A DNA stretch of 64,000 bases from Deferribacterales bacterium (GCA_050251945.1 JBFWLW010000007.1:1-64000), one strand, 5' to 3'. Positions 1 through 64,000 are shown, numbered from the stretch's first letter. The notes: generated from the letters alone by a model not told the origin. Numbers and translations are program-made.

Positions 1-29
1 TCTTCGGGGGTAAACTCACGTTCGAGCAT
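1..29 (-). CDS. 5' end of a gene running off the window (MLEREFTPE...)
   Basis: ATG at 29 preceded by AAGGAGAGAG RBS; only 9 codons visible. Confidence 0.6.
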
Positions 30-59
30 GAACTCTCTCCTTTAAATTTAGTGTATACG

Positions 60-96
60 AAAAAAAGCCCTTTAGCTATTCGCTAAGGGGCTTTTT
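60..96 (-). terminator. Intrinsic terminator after MCP-hemerythrin
   Basis: AAAAAGCCCCTTAGC-loop-GCTAAAGGGC-TTTTTTT on minus strand. Confidence 0.85.
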
Positions 97-145
97 ATTA
101 GTGTCCTAATTTAAGGATACAGTTCAATGAGCGGGCTTAGTTGTC

Positions 146-1792
146 TTATTCCATACCGTTCTTTTTAAGGAACGGGGCGTATTTTTTGTCTTCCACCATG
201 ATGTGGTTTTTAACCCAGTTTTCAAGGAAAGCGATAATGTTGAACCCGATAACTTCTTTGCCGGAATCAAGTTTTGCCTTGACCTCGCCGACGGTCTTTT
301 TCAGGTTTTCATGTATCTCCCTGTGTTTGGGGAAATCAGGATAGCCGTATTTCTTGAACGCTTCCTCTTCTGTGTTGAAGTGGTAAACGGTGTATGACAC
401 AAGTTCGTTGAGTATCTTGTCGATGGTCGATCTGACTTTGTTATCGCGGATTGCGTCGTAAAGCTGGTTGATGAGTTCGATAAGCTTTTTATGCTGATCG
501 TCGAAAACCTTTATGCCGAGTTCGAGGTCGCGGCTCCAAGGCATATATACGTTCATCTTGTCAGATTTATATTTTTTAACCTTTCCGCCAAGCCCTTCCG
601 CCAGATCCACAAGGTTCTGTCCGGCGCTGAACGATTCTTCAACGGTCACAACTATCTCGGATGTTTCGGAGCTTATCTCGGTTGTGCTTTTCGTAACGTC
701 TGCCAATGCGAACGATTCTTCCTCTTTTGAATGGACAATGCCCTCAATCTGCTGTGCAACGTTCTTGATATTGCTGTCGATGGCGTCTATGGATGAAACT
801 GACACACTTGAAAGTTCGATGCCCTTTTCTACCATATCAACAGAGCTTTGAACTGATTCGGAAACGGTTTTTATCCGCATCTGGAGTTCTTTGATAACAT
901 CCTCTATCTTTTTTGTGGATTCGGATGTTTTGCCCGCAAGCTTACGAACCTCGTCGGCAACAACCGCAAAGCCCTTGCCGTGTTCGCCTGCTCTTGCCGC
1001 CTCTATCGCCGCGTTGAGCGCCAGCATGTTTGTCTGTTCCGCAATATCGTTGATGGAGATAACTATCTGTCCGATCTCCTGCGACTGTTTCTGAAATCCC
1101 GCAACAACGTCGACAATGGAGTTGATGCTTCCCGCGATCTCTTCCATGCTCTGTTTGCTCTGGGAAACTATGTTTTTGCCTTTGAGCACGTCCTCGTTGC
1201 ATTTTCTGATGCTTTCAAAGGATGTGCGGCATTTTTCAAGCACGTTGTAACCGGTTGAGGTGAGCTCTTCCGCGGCGGAACTTACGCTTACCACGTTGTC
1301 GTTCACGATGCTTATCCTGTGCCCGACGCTTGTATATATTTCCATGAGGTTTCTGGAAGCGCTTTTTATGTTGTTTGATGCAAAACCGAAGCTTGCTATC
1401 GTTGTCTCGAAATCTTCAACTGCCGCGTTGATGGATTCCCCCAGTTCAGGCATTGCCTGCACCGCTTTTTCATCAACCCTGATTCTGAGATCTCCGCCCT
1501 TTACACTTTTTAAAACATTTGATATGTTACTCACAACGTTGGAATATGATCCGTGGAAGAACAGCGCCACCACCAATGCTATCAGCAGCCCGAAGACAAG
1601 CAGCCCGATAGAAAATGTGAGAACCGTGCCTGAAGAATCTTCAAGCAGTGCTTTTGCCGTTTCCGGTTCCATTTTCAATGCCTGAGAGATTTTGCTGTAG
1701 TTAAACCAGAAGATAAGAAAAGCTGTGAATCCCTGTAATAAGAGGACAAATATGACCTTTGCCATCAAACGGTTAGATTTTGCATGACTCAT
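146..1792 (-). CDS. Methyl-accepting chemotaxis protein with C-terminal bacteriohemerythrin domain (DcrH-like)
   Basis: Two TM helices, MCP core [37 protein letters not shown], hemerythrin ligands [24 protein letters not shown]; start at ATG 1792 (AGGAG RBS). Confidence 0.92.
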
Positions 1793-1962
1793 TGTGACTC
1801 CTGAAAAAGAATAAAATGACAAAAAATATTAACCTATATAATCTATAATGTAAATAAATCTGTTAGTTTATTTTCAAAATAGTGTAGAATATATTAAAAA
1901 TGGTAGTTTTTGCATAGTTTCCGAACGTGTATTTTTGGTAAAACTGCAAATTAGGAGGCAAA

Positions 1963-2280
1963 ATGTCTTTTATAGATACTGAAAAACTTGAAAAAGAGAT
2001 GTTTAATGGAGCGAAAGCTCGCTTCGTACACTCTGATAATATGACAATGTCGCTGTGGCGTTTTGAACCGGGGTCGGAACTTCCTGAGCATTCTCATCCC
2101 CACGAGCAAATGACAAAACTGATAAACGGCGTGTTTGAGCTTACTGTCGGCGACGAGGTCAAGGTGCTTACGCACAGTGATGTGGCGATGATTCCGTCGG
2201 GTGTTTCTCATAAGGGAAGGGCTATAACCCAGTGCGAGCTTCTTGACGTGTTTTATCCCGTACGCGAAGATTACAGATAG
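1963..2280 (+). CDS. Cupin domain protein
   Basis: PEHSHPHEQ and IPSGVSH cupin motifs; AGGAGG RBS. Confidence 0.88.
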   Translation: MSFIDTEKLEKEMFNGAKARFVHSDNMTMSLWRFEPGSELPEHSHPHEQMTKLINGVFELTVGDEVKVLTHSDVAMIPSGVSHKGRAITQCELLDVFYPVREDYR

Positions 2281-4256
2281 GCAGCGTCCTTGTCGGCTTC
2301 CGGCAGGGAGATATGAAAGATGACCCCTTGTTTGATGTTTTCAAAAGTTATCTTTCCGCCCATGTTCTTTTCGATTATTATTTTTGAAAAATAGAGACCG
2401 ATGCCGGTGCCCCTGCCTTCGTCTTTTGTTGTAAAGTACGGTTCAAATATCTTTTCGGCAACGCTGTCTGAGATACCTGAGCCGTTGTTTTCAATGGAAA
2501 CGACGGCTATCTGATTTTCGGAATGGCTTCGTATTGTGATACATGGATTTCTGACTTTATTTTCTATAAGGGCGTCCTTGGCGTTGGTGATGATATTCAC
2601 AAGCACCTGAGAATATTCTCCCGGAACCCCTTTTGTTTTTCCGCAAGGTTCAAGGTCTGTCCGTATTTCTATGTGGCTGTTCTCGATTCCTGCCCGCAGA
2701 AGGGTGAGGCTTTGTTTTATACAGTCGTTGATGTCAAACAGCACCTTATCTTTGTCCGGTTTGAAGAAGTCGCGGAAATTGTCAATGGTGGCGGACATAT
2801 GCTGTATTATGTCCAGACAGGTGTGTACTGATTTATCCAGATATTCATCCGTAAGCTCCCCTGCGTCCTGAGCATCCTGAATATCCTGAATATAAAGTCC
2901 TATGTTGTTCAGAGGCTGCCGCCACTGGTGTGCTATATTCGAGAGCATTTCGCCCATTGCGGCGAGTCTGCCCTGCTGGAACATGATGTGTTCCTGTTCG
3001 CGGTTCTTTTCTATCTCGTTTTTTACGCGTTTTTCCAGAGATGCGTTCAGAAGGGTCAGCTCAACGGTCTTTTCCGCAACTTTTGATTCCAGCGTTATAT
3101 TAAGCGATCTGAGTTCCTCATTTTTGCGTTTTATCTCCAGATTGTGTCTGTCGATCAGCTTCTGCATGCGGTTTGACATTACGAATGTTATAACACCGGC
3201 AAGAGCGAGGACAGCGGTGAGAAGCAGAAGTACAACAGTCAGTTCTTTTATGGAATCCCGTTTTTCGTTCTCCATTCTCAGGTTATAGTCATTCTCGAAA
3301 TCCGTAAGATAAATTCCGGTTCCGATGTACCAGTCCCAGCCTTTTATGCCGGTGACGTAACTGAGTTTTTTCTCAGGTTTCATTCCGGGGAAAGGGGGCA
3401 TAACGTATTCGTAGAACCCTCCTCCTTTTTTTGCCAGTTTTATCATATCCTGAACGATGTATTTATCGTTGGAATCCTGAACGTTCAGCATGAATTTGTT
3501 TCTTGCGGGTTGGGTCAGGGACATGCCGGAGTAGTCACTCATAAAGATGTATCCATCTTCCGGCAGATGAATGGATTCCAGTTGGGTTATCAGTTTGTTC
3601 TGGACTTCGCCGATGAATTCGTCGAAATATTCACCGTAGCCTATAACCCAGTTCAGCGGTCTGAAAACGCGAAGTTTTATATGTTTCGGCTGAGAGTGTG
3701 TTCCATCAGGTTTTGTCCATTCAACGTCAAATTGGGCGGTATCGGTATTTTTCAGACTTTTCAGAGCATCTATCATAGCCTGTCTGGGTCCGGCGTTGGG
3801 GCTTTCCAGAATATTTTTACCTTCCAGATGCTTTTGGTGGGGCATACTTATTACGTTGCCCTGCATATCAAATATGTATATGTGGTTCTGACTCCATGTC
3901 ATTCCCGAAAGAGCTGCCTTGATGTCCTTTTCAGCCTCCTGTTTGTTTTGTGCGGCTTTATAGGTTGCAGATGCCGCGGAGTATGCAAGGTTCAGTCTTT
4001 CGTCTATGCGGGCTTCAAGGTTGTTCTCTGATTCTTTAATAACAAGCTGAACCTGCTGAGCAACGCTGTCTACGATGCCTTTAAGTGTCTGCTTCTTACT
4101 GTCCATAAGGTTTTGCTTGTTTGTGCGGATGGTTTTTTCAAAGTTGCTGTGTTCTTCGATGACAAAGCCAACCGCGATTGACATGATTATCACTGCTATA
4201 ACGGTAAAGGTTGTCAGAAAATAATATCGTCTGAGTTTTTCCTTGTTTTGTGTCAT
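2271..4256 (-). CDS. Membrane sensor histidine kinase with Cache domains
   Basis: TM-Cache-TM, H-box IAHQWRQPL, N-box NIITNAKDA, FEPYFTTK, GTGIGL. Confidence 0.92.
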   Translation of the reverse strand: MTQNKEKLRRYYFLTTFTVIAVIIMSIAVGFVIEEHSNFEKTIRTNKQNLMDSKKQTLKGIVDSVAQQVQLVIKESENNLEARIDERLNLAYSAASATYKAAQNKQEAEKDIKAALSGMTWSQNHIYIFDMQGNVISMPHQKHLEGKNILESPNAGPRQAMIDALKSLKNTDTAQFDVEWTKPDGTHSQPKHIKLRVFRPLNWVIGYGEYFDEFIGEVQNKLITQLESIHLPEDGYIFMSDYSGMSLTQPARNKFMLNVQDSNDKYIVQDMIKLAKKGGGFYEYVMPPFPGMKPEKKLSYVTGIKGWDWYIGTGIYLTDFENDYNLRMENEKRDSIKELTVVLLLLTAVLALAGVITFVMSNRMQKLIDRHNLEIKRKNEELRSLNITLESKVAEKTVELTLLNASLEKRVKNEIEKNREQEHIMFQQGRLAAMGEMLSNIAHQWRQPLNNIGLYIQDIQDAQDAGELTDEYLDKSVHTCLDIIQHMSATIDNFRDFFKPDKDKVLFDINDCIKQSLTLLRAGIENSHIEIRTDLEPCGKTKGVPGEYSQVLVNIITNAKDALIENKVRNPCITIRSHSENQIAVVSIENNGSGISDSVAEKIFEPYFTTKDEGRGTGIGLYFSKIIIEKNMGGKITFENIKQGVIFHISLPEADKDAAYL

Positions 4257-4363
4257 TTTTTCACCGGTGTTTAATTTTACAGCCCTTTACTATCAGACGC
4301 AACCCGGATGTTTATATTGATTCCATATAAAATAAAGTATACATATTAAGCATAGGAGGAGTT

Positions 4364-4840
4364 ATGAAAAGAGCAATTGTAATTGTTGTTTGTGCGGTTC
4401 TTGCGCTTTGTGTTGCCGGCGGCGGAGCTTATCTTTACATATCGAACAGCCCCAGAAAAGTGGCGGAACCTCTGCCTATGCCGGAAAGCGGCAAGGTGAC
4501 TGTTGAGAACGTTGCTCCTCTGTTTTATGAAGGTATCCCTGCCGATTATTTCGTTGTTGATGTCAGAACTCCTCAGGAATATGAGAAAAAACACACAGAG
4601 GGGATGATTAACATTCCTGTGGCACTGTTTGAAGAGGACGGAGCCTGCGAAAAAATACTGCCTCAGCTTCCGGAAAATGAAAAGATAATCTTCATCTGTC
4701 CGTTCGGTCCCCGTGCGGAGGAAATGTTCTATGATCTCACCGACCCCAAAAAGGACGGCGGATGCGGCATAAGCCCCGACGGGATGTATTATCTCATTGC
4801 AAAAGTAAAATACGGTAAAGACGGACTTATTGTCAGATAA
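4364..4840 (+). CDS. Membrane-anchored rhodanese-like domain protein
   Basis: N-terminal hydrophobic helix; VDVRTPQEY..H..GMINIP; active-site loop FICPFGPRA. Confidence 0.82.
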   Translation: MKRAIVIVVCAVLALCVAGGGAYLYISNSPRKVAEPLPMPESGKVTVENVAPLFYEGIPADYFVVDVRTPQEYEKKHTEGMINIPVALFEEDGACEKILPQLPENEKIIFICPFGPRAEEMFYDLTDPKKDGGCGISPDGMYYLIAKVKYGKDGLIVR

Positions 4841-4912
4841 TAAGGATTTCTGGTTGCTATCTTCCCGTTTGGCATATATTAATGGTGTAAAATGCTTTAA
4901 CAGGGTTAATAT

Positions 4913-5491
4913 ATGGATAAATTCATTGAGTCTATATTTGAAGAGATGAAAGAGGTGCAGACAAGATTTATCACGGAAAGCACCCCTGTTCTTATAGCCA
5001 TAGCAACCGAGATCACCCGTTGTTTCGAGAACGGCGGGAAACTGCTTATCTGCGGAAACGGCGGGTCAGCTGCGGATGCACAGCATATTGCGGCCGAATT
5101 TGTGAACAGGTTCAAAATGGAGCGTCCGCCCCTTCCTGCGATAGCGCTTACAACCGACACATCTATAATCACATCCATCGGTAACGATTACGAATTCAAC
5201 GATATATTCCTTAAACAGGTGAGCGCACTGGGCAACGAAAAGGATATCATCTGGGGAATTTCAACCAGCGGAAATTCCGAAAACGTTGTCAGAGCACTGC
5301 GCGAGGCGGACAGGATGAACGTCCGCATCATCGGTTTCACAGGACGCGACGGCGGAAAGATGAAAGGGCTTTGCGACATCCTGTTCCAGTCGCCAACGGA
5401 CAATACGCCGAGAATACAGGAAATCCACATAGCGGCGGCTCATATAATCTGTCAGCTTGTGGATGAGATGATGTTCGGCAAATTTTCCTGA
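4913..5491 (+). CDS. gmhA: D-sedoheptulose 7-phosphate isomerase
   Basis: CGNGGSAADAQH, GISTSGNS, RIQEIH motifs. Confidence 0.95.
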   Translation: MDKFIESIFEEMKEVQTRFITESTPVLIAIATEITRCFENGGKLLICGNGGSAADAQHIAAEFVNRFKMERPPLPAIALTTDTSIITSIGNDYEFNDIFLKQVSALGNEKDIIWGISTSGNSENVVRALREADRMNVRIIGFTGRDGGKMKGLCDILFQSPTDNTPRIQEIHIAAAHIICQLVDEMMFGKFS

Positions 5492-8400
5492 TGCAGAAGT
5501 TTTGCGGTCTGTGGGGGTGTTCCTCCGTCTGGTATTTTTATAACAAAAGACCGGAGGGGCGCGTAACTTTCTTTGTTGCTTCAAACAGGAGGGAATACGA
5601 GCTTATCCTTCAGGAGACACGCTATTTCTTTTCACGTTCCGCGGTTCTGGGCTTTCCGGAGTACACTCAGGAACCTTTTGAAGAGGCGCGCGTTCTGCCG
5701 GAGGTTATCTCCGCCCGTGCCGCCGCGCTTAACACGCTTATCAACTCCGACGCTCCCTGTATAGTGGTCACAACACCCTATGCACTTCTGAAAAGCCTGC
5801 CGCCTGTTGACGTGTTTAAAAGCTCCGTTATAAACATAACAGTCGGTGAGGACTACGACAGGCAGGAACTCGAATATCTGCTTAACTACGCCGGATACGT
5901 TCATGTTGAACTTGTGGACGGTCAGGGCGAATACGCTTTCCGCGGTGACATACTTGAAGTGTTTCCTGCGGATTTTGACAATCCCTGTCTGATAGAATTT
6001 TTCGGCGATGAAGCGGAGCGGATTTCCCTTGTGGACAGAAGCACCCGCAAACCTTTGAAGACCATGAAACATGCCGTTCTGCTCCCTGCATCCGAAGCGC
6101 TGTTCGATTCGGAAGATATCAAAAAACGTATAACTGACAAAGACATATTGGATAAAGCCGAGCTTTACGGGAAGTACGCCGGATGCCACTGGCTTGCGCC
6201 TGCCATATACGGACGGATGTCGAATATACTCGAATACGCCGGAAACAGTTACAATTTTGTCTTTTTTACAGAGGATTATAAAACTCATTTCACAGACCTT
6301 CTTGCGCTGGCGGACAGACGCAAACCGGAAGGTGAATTCTTCATACATAATTTCATAAACCCGTCGGTCATCTATCCCGAGTATGACGAACACGAGCGGA
6401 TGGTTCTGGCGGACATCGTGACAGAGAGCGCCATAACCGTGCCTTATAAAAGCAGTGCGATGCTTCTTGGCGGAAAGAAAGGGAACGTCTATCAGTCAAT
6501 GTCGTCGGCGATGGATATCATAAAGAGTCACACGGAGAACGGGTACCGCGTAATCTGCGCCATTGAGAGCGGAAAGCTCATGGAACTGTTTACAAACTTC
6601 TCCGTGGATTACGGTTACAGCGCACAGAGGATATCAGTTCACGCGGAAGTGACCCATGCGGGGCTTTACGTCCTGAACGAGAAGCTGCGCGGCGGGTTCA
6701 TAGACGAAAAACGTCTGCTGGCTGTGTTCAGCGATGAGGATATTTTCGGGGTTGCCCGCAAAAAACCGAAAAGGGGTAAAAAAGAGGTCTATTCCACCTC
6801 CATTTCCGATCTTGAAAGCGGTGATTACGTTGTCCATGTGGATTACGGTATCGGTATCTATAAAGGGCTGGTGCATCAGAGCATCGGCGGTGTCGAGGGC
6901 GATTTTTTGCAGCTTGAGTATGACAACGGTGAATTTCTGTATGTGCCTTTGTCCTCCATAGGGCAGTTACAGAAATATATCGGTTCCGAAGGTTCCAGAC
7001 CGCGCATAAGTTCTCTGCAAACCCAGACATGGAAAAAACTGAAAGCTCAGGCACGCACCAGAGCCAAAAAGATAGCGTTCGACCTTTTACAGCTTTACGC
7101 CAAGCGGAAGCTTGAAAAGGGATTTGCTTTTCACGACGACGGGAAGATGACGGAGGATTTCGAGCAGCAGTTCGAGTTTGACGAGACCGACGACCAGCTC
7201 ACAGCGATACATGATGTTTACAACGACATGGAGAATCAGCTGCCCATGGAAAGACTGGTCTGCGGCGACGTGGGTTTCGGAAAGACCGAGGTTGCAATGC
7301 GTGCCGCATGCAAGGCTGCCGCGGGAGGCAAACAGGTTGCCGTTCTGGTTCCGACGACGGTTCTCGCGCGTCAGCATTATCTTACATTTAAAAAACGTTT
7401 CGGCGAACTGCCTGTAAACGTTGATTATATAAGCCGTTTCCGCACCCAGAAAGAAGTTCGTGACATTCTGGACAGGTTGTCCAGAGGGCAGATTGATATT
7501 CTTGTGGGAACACACAAGATGCTCGGAAAAGATGTGGAATTCTCCGACCTCGGTCTGCTTATAATCGACGAGGAACAGCGGTTCGGCGTTTCCCACAAAG
7601 AGAAGATAAAAGCCATGAAGACCAACGTTGACGTGCTGTATCTCTCCGCAACACCCATTCCCAGAACGCTGCAGTTGTCCCTTTCCGGTATCCGCGACAT
7701 ATCCGTAATAGATACGCCGCCTGTGGACAGACTGCCTGTCATAACAAAGGTTGTGAAGAAGGACGAAGAGATAAAGATAGCCATTCAGCGTGAGCTTGAA
7801 CGGGGCGGACAGGTGTTTTACCTGCACAACAGAGTAGAGGACATCGAACAGGTGACTGCAGGTGTGCGAAGCATGCTGCCGGGAGCGCGCGTAGGCTTTG
7901 CTCACGGACAGATGGACGCGCAGACGCTTGAAAAGATACTGATGGAGTTCTACGCAGGGGAAACCGACGTTCTTGTCTGCACGGCGATCATTGAGAACGG
8001 AATAGATATCCCCAATGTAAATACGATTGTTATAAACGACGCGGCTCATCTCGGGCTGGCGCAGATATATCAGCTCAAGGGCAGGGTGGGGCGCTCCGTA
8101 CGCCGCGGTTACTGCTTCCTTGTAGTTCCGAATTTCTCCGGTCTTTCTCTGGTTGCGCAGAAACGGCTTAAGATAATTCAGCAGCTTTCAGACCTCGGCA
8201 GCGGTGTTAAGATAGCCTTTTACGATCTCCAGCTCCGCGGTGCGGGGGATCTTCTCGGCGCCGACCAGTCGGGCTTTGTGGTAAAAGTCGGATATGAACT
8301 GTTTATCGCCATGATAGACGAGGCTGTAAAAGAGCTGAAAGGTATCACCGATATTTTCACAGATACCGAGATAATCACCGCCGTTCCGCACTATATTCCT

Positions 8401-8799
8401 GCGGATTATATTGAGGATACGCGGCTCAGGCTGGACTATTACCGCAAGTTTTCCTATGTTGCCACAGAAGATGAGGCAGCCGGACTGCTTGAAGAGATGG
8501 AGGGGATGTTCGGCGAAACAGGCGAACAGACCAGAAATTTTGCCCGCATAATGCTGCTTAAAAACCTTGCAGGCAGAGCGAACGTCGAAAAAATATATAT
8601 TTACACAAACCGCATTAAGATGAAATTTACGAAGAACAGCACGGTTCAGCCGTCCGTTCTGATGGACAGTGCGTCAAAATGCGGCGGTATGCTTAAATTC
8701 GACGACGAATTCACCCTTTCGCTTCTTTTTGAAAAGGCAGAGAAGACACTGTTTTCCGGTGCGGTCTTCCTTTCACTTATAGCCCCCGCAAAGGAATAA
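5491..8799 (+). CDS. mfd: Transcription-repair coupling factor
   Basis: UvrB-like N-terminus, CarD/RID domain (DYVVHVDYGIG), GDVGFGKT, IIDEEQRFG, QLKGRVGRS, TRCF tail. Confidence 0.97.
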   Translation: MQKFCGLWGCSSVWYFYNKRPEGRVTFFVASNRREYELILQETRYFFSRSAVLGFPEYTQEPFEEARVLPEVISARAAALNTLINSDAPCIVVTTPYALLKSLPPVDVFKSSVINITVGEDYDRQELEYLLNYAGYVHVELVDGQGEYAFRGDILEVFPADFDNPCLIEFFGDEAERISLVDRSTRKPLKTMKHAVLLPASEALFDSEDIKKRITDKDILDKAELYGKYAGCHWLAPAIYGRMSNILEYAGNSYNFVFFTEDYKTHFTDLLALADRRKPEGEFFIHNFINPSVIYPEYDEHERMVLADIVTESAITVPYKSSAMLLGGKKGNVYQSMSSAMDIIKSHTENGYRVICAIESGKLMELFTNFSVDYGYSAQRISVHAEVTHAGLYVLNEKLRGGFIDEKRLLAVFSDEDIFGVARKKPKRGKKEVYSTSISDLESGDYVVHVDYGIGIYKGLVHQSIGGVEGDFLQLEYDNGEFLYVPLSSIGQLQKYIGSEGSRPRISSLQTQTWKKLKAQARTRAKKIAFDLLQLYAKRKLEKGFAFHDDGKMTEDFEQQFEFDETDDQLTAIHDVYNDMENQLPMERLVCGDVGFGKTEVAMRAACKAAAGGKQVAVLVPTTVLARQHYLTFKKRFGELPVNVDYISRFRTQKEVRDILDRLSRGQIDILVGTHKMLGKDVEFSDLGLLIIDEEQRFGVSHKEKIKAMKTNVDVLYLSATPIPRTLQLSLSGIRDISVIDTPPVDRLPVITKVVKKDEEIKIAIQRELERGGQVFYLHNRVEDIEQVTAGVRSMLPGARVGFAHGQMDAQTLEKILMEFYAGETDVLVCTAIIENGIDIPNVNTIVINDAAHLGLAQIYQLKGRVGRSVRRGYCFLVVPNFSGLSLVAQKRLKIIQQLSDLGSGVKIAFYDLQLRGAGDLLGADQSGFVVKVGYELFIAMIDEAVKELKGITDIFTDTEIITAVPHYIPADYIEDTRLRLDYYRKFSYVATEDEAAGLLEEMEGMFGETGEQTRNFARIMLLKNLAGRANVEKIYIYTNRIKMKFTKNSTVQPSVLMDSASKCGGMLKFDDEFTLSLLFEKAEKTLFSGAVFLSLIAPAKE

Positions 8800-8840
8800 A
8801 GACTCTTGCAAATTGGTTTGCTATTAAGTAATCTGTCACT

Positions 8841-9812
8841 ATGAAGAGAACACCTTTCATCATCCTTATCATCGCCTCACTTTTCCTTTTCGCAGGATGC
8901 GGAAAGAAAGAGAAAGAGAGCGCCCATGAACCGGAAACGCGAACCGAAGACTCTGAAGACCTTACACAACCCTTTGTAACCATTAATGATGAAGTGCTTA
9001 CCAAAGGCGATTTCAAGGATTTCATCTCCTATACGAACGCTATGATGGATCCCGAAAACAGGGATAATAAGGCTGTTCTGGAATCTCTGAAAGAGGATTT
9101 CGTGCGCCACAGACTGCTTTTGCATCAGGCGAAGAAACAGGGAATAAAAATAGACGAGAAAAAATTCAGTGAACTGCTTGATACTTTCAAAAAAGAGCAG
9201 GGAGAACAGACTTTAACTGAGATGCAGAGACAGTATGATCTGGACTTTGATAAAATTGAAGACCTGCTGCGACAGCGTGTTATCGTCACCGAGCTTTTAA
9301 GCGAGGAGACAGGGAACATTACAGTTTCCGGCAAAGAACTCAAAGCGTATTATGAAAAACGCAAAAGTGAACTTTCGGACGTTGCGCTTGCTCATATACT
9401 CCATATAGTTACCGCCGACGAAAAGAAAGCGCGGGAAGCGCTGACCATGATGAACAAGGGCATAAGCTTTGCCGAGGTTGCACAGAAATATTCCATTGCT
9501 CCGGAAGCGGAACAGGGCGGCGATCTGGGATATATCGACGTTTCGTCTTATCCTGATGTCTTTTCGGAGGCGCTGAAACTGAAACCGGGTGAAACCAGCG
9601 GTGTTCTGAAATCCGAGTTCGGTTACCACATCTTCCATTTGGTGGATGTGAAAGAGAAAGTTAATTCATTCGATTATTATAAGGCTCAGCTTAAAGACGA
9701 GCTTTACGGAATAAAACAGGAAAAAAAGTTAAAGGATTATATCAATGGCTTGTATGAAAAATCTAAGATTGTTTTCGCTGACGGTTCTTCTCTCGGTTCT
9801 GACCCTCAATAA
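8841..9812 (+). CDS. PpiC-type peptidyl-prolyl isomerase lipoprotein (PrsA/SurA-like)
   Basis: Lipobox FAGC; SFAEVAQKYS..GGDLG..SEFGYHI parvulin motifs. Confidence 0.88.
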   Translation: MKRTPFIILIIASLFLFAGCGKKEKESAHEPETRTEDSEDLTQPFVTINDEVLTKGDFKDFISYTNAMMDPENRDNKAVLESLKEDFVRHRLLLHQAKKQGIKIDEKKFSELLDTFKKEQGEQTLTEMQRQYDLDFDKIEDLLRQRVIVTELLSEETGNITVSGKELKAYYEKRKSELSDVALAHILHIVTADEKKAREALTMMNKGISFAEVAQKYSIAPEAEQGGDLGYIDVSSYPDVFSEALKLKPGETSGVLKSEFGYHIFHLVDVKEKVNSFDYYKAQLKDELYGIKQEKKLKDYINGLYEKSKIVFADGSSLGSDPQ

Positions 9813-10686
9813 CGCGGGTGCGGAGGTCATTAACCGTGTTTTCGCAGTTGTCGGGGATAAGGTCATAACACAGTATGACGTCGAATCCATGAACCCCCAA
9901 AGACTTAAGCTTATCTATACCAAATTCAAAGGCGAAGAGAGAAAACAGCAGCTTAACGATTTTTATCGTGAGAATATGGAAAACCTCATAGACAACTATG
10001 TCATTGAGATAGCAGCAGCAGAAGAGGGCGTCCGTGTTTCCGATGCAGAAGTGGAGGGCGCGCTTCAGGATATCATGCAGAGAAACAACGTGAACAAAGA
10101 ACAGCTCGAAGAGCTCCTTGCCGCACAGCACCAGACGTACGAACAGTATAAATGGAAGATCAAGGTTGATATCATTACCACAAGACTGATGTCGTCAGTT
10201 TTTCGTACAAAAGTTGTTGTTACTGACGAAGATTTTAAAAACTATGTTGCCGAACACGAAAAGACTCTCGACCTTTCGGATATGTACGAACTTCGCATGA
10301 TGAAACTAAGCACGAAAGAGAAGCTGGACGAAGCTATGAAGGACTTTGAAGAGCATAAAAACTTTCGTGACACAGCTATGAAATATTCCGAGGACAAACT
10401 GGCGGAGAACGGCGGTTACCTCGGATGGGTTGAGCTTGGTTTCCTTGATCCGAAAATCAGGGAACTCATAGGCGATATGAAGCAGGGCATAACAAAACCC
10501 CTTGAGGATGTGGACGGCTACAGAGTGTTCTACGTCGAAGGGTACAGAGACAAGTCCGATGTTGAGAGCGATAAAAAAGACAATATCATCAGAGCTATGA
10601 AAGATAAAAAAGCCAAAGAGGCTTTTGAGCAGTGGCTGCAGGATAAAAAGGACGAAATATTCATACAGAGAAAATATGCGTCTTGA
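9754..10686 (+). CDS. SurA-like periplasmic chaperone/PPIase
   Basis: Signal peptide, EVINRVFAVVGDKVIT SurA N-domain, KYSED..NGGYLGW. Confidence 0.85.
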   Translation: MKNLRLFSLTVLLSVLTLNNAGAEVINRVFAVVGDKVITQYDVESMNPQRLKLIYTKFKGEERKQQLNDFYRENMENLIDNYVIEIAAAEEGVRVSDAEVEGALQDIMQRNNVNKEQLEELLAAQHQTYEQYKWKIKVDIITTRLMSSVFRTKVVVTDEDFKNYVAEHEKTLDLSDMYELRMMKLSTKEKLDEAMKDFEEHKNFRDTAMKYSEDKLAENGGYLGWVELGFLDPKIRELIGDMKQGITKPLEDVDGYRVFYVEGYRDKSDVESDKKDNIIRAMKDKKAKEAFEQWLQDKKDEIFIQRKYAS

Positions 10687-10945
10687 TAAGTTTTTGAAAG
10701 TGCTTATGTTAATAAAGAGACGCACCGTTGCAAACGAGATGGCGGACGAGGGTTTTGTTAAACTGAACGGAAGAATTGCAAAACCCTCGGCGAAGCTTAA
10801 AGTAGGCGACGTCTTAGAACTTGATACATGGAACATGTATAAAAAATTGCAAATCTTGTCACTGCCTGAGAGGGGCAGCGTGTCTAAACAGGAGGTTGAT
10901 AAGTTTATTATAACCTTAGAATACAGAGCTAAAGAACCGGAATAA
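10676..10945 (+). CDS. S4-domain RNA-binding protein (HslR/RqcP-like)
   Basis: MRLDKFLKVLMLIKRRTVANE..KPSAKLKVGD; start at ATG 10676. Confidence 0.88.
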   Translation: MRLDKFLKVLMLIKRRTVANEMADEGFVKLNGRIAKPSAKLKVGDVLELDTWNMYKKLQILSLPERGSVSKQEVDKFIITLEYRAKEPE

Positions 10946-11061
10946 TCATATCAATATCTCCTTCCTATCATTTCAACTTTAATGTGCAGAGCACATTTCT
11001 CATTCTAATTGTGATCTAATTGATTTATGTCATTAATCTTTGTCGGGAGGAAGGGAATTGT

Positions 11062-12171
11062 ATGAATAAACTAATCATGGCATTTTTTGTCATATCATGC
11101 GTGTCTGTCGCCTACGCTTACGAAAAAGGCGAAATGTATATTACACCCAATATCGGTTATCATATTTTTGATAATCAGCAGGATCTTGACGACAAGCTGG
11201 AAGGCGGAATCAGATTAGGTAAATTTGTTTCTGATAAAGTCTCAATCGAAGGTGAGGCAGATTATACCGATACTGATAATGCAGAAGGTAATTCAGTTGA
11301 TGCAACAACCCTTAACCTGAACGTTGTGAGACATTACGAGGTCAGCAGATTTTTCAAACCCTATCTGTTTTTAGGGGTTGGAGCTATGTTCTATGATCAA
11401 GACCATGTTGGCGTGTCAGGCGGTGCAGGTGCGAACCTGCCTCTGAACAAAGTTGTAAGTATTGATTTGCGCGTAAAAGATATGTACATGACAAGAGCAC
11501 ACAACGATGTTGTTCCTTCAGTCGGTGTGAGTTTTGCTTTTGGTAAAACTGTTCCGGCTCCAAAAACGGAGGCAAAGATTGCCCCGGTAAAAGAAACACC
11601 GGTAGTGGCACAGGTTGCTAAAGCCCCTGCGCCCGCTGCTGTTGCGAAAGCTCCGGAAGATTCAGATAGAGATGGCGTCTTTGACAACAGAGACAGGTGT
11701 CCGGGAACGGTAATGAATGCCCCTGTTGATTCAGAAGGCTGTCCTTTGGATTCCGATGGTGACACCGTTTTCGACTACATGGATAAATGCCCGGATACAA
11801 GAAAAGGTTTTAAGGTTGACTCTGACGGGTGCTTTAAATCCCTTACGCTTGATATCAATTTCAAAAATGACAGTGAAGAAATAGCCGACGGTTATGATTC
11901 GGAAATCAAAGATTTTGTTGACTTTATGAATGAAAGCCCTTCTCTGAACATTGAAATTCAAGGTCACACAGACAGCACTGGAACCGATGAATATAATGAA
12001 AAACTTTCTTTGCGCAGAGCGGATGCCGTGGCAAAAGAGCTTATAACTAAATATGGCATACACCCGTCCAGAATTACGACAAGAGGTTTTGGAGAGACTA
12101 TGCCAATAGTACCCAACGACAGTCCTGAAAATATGCGTAAAAACCGCAGAATTGAATCTGTCATAAGATAA
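11062..12171 (+). CDS. OmpA/OprF-family outer membrane protein with TSP3 repeats (paralog 1)
   Basis: Signal peptide, beta-barrel, Pro/Ala linker, DSDxDGVxDxxDxCP repeats, GHTDSTG..NEKLSLRRA..NRRIE. Confidence 0.93.
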   Translation: MNKLIMAFFVISCVSVAYAYEKGEMYITPNIGYHIFDNQQDLDDKLEGGIRLGKFVSDKVSIEGEADYTDTDNAEGNSVDATTLNLNVVRHYEVSRFFKPYLFLGVGAMFYDQDHVGVSGGAGANLPLNKVVSIDLRVKDMYMTRAHNDVVPSVGVSFAFGKTVPAPKTEAKIAPVKETPVVAQVAKAPAPAAVAKAPEDSDRDGVFDNRDRCPGTVMNAPVDSEGCPLDSDGDTVFDYMDKCPDTRKGFKVDSDGCFKSLTLDINFKNDSEEIADGYDSEIKDFVDFMNESPSLNIEIQGHTDSTGTDEYNEKLSLRRADAVAKELITKYGIHPSRITTRGFGETMPIVPNDSPENMRKNRRIESVIR

Positions 12172-12188
12172 TTAATTTTCAAAATGAT

Positions 12189-12222
12189 AAAAGAGGCTGG
12201 ATATATATTCCGCCTCTTTTTT
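12189..12222 (+). terminator. Intrinsic terminator
   Basis: AAAAGAGGC..GCCTCTTTTTT hairpin. Confidence 0.75.
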
Positions 12223-12364
12223 CTCTATGTCTCTGTGAATACTAATTCTAAGCGCTAATATCATCATTGTGAAAAAGTACCAAACTACCGTAAATGATCG
12301 TTTGACGATTTTTTTTTATATGCTAATGTTTCTCTTATCAAACACACAGGAGGAATTCAGGACA

Positions 12365-13474
12365 ATGAAGAAATTTCTCATTTCAGTCCTTGCCGTTTCA
12401 TGCATGACAACGGCGTTTGCCTATGACAAAGGTGAAATGTATATCGCACCTGCGCTCGGCTATCACTTTTTCGACGAGGATCACGATCTTGACGATGCTG
12501 CGGAACCTGCAATCAGAGTCGGCAAGTTTCTGTCAGAAAGATACGCCCTTGAAGGTGAGTTTGCATATGCAAATGCAGACAAAGATGCAGGCGGCGAAGT
12601 TAACGCTACAACACTTAGCCTTAACTCTCTGATACACTTTAATCTGGACGGCGCCATCAGACCTTACCTGCTTCTCGGTCTCGGCGGTATGTTCTATGAC
12701 GACGACCATGCCGGTATCATCGGCGGTGTCGGTGCGAAAGTTCCGTTTAACGACACAATAGGTCTCGACCTTCGCGTTAAAGATATGTTCATGACAGACA
12801 CTCGCAACGATATCGTTCCTTCAGTCGCACTGACAGTCGCTTTTGGCAAACCTGCACCCGTTGTCGCAAAGATGGCTGAACCTGTTAAAGAAGAACCCGC
12901 TCCCGCTCCGGCAGCAGTTGAAAAAGCTCCGGCTCCCGCTGTTGTTGCGGTTGCTCCTCTTGACAGCGACAAAGACGGCGTCTATGACGATGCAGACAAA
13001 TGCCCCGGCACACCCGAAGGCGTTACTGTAGATTCTGTCGGCTGCCCTCTTGATTCCGACGGAGACGGCGTTTATGATTACCTCGATAAATGCCCCGGCA
13101 CAAAGAAAGGTTACAAAGTTAACGCCGAAGGCTGTTTCATCGCCGCAACCCTGAATGTTAACTTCAAAACAAACAGCGCTGTTATTGCGGACGGTTATGA
13201 TCAGGAGATCAGCGATTTCGCAGAGTTTATGAAAGCAAACTCCGCTATAAACGTTGAAATTCAAGGTCACACAGACAGCGCAGGTAAAGACGTATATAAC
13301 CAGAAACTGTCTCAAAAAAGAGCAGATTCAATAGTTTACGAGCTTGTAAACAAATACGGCGTGGAAGCTTCAAGACTGACAGCAGTCGGTTACGGTGAAG
13401 CTCAGCCCATAGCTCCCAACGATACTCCCGAAAACATGCTTAAAAACCGCAGGATCGAAACTGTAGTTAAATAA
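12365..13474 (+). CDS. OmpA/OprF-family outer membrane protein with TSP3 repeats (paralog 2)
   Basis: Same architecture as paralog 1; AGGAGG RBS; GHTDSAG..NQKLSQKRA..NRRIE. Confidence 0.93.
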   Translation: MKKFLISVLAVSCMTTAFAYDKGEMYIAPALGYHFFDEDHDLDDAAEPAIRVGKFLSERYALEGEFAYANADKDAGGEVNATTLSLNSLIHFNLDGAIRPYLLLGLGGMFYDDDHAGIIGGVGAKVPFNDTIGLDLRVKDMFMTDTRNDIVPSVALTVAFGKPAPVVAKMAEPVKEEPAPAPAAVEKAPAPAVVAVAPLDSDKDGVYDDADKCPGTPEGVTVDSVGCPLDSDGDGVYDYLDKCPGTKKGYKVNAEGCFIAATLNVNFKTNSAVIADGYDQEISDFAEFMKANSAINVEIQGHTDSAGKDVYNQKLSQKRADSIVYELVNKYGVEASRLTAVGYGEAQPIAPNDTPENMLKNRRIETVVK

Positions 13475-13497
13475 GTATTAAAAGCTTATCAAGCTGT

Positions 13498-13534
13498 AAG
13501 ACCCCGTCTGCCTTTTCGGTGACGGGGTCTTTTT
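13498..13534 (+). terminator. Intrinsic terminator
   Basis: AAGACCCCGTC..GACGGGGTCTTTTT. Confidence 0.85.
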
Positions 13535-13662
13535 ATTTCTATGCGCAATGTGACCACAGCGCCGCCGTCACACTTAAAGCATATCTCGTAAATAATATCG
13601 CGTAATCATATGAATGAGAATGCGCCACCACTGCAGGGTTCGCAGAGACGGTTGGAGATGAA

Positions 13663-13698
13663 CGTTTTCGTGAGGAGCTTTAGTGACGAAACGATCTC
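13663..13698 (+). repeat. Degenerate copy of the short palindromic unit (GTCTYYGCGAG..GCRRTCT family)
   Basis: CGTTTTCGTGAGGAGCTTTAGTGACGAAACGATCTC resembles units at 23401, 24917, 54746. Confidence 0.6.
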
Positions 13699-13922
13699 AT
13701 TTGATTTAAGCCTTCCTTTAGAAAATGGGTGGATAAAACAGTAAGAAAGACGAAATAATACTCTAATGTGCCGCTTTTGTAATGTGGCGAAGTACAGAAC
13801 GGTGCGGCTGCCTTCGGAATCCGCTATGTGTAATTCGCCCGCCTGTCTGAGAGCCTATGAAGCTTCTGCTGAATATTATCAAGCAATTGATGTGTCTGTG
13901 GCTGTTTGCCGGAATATGACAT

Positions 13923-13951
13923 AAAAAAAGGCGGCTCTTACGAACCGCCTT
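13923..13951 (-). terminator. Intrinsic terminator
   Basis: AAGGCGG..CCGCC-TTTTTTT on minus strand. Confidence 0.8.
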
Positions 13952-13981
13952 CTTATTATTTCTGTTTAAACAGAGTAACTG

Positions 13982-14314
13982 TTAACCACAAGTTTCGGGC
14001 TGATCAGAGTCAGCAGCGTGATCGAACAGATATCTGTATACGTTCTGGAAGTCCTCTTCAGTTTTGATACCTTCTTTGAACTTACCGCCGCAAGGAAGTT
14101 TTGCGCGGTTAGTGAAAGCGTCTTTCCACTGAGCCTGAGTTTTTGTAGAAGCGCCTTGTTTCTGGGAAAGAGTTGTGCCGTCAGCGCACATAGTGTGATA
14201 TCTTTTCCACAGTCTTTTGCCTTTTCTTCCGTCGCCGCCGTTAAAATCGAAAGCAAAAACAGTTGAAGCTGTGAAAGCCAGAGCCAGAACCACTAACATG
14301 ATTTTCTTGAACAT
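13982..14314 (-). CDS. Small secreted cytochrome-c-like protein lacking canonical CxxCH
   Basis: Signal peptide; GDGRKGK..KTQAQW..YLFDHAADSDQPETCG resembles small c-type cytochromes (from memory); AAGGAG RBS. Confidence 0.6.
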   Translation of the reverse strand: MFKKIMLVVLALAFTASTVFAFDFNGGDGRKGKRLWKRYHTMCADGTTLSQKQGASTKTQAQWKDAFTNRAKLPCGGKFKEGIKTEEDFQNVYRYLFDHAADSDQPETCG

Positions 14315-14332
14315 TTCAACACTCCTTATAAC

Positions 14333-14409
14333 AACCAATATATTGGTTTATAGTCATATTTGAAGATATCACTATGTCGACATAATTTCAAGGTTTTTTT
14401 TGTATACAA
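14333..14409. promoter_or_regulatory. Cluster of perfect palindromes (candidate operators)
   Basis: AACCAATATATTGGTT 14333-48, TATGTCGACATA 14373-84, TTGTATACAA 14400-09. Confidence 0.5.
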
Positions 14410-14644
14410 TATACAGTGATTTTCTATAAAGATGTTGATACTAATAATGTATTAGTTGAAATATACAATAAAGATGTATGAAATGTCTGCTTTGTCTTAA
14501 AAAATTTCTATTCATTTTGTGTGTGAATTCCTGATATGCGTGTAATAATATAGGTATATCTTGCAATATTCAAAAATATGAGTTAAAAAAGATACAAATA
14601 GTATTAATACCGTTTAGGTATTAAACGTGATATCGGAGGCAGAT

Positions 14645-15229
14645 ATGCAGAAACTCAGATTGTTTTATTGTATTGTCGCCGCGGCTGTGCTTGTTCCGTT
14701 CGCCGCGTTCGCCGCTTCGGCTGTGTCCGAAGGCGAAAGACTCGGCAGACCCTGCGCGGGATGCCACGCCACAAACGGCTATGCTCCCGGCGAATATATC
14801 GCCCGCATAGGCGGTCAGAACACAGAATACATGACCAGGGTCATGAAAGAATTTGCCGCAGGCAAACGCAAGGGCAGTGTTGAAATGTCTTTGCTGGCTA
14901 AGGGATATTCAGAAGCGGATATTGCTGCCATTTCGGAATATTACGGCGGCAAACCATGGAAGAACTCAACAAATAAGATCGATTCCAAAAAATCTGCAGC
15001 AGGGCTTAAAATAGCCAAAGATAACGGCTGTTTTGACTGCCACGGCACAAAAGGCGAGGGCGTGGACGCATATCCCGTAATAGGCGGTCAGAACTCAGGA
15101 TACCTCCACGAGGTGCTTAAACGCTATCAGACGGGAAAGATAGAATCTGAAGAGATGGCGCTGGTGAAGGATATGTCCGACAGCCAGCTCGAAGCTCTTG
15201 CACAGTATTTTTCAGGCATCAGGAAATAA
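14645..15229 (+). CDS. fccA: Di-heme cytochrome c, flavocytochrome c sulfide dehydrogenase cytochrome subunit
   Basis: Signal peptide, CAGCH and CFDCH; directly upstream of FccB-like gene. Confidence 0.85.
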   Translation: MQKLRLFYCIVAAAVLVPFAAFAASAVSEGERLGRPCAGCHATNGYAPGEYIARIGGQNTEYMTRVMKEFAAGKRKGSVEMSLLAKGYSEADIAAISEYYGGKPWKNSTNKIDSKKSAAGLKIAKDNGCFDCHGTKGEGVDAYPVIGGQNSGYLHEVLKRYQTGKIESEEMALVKDMSDSQLEALAQYFSGIRK

Positions 15230-15239
15230 GGGGGCGGAT

Positions 15240-16544
15240 ATGAGCATTACAAGACGTAACTTTATAAAATACACCTCTGCGGCTGTTGCAGGCGCTTCCG
15301 TTCTCGGACATTCCGCAGTTGCTCCCGCGGCTCAGAAGGCAGCGGGCATCATAATGCCGAAGAAAGGCAAAAGGATAGTAGTTCTCGGCGGCGGCTGGGG
15401 CGGATGCACAGCGGCAAAATACGCCAGAATGGAAGATCCCAAGGTTGAGGTGATACTGATCGAAAGAGACCCTAAATTCATCTCATGCCCAGTCAGTAAC
15501 CTTGTGATTGGCGGTCAGAAGACTATGAAGGACATCACCTTCACACGCGACAAGCTGGCAAAGAACTACGGAATAAAAATAGTTTACACCGAAGCCACGG
15601 CACTGGATGCGGTCAAAAAGACGCTTACGACCAAAGCCGGAACAATAGAATATGATAAGCTCATCGTTTCACCCGGCATAAGCTATGACTACGATGCGAT
15701 AGAGGGTCTGAACAATGCGGCGGCGATCAAAAAATTTCCCGCGGCATTCAAGGCAGGGGCTGAAACAGTCGCTCTCAGAGAGAAACTCGTTGCCATGAAA
15801 CCCGGCGGTGTTGTTGTTCTTGCAGTTCCTCCCGTGCCTTACAGATGTCCCCCCGGACCATATGAAAGAGCTTCGCTCATAGCGAATTTCCTGAAAAAAT
15901 ATAAAAAAGGTTCCAAGATAATCGTTGTTGACGCAAATGACGACGTTACGTCCAAAGGACCGCTGTTTAAGAAGGCTTGGGCTGATTATTACAAGGATAT
16001 CCTTGAATATATTCCCGATGCAGCCGTTACAAAGGTTGATTCTTCCACAGGGGTTATAACAACAGAGCAGGGCGAGATAAAATCCGACGTTGCGAACATC
16101 ATTCCTACCATGACGGCAGGCAGATCGGCGTTCGACCTCGGGCTGATGAACAAGCCGGACGACAAGTTTATCCGTGCGGACGCTTACACTCTTGAGTCCT
16201 ATAACTTCAAAGACGTGTACGTTGTCGGCGACGCAACCCACAACGGCGCTGTCGGCGGTGTGCCGAAATCCGGCTATGTGGCAAACTCTATGGGCAAGGT
16301 CGCCGCGAGTGCCGCAGTCCGCACTCTGAACGGTCAGGAACCTCTGGCACCTTCACTGATAAACACCTGTTACAGCATGGTTAACGATGACGAAGCTATC
16401 TTCGTTGCCGCTTCATACAGATATGATGATGTGAGTAAAAGAATAATCTCCGCATCCGGCGGAACATCCCCGGAACGCTCTGTTCTCTTCGGCAAGCATG
16501 CCGAAGACTGGGCGCTTGGAATCTGGAACGATATACTCGGATAA
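15240..16544 (+). CDS. fccB: Flavocytochrome c sulfide dehydrogenase flavoprotein subunit (FccB/SoxF family)
   Basis: Tat motif TRRNFIK, GGGWGG, SCPVSN, YRCPPGPYERA, PKSG, NTCYS. Confidence 0.9.
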   Translation: MSITRRNFIKYTSAAVAGASVLGHSAVAPAAQKAAGIIMPKKGKRIVVLGGGWGGCTAAKYARMEDPKVEVILIERDPKFISCPVSNLVIGGQKTMKDITFTRDKLAKNYGIKIVYTEATALDAVKKTLTTKAGTIEYDKLIVSPGISYDYDAIEGLNNAAAIKKFPAAFKAGAETVALREKLVAMKPGGVVVLAVPPVPYRCPPGPYERASLIANFLKKYKKGSKIIVVDANDDVTSKGPLFKKAWADYYKDILEYIPDAAVTKVDSSTGVITTEQGEIKSDVANIIPTMTAGRSAFDLGLMNKPDDKFIRADAYTLESYNFKDVYVVGDATHNGAVGGVPKSGYVANSMGKVAASAAVRTLNGQEPLAPSLINTCYSMVNDDEAIFVAASYRYDDVSKRIISASGGTSPERSVLFGKHAEDWALGIWNDILG

Positions 16545-16575
16545 AAAAATAGCGGAGGCATAAAAACCTCCGCTT

Positions 16576-16807
16576 CATACTGATGACAAAGTCAGGAAGA
16601 TGCGAGATCGCGTCGTCGATTTATTCGATAAATAGTTTAAAGTGGACTCATTTCAGCAAGCTCGGTACAGAAACATTTGCAAAAATAGGCAAATGTTTTC
16701 AGCCTTCGGCTAGTGCTCCTCGCGAAGACAAAAAAACGTCTCTGCGAGGGTTTTAACCCGAAGCAGTCTAATGTGAGTCTGTGTAAATTTAGTTTGTCAA
16801 CAATCTG
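16576..16807 (+). mobile_element. MITE-like element copy A, flanked by 26-bp terminator duplication
   Basis: Ends CATACTGATGACAAA..TTTGTCAACAATCTG; TAGCGGAGGCATAAAAACCTCCGCTT at 16550-75 and 16808-33. Confidence 0.85.
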
Positions 16808-16842
16808 TAGCGGAGGCATAAAAACCTCCGCTTTTTCGTTTT

Positions 16843-17277
16843 CTAGTGTTCGTGGGTACCGCAGCCGCATGCGCCGCAGCAGCCGTCCATGGAAAGTTCC
16901 GTGAGAACCCCGTTGACGCTTTTTGGATGCACGAAAGCAACCTTTTTGCCGTGTGCGCCGTCCATTGGTTCTTCGTTGATGAGCGTCGCTCCCTCTTCTT
17001 TCAGCTTTTTCAGCGCTGTCGTGATATTTGCCACGCTGTAAGCAATGTGGTGTATGCCTTCGCCTTTCTTCTCAAGAAATTTTGCGATAGGGCTTTCCGG
17101 GCTGGTGGGTTCCAGAAGCTCTATGTTGCTTTCGCCGACCTTAACGAACGCAACTTTTACTTTCTGACTTTCAACCTCTTCATAATGATAGGGTTTTATC
17201 CCCATGGTAATGTAGAATTTAGTAGCCTCGTCAAGATTTTTTACGGCTATGCCAATGTGGTCTATTTTCTCAAGCAT
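16843..17277 (-). CDS. mce: Methylmalonyl-CoA epimerase (VOC family)
   Basis: IDHIGIAV, IELLEP..SPIAKFLEKKGEGIHHIA, FVHPKSVNGVLTEL. Confidence 0.9.
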   Translation of the reverse strand: MLEKIDHIGIAVKNLDEATKFYITMGIKPYHYEEVESQKVKVAFVKVGESNIELLEPTSPESPIAKFLEKKGEGIHHIAYSVANITTALKKLKEEGATLINEEPMDGAHGKKVAFVHPKSVNGVLTELSMDGCCGACGCGTHEH

Positions 17278-17288
17278 GCAAATCACCT

Positions 17289-18713
17289 CTAGCTCGTTAA
17301 TTTCTTAAGCAGGGGGGCAACAACGCCGGGGTTCGCCTTGCCTTTGGATGCTTTCATGATCTGTCCCATGAAAAATCCCTGAAGCTTGGCTTCGCCGTTT
17401 TTGTATCTTTCGGTTTCGGCGGGGTTTGCATCCAGCACCTGTTTAACGATGGCTTCCAGTTCGTCTTCATTGCTGTTTTGGACAAGTCCTTTCTCTGCAA
17501 CGATATCGGATGGTTTTTTACCTGTTTCGGCTGTTTCGTCAAACACCTGCTTTGCAATGTTTCCGCTTATCTTTCCTTCGTCTATGAGTTTGACAATCTC
17601 TGCAAGGTTTTCAGGCGATATGCCTGCTTCAAAGATTGTGCATTGTTTGTCGTTAAGCCTGCGCATAAGCTCGCCCATGACCCAGTTGCAAACTGCTTTT
17701 GGGTTGTAGTGGGATTTGACCGCCTGCTCAAAGTATGCACCGTAGGATTTGGCAGATACGAGGAAATCGGCGTCGATGCCTGACAGCCCGTATTCGCTCA
17801 TGAATCGCGCGCGTTTTGCGTCCGGCAGTTCGGGCATCCATGCTTTGATGCCGCTTATGAATTTCTCCTCAAGCACTATCGGCACAAGGTCAGGATCCGG
17901 AAAGTAGCGATAGTCGTGGGCATCCTCTTTTCCGCGCATAGAGGCTGTAATACCCGTATCCGCGTTGAAAAGGCGTGTTTCCTGAACTATCTTTCCGCCT
18001 TCATTCAGAACTTTTTCCTGACGTTTCTGCTCGTATTTGATAGCTCTTTCGACGTTTTTAAAAGAGTTTACGTTTTTTATCTCAGCGCGTGTTCCAAAAG
18101 GCGCGCCGGAATCGGGACGGATGGACACGTTTGCGTCGCATCTCATGGAGCCTTCCTCCATGTTGCAGTCGGAAACCTCCACGTATTCGAGGATCGTTTT
18201 GAGTTTCATGAGGTACGCTTTCGCCTCTTCCGCACTTCGCAGGTCTGGTTCGGAGACTATCTCCATAAGGGGCGTTCCCGTACGGTTAAGGTCAACGAGA
18301 CTGCATCCCGCTTCGTGGTTCAGCTTGCCGGCATCCTCTTCGATGTGGATTCTTGTTATGCCGATGCGTTTCTGTGTGCCGTCTTCAAGCTCTATGTCGA
18401 TGTAGCCGTGTTCGCAGATAGGCAGTTCATACTGGGAAATCTGATATGCTTTCGGCAGATCGGGGTAGAAATAGTTCTTTCTGGCGAATACGCTTTTGGT
18501 GCGTATCTGGCAGTTAAGCGCCAGCCCCGCCTTTACGGTGTATTCAATCACTTTTTCATTGAGAACGGGCAGAACGCCGGGCATGCCGAGACAAACAGGG
18601 CATACGTTGGTGTTCGGGTCTGATCCGAATTTATTTGAGCATGTGCAGAATATCTTGCTTTCGGTAGACATCTGGACATGCACTTCAAGTCCGATTACGG
18701 GTTCATAGCTCAT
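17289..18713 (-). CDS. gatB: Asp/Glu-tRNA amidotransferase subunit B
   Basis: IGLEVHVQ, RKNYFYPDLPK, EEDAGK, DYRYFPDPDL. Confidence 0.98.
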   Translation of the reverse strand: MSYEPVIGLEVHVQMSTESKIFCTCSNKFGSDPNTNVCPVCLGMPGVLPVLNEKVIEYTVKAGLALNCQIRTKSVFARKNYFYPDLPKAYQISQYELPICEHGYIDIELEDGTQKRIGITRIHIEEDAGKLNHEAGCSLVDLNRTGTPLMEIVSEPDLRSAEEAKAYLMKLKTILEYVEVSDCNMEEGSMRCDANVSIRPDSGAPFGTRAEIKNVNSFKNVERAIKYEQKRQEKVLNEGGKIVQETRLFNADTGITASMRGKEDAHDYRYFPDPDLVPIVLEEKFISGIKAWMPELPDAKRARFMSEYGLSGIDADFLVSAKSYGAYFEQAVKSHYNPKAVCNWVMGELMRRLNDKQCTIFEAGISPENLAEIVKLIDEGKISGNIAKQVFDETAETGKKPSDIVAEKGLVQNSNEDELEAIVKQVLDANPAETERYKNGEAKLQGFFMGQIMKASKGKANPGVVAPLLKKLTS

Positions 18714-18726
18714 CTTTTATATCCTA

Positions 18727-20178
18727 TTATTTCAATTTTTCAGGCATTACAGGCAGTTTCGCCTGCTGTTCAAATGCATATGCAAGGTTGTAAAGTCTTC
18801 CCTCGTCAAAATATTTGCCGAGAAGCTGCACGCCGACAGGCATACCGTCTGCACCGAAGCCGCAAGGCATGGAAAGTCCGCATCCGCCGTAGAGGTTCAG
18901 CGAGATGGTGTTTATGTCGCTCAGATACATCTGGAGCGGGTCGCTCATTTTTTCGCCGGCTTTGAAGGCTGTTGTGGGCGAAGTGGGGCAGATTATCGCG
19001 TCAACCTTTTCAAAGGCGTTAACGAAGTCCTGTTTGATAAGCGTCCTTACTTTCTGTGCTTTAATGTAATATGCGTCGTAATATCCTGCGCTGAGGACGT
19101 AGGTGCCAAGCATGATGCGTCGTTTCACCTCATCGCCGAAGCCCTGTGAGCGGGATTCATAGAACATATCCTTAAGGTTGTCAGCGTCTGCTCTGAAACC
19201 GAAGCGGATACCGTCGTAGCGTCCGAGGTTGCTTGATGCTTCCGCTGTTGCGATGATATAGTAAGTTGCCACAGCATATTCTGTGTGCGGCATACTGATT
19301 TCAACTATTTCGCATCCCATGCCTTCGTATGCTTTAATGGCGTTGTTGACACATTCGCGCACGTCGGCGGCTATGCCTTCCGCGAAATACTCTTTCGGAA
19401 CGCCTATTTTCATTCCTTTTACGTCGCCTGTGAGGTATTTGGAATAATCATCCTGTGCAACGTTCAGGCTTGTGGAGTCTTTTTTATCGTATTTTCCGAT
19501 AACGGAAAGCACTGCGGCGTTGTCACTGATGTTCGATGTCATGGGACCGATCTGATCGAGCGACGATGCGAACGCTATGAGACCGAAGCGGGAGACCCTG
19601 CCGTATGTGGGTTTCATCCCTGTGATACCGCAGAGTGAAGCGGGCTGGCGGATTGAGCCGCCTGTGTCACTGCCGAGGGCGAAGGTTGTCAGTCCCGCCG
19701 CAACTGATGCCGCAGAACCGCCTGATGAACCGCCGGGGACTTTTGTTGTGTCCCACGGGTTGCGGGTCTTTTTGCGGAAAGCCGTTTCGTTGGATGAACC
19801 CATGGCGAATTCGTCCATGCTCAGTTTGCCGAGGCAGAGGAAGCCTGTATCCTCAAGAAGCTGAGCCGCAGTACCCTGAAACGGAGGCACGAAGCCTTCC
19901 AGTATCTTTGAACTGCATGTCGCGGGCATATCTTTCTGGATTATAAGGTCTTTCAGCGCCATGGGGATACCTGCGTAAGCGGGCAGGGGTTCGCCTTTTG
20001 CACGTTTTTCGTCAACCGCTTTCGCCTGTTCGATGACCTTTTCGTTTATATAGTTATATGCGCAGATTTCAGCGTCGTATTTGTCTATCCTGTCCAGATA
20101 GAACTGTGTGAGTTCTGCGGATGATATCTCTTTTTTGTTAAGCGATTCTGAAAGTTGTTTAAGTGTTTTTCCAATCAT
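18727..20178 (-). CDS. gatA: Asp/Glu-tRNA amidotransferase subunit A
   Basis: Amidase signature GGSSGGSA, GSDTGGSIRQP, EVKRRIMLGT. Confidence 0.98.
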   Translation of the reverse strand: MIGKTLKQLSESLNKKEISSAELTQFYLDRIDKYDAEICAYNYINEKVIEQAKAVDEKRAKGEPLPAYAGIPMALKDLIIQKDMPATCSSKILEGFVPPFQGTAAQLLEDTGFLCLGKLSMDEFAMGSSNETAFRKKTRNPWDTTKVPGGSSGGSAASVAAGLTTFALGSDTGGSIRQPASLCGITGMKPTYGRVSRFGLIAFASSLDQIGPMTSNISDNAAVLSVIGKYDKKDSTSLNVAQDDYSKYLTGDVKGMKIGVPKEYFAEGIAADVRECVNNAIKAYEGMGCEIVEISMPHTEYAVATYYIIATAEASSNLGRYDGIRFGFRADADNLKDMFYESRSQGFGDEVKRRIMLGTYVLSAGYYDAYYIKAQKVRTLIKQDFVNAFEKVDAIICPTSPTTAFKAGEKMSDPLQMYLSDINTISLNLYGGCGLSMPCGFGADGMPVGVQLLGKYFDEGRLYNLAYAFEQQAKLPVMPEKLK

Positions 20179-20190
20179 GTCAGCCCCCCC

Positions 20191-20484
20191 TTACTCTATC
20201 ACTTTTGGAACGCGGAACATTCCGTTTTCCGACTGGGGAGCGTTTCTGATAGCGTCCTCATTTGAAAGGGAGGTTTCAGCCCTGTCGGGGCGTGTCACTG
20301 TATACACGTCAAGCGCGTGTGATGTTGGTTCTATGTTGTCTGTGTTCAGTTCGTTCAGCTTGTCTATGTAGCCTAAAATATTGTTCATGTCGTTTGTGAA
20401 TCTTTCTGCCTGTTCGTCGTCAAACTTGAGTCTGGCGAGGGTTGCGATGTGCAGTACATCCTGTTTTGAAACGGTTTGGGACAC
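20191..20484 (-). CDS. gatC: Asp/Glu-tRNA amidotransferase subunit C
   Basis: HIATLARL..IDKLNELNTDNIEPT..FRVPKVIE; probable GTG start after AGAGGT. Confidence 0.95.
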   Translation of the reverse strand: MSQTVSKQDVLHIATLARLKFDDEQAERFTNDMNNILGYIDKLNELNTDNIEPTSHALDVYTVTRPDRAETSLSNEDAIRNAPQSENGMFRVPKVIE

Positions 20485-20607
20485 TTTGCATACCTCTATG
20501 GTTTTAATGAGAAATGATATTATGACTTTGTTTCGCATATTTTTCAAGTTTGATTGTTAGTTTGAAATGGGTTAAATATAGTTTATTGCAGACAGGAAGG
20601 GGGAATC

Positions 20608-21552
20608 ATGAAAATTCTGGTTACGGCAAAACTGCCGTATGACGTTAAAAAACATCTGGCAGGACACGAAGTGGATTATAACGACACCGAAAACGGGCTT
20701 ACTCCTGCGGATCTGGCGGAAAGAGCGAAAGATGCCGACGCGATAATCAGTATGCTCAGCGATAAAATAACACCAGAGCTTATAGACGGCTGTCCGAAGC
20801 TTAAAGCGGTTGCAAACTATGCGGTGGGTTTCAACAACATAGACGTGGCATACGCAAAGAGCAAAGGCGTTACAGTGTGCAATACGCCTGACGTTCTGAC
20901 TCAGGCGACGGCGGAACTCGGTTTCAGCCTTATGATGGCGGCTGGAAGACGGTTGGCGGAGGCAGATAAGTTTACCCGTGACGGTCACTTTAAAGGATGG
21001 AAATCCGATATGATGCTTGGTGTGGACTTTTTCGGCAAAACAATAGGAATATTCGGGTTCGGACGCATCGGGCAGGCAGTTGCGAAGATGGCATCCGGTT
21101 TCAACATGAACATTCTTTATAACGCCCGTACGAAAAAATTTCAGCAGGAGCTTCTGACAGGTGCCGAAATGGCGGATTTCGACGAACTGGTTTCAAAGTC
21201 CGATTTTGTGGTGATAACCGCTCCCGCAACTCCCGAAACGAAACATAAATTCACCATGGAAACGTTTAAAAAGATGAAAAGCACCGCTGTTCTTGTGAAC
21301 ATCGGCAGAGGCGAGATAATAAAGGAATCAGACCTTGCGGACGCTCTGGAACAGAAGCTGATCTTTGCCGCGGGGCTTGACGTTTACGAGTTTGAACCGA
21401 AAATCGAACAGCGCCTCTTTGCGCTGGATAACGTTGTTCTTGCTCCGCACATCGGAAGCGGCACAACAGATACCAGAAACGCTATGGGCGCACTCTGCTG
21501 TGACAGCATACTCACTGTTTTCGGCGGCGGCACACCCCGCAGCGCACTTTAA
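20608..21552 (+). CDS. D-2-hydroxyacid dehydrogenase (glyoxylate/hydroxypyruvate reductase family)
   Basis: [33 protein letters not shown]. Confidence 0.92.
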
Positions 21553-23168
21553 ATTTTAAATACGGAAACGGCTCTTTTAAGCTCCGTCACGACATTATTA
21601 AGCTCGTCGGCGGAGCTGTTTATTTCGTCGAGATCTTCTGTGTTCTTATGGGATATCTCGTTTATATTGCCGACTTTGCTGGTTATATCCGTGGAAGAGC
21701 TTGACTGCTGTTCGGCTGCTGCGGCTATTCTGGTTATCATATCCGATGCCACTGTGATGTGTTCAGATATCGTTTTTATGCTGGAACCTATTACAACAGC
21801 TATCTCTTTTCCCTTTTCAGATTTTTTTGTTGTCTCGGAAAAGTTCTCGACGATACCCTGCATTTCGCCCCGCAGTGTGGCGATCATGCCGTCTATCTCT
21901 TTGGTTGAGGTCTGGGTTTTTTCCGCAAGCTTACGCACTTCGTCGGCAACGACTGCGAACCCGCGCCCGTGTTCTCCTGCGCGTGCCGCCTCTATTGCGG
22001 CGTTCAGCGCCAGAAGATTGGTCTGATCTGCTATGTCGTTGATAACCCCGCTGATGGAACCTATCTCCTCTGCTGACGTTCTGAGGTTTTCTATGAACTT
22101 CTTATTCTGTTCAACGCTTTCAGCTATTTCCTCAATCTGTTCGACTGTTATGTCCACCGATTTTTTGCTTTCATTGGTGATGTTAAGGGTATCTGCTGAT
22201 TTGTGCGAAGTTTCCACGGCGTTTTCTGCTATCTGACCGATACTCATGTTCAGTTCGTTCAGCGAAACCATAAGCTGTTCCACCTCGCTCCCCTGAGAAG
22301 AGATGCCCCCTGATATGTCGTTGACGCTCATTTTCATCTTTTCGCCGGATCTTGTGATAACGTCCACCTGTGACATAATGTCTGAAAGTGCCGCACGGGT
22401 GGTGTCTATGAAAAGATTGAAATGGTTTGCTATGCGCCCGAATTCGTCGGAAGAGGCAATGTCCACCTTGGAGCGGAGGTCAAGTCCGCCGGAGGACATC
22501 TTTTCAAGTCTGTCTATTATAGTCTGCGCATTTTTGATTATTGGGTTCAGGAGCAGGATGAACACGCAGGTTGAGAACACAAAAAGTAAAGCACCGCGCC
22601 ACAGTGCGCCGATTACGGCGGAGTTCACTTCGGTTTTGAGGTCTGCAAGGGAATAGTCCACGCATATTACTGTTGCGTATCCGCCGATGTTGCCCAGCGG
22701 CAGAAAAGCGGAGCGGAACGTTCCCCACTCGTCGGTGTACTCGTCAAACTGTATTTTGCCTGTTTTCACCGCTTCCGAAAGCATGGGGCTGGGGTCTTCA
22801 TACCCGCTCATATAGTGGCTGTAGTCCCCTTTTGCGTATTCTTCCGGAGTGCCAGAATCGGATGTGAAGAAGAACCTGCCGTCTTTCTCTATTACAGAGT
22901 ACAGATACTCAACCCCTATCTCGTGTGCCGGTTTTCCAAGTGTCAGGATAAGCTGTTTATATTCTTCGTCAGTGGGCTGCTTTTGGGCTGTACGCTCGTG
23001 ATATCCTTTCAGATATGGTGAAAGCGAATAAGCGGCGGAAACGAGGGTTGCGTCTATCTTCTGATAAACGGCAGCTTTTTTGATGGATGCGGCATAAAAA
23101 ACATATATTGCAATGATAATTATGTTGACGGCTATGACCACGCTGATGAGTTTGGTTCTGATATTCAT
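21549..23168 (-). CDS. Methyl-accepting chemotaxis protein
   Basis: TM-periplasmic domain-[43 protein letters not shown]. Confidence 0.95.
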
Positions 23169-23330
23169 GAAAGACTCCCGATCCGATAAATAATTATTTA
23201 CGAAAGTTTATCATATTTTTCATGTGATCAAAGGATAAAAATAGTGATTTTTAACATAAAGGCGGCGCACACGGGTATGTATGTCAAAAAAGGAGGTTGC
23301 ATAAAGAAAAGAGCAGGACGAACCTGCTCT

Positions 23331-23472
23331 CGGACTGATGACAAAGTCAGTAAAATGTGAGATCGCGTCGTCGCATTCACTCCTCGCGAAGACAAAAAAC
23401 CGTCTCTGCGAGGAGCATAGCGACGAAGCAGTCTCATTGGATATCATCAAAATTGAGTTTGTCAACAAACTG
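23331..23472 (+). mobile_element. MITE-like element copy B, flanked by 21-bp terminator duplication
   Basis: CGGACTGATGACAAA..TTTGTCAACAAACTG; AGAGCAGGACGAACCTGCTCT at 23310-30 and 23473-93. Confidence 0.88.
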
Positions 23473-23506
23473 AGAGCAGGACGAACCTGCTCTTTTATAT
23501 TAAGTA

Positions 23507-24571
23507 TCAGTCAAGCGCGGGCTTAAGCGTTGCGTTTGTGGGAGCTGGGAGTATCGGGTAGACAACTTTGGGTTGTACGCCTGTCGCAGACTTAAGGAAC
23601 GCTTCAACTTTGCTTATATCTTCCTTAGACATTTTTGAGCCAAGCTGAGAAACGTTCATAACCTCGATAGCTTCCATAAGGCTGTAAACAGCACCGGAGT
23701 GGAAGTAGGGAGCGGTCAGGTCGATGTTTCTCAGAGAGGGTGATTTAAAGGAGAATTCGTCTGCCTGTGCGTTTGTCACGGCAAATCTTCCTTTATCACC
23801 TTTCATGATGTTTTCTGCGGGTTTTGCAACCACACCCATAGTGTAGTAGTCGTCGCCGCCCATGTTAACGCCGGAGTGGCAGCCGGAACATCCGTTATCC
23901 ATGAAAAGCTTAAGACCTTCTTTCTCTGTTTTGGAAAGTGCTTTTGCATCGCCTTTCAGGTATTTGTCGAATTTTGAGTCGGGAGTGATAAGCGTTGCTT
24001 CAAAAACTTCTATGGCTTTTGCCATGTTGTCGAAAGTTACAGGGTCCTTTTCGCCGGGGAAAGATTTTTTGAACAGAGCAACGTATTCGGGCATACTGTT
24101 AAGGGTTGTGACAACGTTGGCGGGAGTGTTGTTCATTTCAACACCTGCCTGAACGGGACCTTTTGCCTGTTCAGCAAGGTCTTTCGCGCGTCCATCCCAG
24201 AACTGGGCAACGTTGAATACAGAGTTAAGCACTGTGGGAGCGTTTCTGGGTCCCTGTTTCCATCCGTGTCCTGTTGATGTGGGCTGGTAGTCCACGCCTC
24301 CCATACCAACGTTGTGGCAGGAGTTACAGCTTATGAAACCGCTTTTGGAAAGTCTGGGGTCAAAGAAAAGCATTTTACCGAGTTCGACTTTTTCCGTTGT
24401 TGCTGCGTTGCCTTTGATGGCAGGGGCTTTGGCGGGTACCGGTTTGAATGTTGCCTGTGCCTCTTTCATAAGTGCATCCGCTGCGTGCGCTGTTGAGAAT
24501 GTCAGAACGAGCGCGATAAATGAAGCGAGAGTGAGTAAATCAGCCCATTTACTCATAGAAATAACTTTCAT
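23507..24571 (-). CDS. Bacterial di-heme cytochrome c peroxidase
   Basis: LGKMLFFDPRLS, CNSCH, RNAPTVLNS..QFWDGRA, CSGCH, FKSPSLRN..APYFHSG. Confidence 0.95.
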   Translation of the reverse strand: MKVISMSKWADLLTLASFIALVLTFSTAHAADALMKEAQATFKPVPAKAPAIKGNAATTEKVELGKMLFFDPRLSKSGFISCNSCHNVGMGGVDYQPTSTGHGWKQGPRNAPTVLNSVFNVAQFWDGRAKDLAEQAKGPVQAGVEMNNTPANVVTTLNSMPEYVALFKKSFPGEKDPVTFDNMAKAIEVFEATLITPDSKFDKYLKGDAKALSKTEKEGLKLFMDNGCSGCHSGVNMGGDDYYTMGVVAKPAENIMKGDKGRFAVTNAQADEFSFKSPSLRNIDLTAPYFHSGAVYSLMEAIEVMNVSQLGSKMSKEDISKVEAFLKSATGVQPKVVYPILPAPTNATLKPALD

Positions 24572-24600
24572 GTTCCACCTCTTAGATTAGTTGATTTGCT

Positions 24601-24668
24601 GATAAATATTATCGTTAAGTAAGTTTTCCACTTTAATTGATGTTTGTCAAGACGAATATTATTATCAA
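24601..24668 (-). promoter_or_regulatory. Peroxidase promoter region with Fur/PerR-like and FNR-like boxes
   Basis: GATAAATATTATC 24601-13; TTGAT-N4-GTCAA 24637-50 (TTGACA on minus strand); AATATTATTATCAA 24655-68. Confidence 0.45.
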
Positions 24669-24845
24669 TAAATATAGTTTCTAATTATCTGAATTTAAAT
24701 CTTTGATGCGGTTTTACAAAAAGGTGACATCTAAATGTGAAAAAAAATTTGCGGAAATGCTTGATGAGAAAGGATATACAATTTGATATGTTCTTAATTG
24801 ACGACCCGACGTATCCATGATGAAAAAGCGGTGCCGAAGCACCGC

Positions 24846-25014
24846 CCTTATTGTTGACAAAGTCAGTAAAATGCGGGATCGCGTCGTCGCATGCGCTCCT
24901 CGCGAAGACAAAAAAACGTCTCTGCGAGGAGCTTAGCAACGAAGCAGAGACTGTTTTTATTTCCGTCTTTGCGAGCGGAGCGAAGCAATCTAGTCTTTAT
25001 AAGACTTTAGTTTG
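24846..25014 (+). mobile_element. MITE-like element copy C (right end degenerate), 19-bp hairpin duplication
   Basis: TTGTTGACAAAGTCAGTAAAATG left end; AGMGGTGCCGAAGCACCGC at 24827-45 and 25015-33. Confidence 0.8.
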
Positions 25015-25047
25015 AGAGGTGCCGAAGCACCGCTCTGTCATTTTTGA

Positions 25048-25869
25048 TTAGATAAAAGCCTCTATAAGCTTGGAGACGTCTTTCATCTCCACGGTGCGGC
25101 TTATTTCCGGATGCCGTGCCTCATAAGGCGCGCGTTCATACTTGGAAAAAACGCCTATGGACAGCTTTTCCTGATCTGCCGCCAGCTTTATTGCTTCGTC
25201 GTGTGAGGGCATTTTGTCCATCTTCACAACACGCTCGTCGTAATATTCATATTTGTACTGACCGCCGAAAGTTACACAGGGCTGAAACACGTCGATAAGT
25301 GCGAAACCCTGGTGGTTGAGACCCTGCATGATGAGGTCTGTAAGGTGTTCTGATTCGCCGGTGTAACCCCTTGCAACAAAAGTTGCTCCCGTCGCCATTG
25401 CGAGTATAAGCGGATTGATGGTTGCGTCAACAACGCCGAAGGGGGTGGATTTTGTTATCGTGCCTTCGGGGGATGTGGGCGCCGCCTGTCCGGTGGTCAG
25501 ACCGTATACCTTGTTGTGGTGGACTATATAGGTAACGTTGATGTTTCTTCTGATGGCGTGGATGAGGTGTCCTACACCCATTCCGTATCCGTCGCCGTCG
25601 CCGCCGTTAACAAGAACAGTCATGTCGGGGTTCGCAAGCTTAATACCTGTGGCTATTGGCATTGTTCTGCCGTGGAGCGTTTGCAGGGCATAACTGCGGA
25701 CGTAGTTCACCATTTTTCCAGAACAGCCGATGCCGGAGACCAGCGCCAGCTTGTGGGGCTCTATCTCAAGGTTGGAGAGTGCTTTCTTTATGCTGTTCCA
25801 GATTGCGAAGTTGCCGCATCCGGGACACCAGTTCGGTACTTTTCCGGTATTGTATTCAACAGGTTTCAT
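25048..25869 (-). CDS. 2-oxoacid:ferredoxin oxidoreductase beta subunit
   Basis: WCPGCGN, SGIGCS, HGRT, GGDGD..YGLTTGQ, QPCVTF. Confidence 0.95.
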   Translation of the reverse strand: MKPVEYNTGKVPNWCPGCGNFAIWNSIKKALSNLEIEPHKLALVSGIGCSGKMVNYVRSYALQTLHGRTMPIATGIKLANPDMTVLVNGGDGDGYGMGVGHLIHAIRRNINVTYIVHHNKVYGLTTGQAAPTSPEGTITKSTPFGVVDATINPLILAMATGATFVARGYTGESEHLTDLIMQGLNHQGFALIDVFQPCVTFGGQYKYEYYDERVVKMDKMPSHDEAIKLAADQEKLSIGVFSKYERAPYEARHPEISRTVEMKDVSKLIEAFI

Positions 25870-27560
25870 TTAAGCGCCTCCCCGATGTATTGAACCACTT
25901 CCTCTGTGAAGAAGGGGCGGCCGTCGTATTTCAGACAGGTCTTTTGAATGTATATGCCTGTGTTCTCCGCGATAAGTGCGCGAAGCTGAGCGGTCTTGTT
26001 GTTCTCGAATGCCACAAGATTTTTGCCTTTAAGCAGTTCTGATATCCTGTCCCATTGCAGGGGATGAACTGCGGGGAAGTATATGAAGTTGAATCTGTCG
26101 TCGTATTTCATAGCTTCAAGAAGCACCTGCTTCATGGAACCGAAGCAGACGAAGGTCAGCGGTGCGTTCTCTTTGCCTATAAGGTACGGCTGGGGCATTT
26201 CTGCCGCCACGAAAGGTTCTTTTCTGAAACGTCTGTCGGTTTGATATATCCGGTTTTCAGACGAGTCGATAACGAATCCGGTTTTGTCGTGTTCGTTACT
26301 TCCGGCGACGAAAAGACCGCCGGGTGTGCCGGGGATGCTTCGTGTGGGTACGCCGTTCTCCGTTTCCTCATAGCGTTTGAAATGTTCGTACGGTTTATCA
26401 GGGTCGCCTTTGAAGATAAGCCCTCTGTCAATGGTACCGTAATCGGTGCTCATGTCACCCGCCATGAAGTGTGATTCGGACAGGAATTTGTCCAGAAGCA
26501 CTATTACGGGTATCTGGTATTTATCCGCAAGGTTGAAAGCGTCGATAGTGAATTTGTATGCTTCTTCAAGGTCGGCAGGGGAGTAGACGGCTCTCAGGAA
26601 CTCTCCCTGTGATGCGTGCAGAGCGTATTGAAGGTCTGCCTGCTCTGTCCATGTGGGCATTCCTGTCGCGGGTCCCGGACGTTGCGAAAGTGCAACTACA
26701 ATAGGGATCTCCGTTATAGCCGCAAGACCGAATCCCTCGTTCATAAGTGCGAAACCGCCGCCAGACGTACCCGTCATGGCTCTCGCACCCGCGTGGGATG
26801 CGCCAATTGCCATAAGGATTCCTGCTATCTCGTCTTCCGCGTGTTTCACTGTGACATGATAATCGCGCGCCTCTTTCGCAAGATAGTGCAGGATCGACGA
26901 TGCGGGTGTCATGGGATATGTGCTGAAGAACGTAACGCCTGCGCGTATTGCACCTATGGCGACAGCTTCGTTGCCTGTCATCACGGGAGCCTTTTTGCAG
27001 GACTGGTTTTTTGTCGGCTCAAGCTTTATCATGGGCTGACAATATTTAAAGCCTGCTTCTGCCGCGTCCACGTTTGGTTTTGATATTTTGCCCGGATAGC
27101 TTGCGGCAACCACTTCGGTCATTACCTCTTTGGGCAGACCAAGTGCAGCAACGGAAGCGCCAAGGGCCGCCGTGTTGCGCATGATATCCTTTCCGTTGAG
27201 GTCTTCAACTATTTTTTTCAGCGGCACGTTGACCTTAACGCCTTTGATGCCGTCTGCTTTTTTAAGGTGATCAAAATCGCCGATGACGATGGTGTCGTCA
27301 TCGAACGTCTCTTTTTCAAAGCACACATCGTCGAGTGCGATATACAGGTCGATGCGTTTTTTCGGCGCAGTAACGGGTGTTTTGCCGAAAACCATCTGAT
27401 AGCTGTTGTAACCGCCGCGGATAAGCGAGGGATATTCAAGATATCCGTGAATGAAATATCCGCAGTCTTTAAGAATTTTTGCGAATACGGGACCGAGGGT
27501 CGTTATACCGAAACCGGCAGGTCCGCCCACTTTCCAGACGAAAGTTTTTTCCATGTTCAT
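25866..27560 (-). CDS. 2-oxoacid:ferredoxin oxidoreductase alpha subunit (gamma-alpha fusion)
   Basis: YPSLIRGG, TGNEA, YPMTPAS, AEDEIA, TSGGGFALM, QRPGPATGMPT. Confidence 0.95.
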   Translation of the reverse strand: MNMEKTFVWKVGGPAGFGITTLGPVFAKILKDCGYFIHGYLEYPSLIRGGYNSYQMVFGKTPVTAPKKRIDLYIALDDVCFEKETFDDDTIVIGDFDHLKKADGIKGVKVNVPLKKIVEDLNGKDIMRNTAALGASVAALGLPKEVMTEVVAASYPGKISKPNVDAAEAGFKYCQPMIKLEPTKNQSCKKAPVMTGNEAVAIGAIRAGVTFFSTYPMTPASSILHYLAKEARDYHVTVKHAEDEIAGILMAIGASHAGARAMTGTSGGGFALMNEGFGLAAITEIPIVVALSQRPGPATGMPTWTEQADLQYALHASQGEFLRAVYSPADLEEAYKFTIDAFNLADKYQIPVIVLLDKFLSESHFMAGDMSTDYGTIDRGLIFKGDPDKPYEHFKRYEETENGVPTRSIPGTPGGLFVAGSNEHDKTGFVIDSSENRIYQTDRRFRKEPFVAAEMPQPYLIGKENAPLTFVCFGSMKQVLLEAMKYDDRFNFIYFPAVHPLQWDRISELLKGKNLVAFENNKTAQLRALIAENTGIYIQKTCLKYDGRPFFTEEVVQYIGEALK

Positions 27561-28123
27561 TCCTCTGAACGGTACAGGTCGCCGTCGCCGAATACCAGCG
27601 CTTCAAACCTGAATATCGTTGTGTCTTTGTCTTTATAGGCATCCTGTGGCAGCCCCGCCTTAACGCAGGTCTGCTCCAGAAATGTTTCTCTGTCCCAATA
27701 GTGTTCCTTTGCCACCTGTGGCAGAAGAACGCCCCTGTTGTAACCTTTGATGATGTAAATACCGTCTCTGCCTACCTTTATTTCCTCGGCGGCGGCGGGT
27801 ATCATGGGTGAGAGGACGGATATCTCCAGTTCGCACATGGCGAATTCGTCCTTTGAAACGGGACCGAAGCGGGGGTCGGCAAACGCCGCCTGACGAGCCA
27901 TATCCTTTACGTTTTCCACAATGCCGATGTCGTCGCGGAAGTTGCCGATGCATCCGCGCAGGCGCTTGCGAAGGTGGATTGTAACGAAGCATCCGCTCCT
28001 AAAGTCGAGATCCTCCGGTGTTTCTCCGCAGTCTGCGGCAGAACCGTAAAGTTTGTCCTTGATGCTGTTTCTGGCGGTTTTCAGCAAAAACAGCTTTCCT
28101 TCCCTGCTTATTTTAAAACCCAT
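27557..28123 (-). CDS. amrA: AMMECR1-domain protein (AmmeMemoRadiSam protein A)
   Basis: GCFVT..LRGCIG, AAFADPRF, EISVLS, GVLLPQVA, CVKAGL. Confidence 0.92.
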   Translation of the reverse strand: MGFKISREGKLFLLKTARNSIKDKLYGSAADCGETPEDLDFRSGCFVTIHLRKRLRGCIGNFRDDIGIVENVKDMARQAAFADPRFGPVSKDEFAMCELEISVLSPMIPAAAEEIKVGRDGIYIIKGYNRGVLLPQVAKEHYWDRETFLEQTCVKAGLPQDAYKDKDTTIFRFEALVFGDGDLYRSEE

Positions 28124-28198
28124 GTTTCACCAAATAAAATAATGTTACCTAATTAAAACGGCTCGGAAAAGATTTGTCAACTGCAACAAACAATATTC

Positions 28199-28963
28199 TT
28201 ACGAGAACATCACAGAACGCATGGATACGCTGGAATTCTGGAAGATTTCGCACGGAAAGCTTACCGTGTCGGTTTTGTCTTTCAGCCCGCACGACATTAC
28301 GAAAGGAATATAATGATCTCTTGTGGGAATTGAGAATTTTGCACATTCGCCAAGTTTCATCGGGTCGCATATTCTTGCCATGCTGGATGACATCAACGCG
28401 CCTTTTATGGCTGTGTCAAACTCCACGCCGCGATAGTTGGCTTCTGCGTTCTCATTATAAAAGTCTGCGTTGCGCAGGTTGTGGACTATATTTCCGCTGC
28501 CGATGAACAGAACTCCGCTCTCGCGCAGTGGCTTAAGCTTTGCCGCCGCATCGAAAAGCGTCTGGTAATCGGCTGTCATGTCGGAACTTATGTAAAACAC
28601 GGGGATATCCGCTTCCGGATACATATGCAGAAGAACGCTCCATGCCGCGTGGTCATTTCCCCACGAGCTGTCGCACTTGCCTCCGGAAAGTTCCGCCGCT
28701 TTTTTTGCGTATGCCGGAGCGCCCGCAGGGTTGTACGTCACCCTGTAAAGTTCGTCGGGAAATCCGAAGAAATCGTATATCTGTTTCGCCCTGTCTCCGC
28801 AGTGCACTTTTATACCCTGCGTCTGCCAGTGGGCGGAAAAAATACATATTGCCTTCGGTTTTTGTATCGTCTGTCCGAGCGTTTCAAGGCTCATAGTATA
28901 TTTATTTTTTTGTATTATGTTCATTGGCGATCCGTGACCTATGAACAGAACCGGAGTTTTCAT
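28199..28963 (-). CDS. Class III extradiol dioxygenase (DODA/YgiD, LigB fold)
   Basis: FIGHGSPMN, SAHW, IYDFFGFP, DH, GSGNIVHNL, PTRDHYIP. Confidence 0.9.
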   Translation of the reverse strand: MKTPVLFIGHGSPMNIIQKNKYTMSLETLGQTIQKPKAICIFSAHWQTQGIKVHCGDRAKQIYDFFGFPDELYRVTYNPAGAPAYAKKAAELSGGKCDSSWGNDHAAWSVLLHMYPEADIPVFYISSDMTADYQTLFDAAAKLKPLRESGVLFIGSGNIVHNLRNADFYNENAEANYRGVEFDTAIKGALMSSSMARICDPMKLGECAKFSIPTRDHYIPFVMSCGLKDKTDTVSFPCEIFQNSSVSMRSVMFS

Positions 28964-29637
28964 TTTTTAAGCACCGCCACCAGAATAAAATCGTCTGACA
29001 TTTCAAAACCTGCACCCTTAAAATCGCCCATATATTCTATATGTCTGAATCCGGCAGCCATTGCCGCATCCAGAAGTTCTCTGGGACTCAGAGGGTATAA
29101 CGTCACGGTGGAGGTTTTGGACTGTCTGCCGCCTTTCAGCACACCTTTGAACGAGATGTGGTTCTTTATGTATTCATAATTCCTTTTGAAAACATAATGT
29201 TCAGTGCGTATTTCAGGAAGTGACAACGGTTTTACAGTCAGTATCCTGTGATAGTTCAGAATCTGCACTACCGCGGTTCCTTCCGGTTTCAGCACATCGT
29301 GGAATCCGCGGATGATATTTTCCGCATGGGTGTAATTGCGGCAGTGTGCAAGTGTATTGCCCATGCAGGAGACAACATCGAAAACAGGTGAATACGGCAG
29401 ATCGGTCATATCGCCCACGGCAGTGTTCTCTCTGTAATGTACCAGTTCAGGTACATATTCAAGACCGTAGGCATGATAGCCGCTTCTGGCGTACCTTTTG
29501 ATGTACTGCCCTGTTGCGCTGCCAACGTCGAGAATATATCCTTTCGGCGGCGCAAAACTTTTCACCAGCGCGGCAGCATCTGCGGAATACGGGAATATCT
29601 CGTCATAGCCTTCTGACAGCATCCTGTAAAAATCCAT
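28960..29637 (-). CDS. Class I SAM-dependent methyltransferase
   Basis: ILDVGSATG, GDM, FDVVSCMGNTLAH, LKPEG. Confidence 0.88.
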   Translation of the reverse strand: MDFYRMLSEGYDEIFPYSADAAALVKSFAPPKGYILDVGSATGQYIKRYARSGYHAYGLEYVPELVHYRENTAVGDMTDLPYSPVFDVVSCMGNTLAHCRNYTHAENIIRGFHDVLKPEGTAVVQILNYHRILTVKPLSLPEIRTEHYVFKRNYEYIKNHISFKGVLKGGRQSKTSTVTLYPLSPRELLDAAMAAGFRHIEYMGDFKGAGFEMSDDFILVAVLKK

Positions 29638-29663
29638 TAATCAAACCCTCTGAAAATAGTTTG

Positions 29664-29757
29664 GACTTCCGACAAAAAATGAATGAGACTGCTTCGGGCT
29701 TAAGCCCTCGCAGAGACGAATTAGTCTTCGCGAGGAGCGGCAGCGACGCGGCGATCT
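29664..29757 (-). repeat. Degenerate MITE / paired palindromic units
   Basis: GAGACTGCTTCG..CTCGCAGAGACG..GTCTTCGCGAGGAG..GCGATCT, the reverse complement of the copy A-C core. Confidence 0.75.
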
Positions 29758-29854
29758 GATATTGTAAATTTTGCCGTACAGTGAAAATCGTCTATACAGA
29801 AGTTATGGCACTATTTTTCATCAGTTTCAATTGAGATGTGTCAGTTTTTTAATT

Positions 29855-31267
29855 TTAGATGTCAATCATCGCAGAAAAGTTAATATCTACTGCAAAAACT
29901 CCCTTTATATTACCTTCGTCCGATTTGACAGGCACAGCAACCGTGAAACAGAAACTGCCGGATGCCACGGAGCGGTAAATATCACTTATGTAAGTTTCAC
30001 CTGAGCGTGCAGGGATTCTGTACCAGTCGCGGTTCGACCAGTCGGAGCCGACAGACGAGCGGTCGTTATCTTTTTTTACCGATTTGTTCCATACGTTCGG
30101 CGAAACCTGCCTGCCTCGGCTGTCTGTTACATATGCCAGTTCGATGAAGCCGTTGCGGGAGATGAAACCGTTCAGAAACGATTCGATCGACGCAGTATCC
30201 ATGTTTTTAAGCTCTCTGGAAGCCGCGGCTGATTCTGCTGTCTGCGCCGATTTTTCATGAGCTTTCAGGCGGAATTTACCGACTCCCATGAGGAGTTCGT
30301 CACAGCCTGAGTTTATGGTGTCAACTATCTGTTCCAACTGTCCCGCAAGGTCGGACTGTTCGTCCGCCTGAACGGCGATGTGTTCGATAGAGTTCGCAAC
30401 ACTGTGCATAGTCTCTTCCTGTTCCTTGCCTGAAAGTGCAATGGCTTTCAGTCTGTCGTCGAGCTGTTCAATGCTGAGTGTAACGCTTTCGAGCAGAACA
30501 ACCGCCTCGCTGCTTATATCCGCACTGACGTCAACTGATTTCATAACTTCGCCGACCGATCTGCTTGATGTCGTTATGCTTGATTTGATGCTGTTCAGTA
30601 TGCTTTCCACGCCGTTAGTGGCTTCCATCGACTGTTCGGCAAGCTTCCGGACTTCCGTTGCGACCACAGCGAAACCTCTTCCCATTTCTCCGGCTCTTGC
30701 CGCTTCGATTGAAGCGTTCAGCGAGAGCAGGTTGGTCTGATCTGCTATCTTTTTGATCATCTCCATGATGGAGCTGATGCTTTTTGAATACTCCTCCATG
30801 GAGTGCATCTGAGTCTGAAGTTCGTCCACCTTCTTTTTCACTTCCTGCATTGTGTCAGATGAGTATTTGCTCTTCTGCATCGCCGCATCCGCGGATTTTA
30901 TAATGGTGGATGAAAACTCAGTTGCCTCGACTGTACTGTTGGTGACGCTCTCCACCGTTGCCGAAAGCTCTCGGGATGCCGCCGCTATCTGCATCACCTG
31001 TTCCGCCTGTGCAAAGGAACCGTTTTTTAGCGTTTTTGCAGCAGTGTCGAGCACCGGAGCGGTCTTTGAAAGCTTCACGGAAGCCGATGAGATGTTGAAA
31101 ACGGACGACTGTATTTTGTCGAAAAGTTTGTTCAGCAGTTCGCCCGCACGGGAGCATTGCCCGTTTTTGGATTCCTCAAATCTTATGTTCAGGTCGAGAT
31201 TGCCTGAGATCATTTTCTCAAGCGATGATAATAATTTGTTAAAATGACGTGTTGACGTTCCCCACAT
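29855..31267 (-). CDS. Soluble MCP with C-terminal PDC/Cache-like sensor domain
   Basis: No TM helix; [27 protein letters not shown]-terminal [22 protein letters not shown]; start ATG 31267 after GAGGAGG. Confidence 0.88.
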
Positions 31268-31294
31268 GTACGCCTCCTCAATGTGGTGGGGTTT

Positions 31295-31310
31295 TGCAAT
31301 CATTGTGCCA
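31295..31310 (-). promoter_or_regulatory. Sigma-54 promoter
   Basis: TGGCACAATGATTGCA (GG-N10-GC) just upstream of the MCP RBS. Confidence 0.85.
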
Positions 31311-31767
31311 AAATGATACAACCCTGTCAGTTTCCTTACATTTTCCTGTATGCTGTCCCCTGAGCATGTTCTGTCTTTATACATAATTTTTATTATTTAA
31401 TAGTTATTAAATGGGTGTTCAATTATTAATCACTTGGTGTTCATAATATGGACATTGAATATATCCATTGCGGATATCATTATGGGAAATAAAAAATCTG
31501 TTCGCGGGAAGTTAAAAATATGCATACCTATAATTTTTTTTAATGGAGTTTCTCTTTGAATAAAACGTCTTTTCTTTCATATGTCTGCGGAAGATACTGA
31601 ACTTTCAGCCGTTTTGGACGCAGGTACATTTATTGTGAAAGCATATGCCTATTTCATAAAGAGGTTATTAATTAAGAAAAAACTTTTGCTTGCAGAAATA
31701 GATACAGTCTTTATAATTCATATTGTAAGCTACACAAGAACATCGGGCTGAGCCCGTCTATGAGGTT

Positions 31768-32091
31768 ATGATGCACAGTCAAGCAATGTACTGCGTTGGA
31801 GACATTTTCAGGGTTTTTGACAGAGGACTGCAAAAAGAAAAACTTGTAGTTCTTGCCAGATTCATCATTGAGAAAGAACATTTCACTCTCTTAAGCCTTT
31901 CCACGTTTGAACGCTGGACAGACAGAGAGCTGGCGTATGTGAACCAGTTTGAGAAAACAAGACTTTCCAGAGAGGAGATACTGTACCTTTCCGGCGAGGA
32001 TTCGCTGACGTATGTCGGGAATATAAATATGATCGCCGCCGACCTTGCCGCTTTTATAAACGACAAGTTCACAATGACAAGAACCGTTTAA
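31768..32091 (+). CDS. Hypothetical protein
   Basis: 107-aa ORF with GAGG RBS and upstream TTGCAG-N16-TATAAT. Confidence 0.65.
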   Translation: MMHSQAMYCVGDIFRVFDRGLQKEKLVVLARFIIEKEHFTLLSLSTFERWTDRELAYVNQFEKTRLSREEILYLSGEDSLTYVGNINMIAADLAAFINDKFTMTRTV

Positions 32092-32149
32092 GAAGCTTTC
32101 ACTGCCCGAAGGGGCATTGATATAACTTCTCTGCACCGCTCCGGTTGAC

Positions 32150-32824
32150 TCACTCCCATCCGTGTTCCGGTGCAGAGGGGTTTTGTACCGTGAAGTGGTC
32201 TGCTATCTCCGAAGGACATCCGAAAACTGCCTCCGCCTCTGCAAACTCATCCTTTTCACCGAATCCGTAAGAGACTCCGTATCCTTTTATCCCGTTGGCA
32301 CGTGCACCGGCTATGTCATATATCCTGTCGCCGATCATTACCGTATTTGCAGGGTTGAGTTTTTCAGCGGTCAAAAGATGGGCGATGAGTCCGTCTTTTT
32401 CGACATGGGTGCCGTCCAGACTGCTTCCGTATACGCTGTTGAAGAAACCGTCCAGTCTGAAATGCACCAGAATCCTTTCCGCGAAAACCTTCGGTTTTGA
32501 TGTACAGACGAAAAGCTCGCAGCCGCCGTTTCTTATCCTTTCAAGTGCTTCCGCTATGCCTTCATATGGCGTGTTCTCGAACAGACCTACGGTTGAGAAA
32601 CGTTCGCGGTAAATGCCCACGGCTGCCTGCGCCTCCTCTTTGTCCGACGTGCCGATAAGCTCCGCAAAGCTCTGCCAGAGAGGAGGACCGATATATTTTT
32701 TAAGCTGCTGCCTCGGCGGGCAGGGGACATTCAGTTTTTCAAGGGCATATGCTATGCAGGCGGTGATGCCTTCCGACGGGTCTGTGATGGTGCCGTCCAG
32801 ATCGAAGAGTATATTCTTTTTCAT
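32150..32824 (-). CDS. HAD-superfamily hydrolase (phosphoglycolate phosphatase-like)
   Basis: FDLDGT, IGPPL, CTSKP, IGDRIYD. Confidence 0.92.
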   Translation of the reverse strand: MKKNILFDLDGTITDPSEGITACIAYALEKLNVPCPPRQQLKKYIGPPLWQSFAELIGTSDKEEAQAAVGIYRERFSTVGLFENTPYEGIAEALERIRNGGCELFVCTSKPKVFAERILVHFRLDGFFNSVYGSSLDGTHVEKDGLIAHLLTAEKLNPANTVMIGDRIYDIAGARANGIKGYGVSYGFGEKDEFAEAEAVFGCPSEIADHFTVQNPSAPEHGWE

Positions 32825-32941
32825 GAGCCTTTATACAACAACGGACACAGGAAACAAGAAAATTGTGCAGATTATGCGCAGGTGTGCAGATTTGACACAG
32901 TGGCTTGGGTGTAAGATATTGATTTTTATAGGTACTGTATT

Positions 32942-32957
32942 TGGCATATAGTTTGCG
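32942..32957 (+). promoter_or_regulatory. Sigma-54 promoter
   Basis: TGGCATATAGTTTGCG (GG-N10-GC). Confidence 0.75.
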
Positions 32958-32995
32958 TGTTATGTATTGAAACAATTTACGAGAGGTTCAAAATC

Positions 32996-33859
32996 ATGAT
33001 TAAACAGGTTATCAGAAAAACTACATCCATGACGGCACTGTTTTCCTTTATCTGGCTTAGTTTCACAGGCATCATAATGTATTTTATGCCCCCCGGCAGG
33101 ATCGCCTACTGGGTTGACTGGCATATCTTCGGACTGAACAAAGACAACATCGGGCAGGCACACACAACAGTGTCCATGCTGTTTGTCGTTGCTATGGTGC
33201 TTCACGTCTGGCTGAATTTCGGTGCCATTGTCGGCTATATGAGAAGTAAAAGCAGAAAACTCATCGTTTTTACTCCCGAAACGACGGCAGGGCTTGTAAT
33301 CGCCTGCGTTGTCTTTTTCGGAACGCTGTACAGTGTTGCACCGTTTTCAACAGTGAACAATGCCCTCGCCGACTTTAAAGAGGATTATGAATATACCGTC
33401 GGAAACCCGCCGTACGGACATGCGGAACTCAGTACACTGCCTGTTCTTGCAGATCGTATGAAAATGGATATGAGCAAAATAGAGCAGATAATGCAGGAGA
33501 AAGGATTCACTTTTGACAACGAGTCAACTTTCAAAACCATAGCTGCTGAAAACGGTATGAACCCTGCGCAGCTTTATAAGATATTATCGCCTGCAAGGCA
33601 GAAGAAACAGCTTGTCGGCGAAGATGCCGGAAAGGTTGATATGTCTAAATATGAACACCTTCAGGGAAGCGGAATGGGGATGAAAACCATCGCTCAGGCG
33701 GCGGAGAACTGCGGGATAACCGCCGAAGAAGCCGTCTCGCGTCTGGCTGCAAGTTCCGTTCAGGTTTCCCCGTCAGATACGCTTCGGGATGCCGCCGAGA
33801 GAGCATCACTCACACCGATTGAAATATACGCTATCATTGATACCGGAAATAAACCATGA
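32996..33859 (+). CDS. DUF4405-like membrane protein
   Basis: TGIIMYFMPPGRIAYWVDW..H..LHVWLN, PPYGHAELSTL; GAGAGG RBS. Confidence 0.75.
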   Translation: MIKQVIRKTTSMTALFSFIWLSFTGIIMYFMPPGRIAYWVDWHIFGLNKDNIGQAHTTVSMLFVVAMVLHVWLNFGAIVGYMRSKSRKLIVFTPETTAGLVIACVVFFGTLYSVAPFSTVNNALADFKEDYEYTVGNPPYGHAELSTLPVLADRMKMDMSKIEQIMQEKGFTFDNESTFKTIAAENGMNPAQLYKILSPARQKKQLVGEDAGKVDMSKYEHLQGSGMGMKTIAQAAENCGITAEEAVSRLAASSVQVSPSDTLRDAAERASLTPIEIYAIIDTGNKP

Positions 33860-33913
33860 CAAAATGAAACAAAGAAATGACTTGTTTTATTATTTGAGGG
33901 GTATATTATATTT

Positions 33914-34011
33914 ACAGGCGTAAGTCCTGAATTGAGCAGCAGGGTTTATGCTTTAATCTCACAGTCCCCTTATGTTGATGGCCGCCGGAGCAAGCGGCCA
34001 TTTCCTTTTTT
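33914..34011 (+). ncRNA. Candidate small RNA
   Basis: TTGTTT-N16-TATTAT promoter-like site, 5' CAGG/CCTG hairpin, terminator ATGGCCGC..GCGGCCAT-TTCCTTTTTT, no RBS-led ORF. Confidence 0.35.
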
Positions 34012-34179
34012 CTGACGCTTATATGCGTCGCTCTACTTTGTCAGCTCTCGCTCGGAACAGCTCACATACTTCTATGTATGCTCGCTGCCCTCTCACTCAT
34101 TCTTCCTCGTATAGCTCGCATCTAAGTGTCAGAATAATTTTTTGCCTTCCGCATCGAACTGCTTGCATCTAAGTGTCAG
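34011..34179. repeat. REP-like palindromic element, family 2
   Basis: IR TCTGACGCTTATATGCG / CGCATCTAAGTGTCAGA, right end repeated at 34165-79; core similar to 54561-54630. Confidence 0.65.
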
Positions 34180-34200
34180 TAAGATATGGCTTACCGAATT

Positions 34201-34236
34201 GTCTCTGCGAGTCTGCAAAGCAGACGCGGCAGTCTC
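34201..34236 (+). repeat. Single palindromic unit
   Basis: GTCTCTGCGAG-hairpin-GCGGCAGTCTC. Confidence 0.7.
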
Positions 34237-34246
34237 TCTTTCCGGA

Positions 34247-35935
34247 TCAGTCAAGAACTCTGATGATGATTGATTCTCTTCCGCCTTTGGAATAGTAGAT
34301 TTCGTCGGTGATACGTCGTGAAATCTTTATACCCTTGCCGTCACTTTTTTCGCGGTCATACATCCACGTTTTCAGGATATGCGGGTCAAACCCCGTTCCC
34401 TCATCCTCTATGCGTATCACGATCGCTTTTTTATCCCAGAGCTTCTGTATGCCGATGGTTGTTGTTATCATTTTATCGGAATCGGCGGCGGCAATAAAAT
34501 CATCGTATATTCCCTGATTTATCATCAGGTATTTCTGACGGTTGTCCAGTTCCAGAACCGAGTGTTCAAACGAGTTCATCACCATCTCGGTGAAGGCGAG
34601 GGTGAGCATGTTCATTGTCTCAAAGTCGCTCTGCATAACAGTAAAACACTCTTCCGCCCATTCAATCGCCTTGCCTACGTTTTTAAGGCACGAATTGAAC
34701 CTGAACTGGCGGACGTCTTCAAGCTGTTCGTCTATCTTGAGAATATGGATACACGATATATCGTCTTCCGGTGTTTCCATGAGGCTTCCGACGTATTTGT
34801 GGAAGTCGGTTTTCATAGCACACGCCTGAAATCCTTCTGTGACCTTATCCACCATGGTTTCACCCTCGTGGCTTTTACATTCGTAAAGTCCGTCGGTTAT
34901 CACCATTAAGCCGAGAACGTCCCTTATCCCGTACTCGTCCGTGCGGAAATCGGTCATATATTTTGTCAGCGGCGGGTTGTTGCATTTGATGGTTTCAACC
35001 GTGCCGTCCTTCAGTTTGATATAAACGGGCGGCGAACTGAAACTTGCCACTTCCATATTCTCATTTATAAAATCCACGCGCATAAAAGTAATGGACAGTA
35101 TCTCGTCGTCAAGAAGTATACCTCTGATATAGTTATTGAAAACCTGTACGGAGTTTTTAAGCGGTCCTTTGATAACTTCCCTTTCGGTGTCTATGATGTG
35201 GTTCATGTATGCCGAAGTAAGAATGGACGTGACGGATGCGGACAGTCCCTTTCCCATGGAATCTGCAAGGAATATGAACAGCGAACCGTCGTCCAGCTTT
35301 CGTATGGAGTATATATCGCCGCTGAGGATATCCAGCGGCTTATAAAAGATGTTCAGATATACGCTGTAGTCTTCTCCGTAAACGTTTGACAGACCGAATT
35401 TTTCGAGAAAAAGGTCGTTCTGTATCAGGCTCAGTTCCTTTTTAAAAGCGTTAAGCTCCTGTTGGGAATGGTATTTCTCCTGATATTTCAGAAGTTCCAG
35501 TTCCTGTTTAAGGTTCTTTTCCTGAAGTTTCTGGTTTACGAAGGACTGCATTGATTTTTCAATTGCCTGATTCAGCTTTTTCGTATCAATGGGTTTTGAA
35601 AGGAACTGGGTGACGTTGTTGTTTATGGCTTCAACAAGTGCGTCTTTTTCTGTATATGCGGTAACGAGGATTATCGGAACGTCGGGATTTGTCTTGCGTA
35701 TCTCCTTTATCATGTCGATACCGTCCATAAATCCCATTCTGTTGTCGGTAATTACCAGATCAGGCTGGTATGCAAGGAACATCTCAAGTCCCTCTGTGCC
35801 ATCGGAAGCTTTGATGACGGATTTGAACTTTCTTGCAAGTTTAGCCCCGAGATATTCGAGAGCAAGGGGTTCATCGTCAACGCAGAGAACCACCAGTTCC
35901 CGCATAAGGTCGGTCATAATATTAATTTCGTTCAT
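34247..35935 (-). CDS. REC-SpoIIE(PP2C)-HATPase Ser kinase partner-switching regulator
   Basis: VDDE/ITD/SKP receiver; SGDIY, ADSMGKG, TDGL, EDDIS; EMVMNSFEH..DEGTGF..GKGI. Confidence 0.9.
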   Translation of the reverse strand: MNEINIMTDLMRELVVLCVDDEPLALEYLGAKLARKFKSVIKASDGTEGLEMFLAYQPDLVITDNRMGFMDGIDMIKEIRKTNPDVPIILVTAYTEKDALVEAINNNVTQFLSKPIDTKKLNQAIEKSMQSFVNQKLQEKNLKQELELLKYQEKYHSQQELNAFKKELSLIQNDLFLEKFGLSNVYGEDYSVYLNIFYKPLDILSGDIYSIRKLDDGSLFIFLADSMGKGLSASVTSILTSAYMNHIIDTEREVIKGPLKNSVQVFNNYIRGILLDDEILSITFMRVDFINENMEVASFSSPPVYIKLKDGTVETIKCNNPPLTKYMTDFRTDEYGIRDVLGLMVITDGLYECKSHEGETMVDKVTEGFQACAMKTDFHKYVGSLMETPEDDISCIHILKIDEQLEDVRQFRFNSCLKNVGKAIEWAEECFTVMQSDFETMNMLTLAFTEMVMNSFEHSVLELDNRQKYLMINQGIYDDFIAAADSDKMITTTIGIQKLWDKKAIVIRIEDEGTGFDPHILKTWMYDREKSDGKGIKISRRITDEIYYSKGGRESIIIRVLD

Positions 35936-36046
35936 AAATATCCGTCGGGGTGACAATTTTATTTTGATGAATTTCTGTCAGTTTCAGTTTATAATAACAA
36001 GAAGAAAAAATCAAAATAAAATGGCTTCCAGTTTTCAGGGGCGGAT

Positions 36047-36349
36047 ATGCATATTGAGTTTCCCGGCAAAAATACAATGCGGCTCAGCGGTGAGGTCAAT
36101 ACAATTGAAAACTATACCGAGATCAAAGACAGTATCCTGAAATTCATTACCACGGGCGAAAAGGAACTGATTATGGAGATAACCGATTCTATGACCATAA
36201 CGTCTTCCATAATAGGTTTTTTTACTAAAATAATACACAGGGACGGAATAAATCTGTCACTTTTGGTTCACGATCGTAGGCTTTACAGCCTGCTTGAGGA
36301 TCTTAACCTGATAAAACTGTTTAATGTCAGGCATGTCGACAATATTTAA
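36047..36349 (+). CDS. STAS-like anti-sigma-factor antagonist
   Basis: LSGEV..TITSSIIG..LLEDLNLIKLF pattern. Confidence 0.72.
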   Translation: MHIEFPGKNTMRLSGEVNTIENYTEIKDSILKFITTGEKELIMEITDSMTITSSIIGFFTKIIHRDGINLSLLVHDRRLYSLLEDLNLIKLFNVRHVDNI

Positions 36350-36408
36350 TTGGCAGGTTCTCATTTTGTTATTGTTATTGCCGTGATTTTCGGCTAAACC
36401 GAGATGAT

Positions 36409-38016
36409 ATGAAAAACAGAAACGTTATGATAGTGGAGGCGAAATCCGGTTCCACAGGCAATCTTGAAAATGCTTTCAGGGGGCTGATGTACGGTGTCCG
36501 AATCGTAAACTTCAGAACCGACGACCTCAGCGCCGAGGTCAAATCGTACATGCCCGACGCGCTCATAGTTGACATGACCGTCAACGCGGACAAGAACATC
36601 ATAGCCAAAGCATCTCTGGTGCAGGCAGAGCTCGGTGTTCCGGTCATATACTATACCGAAGCCATAAACAGCCGCACTCTGTACCAGACTATGAAAACCA
36701 ACCACTACGGTTATATTTATGCGCCTATTGACGAAACCACTCTCCAAACCACCATCGAACTTGCACTGCATAAATTCAAGAACGACACCTCCGTTAAAGA
36801 AAGCGAGCTTAAATACCGCGAGCTTTTTAATAATATGTCAAGCGGGGTCGCAATTTACGATCTCATTGAGTTCGGAAGCAAATATATTTTCACCGACGTG
36901 AACAACACCGCCTGTAAGCTTCTCAAAAGAGAAAGGACGGATCTTGTGTCGCGACCTATTACTGCCATATATAAAAACGCCCTGAAATACGGGTTCCTTG
37001 AATCCATCAATCAGGTTCAGGAGACGGGGCAGCCGCTTAAAGCGGACAAGATGTATTATGAGGATGATATCATCCGCGGCTGGTTCAACAGCTATCTTTA
37101 CAGACTGCCCTCCGGAAGCATAGTCCACATCTTTCACGACGTGACCGAGAAGATGGAAGCCGAAAAACAGCTGATGGATAAGCAGAAAGAGCTTGAGATA
37201 GTTAACCTTGAGCTTGCCAAGGCGGTTGTTGAGGAAACCGACAAGAGGAAGAAGAACGAGCAGATCATTTTTGAGCAGTCCAGATTCCTCGCCATGGGGC
37301 AGATGATAAGCGCAATCGCACACCAGTGGCGTCAGCCCCTTTCGGCTCTGGGGATAAACATTGAAGACCTTGAGGATGCTTACAACGCGGGCGAGCTTGA
37401 CGAGGACTATATCAAAGACCTTACAAAAGACTCCATGGCACTCATAAAGACCATTTCAAAGACAATGGACGATCTCAGCAGTTTCTTCCGTTCCGGTCAG
37501 GACGAGGAGAATTTCTCTGTGTTCAGGATGCTGGCGGAGGTTATTTCTCTGCAAAGCGCAAGGATTAAAAACAGCAACGTTTCGCTGGCGTTTACCTGTT
37601 TTGCGCAGCAGAAGTCTCTCCATGCGGATGAAACCAATATCGAACAGATGCTGGGTGATAACGACTTCATACATCTGAAAGGCGTTCCCGCAGAGTTCAA
37701 ACAGGTGATAATTAATATTCTGAACAATGCAGTGGATGCTATAATTGAGAAGAATACCAACGACGGCAGAATTTCCATAAAGGTTGAAGAGGCGGGCGAT
37801 ACCCTGAATATATATATAACCGACAACGGGTGCGGAATCGACGGCGGCATAGCCGAAAAGATGTTCGATCCGTATTTCACAACAAAGGCAGGCGGTTCGG
37901 GAATCGGACTTTATATGTCAAAAGTTATAGTTGAACAGCATATGCACGGCAGGCTCACAGCGGCTTCCATGCCCGCAGGAACTGTTATGACAGTCAGTCT
38001 TCCTTACAACCGGTAA
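36409..38016 (+). CDS. Cytoplasmic pseudo-receiver-PAS histidine kinase
   Basis: Degenerate REC, YRELFNNM PAS, IAHQWRQPL, NILNNAVDA, DNGCG, FDPYFTTK. Confidence 0.9.
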   Translation: MKNRNVMIVEAKSGSTGNLENAFRGLMYGVRIVNFRTDDLSAEVKSYMPDALIVDMTVNADKNIIAKASLVQAELGVPVIYYTEAINSRTLYQTMKTNHYGYIYAPIDETTLQTTIELALHKFKNDTSVKESELKYRELFNNMSSGVAIYDLIEFGSKYIFTDVNNTACKLLKRERTDLVSRPITAIYKNALKYGFLESINQVQETGQPLKADKMYYEDDIIRGWFNSYLYRLPSGSIVHIFHDVTEKMEAEKQLMDKQKELEIVNLELAKAVVEETDKRKKNEQIIFEQSRFLAMGQMISAIAHQWRQPLSALGINIEDLEDAYNAGELDEDYIKDLTKDSMALIKTISKTMDDLSSFFRSGQDEENFSVFRMLAEVISLQSARIKNSNVSLAFTCFAQQKSLHADETNIEQMLGDNDFIHLKGVPAEFKQVIINILNNAVDAIIEKNTNDGRISIKVEEAGDTLNIYITDNGCGIDGGIAEKMFDPYFTTKAGGSGIGLYMSKVIVEQHMHGRLTAASMPAGTVMTVSLPYNR

Positions 38017-38716
38017 TTATCAGACCGGCCTTTCCCATATCCATGTAACAGCTTACGGAGCTGTCTGAAATAATCTCTCTCCATGCCTGTTTCATTCCGT
38101 CCGACCATGAGATATCGTCGAAAATGATGTGCGCACCAGCCGCATAGGGCTTTATGGTGCGGAAATAGTTCACCGTCGGTTCGTATGCGTGATGTCCGTC
38201 TATGAAGACCAGATCGAAATGACCGTATTTTGAGAGAACGTCACCCAGAACGTCGGAAAATCTCCCGACGACCCGCTCAATATTTGATATGTCGAGAGTT
38301 TTGTGAACCTCTGCGGCAACTGCCGATATTTCCGGCGCACCTTCTATGGTGACTATACTGCTCTGTGGATTGCCGAGAGCCATATATGCCGATGAAAAAC
38401 CGCAGCATGTGCCTAGCTCCAGCACTTTCGCAGGTTTATAATATCCGGTCATCCCATACATGAAAGCTGCCCATGAGCCTTTCATACCCCAGCCGCACAC
38501 CTCGTTCAGTTCCTTTTCAACCGTGCGCCCTTCGTACATCTGCTCTGCGGAAAGCTGCATCTGCGGCTGTCCGGCGCCGTAATCTTTATAACTCAGAACT
38601 CTGCCGGATGCCCGCAATGAAGTGCGGATATCTTCTATCCTTTTAAAATCGGCTTCATCGGTTGTTATGCCGAAATGGGCAATCGCCTCTTCCGGTGTTG
38701 AAAAAGGTATGTTCAT
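37994..38716 (-). CDS. Class I SAM-dependent O-methyltransferase-like protein
   Basis: VLELGTCCGFS, FDLVFIDGHH, FDDI. Confidence 0.85.
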   Translation of the reverse strand: MNIPFSTPEEAIAHFGITTDEADFKRIEDIRTSLRASGRVLSYKDYGAGQPQMQLSAEQMYEGRTVEKELNEVCGWGMKGSWAAFMYGMTGYYKPAKVLELGTCCGFSSAYMALGNPQSSIVTIEGAPEISAVAAEVHKTLDISNIERVVGRFSDVLGDVLSKYGHFDLVFIDGHHAYEPTVNYFRTIKPYAAGAHIIFDDISWSDGMKQAWREIISDSSVSCYMDMGKAGLIITGCKED

Positions 38717-40356
38717 CAGGAAGTAAGCTCTTCCAGAACCCTGAGTATTTCCGGCAGAAGCTGTTTCTTTCTGGAAAGAACGTCGGGAAGGAAAAACCTT
38801 TTGGGTTCTGTGGGCTTATATGCAAGAAGCTTCTCTGCGGCTTCGTGTCCGCTGGTGAGAAGCACTGATTCCTCTTTTATGATGTCGGTCACAAGGAGCA
38901 TGCACCAGTTAAGTCCTTTCTCCTTTTTGACCTCGTCAATAATTTTAAACAGTGCATCCTGCGTATCGTCGAGTTCCTCAAGGTTAACGACCTCAACCTG
39001 ACCGATGCCAACTGTCATTCCGTATTCATTGAATACTTTGAAGTCTGTACCGAGGATGTCTCTGGGTTCTCTTGCTTTCAGACTGTCTGTGGAGGAGAAC
39101 ATTTCCACGCCGTATTGTTTATAGTCAAGTTCCGCCAGTTCCGCTAGTTCCTGAACAGCCTGTTCGTCCTGAGGCGTTGTTGTGGGTGATTTAAGAATGA
39201 CCGTGTCGGAAAGTATCCCAGAAAGCAGGACGGATGCAGTCAGCTTGTCGGGAGTTTCGCCGCTTATCTTGAAAAGCTGATAGACAAGAGTGCAGGTGCT
39301 TCCCACCGGTTTCGCGAAGAAATGTATCGGAGTTTTTGTTTTTATGGTACCGAGCCTGTGGTGATCGACTATCTCTACTATGCGGGCTGATTCAGCGCCG
39401 TCGACAGCCTGTGTCAGCTCGTTGTGATCCATAAGTATCAGTTCTTTCTGTGCTTTTTTAATGATATCCGAACGGGTGAGGATACCTATCAGTCTGCCGT
39501 CGTTTGTAACGGGAAGCCCTTTGTGGTCAACGCCCATGAGAGTGTTGCTCGCCGCATCCAGATAATCTTCTGCGGAAAGCTCCGGCATATCGGTTGTCAT
39601 GAACGCCTTTGCGGGTATGCTCAACTGGAGGTTGCGCAGTGTTTCCGCCGTGTCCAGTTCAGAAACGTATACCCAGCCGTTGAAGGCTGAAAAATCGAAA
39701 TCTATATCATGTTCGCCGCGTATGCCTGTAAGCACAATGGCGGGAAGTCCGTTCTGGACGGCATATTCTATTATGTCGCGGCGTTTGCCAACGATGAGTA
39801 TGGTGTGCCGTTTGTCAACAGCCTCCATGCGCTCCACAAAGCGCTCATAGGGCATGGCACCCACCATGAATCCGGCGCGGAACTCGTCTTTTTCGCCGCG
39901 TATATGTGTATAGCCTTTGACTGATTTTTCAAAGTTGGAACCGCGGAATATGTATTCGGGACGCTTTGCAGGGTCTTCCGGTGTGAAGAAATGTGCGATC
40001 TCAAGGATGCTTATAACTCCGCAGAGTTTCACGCCGCCTGTTGTTACGGGTGTGATGCGTATCTTAAGTTCCTCGATATTGCGCAGAACCCCTTTAATGG
40101 GGTCGTTCTCGTCGATAGCGATAACTTTGTGGGTCATGACGTCTTTAACCTTCGTATAGACATCGCTGATGAATTTCGGGACTTCCGCGCCGAAACGCTC
40201 GAAAATGAATCTTGTCTGTTTGTTGATGTTTCCGCAGCGCGCGGGGGTATATCTCGTGCCGTCGTTCTGGCGGTTTTTGAGCTGTGCGTATGCGTATGCG
40301 GAGCAAACGGAGTCGCTGTCGGGGTTTTTGTGTCCGACGATGATTACTTCTGACAT
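38716..40356 (-). CDS. ppaC: Mn-dependent family II inorganic pyrophosphatase with CBS and DRTGG domains
   Basis: GHKNPDSDS, DHNE, VDHH, SDT, DFK, SRKKQ; CBS insert. Confidence 0.93.
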   Translation of the reverse strand: MSEVIIVGHKNPDSDSVCSAYAYAQLKNRQNDGTRYTPARCGNINKQTRFIFERFGAEVPKFISDVYTKVKDVMTHKVIAIDENDPIKGVLRNIEELKIRITPVTTGGVKLCGVISILEIAHFFTPEDPAKRPEYIFRGSNFEKSVKGYTHIRGEKDEFRAGFMVGAMPYERFVERMEAVDKRHTILIVGKRRDIIEYAVQNGLPAIVLTGIRGEHDIDFDFSAFNGWVYVSELDTAETLRNLQLSIPAKAFMTTDMPELSAEDYLDAASNTLMGVDHKGLPVTNDGRLIGILTRSDIIKKAQKELILMDHNELTQAVDGAESARIVEIVDHHRLGTIKTKTPIHFFAKPVGSTCTLVYQLFKISGETPDKLTASVLLSGILSDTVILKSPTTTPQDEQAVQELAELAELDYKQYGVEMFSSTDSLKAREPRDILGTDFKVFNEYGMTVGIGQVEVVNLEELDDTQDALFKIIDEVKKEKGLNWCMLLVTDIIKEESVLLTSGHEAAEKLLAYKPTEPKRFFLPDVLSRKKQLLPEILRVLEELTS

Positions 40357-40436
40357 ATTGACCTCATGGAAAACGGATACCGGATTGGTGTGATTTATAG
40401 GATGAACAGCCGCGGATGTCAAGGGGGCGCGTTCAA

Positions 40437-42275
40437 CTAAAGAGGATTTATTGCATGTTTCAGCAGCATGTTTATACGGGTATCCACTTTTGTATCTGAA
40501 CCGAGGTCGATAAAAGCTGTTTTGGATATTGCTTTTTTCGCTTCCTTTTTAAGCAGTGCAAGGGTATTGCTCAAATCGTCTGACGTGTAGTCCCTTTTTC
40601 CTTCGGGAAGCCTGATTATGGCGGCGCTGACGGAGAGCAGAGGAAACTGCCTGTCGTTGCCGTCCCTGTCCTTTGCCGTGTAGCATTTTGCGATCACCTC
40701 TTTAGGATCGTAAAATGATGCAGCGGTTTCAGTGAAGTCCTGAATAACTCTGTTTATCACCGCCATGACGTTAATCCCGCTTTCAGGGTCGCTGTTGTTG
40801 AAAGAAACCGCGCAGAAGAAATCGTCTCCCCCTATGTGTCCGATAAAGGTATTGGGTTCGGTTATTCTTTCACGCATTACTTCCGTGAACATCATGATGG
40901 CGCGGTCGCCCTGACGGAAACCGAAGCGGTCGTTGAACGGTTTGAAGTTATCAAAGTCGAAATATATGAAGACGTATGAGCTGTCCTCGTCCTTATAAGC
41001 TTTGTTCAGATAGTTGTTTATCAGGCTGTTGCCGGGCAGTTTCGTCAGCGGGTTCATATCTCTGGCAAACGCAAGGTTCTTTTCGTTAAGGGTGTTCAGA
41101 AGCGACTGAGCCGTCATGAAACCGTGATATTTCAGGTCTTTCGTGATCACGATGCCTTCGGATTCGGGGTTTGCCACATATATTTCAAGCATCTGTTCCA
41201 GCGGGATGGTTATCTCGATTATCGGGCATTTTTTCATGAATTTTTTTATGGACGGCGTGTGGCTTCTGTTGAAAAGAAGCTCTTTGCCGAACGGTTTGTA
41301 AAGGTACTGCTTCAGGTTTGTTTCGCTTATGATGCCCACAGGGATATTGTTTGCGTCCACAACCGGAACGAGATTAAGGTCGGGCTTAAGGCTTATCTTA
41401 TGCAGAAGCTCTTCCACGGAACCGTGTACGTCTATGGGGTCTATGTACACCATTTCGTTGCTGACGAGGTGCGCATCCTGTGTATCCAGCCTTCTGTTGT
41501 TGGCGAAGAGAGATTCGATGTGTCCGAAGACAGGGAGCATATCAGAAGTGTTCAGCGAGGGACGGGCGACGAAGTAGCCCTGAATGAGGTCAACGCCCAT
41601 GTCTCTGCATGAAAGGAACTCCCGTTCCGTCTCAATGCCCTCGGCGATGATGCTGATACCGAAGAAATGTGCAAGGTTTATTATATGCGTGCAGAACTTG
41701 CGCTTGCGCACATCCTTATGAATGTCCGAAACGAGGAAACGGTCGAGTTTTATAAAATCCGGTTCGCTGAAATAAAACAGTTCAAAGTTTGCGAAACCGG
41801 AGCCGAAGTCGTCGATGGCAATGCGGCAGCCGGAGGTTTTCGCACTGTTCAGCAGGCAGTTCATATTCTTGTCGTTCATCTTGTGGCGTTCGCTTATCTC
41901 GAAACAGAAAACGCCGGGGTCAAGCCCTATATCCTGCATTATGCGTCCTGACATGCCGGGTACGTATTCGTCCATGTCGGTGATACGAACGTCGAAATTA
42001 TAGAAGAGCTTTATCTTTTTATGATGAGGTATTAGCGTGAATTTTTCCACCGCTTTGCGCCTGAGTTCCAGATCCACAGGGAGAAGCACCCCGTCTTCAA
42101 ACGCCGCGTCGAAAAGATCAAATATGCCGTCAAATCCCGCTTTGTCCCATCCCCGAAGGAGTGCCTCCACAGCGAAAAGCCGTCCGCTCAGAGGGTTTAT
42201 GATGGGCTGAAAAGCGTGCTCAAGGTGAATAAGCCTTTTTTGCCAAGCTATCGGCAATTCCATTGTTTTTATCAT
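40437..42275 (-). CDS. EAL-CBS-GGDEF c-di-GMP turnover protein
   Basis: FQPI..EALLR, IDDFGSG, EGIE, QGY; CBS pair; NPLTKLPGN..GGDDF. Confidence 0.93.
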   Translation of the reverse strand: MIKTMELPIAWQKRLIHLEHAFQPIINPLSGRLFAVEALLRGWDKAGFDGIFDLFDAAFEDGVLLPVDLELRRKAVEKFTLIPHHKKIKLFYNFDVRITDMDEYVPGMSGRIMQDIGLDPGVFCFEISERHKMNDKNMNCLLNSAKTSGCRIAIDDFGSGFANFELFYFSEPDFIKLDRFLVSDIHKDVRKRKFCTHIINLAHFFGISIIAEGIETEREFLSCRDMGVDLIQGYFVARPSLNTSDMLPVFGHIESLFANNRRLDTQDAHLVSNEMVYIDPIDVHGSVEELLHKISLKPDLNLVPVVDANNIPVGIISETNLKQYLYKPFGKELLFNRSHTPSIKKFMKKCPIIEITIPLEQMLEIYVANPESEGIVITKDLKYHGFMTAQSLLNTLNEKNLAFARDMNPLTKLPGNSLINNYLNKAYKDEDSSYVFIYFDFDNFKPFNDRFGFRQGDRAIMMFTEVMRERITEPNTFIGHIGGDDFFCAVSFNNSDPESGINVMAVINRVIQDFTETAASFYDPKEVIAKCYTAKDRDGNDRQFPLLSVSAAIIRLPEGKRDYTSDDLSNTLALLKKEAKKAISKTAFIDLGSDTKVDTRINMLLKHAINPL

Positions 42276-42329
42276 ACCACTGTTAATAGTAGGTAGATGT
42301 CACAAAATTGTCAGACAATGTTAATTAAA

Positions 42330-42806
42330 TTATAAAAACAGATGTTTAAGCTTTTTCGCTCTGTAATTAAAAACGGCGTCCAGCTTACGGGCGACGTATC
42401 TGCCGATGAAAGGCCGGGAAAGGGCGGAGAGCGGCAGTATGTAATGGACGATATCCGTCATGAGGACACCGCCGCCTTGTTCCTTGAAGTGGTGTTCGTG
42501 GTGCCAGAGAGTATAAGGTCCTTTGCGCTGTTCGTCCACAAAGAAATACGGCTCGTTCACATGTGTTATCTCCGTCACCCACCAAACGGGCATCTTTGCG
42601 AATGGGTGGACTTTATATTGCACCATCATACCTTCGTACATCTTTTCCGGTACTTCGGACATTACCCGAAAATCAAGCCACGGCGGTGTGATGTCCGCCA
42701 GATTCATCGGGGATGAGAAGAAGCTCCATGCTTTTTCAATGGATATATTGAGCCGTTGCTCTCTTTTGAGTTGGTGTGCTTTCACAGATATAACCTTTTT
42801 TATCAA
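42330..42806 (-). CDS. SRPBCC family protein
   Basis: AWSFFSSPMNL..ITPP, WVTEITHV..FVDEQRKGPY..WHHEHHF; start uncertain. Confidence 0.85.
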   Translation of the reverse strand: MIKKVISVKAHQLKREQRLNISIEKAWSFFSSPMNLADITPPWLDFRVMSEVPEKMYEGMMVQYKVHPFAKMPVWWVTEITHVNEPYFFVDEQRKGPYTLWHHEHHFKEQGGGVLMTDIVHYILPLSALSRPFIGRYVARKLDAVFNYRAKKLKHLFL

Positions 42807-42882
42807 ACTTATTTTATTTGTTTGCGTCTTGGGAATATAATAGTAAAATTATATATACTTGCCGAAAAAAACAAGGAGACGA

Positions 42883-45531
42883 ATGATGAACAGAGAGCAA
42901 TTCAGAAGTCATTTTGAATTTGGCGGTCAGACATACGCCTATTACGACCTGAAAAAAGTTCGGGACGCAGGGATTGCGGATATACAGAAACTGCCTTTTT
43001 CTCTCAGGGTTTTATTGGAGAACCTTGTCAGGAATTTTGACGGAAAGATAGTTAAAGAGGACGCTGTTAAGGAGCTTGGAAAATGGAAAAAGTCCTATGC
43101 AGTGCCTTATGAGATACCATATCACCCTGCAAGAGTCATCATGCAGGATTATACCGGCGTTCCCGGTGTTGTTGACCTTGCCGCCATGCGCGATGCACTG
43201 GTTGAAAAGGGCAAAGACGCCTCATTCATCAACCCCCTTGTCCCTGTCGACCTCATCGTTGACCATTCGGTTCAGGTGGACTATTACGGAACATCTGATT
43301 CACTCGACAAGAACGTTAAAAGAGAATACGAGCGCAATGGCGAACGCTACGCTTTCCTGAAATGGGCGCAGGCAAGCTTTAACAATATGCGCATAGTACC
43401 ACCGAAATCAGGTATCTGCCATCAGGTGAATCTTGAATATCTCGGTCAGGTTGTTCTGAAAGGGGATGTTAACGGAGAAAAGACCGCATACTGCGACACT
43501 CTCGTCGGAACGGATTCACACACCACCATGATCAATGCCATCGGCGTTCTCGGCTGGGGTGTGGGCGGAATCGAGGCGGAAGCGGTAATGCTCGGTCAGC
43601 CTTATTATATGCCTATCCCCGAAGTTATCGGTCTGAGACTCACAGGGGAAATAGCTGAAGGGATCACCGGCACCGACGTGGTTCTTTCCATCACAGAGCT
43701 TCTGCGCAAGGCTAAAGTTGTGGAGAAATTCGTTGAGGTTTACGGACCCGGACTTAAATCACTCACTCTGCCGGACAGAGCCACCATATCAAACATGTCT
43801 CCCGAATTCGGTTCAACAATGGGCTTCTTCGCTGTTGACGACGAAACACTGCGTTATCTGCGCAATACGAACAGAAGCGACGTTGCCGGTTTCGTTGAGA
43901 ACTATACGAAAGCGAACCTGCTGTTTAACGACTATTCGCAGGAACCGGAATATACTCAGGTGCTGGAACTTGACCTCTCCACTGTCAAAAAGTGTATCGC
44001 AGGTCCCAAAAAGCCCCACCAGCACATTTCGCTGGACGCTGTTAAAGCGGCAGTTGCAAACGAGGTCGCGGCTCCCCGTTCATTTGACGTTGAGATGGAC
44101 GGCAAAAAATTCGCCCTTAGAGAGAGCGACGTGGTCATTGCCGCCATCACCTCCTGCACAAACACCTCAAACCCTTATGTTATGATAGGAGCGGGTCTTG
44201 TTGCTAAAAAAGCGGTAGAACTCGGTCTCACCATCAAGCCCTATGTGAAGACCAGCCTTGCTCCCGGTTCTAAAGTTGTCACAGACTATCTCCGCGAAGC
44301 GGGTGTTGACGTATTTTTCAATCAGCTCGGTTTTAACCTCGCCGCTTACGGATGCACAACATGTATCGGCAACGCCGGACCTCTTAAACCGGAGCTTGAA
44401 AAGGTTATCAAAGAGAACAAGCTGAACGTGGCATCAGTGCTTTCCGGCAACAGAAACTTTGAAGCAAGAATCCACCCCCTCGTTCGTCAGAACTACCTCG
44501 CGTCACCGATGCTGGTTGTTGTTTACGCACTTGCGGGAACAATGGATATTGACCTCTATAAAGACCCCATCGGAAAGTCGAAAGACGGTGAAGACGTTTA
44601 TATGAAAGACGTTTTCCCTTCAAACGACGAAATCTGGGCGCTGGTGAACAAATGCGTTACCAACGAGCAGTATAAACAACGCTACAGCGAGATTCTGGAC
44701 GGCGACGAGAACTGGAGAGCGCTCCCTACTGTCAAAGGCAGTATCTACGACTGGGACGCAAAATCGACATACATCAGAAGACCCCCGTTTTTCGAGGATT
44801 TCAGCCTGACACCCGTTATTCCGGGCGATATCAAAGGCGCGAAACCTCTGTGTATGCTTGGCGACACCATCACAACCGACCACATTTCACCAGCCGGCAG
44901 TATCCCTGCGGATTATCCGGCAGGAAAATACCTTCAGGATAATGGAGTTACGCCGTTTGATTTCAACTCGTACGGTGCAAGACGCGGCAACCATGAGGTC
45001 ATGATGCGCGGAACGCTTGCGAACGTACGCATTGCGAACAAGCTTGCCGAACCGAAAGAGGGCGGTTTCACACGCCATATGCCCGACGGCGAAGAGATGT
45101 ATATCTATGATGCCGCCATGAAATATATAAAAGAGAGTGTGCCTTCGATAATCCTCGGCGGAAAGGAATACGGTTCCGGTTCGTCACGTGACTGGGCGGC
45201 TAAAGGAACTGTTCTGCTCGGCGTTAAAGGCGTTATAGCTGAAAGCTTTGAGCGTATCCACAGAAGCAACCTTGCGGGTATGGGCGTTCTTCCCATGGTG
45301 TTCACAAACGGAGACGGCTGGAAAACACTGGGATTGGACGGCACAGAGACCTATGACGTTGCCGGTGTTGACAAGGTATCACCCAGATGCACACTGAAAG
45401 TGACCGCCAAAAAAGCGGACGGCAAAGAGATCAAATTTGACGTCATGTGCCGTCTGGATACTGAGATTGAGATTGAATATTTCAGACACGGCGGTATTTT
45501 GCCCTATGTTCTCAGGAACATGGCGAAATAA
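42883..45531 (+). CDS. acnA: Aconitate hydratase A
   Basis: QDYTGVP, DSHTTM, ITSCTNTSNP, GCTTCIGN, TTDHISP, GSGSSRDWAAKG. Confidence 0.98.
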   Translation: MMNREQFRSHFEFGGQTYAYYDLKKVRDAGIADIQKLPFSLRVLLENLVRNFDGKIVKEDAVKELGKWKKSYAVPYEIPYHPARVIMQDYTGVPGVVDLAAMRDALVEKGKDASFINPLVPVDLIVDHSVQVDYYGTSDSLDKNVKREYERNGERYAFLKWAQASFNNMRIVPPKSGICHQVNLEYLGQVVLKGDVNGEKTAYCDTLVGTDSHTTMINAIGVLGWGVGGIEAEAVMLGQPYYMPIPEVIGLRLTGEIAEGITGTDVVLSITELLRKAKVVEKFVEVYGPGLKSLTLPDRATISNMSPEFGSTMGFFAVDDETLRYLRNTNRSDVAGFVENYTKANLLFNDYSQEPEYTQVLELDLSTVKKCIAGPKKPHQHISLDAVKAAVANEVAAPRSFDVEMDGKKFALRESDVVIAAITSCTNTSNPYVMIGAGLVAKKAVELGLTIKPYVKTSLAPGSKVVTDYLREAGVDVFFNQLGFNLAAYGCTTCIGNAGPLKPELEKVIKENKLNVASVLSGNRNFEARIHPLVRQNYLASPMLVVVYALAGTMDIDLYKDPIGKSKDGEDVYMKDVFPSNDEIWALVNKCVTNEQYKQRYSEILDGDENWRALPTVKGSIYDWDAKSTYIRRPPFFEDFSLTPVIPGDIKGAKPLCMLGDTITTDHISPAGSIPADYPAGKYLQDNGVTPFDFNSYGARRGNHEVMMRGTLANVRIANKLAEPKEGGFTRHMPDGEEMYIYDAAMKYIKESVPSIILGGKEYGSGSSRDWAAKGTVLLGVKGVIAESFERIHRSNLAGMGVLPMVFTNGDGWKTLGLDGTETYDVAGVDKVSPRCTLKVTAKKADGKEIKFDVMCRLDTEIEIEYFRHGGILPYVLRNMAK

Positions 45532-45575
45532 CCGTTATCGGATACAAACTTTTAAGGCAGGGGAAACCCTGCCTT

Positions 45576-45715
45576 CTGATCGTTGACGAACTTGTTAAAA
45601 GTTAATGAGATTGCCGCGTCAGCCTACAGCTTCCTCGCAATGACAGCAATTTACGTCTTCGCGAGGAGTGCATGCGACGACGCGATCTCGCATTTTACTG
45701 ACTTTGTCATCAGTC
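45576..45715 (-). mobile_element. MITE-like element copy D (inverted), 24-bp terminator duplication
   Basis: CTGATCGTTGACGAA..TTTGTCATCAGTC; TTAAGGCAKGGGAAACCCTGCCTT at 45552-75 and 45716-39. Confidence 0.88.
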
Positions 45716-45803
45716 TTAAGGCATGGGAAACCCTGCCTTTTCTGTTTTATTTTGCCAGAAAAGGTCTATACTGTTCTGATATACTGATATCGAGGATATT
45801 AAT

Positions 45804-46496
45804 ATGTTCCTTTTGATAAAGACCGGCAGCACCATGAGAGACCTTTCAATACATTACGGTGATTTTGAAGACTGGATGATAAGGTACATGGCGGTAATGA
45901 GGCAGCAGGTAAAAATTGTTGACGTACAAAAGAGTACGCTGCCGAAGCCGGATGATTTCGACGGGATACTCATAACAGGCGCCCACGAGATGGTCACAGA
46001 CCGCCACGAGTGGAGCGAAATGACAGCAAAATGGCTGAAAGAAGCAGTTGCAAAGGAGATCCCCATAATGGGCGTTTGCTATGGACACCAGCTTCTTGCT
46101 CATGCCATGGGCGGCATTGTGGGTGATCACCCTAAGGGACCGGAGATAGGAACTGTTGATATCAATCTTACACCGGAAGCAAAGAAAGATCCGGTTTTCA
46201 AATCCATGCCAAAATCTTTCAAAGCGCACGTTACACACACTCAGTCTGTTCTGACACTGCCCGAAGGTGCTGTTCTTCTTGCCGAAAACGATTACGAACC
46301 CCATCATGCTTTCAGAATCGGAAAAAACGCATGGGGAGTACAGTTTCACCCGGAATATGATTCAATCATCAGCAGGGAATATGCCCTGTTTCAGAAAAAT
46401 AAGCTGGTTAACCCTGAGTCAATATTGTGTTCAATTAGCGAAACTCTTGAAGCAAATGCACTTTTAAGTAAATTTATTGAGTATTGTTCCGAATAA
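45804..46496 (+). CDS. Class I glutamine amidotransferase-like protein
   Basis: ITGA, GVCYGHQ, QFHPE triad. Confidence 0.92.
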   Translation: MFLLIKTGSTMRDLSIHYGDFEDWMIRYMAVMRQQVKIVDVQKSTLPKPDDFDGILITGAHEMVTDRHEWSEMTAKWLKEAVAKEIPIMGVCYGHQLLAHAMGGIVGDHPKGPEIGTVDINLTPEAKKDPVFKSMPKSFKAHVTHTQSVLTLPEGAVLLAENDYEPHHAFRIGKNAWGVQFHPEYDSIISREYALFQKNKLVNPESILCSISETLEANALLSKFIEYCSE

Positions 46497-46598
46497 TACT
46501 GTATAATTATGTAAATTAATTTTATCGTTGACGAACGGAAAAATAATCTCATATTGAAAAGTACACAATTAAAGTCTCTTTATTATTTGAGGTGTGTT

Positions 46599-48413
46599 AT
46601 GCTGAACAACATGAAGCTTTCTCTTAAGCTTACACTCGGATTCGGAATCGTTCTGGCGTTTCTCGTGATTATGGGGGTAATAAGTTATTTCAAGATCACG
46701 GGAATAGCAAACCAATCTAAAAAAATGGATACTATCTCTAATGTGCAGAATGCAATATATGAAGCACGTCTTGCCAGATATATGTATTCAAACACGGATG
46801 ATGCGGTATATGCCGCAAAAACAATTGATAACCTGAAACTCGCCCGCAAACTTATCGAGGACGGGTACAGTGAGTTCCCTGAAATGAAGGATGACGAGAG
46901 TATCCAGAAGATACTTGCTTCTGTGGATATTTATAATTCAGATTTTGAGAGGTTCTCCAAAGCAGAAGAACTGAAAATGCAGCTTCTGGAAGAAATGACA
47001 AATGTAGGTCATGACGCTATGAACGCTGCTACAGCATCCGGAGCGGACAATGTGTATAAACAGCTTCTGCTTATGCGTATTGAAGTTCTGAGGTTTATGA
47101 CCAGCAAAAAACCCACAGCAGGGGAAGTGGAAAAACAGTCTAAAATAGCAAAAACATCTGCAGACTCAATGCCCAAGGTTGCCGAGTTGGTGGATGAATA
47201 CAAAGAGGCTTTCGACAAATGGGCAGCAGCTAACGATGAACAGAGAAACATACAAAATGAAATGGGAAAAGCTGCAACGGAAGCACAGGATATGACAGTC
47301 GTGGTTGTTAACCATGAAAAAGAAGCTATGAACTCAAGTATCACTTTTGCGGTTATCGTGATCGCGGTATTTTCTCTGGCGTCACTTGGTCTCGGACTTT
47401 TGATCTCGGTGCTGATAACCCGTTCGCTTGTCGTTCCCATGGGCAAGGCAATGGATTTCGCCTCTAACCTTTCAAAAGGCGATTTCTCCAAACCCCTCGA
47501 CATCCGTCAGACCGACGAGATAGGTCATCTTGCAACGGCTATGGAGGACATGAGACTGAAACTGAAAGAGATCATAGAGGGTATCATACTTTCGGCAAAC
47601 TCTCTGGCATCCGGCAGTACAGAGCTTGCAAGCACTACTGAGGAACTGGCAAGTACGTTCTCCGAACAGTCACAGCAGGTTTCATCAGTTGCCTCCGCAG
47701 TGGAGGAGATAAGCACCTCTTCGGCACTTGTGATGCAGTCGATACATGAGGTTTCAGACAAGTCGTCCGCTGCAAAAGACCTCACAGCCGAAGGACAGAA
47801 GCATATAGTATCTGCTAACGACGTTATGGGCGACATACGTAAAAACGTTTCAGAACTCAGCACAACCGTTGCCGGACTGGCAAAGTCTTCTGAGGACATA
47901 GGCAGCATCCTGCTTGTTATAAACGACATAGCAGATCAGACAAACCTGCTGGCGCTCAACGCGGCTATCGAAGCGGCAAGAGCTGGCGAGCATGGACGCG
48001 GTTTCGCAGTTGTTGCGGACGAAGTCCGTAAGCTTGCCGAGCGTACTCAACAGTCAACAGAGGAGATTCGTTCGATCATCTCCCTGTTTGTAAAAGAGAC
48101 TGCCAGAACCAACACAGAGATGATAGCGGCAGGTAAAAAGGTTGAAACCGGCGCAGAAAAACTGAACGTGGTTGACCAGATATTTGAAAAGATAGTGGAA
48201 TCAGTTAATGATATATCAACCTCAAGCTCTATGATAACAACCGCTGTTGGTGAACAGGCGCAGGCAATAACCAACATAAACGACAATACGCAGGTAATTT
48301 CAAGCGGTCTGGAGCAGAGTACGGCTGCTATTACACAGGTTTCTCATACTGTTGCGGATCTGCAGAAACAGGCGGATGAGCAGATGGATGGAACCAGAAT
48401 ATTTAAGATATAA
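46599..48413 (+). CDS. Methyl-accepting chemotaxis protein (helical periplasmic sensor)
   Basis: TM-helical domain-TM-HAMP (TDEIGHL); MCP core motif. Confidence 0.95.
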
Positions 48414-48450
48414 TACGGCGCTTATAACGCTTCGCATCCCGGCGTTGTCT

Positions 48451-48540
48451 GTTTCAGGATGAAACACGCTTGCGTGAGTGAAGGGAGGCTTTGCCGACCG
48501 GAGAGTTGGCGAAATTTTTCCAAGGATGGATAAAATTTCG
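48451..48540 (+). repeat. Structured repeat family 3, copy 1
   Basis: Near-identical to the reverse complement of 54788-54878; four hairpins. Confidence 0.85.
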
Positions 48541-48552
48541 GAAATAAATAGG

Positions 48553-48582
48553 AAAGGCGACCAATCGGTCGCCTTTATTTTT
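48553..48582. terminator. Bidirectional intrinsic terminator
   Basis: AAAGGCGACC-AATC-GGTCGCCTTT between convergent genes. Confidence 0.8.
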
Positions 48583-48584
48583 GT

Positions 48585-49310
48585 TTAAAGTACCTGACTT
48601 AAAAAGAGCTTCAATCTGTCGCTCTTCGGGTTGTTGAACACTTCAGCGGGTGTTCCTTCCTCAACCTTGAGTCCGTCGTCCATAAAGATAACTCTGTCCG
48701 CCATTTCGCGGGCAAACCCCATCTCGTGTGTTACGACGACCATTGTCATTCCCTCTTTTGCGAGGGTTTTCATAACATCCAGAACCTCGCCGATCATTTC
48801 GGGGTCAAGAGCCGACGTGGGTTCGTCAAAGAGCATGACCTTCGGACGCATAGCAAGTGCGCGCGCAATGGCAACCCTTTGCTGCTGACCGCCGGAAAGC
48901 TGGCTGGGGTAGCAGTCGCGTTTATCCGACAGACCGACCTTTTTAAGAAGTTCGGCGGCGATTGTTTCTGCCTCGTTTTTTTTCAGCTTTTTAACCTTGA
49001 TAGGCGCAAGGGTGATGTTCTGAAGAACAGTTTTATGCGGGAACAGGTTGAACGCCTGAAACACCATACCCACGTTTTCGCGCAGGTTGTTTATATTCGT
49101 TTTGGGGTGTGTGAGCGACTGACCGTCGATGGCTATTTCGCCCTCCTGCACTTCCTCAAGAAGGTTCAGGGTGCGAAGCATGGTGGACTTACCGGAACCT
49201 GAAGGTCCGATTATAACCAGAACCTCGCTCTTTGTCACGTCCAGAGAAACGCCTTTCAGCGCCTTAACACCGTTGGGATATATCTTGACTACGTTTTCAG
49301 CTTTAATCAT
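48585..49310 (-). CDS. Polar amino acid ABC transporter ATP-binding protein
   Basis: [27 protein letters not shown]. Confidence 0.96.
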
Positions 49311-49322
49311 GTTACCGCCTCC

Positions 49323-50270
49323 TTACCTGTCCTGCGCAGCCATTCTCTTTTCCAGAAGCTGGACAAAGAATGACAGACCGGATGTCAGAATGAGATAGAG
49401 TGCCGCAACTGTAAACCAGACCTCGAAGGGGCTGAAAGTTGAGGCGACGACCTCTCTTCCCGCTTTGGTAAGATCGGTGATGGATATAACGGATACCAGC
49501 GATGAATCTTTGATAAGAGATATAAACTGACCCGCCATGGGTGGAAGCGTCCTTTTGAACGCCTGCGGCAGGATCACCAGTGCCATTGCCTGTGTATAGC
49601 TCATACCAAGGCTTCGTGCCGCTTCCATCTGACCGCGTGAAATGGACTGTATGCCCGCGCGGACTATCTCGGCTATGTATGCCCCCGTGAATACCGACAG
49701 AGCGGCGATACCCGCCGTAACCCTGTCAAGGTTCAGAATGGTTCCGATAAAGAAATAGAATATGAATATCTGCACCAGAAGGGGGGTGCCTCTGATGAGC
49801 TCGATGTAAAGCACGGAAAGTTTCTTAAAGAACGGGTTGCCCGAAACCCTTGCAAGCCCCGTTACGATACCCAAAATTATCGCAAAAATTATAGCGAAGA
49901 AGGAGATGTAAAGTGTAGTAAACAGGCCCACCACGAGCGGGCCTGCTTTTGTTGAACTTGTTTCAGCAAGGGTGCTTCCTTTTGTGACAGTGTCGCCGTT
50001 TTTGACCTTTATACCGTCAAGACCTTCAAAACTGACTGCATCACCTCTTTCTGCGGGAACAATACTGAGTTTTGAACCCTCTATTGTAACGGTTCCGTCA
50101 ACAGGTGCGGCTGTGGTCTGGCTGTCCGTATAGAAAATATACTTCGGAAGCCTCTCCCATCGCCATGTGTAATCAATCTTAACGGATGCGCCGTAAATTC
50201 CGAATCCCAGAAGGAATAGGAAAACGACCAGCAGTCCGTTCCAAATTAGGTTTTTAGTTTTCGATGTCAC
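49323..50270 (-). CDS. Polar amino acid ABC transporter permease
   Basis: RGTPLLVQ, AYIAEIVRAGI..GQMEAARSLG, KDSSL. Confidence 0.95.
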   Translation of the reverse strand: MTSKTKNLIWNGLLVVFLFLLGFGIYGASVKIDYTWRWERLPKYIFYTDSQTTAAPVDGTVTIEGSKLSIVPAERGDAVSFEGLDGIKVKNGDTVTKGSTLAETSSTKAGPLVVGLFTTLYISFFAIIFAIILGIVTGLARVSGNPFFKKLSVLYIELIRGTPLLVQIFIFYFFIGTILNLDRVTAGIAALSVFTGAYIAEIVRAGIQSISRGQMEAARSLGMSYTQAMALVILPQAFKRTLPPMAGQFISLIKDSSLVSVISITDLTKAGREVVASTFSPFEVWFTVAALYLILTSGLSFFVQLLEKRMAAQDR

Positions 50271-50293
50271 TTGAAAGCACTCCTGAATTTTAA

Positions 50294-51163
50294 TTACTGG
50301 ATATCAGCCAGCCAGTCTGTGGAGCCGAACCACTTGTCATAAGCGACCTGATATCTGCCGTCGCCTTTGATCTGAGCAAGGTAGTTGTTCAGGAAGTTAA
50401 CGAAGTCGGGATCACCTTTGCGAACAGCCCAAGCCAGAGGTTCAAAAGTGAAGGGCTGGTCAAGGAAAACGAGTTTATCTTTGTTCTGAGCATAGAAAAT
50501 AGCGTTGTAGGGCAGGTCATAAACGAAAGCGTCAGCTTTGCCGTTCAGAACTTCCATAGCGCCTTCCTGCTCTGTTTCATAAAGCTTGATGTTTGCTTTG
50601 CCCATGTATTTTTTAGATGCATAGTCAGCAGTTACACCGAGCTTTGTTGCGATGTTGTATTTGGGGTCGTCAAGGTCTTTGTAAGACTTAACTTTGCCTT
50701 CAAGGTCCTTTCTGATGAAGATAGTCTGACCGACCACGATGTAGGGGTCGCAGAAGTTAACCTGAAGGTTTCTCTGGGGAGTGATGGTCATTCCTGACAT
50801 GATGATGTCGTATTTGTCGGTGAGCAGAGCGGGGATGATACCGTCCCATGCAGTGTTGACAAGCTCAAGCTTTACGCCCATATCTTCAGCCATCATTTTT
50901 GCGATCTCAACATCGAAACCGACGATGTCGCCGTTTTTGCTTTTCAGCTCGAAGGGCATGTAGCCGGCTTCAAGACCGACCCTGAGAACTTTGTTCTTAA
51001 GGATTTTGTTGAGAGTGGACTTTTCCCAGATTCCTGATGAAGCAGCGCCGTCAGCGGGAGCGGCTGTTGCACCGGACTCTTTTTTTTCGGAACCGCAACC
51101 GGCAAGCAGCAGAGCCAGCGTAAGCACGGCAGCGTAAAACACTGATACGATGAATTTCTTCAT
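50294..51163 (-). CDS. Polar amino acid ABC transporter substrate-binding lipoprotein
   Basis: Lipobox LAGC, YMPFE, GFDVE, WDGIIPAL, GMTITPQR. Confidence 0.95.
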   Translation of the reverse strand: MKKFIVSVFYAAVLTLALLLAGCGSEKKESGATAAPADGAASSGIWEKSTLNKILKNKVLRVGLEAGYMPFELKSKNGDIVGFDVEIAKMMAEDMGVKLELVNTAWDGIIPALLTDKYDIIMSGMTITPQRNLQVNFCDPYIVVGQTIFIRKDLEGKVKSYKDLDDPKYNIATKLGVTADYASKKYMGKANIKLYETEQEGAMEVLNGKADAFVYDLPYNAIFYAQNKDKLVFLDQPFTFEPLAWAVRKGDPDFVNFLNNYLAQIKGDGRYQVAYDKWFGSTDWLADIQ

Positions 51164-51173
51164 ATATGCCTCC

Positions 51174-51332
51174 TTAGCATGATTTTCCTTCTTCAAGCAA
51201 TTCTTTTATGATCATTTTCTTCTTATGTATCGGACAGAGGGGGATCTCCTCTTTCGGGATGTAGACTATCTGGGTATGATCGCAAAGCGGGCATTTGACT
51301 TCAACGGTTGTTACCTTTTCTTTTTCCGCCAT
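51174..51332 (-). CDS. 52-aa zinc-ribbon-like microprotein (absent from ORF track)
   Basis: AAGGAGG RBS; MAEKEKVTTVEVKCPLCDHTQIVYIPKEEIPLCPIHKKKMIIKELLEEGKSC; stop overlaps next RBS (TAAGGAGG). Confidence 0.8.
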   Translation of the reverse strand: MAEKEKVTTVEVKCPLCDHTQIVYIPKEEIPLCPIHKKKMIIKELLEEGKSC

Positions 51333-51425
51333 TACTGCCTCCTTAAATATGCGTCCTAAACTTTAATTATACAAAAAAAACAGTAAAAAAATAAAGTAAA
51401 AATGTCTGTGCCGGGGACAGGTCGG

Positions 51426-52427
51426 TTAAAGCAGCGCCAAAACACCGTCTGCATCCCGTTCTTCCGCCGTATAGGGGCAGACAAATCTGCAGAGGTTTTC
51501 CGTTTCATCCCACACATAAAACACATATTTCTCCGAGAGCTTTTTTATCTGTGTGTCTGAGAGGTGCGCGAAAACCGCGTTGCCTTTTACAGGATATTTT
51601 ATTGATATGCCTCTGTCCGTGAAACCGTCTGCAAGTCTGCTGGCGATAGTGTTTGCGCGGTCTGCGTTTTCGAGCCATATTCCGTCTTTAAGATAGGGGA
51701 TAAACTGTGCGGAGACGTATCGCATCTTGGAAAACAGCTGTCCGTATTGCTTTCGGACATATTTTGCGCTTTCGGCGAGGGCAGGGTTAAGGAATATTAC
51801 CGCTTCGCCCATCATAAGCCCGTTCTTTGTTCCGCCGAAGCTCAATATGTCGGCGCCCGCGCATGCCTGTTTCAGGCTGAGCGACATGCCTGCGGCCGCG
51901 TTGGCTATCCTTGATCCGTCTATATGCAGTATGAGGTTATTTTGTTTTGTGAAATCTGAGAGTTCTTTGAGTTCGTCAGGTGTGTACGCTGTGCCTGTTT
52001 CCGTTGTCTGGCTGATGGAAACTGCTTTCGGCTGGCTCTGGTGTTCAAAGCCGGTGTGTGCCAGACAGGGCTTCAGCATCTCAGGCTTAAGCTTGCCGTC
52101 GGCTGTTTTGATCGGGACAAGCTTGCTAGCTGTGAACCGTTCCACCGCGCCGCATTCGTCGCATGCAATGTGTGCCGTTTCCGCGCATAAAATGGATTGA
52201 TAGGGCAAAAGGACGCTTGCCAGCGAAATGACGTTCGCGCCTGTTCCCGTGAGCACGGGAAAATAAAGCGCCTGTTCGCCGAACTCCTTTCTGAAAAGAG
52301 TTTCGGCTTCCTCCGTCCACCTGTCGCTACCGTACGATTTTGCATATCCAATGCCAGCGTCAGCCACTGCCTGAATGATCCTTGGGTCGGCAGGCGCCGT
52401 GTTGTCGCTTAAGAATAAAATATCCAT
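51426..52427 (-). CDS. Low-specificity L-threonine aldolase family PLP enzyme
   Basis: SDN, TGTGAN, AHIACDECGA, HIDGSR, SFGGTKNG. Confidence 0.9.
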   Translation of the reverse strand: MDILFLSDNTAPADPRIIQAVADAGIGYAKSYGSDRWTEEAETLFRKEFGEQALYFPVLTGTGANVISLASVLLPYQSILCAETAHIACDECGAVERFTASKLVPIKTADGKLKPEMLKPCLAHTGFEHQSQPKAVSISQTTETGTAYTPDELKELSDFTKQNNLILHIDGSRIANAAAGMSLSLKQACAGADILSFGGTKNGLMMGEAVIFLNPALAESAKYVRKQYGQLFSKMRYVSAQFIPYLKDGIWLENADRANTIASRLADGFTDRGISIKYPVKGNAVFAHLSDTQIKKLSEKYVFYVWDETENLCRFVCPYTAEERDADGVLALL

Positions 52428-52613
52428 TTAAAATGCCTTAAGTTTCTTTATAAAAAAATAATGATAGCATTAACCGTTCATCTTCGCAATGTATTAGTTT
52501 GGTTATAAAAAGACCTTATTTGTCAACATCTTGACCTGTATTGTTTTGGCTTTACATCCATATCAAAAACCTTTAAACTAGATTGTTTTGAATGAAAATC
52601 TCGGAGGGTTTTT

Positions 52614-53843
52614 ATGGAAGAAAGCAAACTGAAAACCGGTCTTATCGGTATCCAGATGCTGTTCGTTGCTTTCGGAGCGCTGGTTCTTGTTCCTCTGCTT
52701 ACGGGACTTGATCCTTCGATAGCTCTGTTTACGGCGGGAGCAGGCACGCTTCTGTTTCAGGTTATAACAAAACGGATGGTTCCCGTTTTTCTCGCAAGTT
52801 CTTTCGCGTTCATCGCTCCCATACAGTTCGGTATCAAGCAGTTCGGTGTAGCCGCCACCCTCGGCGGTCTTGCATGTGCCGGTCTTGCATACCTTGTTTT
52901 CAGCGCCATGGTGAAGGTCGGCGGCGTTGAAGCCATCGAAAAATACCTGCCTGCCATTGTAACAGGTCCTGTTATTATGGTAATCGGTCTTAACCTCGCT
53001 CCTGTTGCGGTTAATATGGCGAAGAGTTTCGACGGTTCCGGCAACTATGACGGCAAAGCGATGCTGATTGCAATGATATCTCTGCTTACTGCCATTCTTA
53101 CGGTTGTTTACGGTAAAAAACTTCTCAGCCTGATACCTGTTCTGATGGGTATCATAGTGGGCTACGTTGTTTCGCTTATAATGGGAGTTGTCAGCTTTCA
53201 GCCCATTGCAGATGCCGCATGGCTTGCAAACCCATGGTCTGCGGCACTGGCAAACGGTTCATTCGCTATACCGGTTTTTGACATATCGGCTATCCTCTAT
53301 ATAGTTCCCGTGGCGATAGCACCCGCTATTGAACACGTCGGCGACGTTCTTGCCATTTCAAACGTTGCGGGCAAGAATTACCTGAAAAATCCCGGTCTTC
53401 ACAGGACGCTTCTGGGCGACGGTCTTGCGACCACCTTTGCAAGCCTTCTCGGCGGACCTCCCAACACAACTTATTCCGAAGTTACAGGAGCCGTGGCTCT
53501 CACAAAATCATACAGAGTTGTCTATATGACCATCGCCGCATGCACAGCCATCGTACTTGCTTTTGTGGGCAAGCTCGGTGCAGTGCTTAAGACCATCCCC
53601 GTTCCCGTTATGGGCGGGATCATGATACTGCTGTTCGGCATGATAGCCGCTATCGGTATCGGAACCGTTGTCCGTGAGCGCGTGGATATGTCAAAAGCGC
53701 GCAATCTTATCATCGCCTCCGTTATCCTTGTTGTCGGAATAGGCAACCTGAGCATAACAATGGGCAAGATTACTCTCGGCGGTATCGGTCTTGCGGGCAT
53801 AGTCGGCGTTATCCTTAACTTAATACTTCCCAAGGATAAATGA
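52614..53843 (+). CDS. uraA: Uracil permease (NAT/NCS2 family)
   Basis: [32 protein letters not shown]; adjacent to upp. Confidence 0.93.
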
Positions 53844-54478
53844 TGAACTACCCGAATTTTCAAGTTATCAGTCACCCGCTCATAGAGCATAAACTAACCT
53901 TTATTCGCGACCTGACCACCCCGAAAAAGGGTTTTAAGGAACTGGTGGACGAAGTTGCAATGCTTATGGCGTATGAGATCACAAAGGATTTCCCGCTGGA
54001 AGAAGTTGAGATAGAAACACCTATCTGTAAAACGAAAACCAAGATAGTTTCCGGCAAAAAGGTTGTTCTAGTGCCTATCCTGCGTGCGGGTCTTGGTATG
54101 GTTGACGGTATATTAAAGCTTATCCCGTCCGCCCGTGTGGGGCATATTGGTCTTTACAGAGACCATGAAACGCTTCAGCCTGTTTCGTATTACTTTAAAA
54201 TTCCGCCTCAGAGCGAGGACAGGGATTTCATACTGATCGACCCGATGCTCGCCACGGGAGGCTCTGCAATTGCCGCAGTGGACAAGCTGAAAGAGGTCGG
54301 TGTTAAGAATATCAAGTTTATGTGCCTGATAGCCGCTCCGGAAGGGGTTAAGGCTTTCTGCGATGCGCACCCAGACGTTAAGGTGTTTGCCGCAGGGCTT
54401 GACGAGTGTCTGAACGGGAACGGGTACATAGTGCCCGGGCTTGGAGACGCAGGCGACAGGTTATTTGGAACTAAGTAG
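53840..54478 (+). CDS. upp: Uracil phosphoribosyltransferase
   Basis: [30 protein letters not shown]. Confidence 0.98.
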
Positions 54479-54481
54479 ACA

Positions 54482-54510
54482 GGGCGGGTTAAAAACCCGC
54501 CCATTTGTTT
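54482..54510 (+). terminator. Intrinsic terminator
   Basis: GGGCGGGTT-AAA-AACCCGCCC followed by T-rich tract. Confidence 0.75.
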
Positions 54511-54535
54511 TATTATCGCTTCTAAACTTCTCATT

Positions 54536-54915
54536 TCTTCGTTGAAGTCTAAAAAATATTGCTCATGTACCTTCGTTGCGTACACTGCGCATATTTTTTA
54601 TCCTTCGCCTTGAACTGCTCGTTTATAACCGATAAGTTCAAGACGTTTGCCGTCACTGCGAGGGCGTAGCCCGCAGCAGTCTGATTTCTAAAGCTGACGT
54701 TTTAGTTTGCTTCGTCATTTCATTCCTCGCAAAGACGCAGGGATGTCTCTGCGAGGAGCAGCGCGACGAAGCAGTCTCAATTCACTACGTAATTTCTTCC
54801 ATCCATGGAGAAATTATGCCAACTCTTCGGTCGGCAGAAGCCTTCCTTCGCTCACGCAAGCGTGTTTCATCCTGAAACCAATTTCGTCTCTGCGAGCAGA
54901 GCGAAGCAGTCTCTT
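54536..54915. repeat. Mosaic of palindromic repeats (family 2, four short units, family 3 copy 2)
   Basis: GCTCATGTAC..GTACACTGCGC; short units at ~54651, ~54708 (inverted), ~54746 and ~54885; family 3 at 54788-54878. Confidence 0.8.
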
Positions 54916-54917
54916 TC

Positions 54918-56015
54918 TTACAAGCCTAAAAATCGTCCTTCGCTGTATATCAGTTTTCCGTCCGCGTATGCCTTTCCGTCATGCATGGACTTTATCATAT
55001 CCCAGTGGATGCCTGACTTGTTCTTTCCGCCCGCTTCGGGATAGCTTGCGCCCACAGCCATGTGGATTGTGCGTCCTATCTTCTCGTCGAAAAGAATGTT
55101 CTTTGTCGGCTTGTCGATATTGTCGTTAAGACCGAAGGCGCACTCGCCGATGAACCTTGAGCCTTCGTCTGTTTCCAGAACGCTTTGCAGGAAATCGTTA
55201 CCTTTCTCTGCGGATGCCTCAACAATACGTCCCTTTTCAATTTTCAGCAGAATGCCGCCCGCTTCCACACCCATGTATGATGTGGGCAGGTCGAAATATA
55301 TCTGACCGTTCACGCCGTCTTCAACCGGACTGGTGTATACCTCGCCATCCGGCATGTTGTGGTGTCCGTTACAGTTCAGCCATTTACGCCCTTCAACATT
55401 ATAGGTCAGGTCGGTCTTTTCGCCCACAACGCGCAGTTCCTTTGTTCCGGTAAGAATATTCACTACTTTTTGTTGGAACTCGTCAACTTTGCGCCATGCG
55501 GCAACCGGATCCGCTTCGTTCAGCTTGCATGCGTTGAAAACGAACTCTGTGTATTCATCCAGAGACATTTCGGCATCCTGTGCCATTGCCTGCGAAGGGT
55601 AGGGGCAGAGTGACCAGCGGAATTCGCCATTCTGTTCGCGTTCCATAAGAACGTCGCGTACCTGACGCATTGTCTTGCTGGCGAGAGCTATTTTAGATTT
55701 GTCAGCCCTTGTGAGCTGTTTTGTGTTGCTTGTGCTGTCAATGTACACCTGCGCGGTGATATTGTGTGCGTCCGCCATGACACTGGGCGCTATGAACTCA
55801 AGCTGTTTTGCGCTTGCGTTGCTGTAAAAAGCCGCCTGCTGTTCGGCGATAGCCATACGCAGAATGGGGTGAGCACCCATTTGGAGAGCTTTCACCATCA
55901 GTGCTTTAACAAGCGGTTCTGATACTGTTTCAGCGCGGATAAGAAATATGTCATCCTCTTTCAGATTGAGGGAGTATTCGCATATAAGGTCTGCCATCTT
56001 CTTTTCTAATTGCAT
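54918..56015 (-). CDS. M29 family aminopeptidase (AmpS/PepS-like)
   Basis: NMPDGEVYTSP, GECAFG, LFDEKI, HMAVGASY, SGIHWDM. Confidence 0.93.
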   Translation of the reverse strand: MQLEKKMADLICEYSLNLKEDDIFLIRAETVSEPLVKALMVKALQMGAHPILRMAIAEQQAAFYSNASAKQLEFIAPSVMADAHNITAQVYIDSTSNTKQLTRADKSKIALASKTMRQVRDVLMEREQNGEFRWSLCPYPSQAMAQDAEMSLDEYTEFVFNACKLNEADPVAAWRKVDEFQQKVVNILTGTKELRVVGEKTDLTYNVEGRKWLNCNGHHNMPDGEVYTSPVEDGVNGQIYFDLPTSYMGVEAGGILLKIEKGRIVEASAEKGNDFLQSVLETDEGSRFIGECAFGLNDNIDKPTKNILFDEKIGRTIHMAVGASYPEAGGKNKSGIHWDMIKSMHDGKAYADGKLIYSEGRFLGL

Positions 56016-56111
56016 GATATGCTCCTGTTTTCATTCAATAATGCTATAATAATATGAACTCGTTATTAATCAACAAGTCTTTACAATATAACTAAATCTA
56101 TCAGGTGATAA

Positions 56112-57407
56112 ATGCAGAAGAGAGTTAACAGACTTATTTTATACACACTCGACCCGTTCGGAAGGTTTTTGAAGCTTGAATCATCCAGCAGCATCCTGAT
56201 GATAGGCTCGATGGTTCTGGCACTGATATTTGCGAATTCAGCGCTTTCAGACGGTTATTTCTCATTCTTTCAGCAGAGGCTCGGCGTTACAATGGGGGCT
56301 TTCTCGCTGTATAAACCCCTTATCCTATGGATAAATGACGGTCTGATGGCACTGTTCTTCCTCCTTGTGGGGTTGGAAGTGAAACGGGAGTTCATACACG
56401 GCGAACTTTCCACACCTGCGCAGGCGATTCTGCCTGCTGTGGGAGCCATCGGAGGCGCTGTTGTCCCCGCCGCCATATATGCACTTTTAAACGTAAAGGG
56501 TGTTATGAGCGGGTGGGGCGTTCCCATGGCTACTGACATTGCTTTTGCCATAGGACTTCTGACACTGCTGGGAAGCGGTGTGCCTTCCGGTCTGAAAGTT
56601 TTTCTTGCGTCGCTGGCAGTTGTTGACGACCTACTGGCAGTGCTTGTGATAGCTCTTTTTTATACTGAATCCATCGTCATGTCATATATGATGTGGGGTG
56701 CTGTGGCTGTTGCGGCTCTGTTCGTGCTGAACAGGATGAAGGTTGCGGCTATCACTCCCTATATGGCTGTTGGCGGGATACTCTGGTATTGTCTGCTGAA
56801 AGCGGGAATACACGCCACTGCGGCGGGTGTCATAACGGCAATGTTTGTTCCGTCTGCACCTGCGATACCGCTTAACGTATTCAGCCGCCTGACAAAAGCG
56901 TCAATATCAAAAATTGACAACGACGATAATAAAGAACTTACAAAAGAGAACGAGCATGAACTGAACAGGGTGGTTCATATGGCTACCTATGCCTCAAGTC
57001 CGCTTTCAAGGCTTGAGGAGAGTCTGCACAGCTTCACGGCATATATAATCATGCCTGTGTTTGCGTTCTCGAACATGGGACTGCTGTTTGATGTCGGAAA
57101 TGTCGGTGCAGAGGGTGTTGCTGTGTCTGCAGGTATAGCCGCCGGGCTTGTCATCGGCAAACCGCTCGGCATTGTGGGCAGTGTGGCGCTTCTCATGAAA
57201 TTCGGAAAGGTAGCTTTGCCGGAAGGCGTTAATATGAAACATATAATAGGAGCCGGTATGCTTGCCGGCGTCGGTCTCACCATGTCGATTTTCATTTCCA
57301 CCATGGCGTTTCCCGAAGAGATGCAGAACGTTGCGAAGCTTTCCATTCTGGGTGCTTCCGCCTTGTCTGCCGTTTTTGGATTATTCTACCTGAAAAGGCA
57401 TATATAG
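56112..57407 (+). CDS. nhaA: Na+/H+ antiporter
   Basis: WINDGLMALFF, GLEVKRE, ATDIAFA, AVVDD, GKPLG. Confidence 0.96.
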   Translation: MQKRVNRLILYTLDPFGRFLKLESSSSILMIGSMVLALIFANSALSDGYFSFFQQRLGVTMGAFSLYKPLILWINDGLMALFFLLVGLEVKREFIHGELSTPAQAILPAVGAIGGAVVPAAIYALLNVKGVMSGWGVPMATDIAFAIGLLTLLGSGVPSGLKVFLASLAVVDDLLAVLVIALFYTESIVMSYMMWGAVAVAALFVLNRMKVAAITPYMAVGGILWYCLLKAGIHATAAGVITAMFVPSAPAIPLNVFSRLTKASISKIDNDDNKELTKENEHELNRVVHMATYASSPLSRLEESLHSFTAYIIMPVFAFSNMGLLFDVGNVGAEGVAVSAGIAAGLVIGKPLGIVGSVALLMKFGKVALPEGVNMKHIIGAGMLAGVGLTMSIFISTMAFPEEMQNVAKLSILGASALSAVFGLFYLKRHI

Positions 57408-57638
57408 ATTCCGCGGCGCCGGATGTTCTCCGGCGTCATGTTTTTCAACCCCGTTATTGTCTCATCTACATTGATACACCCTGTCTCACGGTGCAGTCAC
57501 ACAGCTCCGTAAATCATCATTCAAATATGTTTTATCAGTAACTTATCTTTAAAAATCCCTTGGTGTCAATTTTGCTTGCTATTTGTGTCCACAAAAAATG
57601 TCTCAGATCAATATTATTAATTATGCGGAGGCTTTTGA

Positions 57639-59306
57639 ATGTTCAGATCCATTAATGGCAAAATACTGATGCTGGTAACTGTTCCTGTGTTATGCGTGGC
57701 TGCTATCATTCTTATGTCAGTGATAATCGAAATGAATATCAGTGCGTCGGATGAGATTGAAGAGACACGCGAAAATCTTATTCTCGCCAAAAAGAATGAG
57801 CTGAAAAAACTGATCGACGAATACATAACGTCCGTTACTCCGATATTGGATAACAACAGTATGTCCGTTGATGAGCGGAGGCAGATGATTATAAGTATGC
57901 TGGATAAGGTTACGTTTGATAACGTCGGCAGTAAGGACGGATATCTCGTCGGTTATTCATATGAAGGGATCGCGTTGTCGATCAGAACCGCTCCGGATCT
58001 GGTTGGTAAGAACCTTTATGAAAGAGTTAAAAATTCGATTAACGCCGCAAGAAACGGCGGAGGTTATGACGAGTATATGTGGCAGCTGCCCGGAACAAAT
58101 CAGGAAGTTCTTAAGATCAGCTATGCCAGAGGGATTGACAGTTTGGGCATGATGGTCGGAACAGCCGCCAGTACGGAGGATATCAGTAAAGCAGTGGAGA
58201 AAATTGAAGCTTCGACACATCGAAAAATAATGAAAACTGTGGCTCTGGTCTTTTTTATATCATTAGGTGTGATCGTGGTGACGCTTATCATCGCAAAATA
58301 TTTTGCAAAAATGCTCACTGCAGGAATAATCAATGCGTCGGCGACGCTAAAGGAGATATCATCGGGCAGAGGGGATCTCACCAAAAGACTTGACGTTAAA
58401 TCCAATGACGAAGTCGGCAAGCTGGCGGAATATTTCAACAGCTTTATTGACAAGCTTCGGGAAATAATCGCAACATTGCAGCACAGCGCCCATTCAGTCG
58501 CTTCCGGCAGTACGGAACTTGCCGCTGCAACTGAAGAGCTGTCGGCAACAGTGAACGATCAGTCGGCACAGATACTCAGCGTTGCCGGAGCCACTAACCA
58601 GATGAATACAGCGTCAGCCGCTATGACGGATGATCTGGCAGCAAGCAGTAAAATTGCCAATGAAACCTCGGCAACCACCACAGAGGGAAGAAACAAGATT
58701 CAGACTGCAATGGATGAAGTTAACGGTATTAAAACAAGCGTGGATCAGCTCAACGGAACAATACAAAAACTTGTAAACTCGTCTCAGGAGATAAATGAAA
58801 TTCTTGATGTCATAAGCGATATCGCCGATCAGACAAACCTTCTTGCGCTTAATGCCGCTATTGAGGCGGCAAGGGCAGGCGACCACGGAAGAGGATTTGC
58901 GGTTGTGGCAGATGAAGTGCGCAAACTTGCGGAGAGAACGCAGAGTTCAACAGGTGAAATAGGCGGCATCATAAATAACCTCAGGACAGATTCGCTGAAA
59001 GCTTCGAGCGATATGTCGGTTGCAAGGAATCAGGTGGAATCAGGAGTAAATATTATGCTTGAGACCGCCGGTTTTTTTGACAAAATAGTAAGTTCTGTTG
59101 ATGAAATGAAGCAAATGAACGCTTCTATTAAAGCATCCATGTCGAACCAGAAAGACGGGATGCACGAAATAAACGATAAAGCACAAGCTATTTCCACCGG
59201 AGTTGAGCAAAGTTCAAGCGCTCTCCTGGAGATAAGCAGAACGGTTTCGGATCTGGAAAAACAATCGGAAGAACTGCAGGACGTTATAAAACAGTTCAGG
59301 ATATAG
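57639..59306 (+). CDS. Methyl-accepting chemotaxis protein with single Cache domain
   Basis: TM-Cache ([14 protein letters not shown])-TM-HAMP; MCP core motif. Confidence 0.95.
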
Positions 59307-59336
59307 ATGAAAAAAGGCGGGCTGAAAACCCGCCTT

Positions 59337-59456
59337 CAGGTTGTTGACAAACTTGTTAAAAGTTAATGAGATTGCCGCGTCAGCCTGCAGCTTCCTCGCA
59401 ATGACAGCAATCTACATCTTCGCGAGGTGTGCATGCGACGACGCGATCTCACATTT
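59337..59456 (-). mobile_element. MITE-like element copy E, truncated
   Basis: Abuts terminator hairpin 59314-36; CAGGTTGTTGACAAA end; nearly identical to copy D up to CTCACATTT. Confidence 0.85.
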
Positions 59457-59549
59457 CACTTCGTTTCATGAGCCTGCATCGTGCAGGCTTGTTTGCGCAG
59501 TCTACTTCTTGAGGTTATAGAAACCCTTAAGTCCTTTAAACGTAGCCTG
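59448..59549 (-). repeat. 102-bp duplicate of the eno 3' end plus downstream 54 nt
   Basis: Direct repeat of 59625-59726 with 5 mismatches. Confidence 0.95.
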
Positions 59550-59563
59550 CTACATTATAAATG

Positions 59564-59668
59564 CGAAAATTTCCCTTCCTGAGAAATTTTCGTCAACGGC
59601 TTAGGCAGGCAAAGCCCGCCCAGCCTCACATTTCACTTCGTTTCATGAGCCTGCATCGTGCAGGCTTG
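59564..59668 (-). repeat. Structured repeat family 3, divergent copy 3
   Basis: ATGAAAC..GTGAG..GGCTTTGCC..GTTG.CGAAAATTT..AGGA..AAATTTTCG. Confidence 0.6.
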
Positions 59669-59678
59669 TTTGCGCAGT

Positions 59679-61013
<1,335 letters not shown>

Positions 61014-61201
61014 TTATGGGTAATGAACTATATGTCACCCTGCATTTAACCATAAATTATAGCCACAAATTAAGAAAAATAACAACATCAAATCAGATTC
61101 GACCAATAGTTTGCTTATTTCTCCATTAAAAAACCGTTTATATCACCTTGACTTTGCAACGCGGGATAACTATTATTTTCAAAACTACGGAGCTTCAATT
61201 A

Positions 61202-62497
61202 ATGTATGCAATTCCGAATCTTCTCTTTGCCGACAGGCAGGGCAACATATATGATCACCCACATCTGAAAATGACTGTCAGGAGCGAGAACTATAATTTC
61301 GTTCCCTATGAGGTGGAACTTATCGAACTTCCGCCCTGTTCAAGGCTTTATTTCGTTCCCAACAGCCACCCTGTGGCTTATAACCCCCAGACGGCAGGCA
61401 TGGAGACGTTCACAGGCGGTCATGCCGTCAGTGCATTCCTTGATCCCGGTTTTCTGAGGCTTTTCCTTCCGGCATATGTCAAAAACACGGAAGAGGTGCT
61501 TCCGCTTTACGCTTACACCGCCGTGGGCTGGCTGAATGACAAGTTCGTTGTTCCCGCCATTAAAGTCGACGACGACAGCAAGTGGAACCCCGCAAACTTC
61601 GACTATACCGACGCTTTCAAACCCACCGTGGACAGGATGCTTGAAAAATATCCCGACAACAGACTTTATAAACAGCTCTCCACCTGCGCGCTGGAATACC
61701 ACTGCACGGCGGCGAAGAACGCATTCATCGGAAGATGGGAATGTCCCTTGCCGACAGCTCCCACCTGCAACAGCAGATGCATGGGCTGTATATCCAAACA
61801 GGACGATAAACGCGTAACCGCTCCGCAGGACAGGATAAAATTCACACCCACTCCTGAGGAGATAGCTCAGGTTGCTCTGAACCACTATGAGGTTGCGGAA
61901 GAGCCCATAGTAAGTTTCGGACAGGGCTGCGAAGGCGACCCCATCACAGTTGCTGACACCATCGCGAAGGCTATTAAAATTATCAAGGCGCAGGCGCCGG
62001 AACTTACGGTGAATTTCAACTCGAACTGCTCCAGTCCCGAAAAAATGAAGATGATTTTCGACGCTGGTGTAGATAGCATTAGGGTCAGCCTCAATTCAAT
62101 GGTACAATCCACATATGACGCGTATTACAACCCTGTTGGCTATACCCTTGACGACGTTCTGAAAAGTATAGAGCTTGCCAACAGATATAATGTATATACT
62201 TCGCTTAACTTCCTTACCATGCCGGGCATTAACGACAGAGAGAGCGAAGCGAACACTCTGATAGATTTTCTGGATGCGTATAAGATTGACCTGATTCAGC
62301 TCCGCAATCTGAACATCGACCCTGACTTTCTTTTTGCGGGAATGAAGTTTAAGAAAGAGGAGATTCTGGGACTTAAGAACCTCCTTAAGCTTATAAAAAA
62401 GAAGCACAAGAATATGAAATTCGGCTATTTCAACAGAACCCGTGAGAATTTTCAAAAAGATTTCGGGCTGCCGGATCTGAAAAGGAGGACTAAATGA
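61202..62497 (+). CDS. Uncharacterised radical SAM protein
   Basis: CNSRCMGC (CxxxCxxC), SFGQGCEGDP. Confidence 0.88.
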   Translation: MYAIPNLLFADRQGNIYDHPHLKMTVRSENYNFVPYEVELIELPPCSRLYFVPNSHPVAYNPQTAGMETFTGGHAVSAFLDPGFLRLFLPAYVKNTEEVLPLYAYTAVGWLNDKFVVPAIKVDDDSKWNPANFDYTDAFKPTVDRMLEKYPDNRLYKQLSTCALEYHCTAAKNAFIGRWECPLPTAPTCNSRCMGCISKQDDKRVTAPQDRIKFTPTPEEIAQVALNHYEVAEEPIVSFGQGCEGDPITVADTIAKAIKIIKAQAPELTVNFNSNCSSPEKMKMIFDAGVDSIRVSLNSMVQSTYDAYYNPVGYTLDDVLKSIELANRYNVYTSLNFLTMPGINDRESEANTLIDFLDAYKIDLIQLRNLNIDPDFLFAGMKFKKEEILGLKNLLKLIKKKHKNMKFGYFNRTRENFQKDFGLPDLKRRTK

Positions 62498-63216
62498 AAA
62501 AGATTTTGGTTATTGTCACAATGCTTTTCTGCGCGACGGCATTCGCAGGGGATTTTAAACTGTCGAACAGTCTTACGCAGGATGAGTTCAGCGATCTGGT
62601 ACAGGATATCGGTCTTGCCGTTACCCCCACACCCAACAGCCCTGCAGAACCTCTCGGCACTCTCGGTTTTGACATAGCGCTGGAATCTCAGTTCACCACC
62701 ATTGACGACGGTTCCGCCAGATGGAAACACGCATGGGACGACGGCGACCCTGACAGCGGTATACTGGCAAACAGAGTGCACATTCAGAAAGGACTTCCTT
62801 TCGGTCTTGACCTCGGCGCCAGCATCACAAAAGGCGGTAACATCGACTTCACAGCTGTCACCATCGAAGCTAAATACGCAATTCTTGAAGGCTCCGTTGT
62901 CACTCCAGCTATAAGCGCAAAAGCCGCTTATACAAAAGTGATGGACATGGACGACATTGACCTTCAGTCAGGTCTTGTGGGACTCTATATCAGCAAAGGA
63001 TTCCTTATGCTTACGCCCTATGCAGGTATCGAGGACGTTTATACAATGGCAAGCACTGATTCCGACACTGTGGATCTTGACGACGAAAACGTAAACGCTG
63101 TCAGAGGCATGGTCGGTCTTCAGATATGTCCTTTCCCCTTCATCGTTCTTAACGTTGAAGCAGCGAGAGGCGGCGATGTTAACCAGTATGCCCTTAAGGC
63201 GGCAATCAGGTTCTAA
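62494..63216 (+). CDS. Predicted outer-membrane beta-barrel protein, unknown function
   Basis: Signal peptide, alternating beta-strand pattern, C-terminal Phe (AAIRF). Confidence 0.7.
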   Translation: MKKILVIVTMLFCATAFAGDFKLSNSLTQDEFSDLVQDIGLAVTPTPNSPAEPLGTLGFDIALESQFTTIDDGSARWKHAWDDGDPDSGILANRVHIQKGLPFGLDLGASITKGGNIDFTAVTIEAKYAILEGSVVTPAISAKAAYTKVMDMDDIDLQSGLVGLYISKGFLMLTPYAGIEDVYTMASTDSDTVDLDDENVNAVRGMVGLQICPFPFIVLNVEAARGGDVNQYALKAAIRF

Positions 63217-64000
63217 ATGAAAAACTTTTTTTACGATTACATAGTTCTTGGCAGCGGTGTCGCCGGACTTAGGGCGGCGATAGAGCTTGCCGAATACGGC
63301 AGTGTTGCTGTTGTGACTAAATGTTTTCTGGGGGAAAGTTCCTCCGAGTATGCTCAGGGCGGCGTTGCAGTCGCCCTTTCTGATGACGACGACATAACTC
63401 TGCACATAGAGGACACTTTGCGCGCAGGAGACGGGCTTTGCGACCTTAAAGCCGTTTCAACTCTCGTTGAAGAGGGACCGAAATACATCAAACAGCTTAT
63501 TTCATGGGGCGCGAAGTTCGATATGCACGGCGGTGTGCTGGAATTTTCGAGAGAGGCGGCGCACAGCGTCAACCGCATCATCCATGCGAAGGGAGACGCC
63601 ACCGGACATGAGATTGTCCGTACACTGAAAGAATATTCCAAAAACTTCGATAATATTGAGAAAATTGAATTCACATACGCTATAGATTTTATCAAAGATG
63701 CACCGGACAGCGTTTGCGGTGTTTTCGCTCTGGATGAAAAGACTCTGGAGTTCAAAAGCTATTACGCAAAAGCAGTCATCGTCGCCACAGGCGGCGCGGG
63801 CAGGCTTTTCAGACGCACTACAAACCCTGCTGTAGTCACTGGCGACGGAATGGCAATGGCTTTCCGCGCGGGTGCTGATATGCGCGATATGGAATTTTAT
63901 CAGTTCCACCCCACCGGGCTTTCCGTTAAAGGTGCGCCGGCGTTCCTTCTCAGCGAAGCGATGAGAGGTGAGGGCGGTATTCTGCGCAATGTAAATATGG
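63217..64000 (+). CDS. nadB: L-aspartate oxidase (runs off window)
   Basis: MKNFFYDYIVLGSGVAGL, SSEYAQGGVA, HIEDTLRAGDGLC, REAAHSVNRIIH, QFHPT, LLSEAMRGEG. Confidence 0.93.
   Translation, partial: MKNFFYDYIVLGSGVAGLRAAIELAEYGSVAVVTKCFLGESSSEYAQGGVAVALSDDDDITLHIEDTLRAGDGLCDLKAVSTLVEEGPKYIKQLISWGAKFDMHGGVLEFSREAAHSVNRIIHAKGDATGHEIVRTLKEYSKNFDNIEKIEFTYAIDFIKDAPDSVCGVFALDEKTLEFKSYYAKAVIVATGGAGRLFRRTTNPAVVTGDGMAMAFRAGADMRDMEFYQFHPTGLSVKGAPAFLLSEAMRGEGGILRNVNM

Follow-up and report, generated by a model that had tools for sequence, protein, structure and literature searches.

A four-hairpin GGA-loop module repeated in Deferribacterota genomes: a family maintained by structure and a predicted CsrA decoy or recruiting tag

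The 64,000-nt stretch of DNA analysed here (the window; contig C7:1-64000 of a Deferribacterota genome) contains the same short structured element after three genes: an MCP gene, an aminopeptidase gene and eno. This raises the question of what such an element is kept for: whether its GGA-bearing hairpins are sites for CsrA, whether they act on the transcript that carries them, or whether they belong to a repeat that serves its own spread. The initial annotation had described a mobile structured RNA module, always sense in 3' regions, that could act as a distributed CsrA sponge or as a stability element. It became apparent that the module family is real, strand-specific and maintained by its structure, which we regard as close to certain. 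As to its role, the best-supported reading, to which we give a probability of about one half, is that the module loops are CsrA sites and that the module is a predicted CsrA decoy or CsrA-recruiting tag, located mostly in the 3' UTRs of ordinary mRNAs. This reading draws on the loop motif, on a parallel with flagellin leaders and on the phyletic pattern of the module.

The genome (G000) is assembled in 26 contigs (3.07 Mb, 46.6% G+C, 99.97% complete). BLAST and nhmmer searches against it gave more than 20 copies besides the three of the window. A covariance model built from eight short copies (R1) found 24 copies in the genome at E < 1e-5, and a second one based on 60 hits from five genera (R2) found 34 copies at 28 loci (E < 1e-5), of which 18 are short (85–107 nt) and 16 are long (131–175 nt). 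The three positions given in the initial annotation agree with covariance-model hits to within 2–4 bases (Table 1). Run contigs were also compared with the window: X1 spans the whole of copy 1 and copy 2, and X2 contigs span copy 2 and cover copy 1 up to position 48531, in both cases with no differences. DNA runs on 47900–60100 contain many joints, with short sides mostly below 40 letters, of the kind that repeats produce. None of the runs recorded as RNA contains the stretch, which counts against the CsrA reading; four runs labelled 'RNA?' consist of contigs that may be DNA, and although they cover the MCP gene they do not qualify as evidence of expression.

Each of the three window copies lies between the stop codon of its host gene and a terminator-like site, in the sense of that gene, so the earlier statement that they follow the sense of the gene just upstream is correct for all three; the identities of the hosts were established with Pfam. 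Copy 1 starts 36 nt past the MCP stop codon and ends 10 nt ahead of the terminator, and copy 3 starts 13 nt past the eno stop codon. The partial second unit beside copy 3 is composed of the last 47 nt of eno, the stop codon, 13 nt and the P1–P2 part of copy 3. In a site scan, no promoter-like site was found between the host gene and any of the three copies. The nearest named relatives of the MCP protein come from a Seleniivibrio sp. MAG (76% identity) and a Deferribacteraceae MAG (78%). The DNA of its signalling domain (window 47916–48050) has several dozen matching places per genome of the genus, in which a very large chemoreceptor gene set is therefore apparent.

Table 1. Location of module copies, host genes, terminator-like sites and related features. 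Positions without a contig label refer to the window.
Feature	Location	Strand	Remarks
Copy 1, short form	48449..48543	+	95 nt; R1 E 1.2e-22, R2 E 3.0e-14
Copy 2, short form	54784..54880	-	97 nt; R1 E 1.8e-20, R2 E 3.6e-12
Copy 3, divergent	59560..59666	-	107 nt; R1 E 0.02 (weak), R2 E 2.8e-7 (clear)
Partial second unit beside copy 3	59448..59549	-	102-nt direct duplicate, 95% identical
MCP gene, host of copy 1	46554..48413	+	Pfam MCPsignal 1.1e-45, HAMP
M29 aminopeptidase gene, host of copy 2	54918..56015	-	Pfam Peptidase_M29 7.8e-90
Enolase gene, host of copy 3	59679..60974	-	Pfam Enolase_C 1.5e-138, Enolase_N
Two-way terminator-like hairpin	48553..48576	.	ends the MCP 3' UTR after copy 1
Terminator-like hairpin with T run	59313..59337	-	ends the ~350-nt eno 3' UTR with copy 3
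Second dispersed repeat family	54502-54628		~100–125 nt
Third repeat family	54697-54782 and 54881-54915		
Module bracketed by own-flank duplicate	59448-59666		
Module bracketed by own-flank duplicate	54697-54915		
Flank duplication	C4:67986-68118		41 nt of gene 3' end
Flank duplication	C16:27960-28091		109 nt (51 nt flank, 58 nt module)
Flank duplication	C4:25129-25261		28 nt
Flank duplication	C17:31734-31828		14 nt
Long-form copy beside csrA	G000:C2:189337-189470 (locus L021:1287-1420)		opposite strand to csrA; ends 12 nt from csrA stop codon
C3 array, three 153-nt units and a partial one in front	G000:C3:237428-237864 (locus L108)	-	between divergent genes
Arrays of up to five units	G001 C1:337065-337797		
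Flagellin leader hairpin	G000:C4:2897-2935		
Flagellin leader hairpin	G000:near C4:5730		
Flagellin leader hairpin	G000:near C4:28100		
Extra GGA-loop hairpin	G000:C4:122518-122535		
Extra GGA-loop hairpin	G000:C5:75396-75413		
Extra GGA-loop hairpin	G000:C17:36836-36853		
Extra GGA-loop hairpin	G000:C17:36973-36990		
Extra GGA-loop hairpin	G000:C16:21477-21500		
Extra GGA-loop hairpin	G000:C1:183024-183045		

The fold of this 95–135-nt module, derived from the consensus and from single folds, consists of four hairpins (P1–P4) with no enclosing stem. It was evaluated on an alignment of 55 distinct copies from five genera, which was fitted to R1 and thus favours the helices of that model. In this alignment, standard pairs occupy 84.0% of the cells (59.1% in shuffles), and the covariation score is 0.626 (0.184 shuffled), a value reached by none of 500 shuffles. 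In a control in which the 3' partner was slid by 1–3 columns, 34–51% of the cells were paired. The fraction of paired cells is 95.7% in P1, which has a GGA loop, 95.0% in the inner and 90.9% in the middle part of P3, and 96.3–96.5% in P4, a stem of 10–12 bp that also ends in a GGA loop; all of these helices have two-sided changes at every pair. Two outer P3 pairs, which are located in conserved 'GAGCG' words and are absent from R1, are paired in 96.3% of the cells, with 9 double changes. The structured element of the initial annotation, with a long stem that varies in sequence but stays paired, is therefore borne out by covariation, the stem in question being P4.

The remaining parts of the fold are less uniform. 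All hairpins listed in the initial annotation are found in the sequence, but CACGC-TT-GCGTG (P2) is the weakest of them, since only its CGC/GCG part is general (~85% of cells paired) and it hardly covaries. P2 is either a 3-bp mini-hairpin or an insert of ~38 nt that repeats the P3 module; as read from the sequences, the long form arises when a second middle module replaces the mini-hairpin. P3 is a long irregular stem of ~35 nt with G/A-rich internal loops, one side of which reads GGA. In genus g1 these loops are purine-rich, with GAA opposite GGA and tandem G-A, and the same positions form ordinary pairs in other genera or copies. The copies of genus g3 in the alignment are 97–99 nt long and are composed of P1, a 15-nt middle hairpin with full covariation and P4, with loops of the CsrA type. 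In the window, P1 reads GUUUC-AGGAU-GAAAC and P3 reads GG-GA-GGC/GCC-GA-CC. The P1 loop with its closing pair is CAGGAUG in copies 1 and 2 and CACGAUG in copy 3, which has thus lost the GGA, and the long P4 stem is capped by CAAGGAUG in copy 1, CAUGGAUG in copy 2 and CAGGAAG in copy 3. Single-sequence folding gave z-scores of -2.3, -2.0 and -5.75 for copies 1, 2 and 3, respectively (MFE of copy 3, -48.5 kcal/mol).

Three other readings of the same sequence were rejected. An alternative hairpin, GCCGAC/GUUGGC, is preferred by MFE in copies 1 and 2, but family-wide it is paired in 65.6% of cells against 60.1% in shuffles and its covariation is weak. A long-range pairing proposed by RNAalifold from eight sequences was displaced by the extended P3, which is supported on 55 sequences. 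The ATG in the P1 loop opens frames of 3–41 codons which differ in length and frame between copies, and the element is for this reason not coding.

The alignment also identifies the strand on which the fold is formed. It contains 63 G-U or U-G pairs against 11 A-C or C-A combinations, an excess which indicates that the written strand is the folded one. A copy contains 4.1 GGA trinucleotides on the written (sense) strand, compared with 0.8 on the antisense strand. Both asymmetries point to a constraint that acts on the written strand in single-stranded form, for which RNA is the simplest candidate.

The display of GGA in hairpin loops, noted earlier for the window, is a property of both terminal loops throughout the family. 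Of the 55 copies, 52 have GGA in the P4 loop and 47 have it in the P1 loop, and some of the eight GGA-less P1 loops belong to long forms in which P1 was misplaced by the model. With the closing pair included, the general form of both loops is C-A-N-GGA-N-G. The most frequent P4 loops are CAUGGAUG (14 copies), CAAGGAUG (7) and CAUGGACG (6), with the others alike, and the most frequent P1 loops are CAGGAUG (15), CAUGGAUG (8) and CAGGAAG (6). By a hand tally, the exact form A-Y-GGA-Y is found in ~26 of 55 P4 loops and ~13 of 55 P1 loops, the rest being AAGGAU, AGGAU, AUGGAA and similar sequences. These loops are conserved across the genera of two families, while the stems drift and compensate. 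The SELEX consensus for CsrA is given in PMC7652899, in the section concerned, as RUACARGGAUGU, in which pairing of the flanking bases closes a six-base loop that contains the GGA. The loop form of the module fits this consensus with its hexaloop GGA.

Several properties of the module count against the assignment of its loops to CsrA. According to the same section, SELEX ligands of CsrA mostly have no more than 4 pairs in the stem (PMC7652899), compared with the 10–12 bp of P4. The distance between the GGA motifs of P1 and P4 is ~68 nt in the short form, just past the 10–63 nt given there as the bridging range of CsrA in E. coli (PMC7652899); the GGA of P3 lies ~23 nt upstream of the P4 loop. 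The loss of the P1 GGA in copy 3 also has to be placed on this side.

GGA-loop hairpins are found in the genome outside the module as well. Intergenic hairpins of the type AGGCAC-AUGGAU-GUGCCU occur outside the R2 hits (extra hairpins in Table 1) and may belong to diverged relatives of the module or to different GGA-loop repeats. Among hairpins of the form C-ANGGAN-G with at least five pairs, 28 of 70 are located in intergenic DNA, which makes up ~8% of the genome on a crude ORF map.

The gene for the presumed ligand, whose presence the initial annotation had left to be confirmed, is found in the genome as a single csrA of 76 codons, immediately preceded by fliW and a flagellar hook-associated gene. 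Deferribacteres are listed, in the passage of PMC4682653 that treats them, among the phyla thought to control CsrA through FliW and not through sRNAs, and the presence of FliW is described as anti-correlated with sRNAs driven by BarA-UvrY (relevant passages of PMC4682653 and PMC7652899). The leaders of all three flagellin genes of the genome contain a C-ACGGAN-G hairpin ~25 nt ahead of the GGAGG ribosome site. Across the phylum, 24 of 26 flagellin leaders in seven families have a C-A-N-GGA-N-G hairpin 31–66 nt before the ATG (loci L132–L160, a count that omits the three contig-end loci L145, L146 and L151), and many also have a small AUCAAGGAGGAU hairpin that holds the ribosome site. Both hairpins are missing from the flagellin leaders of two genomes of family f6, G020 and G027, and csrA was not found in either of these genomes when they were searched (96% and 64% complete, respectively). 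The leader hairpin thus goes with csrA. Since the module loops match this hairpin, they are predicted to bind CsrA, and the occurrence of the same hairpin before flagellin genes only in csrA-bearing lineages lends independent support to the CsrA link.

The phyletic distribution of the module is in line with this link. At E values up to 1e-4, the module was detected with R2 in 30 of 68 Deferribacterota genomes: in family f1, in the genome analysed here and all 15 others (four genera), and in family f7, in 13 of 13 genomes of genus g13 and one of two of genus g18. No match was obtained with R2 at this threshold in the other 38 genomes. At most 62 candidates were scored per genome, so the copy counts, which range up to at least 54, are lower bounds. 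A csrA gene is present in 60 of the 68 genomes, including all 30 that contain the module, and the module was found in none of the eight genomes without a csrA match. Conversely, 30 of the 60 csrA-bearing genomes are without the module, which indicates that CsrA does not need it.

Some copies are located next to csrA itself. The long-form copy beside csrA lies on the opposite strand (Table 1), so that read-through from csrA would produce the antisense of the module. In G004, two copies are convergent with csrA in the same layout, and in G007, from another genus, a copy follows csrA by ~170 nt on the same strand; no copies were found at the other 27 of 30 csrA loci. A synteny rule for the csrA-adjacent copy was consequently dropped, as only 3 of 30 loci have one. 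By a rough estimate, a given intergenic region would contain a copy ~2–3% of the time, so the copies beside csrA exceed expectation; this excess comes from two independent events, and it is suggestive and does not amount to a rule.

Comparison of orthologous sites indicates that copies are gained and lost between congeners. Five of six congeners (G002–G006) lack a counterpart of copy 1 at the orthologous place. Homology to the window stops at position 48449; it is regained at 48547 in G002 and ~20 nt further on in G004, G005 and G006, with the gap filled by other sequence. In G001, a copy is found after the orthologue of the convergent neighbour gene of copy 1, in the sense of that gene. MCP orthologues in two further species are without a copy, and a contig of a closely related strain (run X3) agrees with the window through the end of the MCP gene, departs from it exactly at 48449, which is the 5' edge of copy 1, and continues in sequence unrelated to the window. 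Copy 2 has an orthologue in G004 that is ~84% alike, with ~16 differing positions and compensatory changes in P4, and was not found in the loci of G002, G003, G005 and G006. A motif of ~33 nt that is present once at the G005 site is found on both sides of copy 2 in G000.

The upstream flank of a module is often directly duplicated around it over 14–109 nt (Table 1), at times together with the 5' half of the module, and at times including the last 41–47 nt of the upstream gene with its stop codon. Duplicates of such variable length are not what a target-site duplication of fixed size would leave, nor do they correspond to a simple tandem repeat. Tandem arrays of two to three near-identical units are present on contigs C10, C4, C8, C3 and C5, and arrays of up to five units in G001. 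Dispersed copies are at most 88% alike, with the fold still kept, which argues against a recent burst. The word 'mobile' in the initial annotation thus receives only indirect support, from presence and absence at orthologous sites, and is qualified by the divergence of dispersed copies and by the lack of a Y1 transposase or reverse transcriptase whose distribution tracks the module.

Two other repeat families were seen in the window (Table 1). In all seven genomes of the genus, dozens of places match the second dispersed family, and one of its copies fills the place of copy 1 in G002 and G006. The third family, with the motif AGACUGC...CGCAGAGAC, has many copies genome-wide, contains a 12-bp palindrome (CCUCGCAGAGAC, loop, GUCUUUGCGAGG) and lies to either side of copy 2; several other module copies have the AGACUG word of this family, or its reverse complement, next to them.

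The alternative that survives best, which we nevertheless judge unlikely, is a selfish or neutral structured repeat of the REP, BOX or MITE kind, in which the GGA loops would serve the spread of the repeat or another protein instead of CsrA. In that case the element would either depend on its hairpins to spread, or the hairpins would be tolerated, as an insertion behind a gene does no harm. The differences between congeners, the break of homology at the edge of copy 1, the near-identical units in arrays, the flank duplications, the association with two other repeat families and the heterogeneous host genes are all as expected for such a repeat, and the turnover of copies in repeat-crowded intergenic spots is selfish-like and counts against the CsrA explanation. 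However, no enzyme could be linked to this spread. The RAYT/Y1 transposase (PF01797) was found in five of the 15 other f1 genomes, but neither in G000 nor in any of the five genomes of genera g2 and g3, despite at least 42–54 copies of the module in each of the latter. Reverse transcriptase was found neither in G000 nor in any of the 13 g13 genomes. With no phyletic link to the module, a RAYT/IS200 transposase and a reverse transcriptase were both rejected as mobilisers. Terminal inverted repeats are lacking at the ends of the copies compared, and the dispersed copies show the divergence described above. The retention of the loop sequence across two families with drifting, compensated stems and the G-U asymmetry, which points to a constraint on a single strand and most simply on RNA, also speak against a repeat of this kind.

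The position of the copies relative to genes was analysed on a crude ORF map (longest ORFs, selected greedily). Of the 28 loci in the genome, 12 lie in the same sense and 3 in antisense between co-directional genes; 9 occupy convergent and 2 divergent regions, and 2 are at contig ends. The module is therefore sense to and downstream of a gene at 21 of the 26 loci that could be classified, whereas intergenic lengths would predict 46.5% (p 5e-4); same-sense against antisense loci alone give 12:3 (p 0.035), and convergent against divergent loci 9:2 (p 0.011). In relatives, the upstream gene is on the same strand for 24 of 36 hits, on the other strand for 9 and uncalled for 3. The orientation bias is thus real but not absolute, and 'always sense in 3' regions', which holds for the three copies of the window, becomes a strong tendency with five exceptions genome-wide. 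Among the listed upstream genes, 9 of 22 end within 40 nt of the module. Several modules begin on the stop codon itself, and a few end 2–19 nt ahead of the next ORF. By Pfam, the host genes are functionally unrelated (nadC, rsmH, queA, sucD, guaB, rho, moaC, eno, MCP and others). This heterogeneity and the 5 of 26 loci outside the sense 3' position count against the CsrA-module explanation.

The location between stop codon and terminator, the short distance to many upstream genes, the stable folds (z-scores of -2.0 to -5.8) and the orientation bias are also what would be expected of a cis-acting 3'-UTR element independent of CsrA, namely a stack of stable hairpins that would impede 3'-to-5' exonucleases, or define where processing occurs, and in this way tune the mRNA level of the upstream gene. 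In enterobacteria, REP elements act in this manner. Such a function needs the stems and not the loops, yet in the module the loops are the most conserved part and match the motif of a specific protein, and the copies that lie just before the start of the next gene or between divergent genes would be misplaced for it. We consider this explanation improbable.

The array on contig C3 is a candidate for a stand-alone RNA of ~500 nt with multiple GGA motifs, as judged from its sequence: it is directly followed by a terminator-like hairpin, and every unit has GGA in its P1 and P4 loops. No promoter-like site was found before it in the scan. This array and those of up to five units in G001 speak for the reading that the modules in general are genes for trans-acting sRNAs, either CsrB-like sponges with promoters of their own or base-pairing sRNAs, with the 3'-UTR position incidental. 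The reading is nevertheless highly improbable, because no promoter-like site was found before the three window copies or the C3 array, the flanks compared share no upstream sequence and many copies begin 0–40 nt past a stop codon.

If the module is a CsrA decoy or recruiting tag, the host mRNA would carry it into RNA, and two GGA sites within a module, either P4 and the GGA of P3 or P1 and P4, would be bridged by one CsrA dimer. The 30–60 modules per genome, some of them in arrays of 2–5, may jointly titrate CsrA from flagellin and other targets, acting alongside the protein antagonist FliW. In a side reading, bound CsrA could affect the stability of the host transcript. A broader version can be put forward only tentatively, in which the Csr system has two layers: FliW, and a 'distributed sponge' in the 3' UTRs of housekeeping genes (eno, sucD, guaB, rho and others). 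In this version, free CsrA, and hence flagellin synthesis, would track how strongly central genes are transcribed in bulk, a feedback loop would be closed by the copies beside csrA, and modules would spread without a transposase by duplicating their flank, including the 3' ends of genes.

The relevant sections of PMC4682653 and PMC7652899 present RNA antagonists of CsrA as established essentially only in Gammaproteobacteria. A covariation-backed family with two operators of the flagellin-leader type, present in dozens of copies per genome, would make the assumption of control through FliW directly testable. If the module binds CsrA, a concrete function would be provided for the 'GGA-loop repeats' (TwoAYGGAY and similar elements) known since 2010. 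The flagellin-leader result in addition gives a clean definition, within the phylum, of the presumed CsrA site, a hairpin that accompanies csrA and is missing where csrA is missing. Should CsrA not bind, the module would still be a well-defined example of a repeat that selection on RNA-type structure has preserved, and for which no mobility enzyme can be recognised.

The Rfam search left open by the initial annotation matched no family: Rfam 15 gave no hit to the whole window at the gathering threshold, and at E values up to 10, window 48380–48620 and 15 copy-holding loci gave only chance or terminator-driven hits. TwoAYGGAY (RF01731) was absent from these regions even at E values up to 10. 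The CsrC model scored 9.5 and 7.2 bits (threshold 61) on the terminator and not on the module, with no match to clan CL00106 elsewhere. A plain DNA pattern for a collection-wide scan was rejected, because any pattern relaxed far enough to cover most copies was estimated to yield hundreds to thousands of chance matches.

TwoAYGGAY is nevertheless the closest described kind, and we file the module as a variant of it and not as a member. TwoAYGGAY was listed by Weinberg et al. 2010 (PMC2864571, entry for this motif). It is described in the part of bioRxiv 10.64898/2026.09.22.753630 that concerns it as a pair of AYGGAY-loop hairpins sharing a basal stem, which in Pseudomonas is multi-copy and found in association with REP elements, and tandem G-A pairs in its stem are noted in a passage of Gardner and Eldai 2015 (PMC4333381). 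It was predicted from its motif to bind CsrA (corresponding passages of PMC2864571, PMC4333381 and bioRxiv 10.64898/2026.09.22.753630). As far as these descriptions extend, both elements have two hairpins with A-Y/N-GGA-Y/N loops, tandem G-A in a stem (P3 of genus g1 in the module) and many copies per genome, in doublets or arrays and beside REP-like repeats. In the module, however, the GGA hairpins are parted by P2 and P3 with no common basal stem, the loops are looser (A-N-GGA-N or A-GGA-N), and the host phylum is Deferribacterota, with FliW.

The sRNAs of clan CL00106 (CsrB and CsrC; RsmX, RsmY and RsmZ) resemble the module in presenting several GGA hairpin loops per RNA, of which tandem arrays of the module would give 6–10, and in the proposed job of CsrA titration. 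Those sRNAs are dedicated genes, in the sources' account gammaproteobacterial, whereas the module consists of dozens of dispersed copies, mostly in mRNAs after a stop codon, in an organism that has FliW. The window copies differ from a stand-alone Csr/Rsm gene in lying between stop codon and terminator with no promoter-like site. REP/BIME elements and MITEs are, like the module, short, structured, intergenic, multi-copy, enriched in convergent regions and variable between relatives. In contrast to REP/BIME elements with a RAYT, the module occurs in a genome in which no RAYT was found and has four hairpins with conserved loops instead of one palindrome; in contrast to MITEs, it has no terminal inverted repeats, its flank duplications are not of fixed length, and copies outside arrays are at most 88% identical. 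Finally, CsrA operators are known from the flagellin leaders of B. subtilis hag and C. jejuni flaA (as outlined in parts of PMC7652899 and PMC4894983), and these share with the module the C-G closing pair and the A-N-GGA-N loop. The hag and flaA operators precede a ribosome-binding site, whereas the module follows stop codons and is composed of two such hairpins together with a conserved middle stem.
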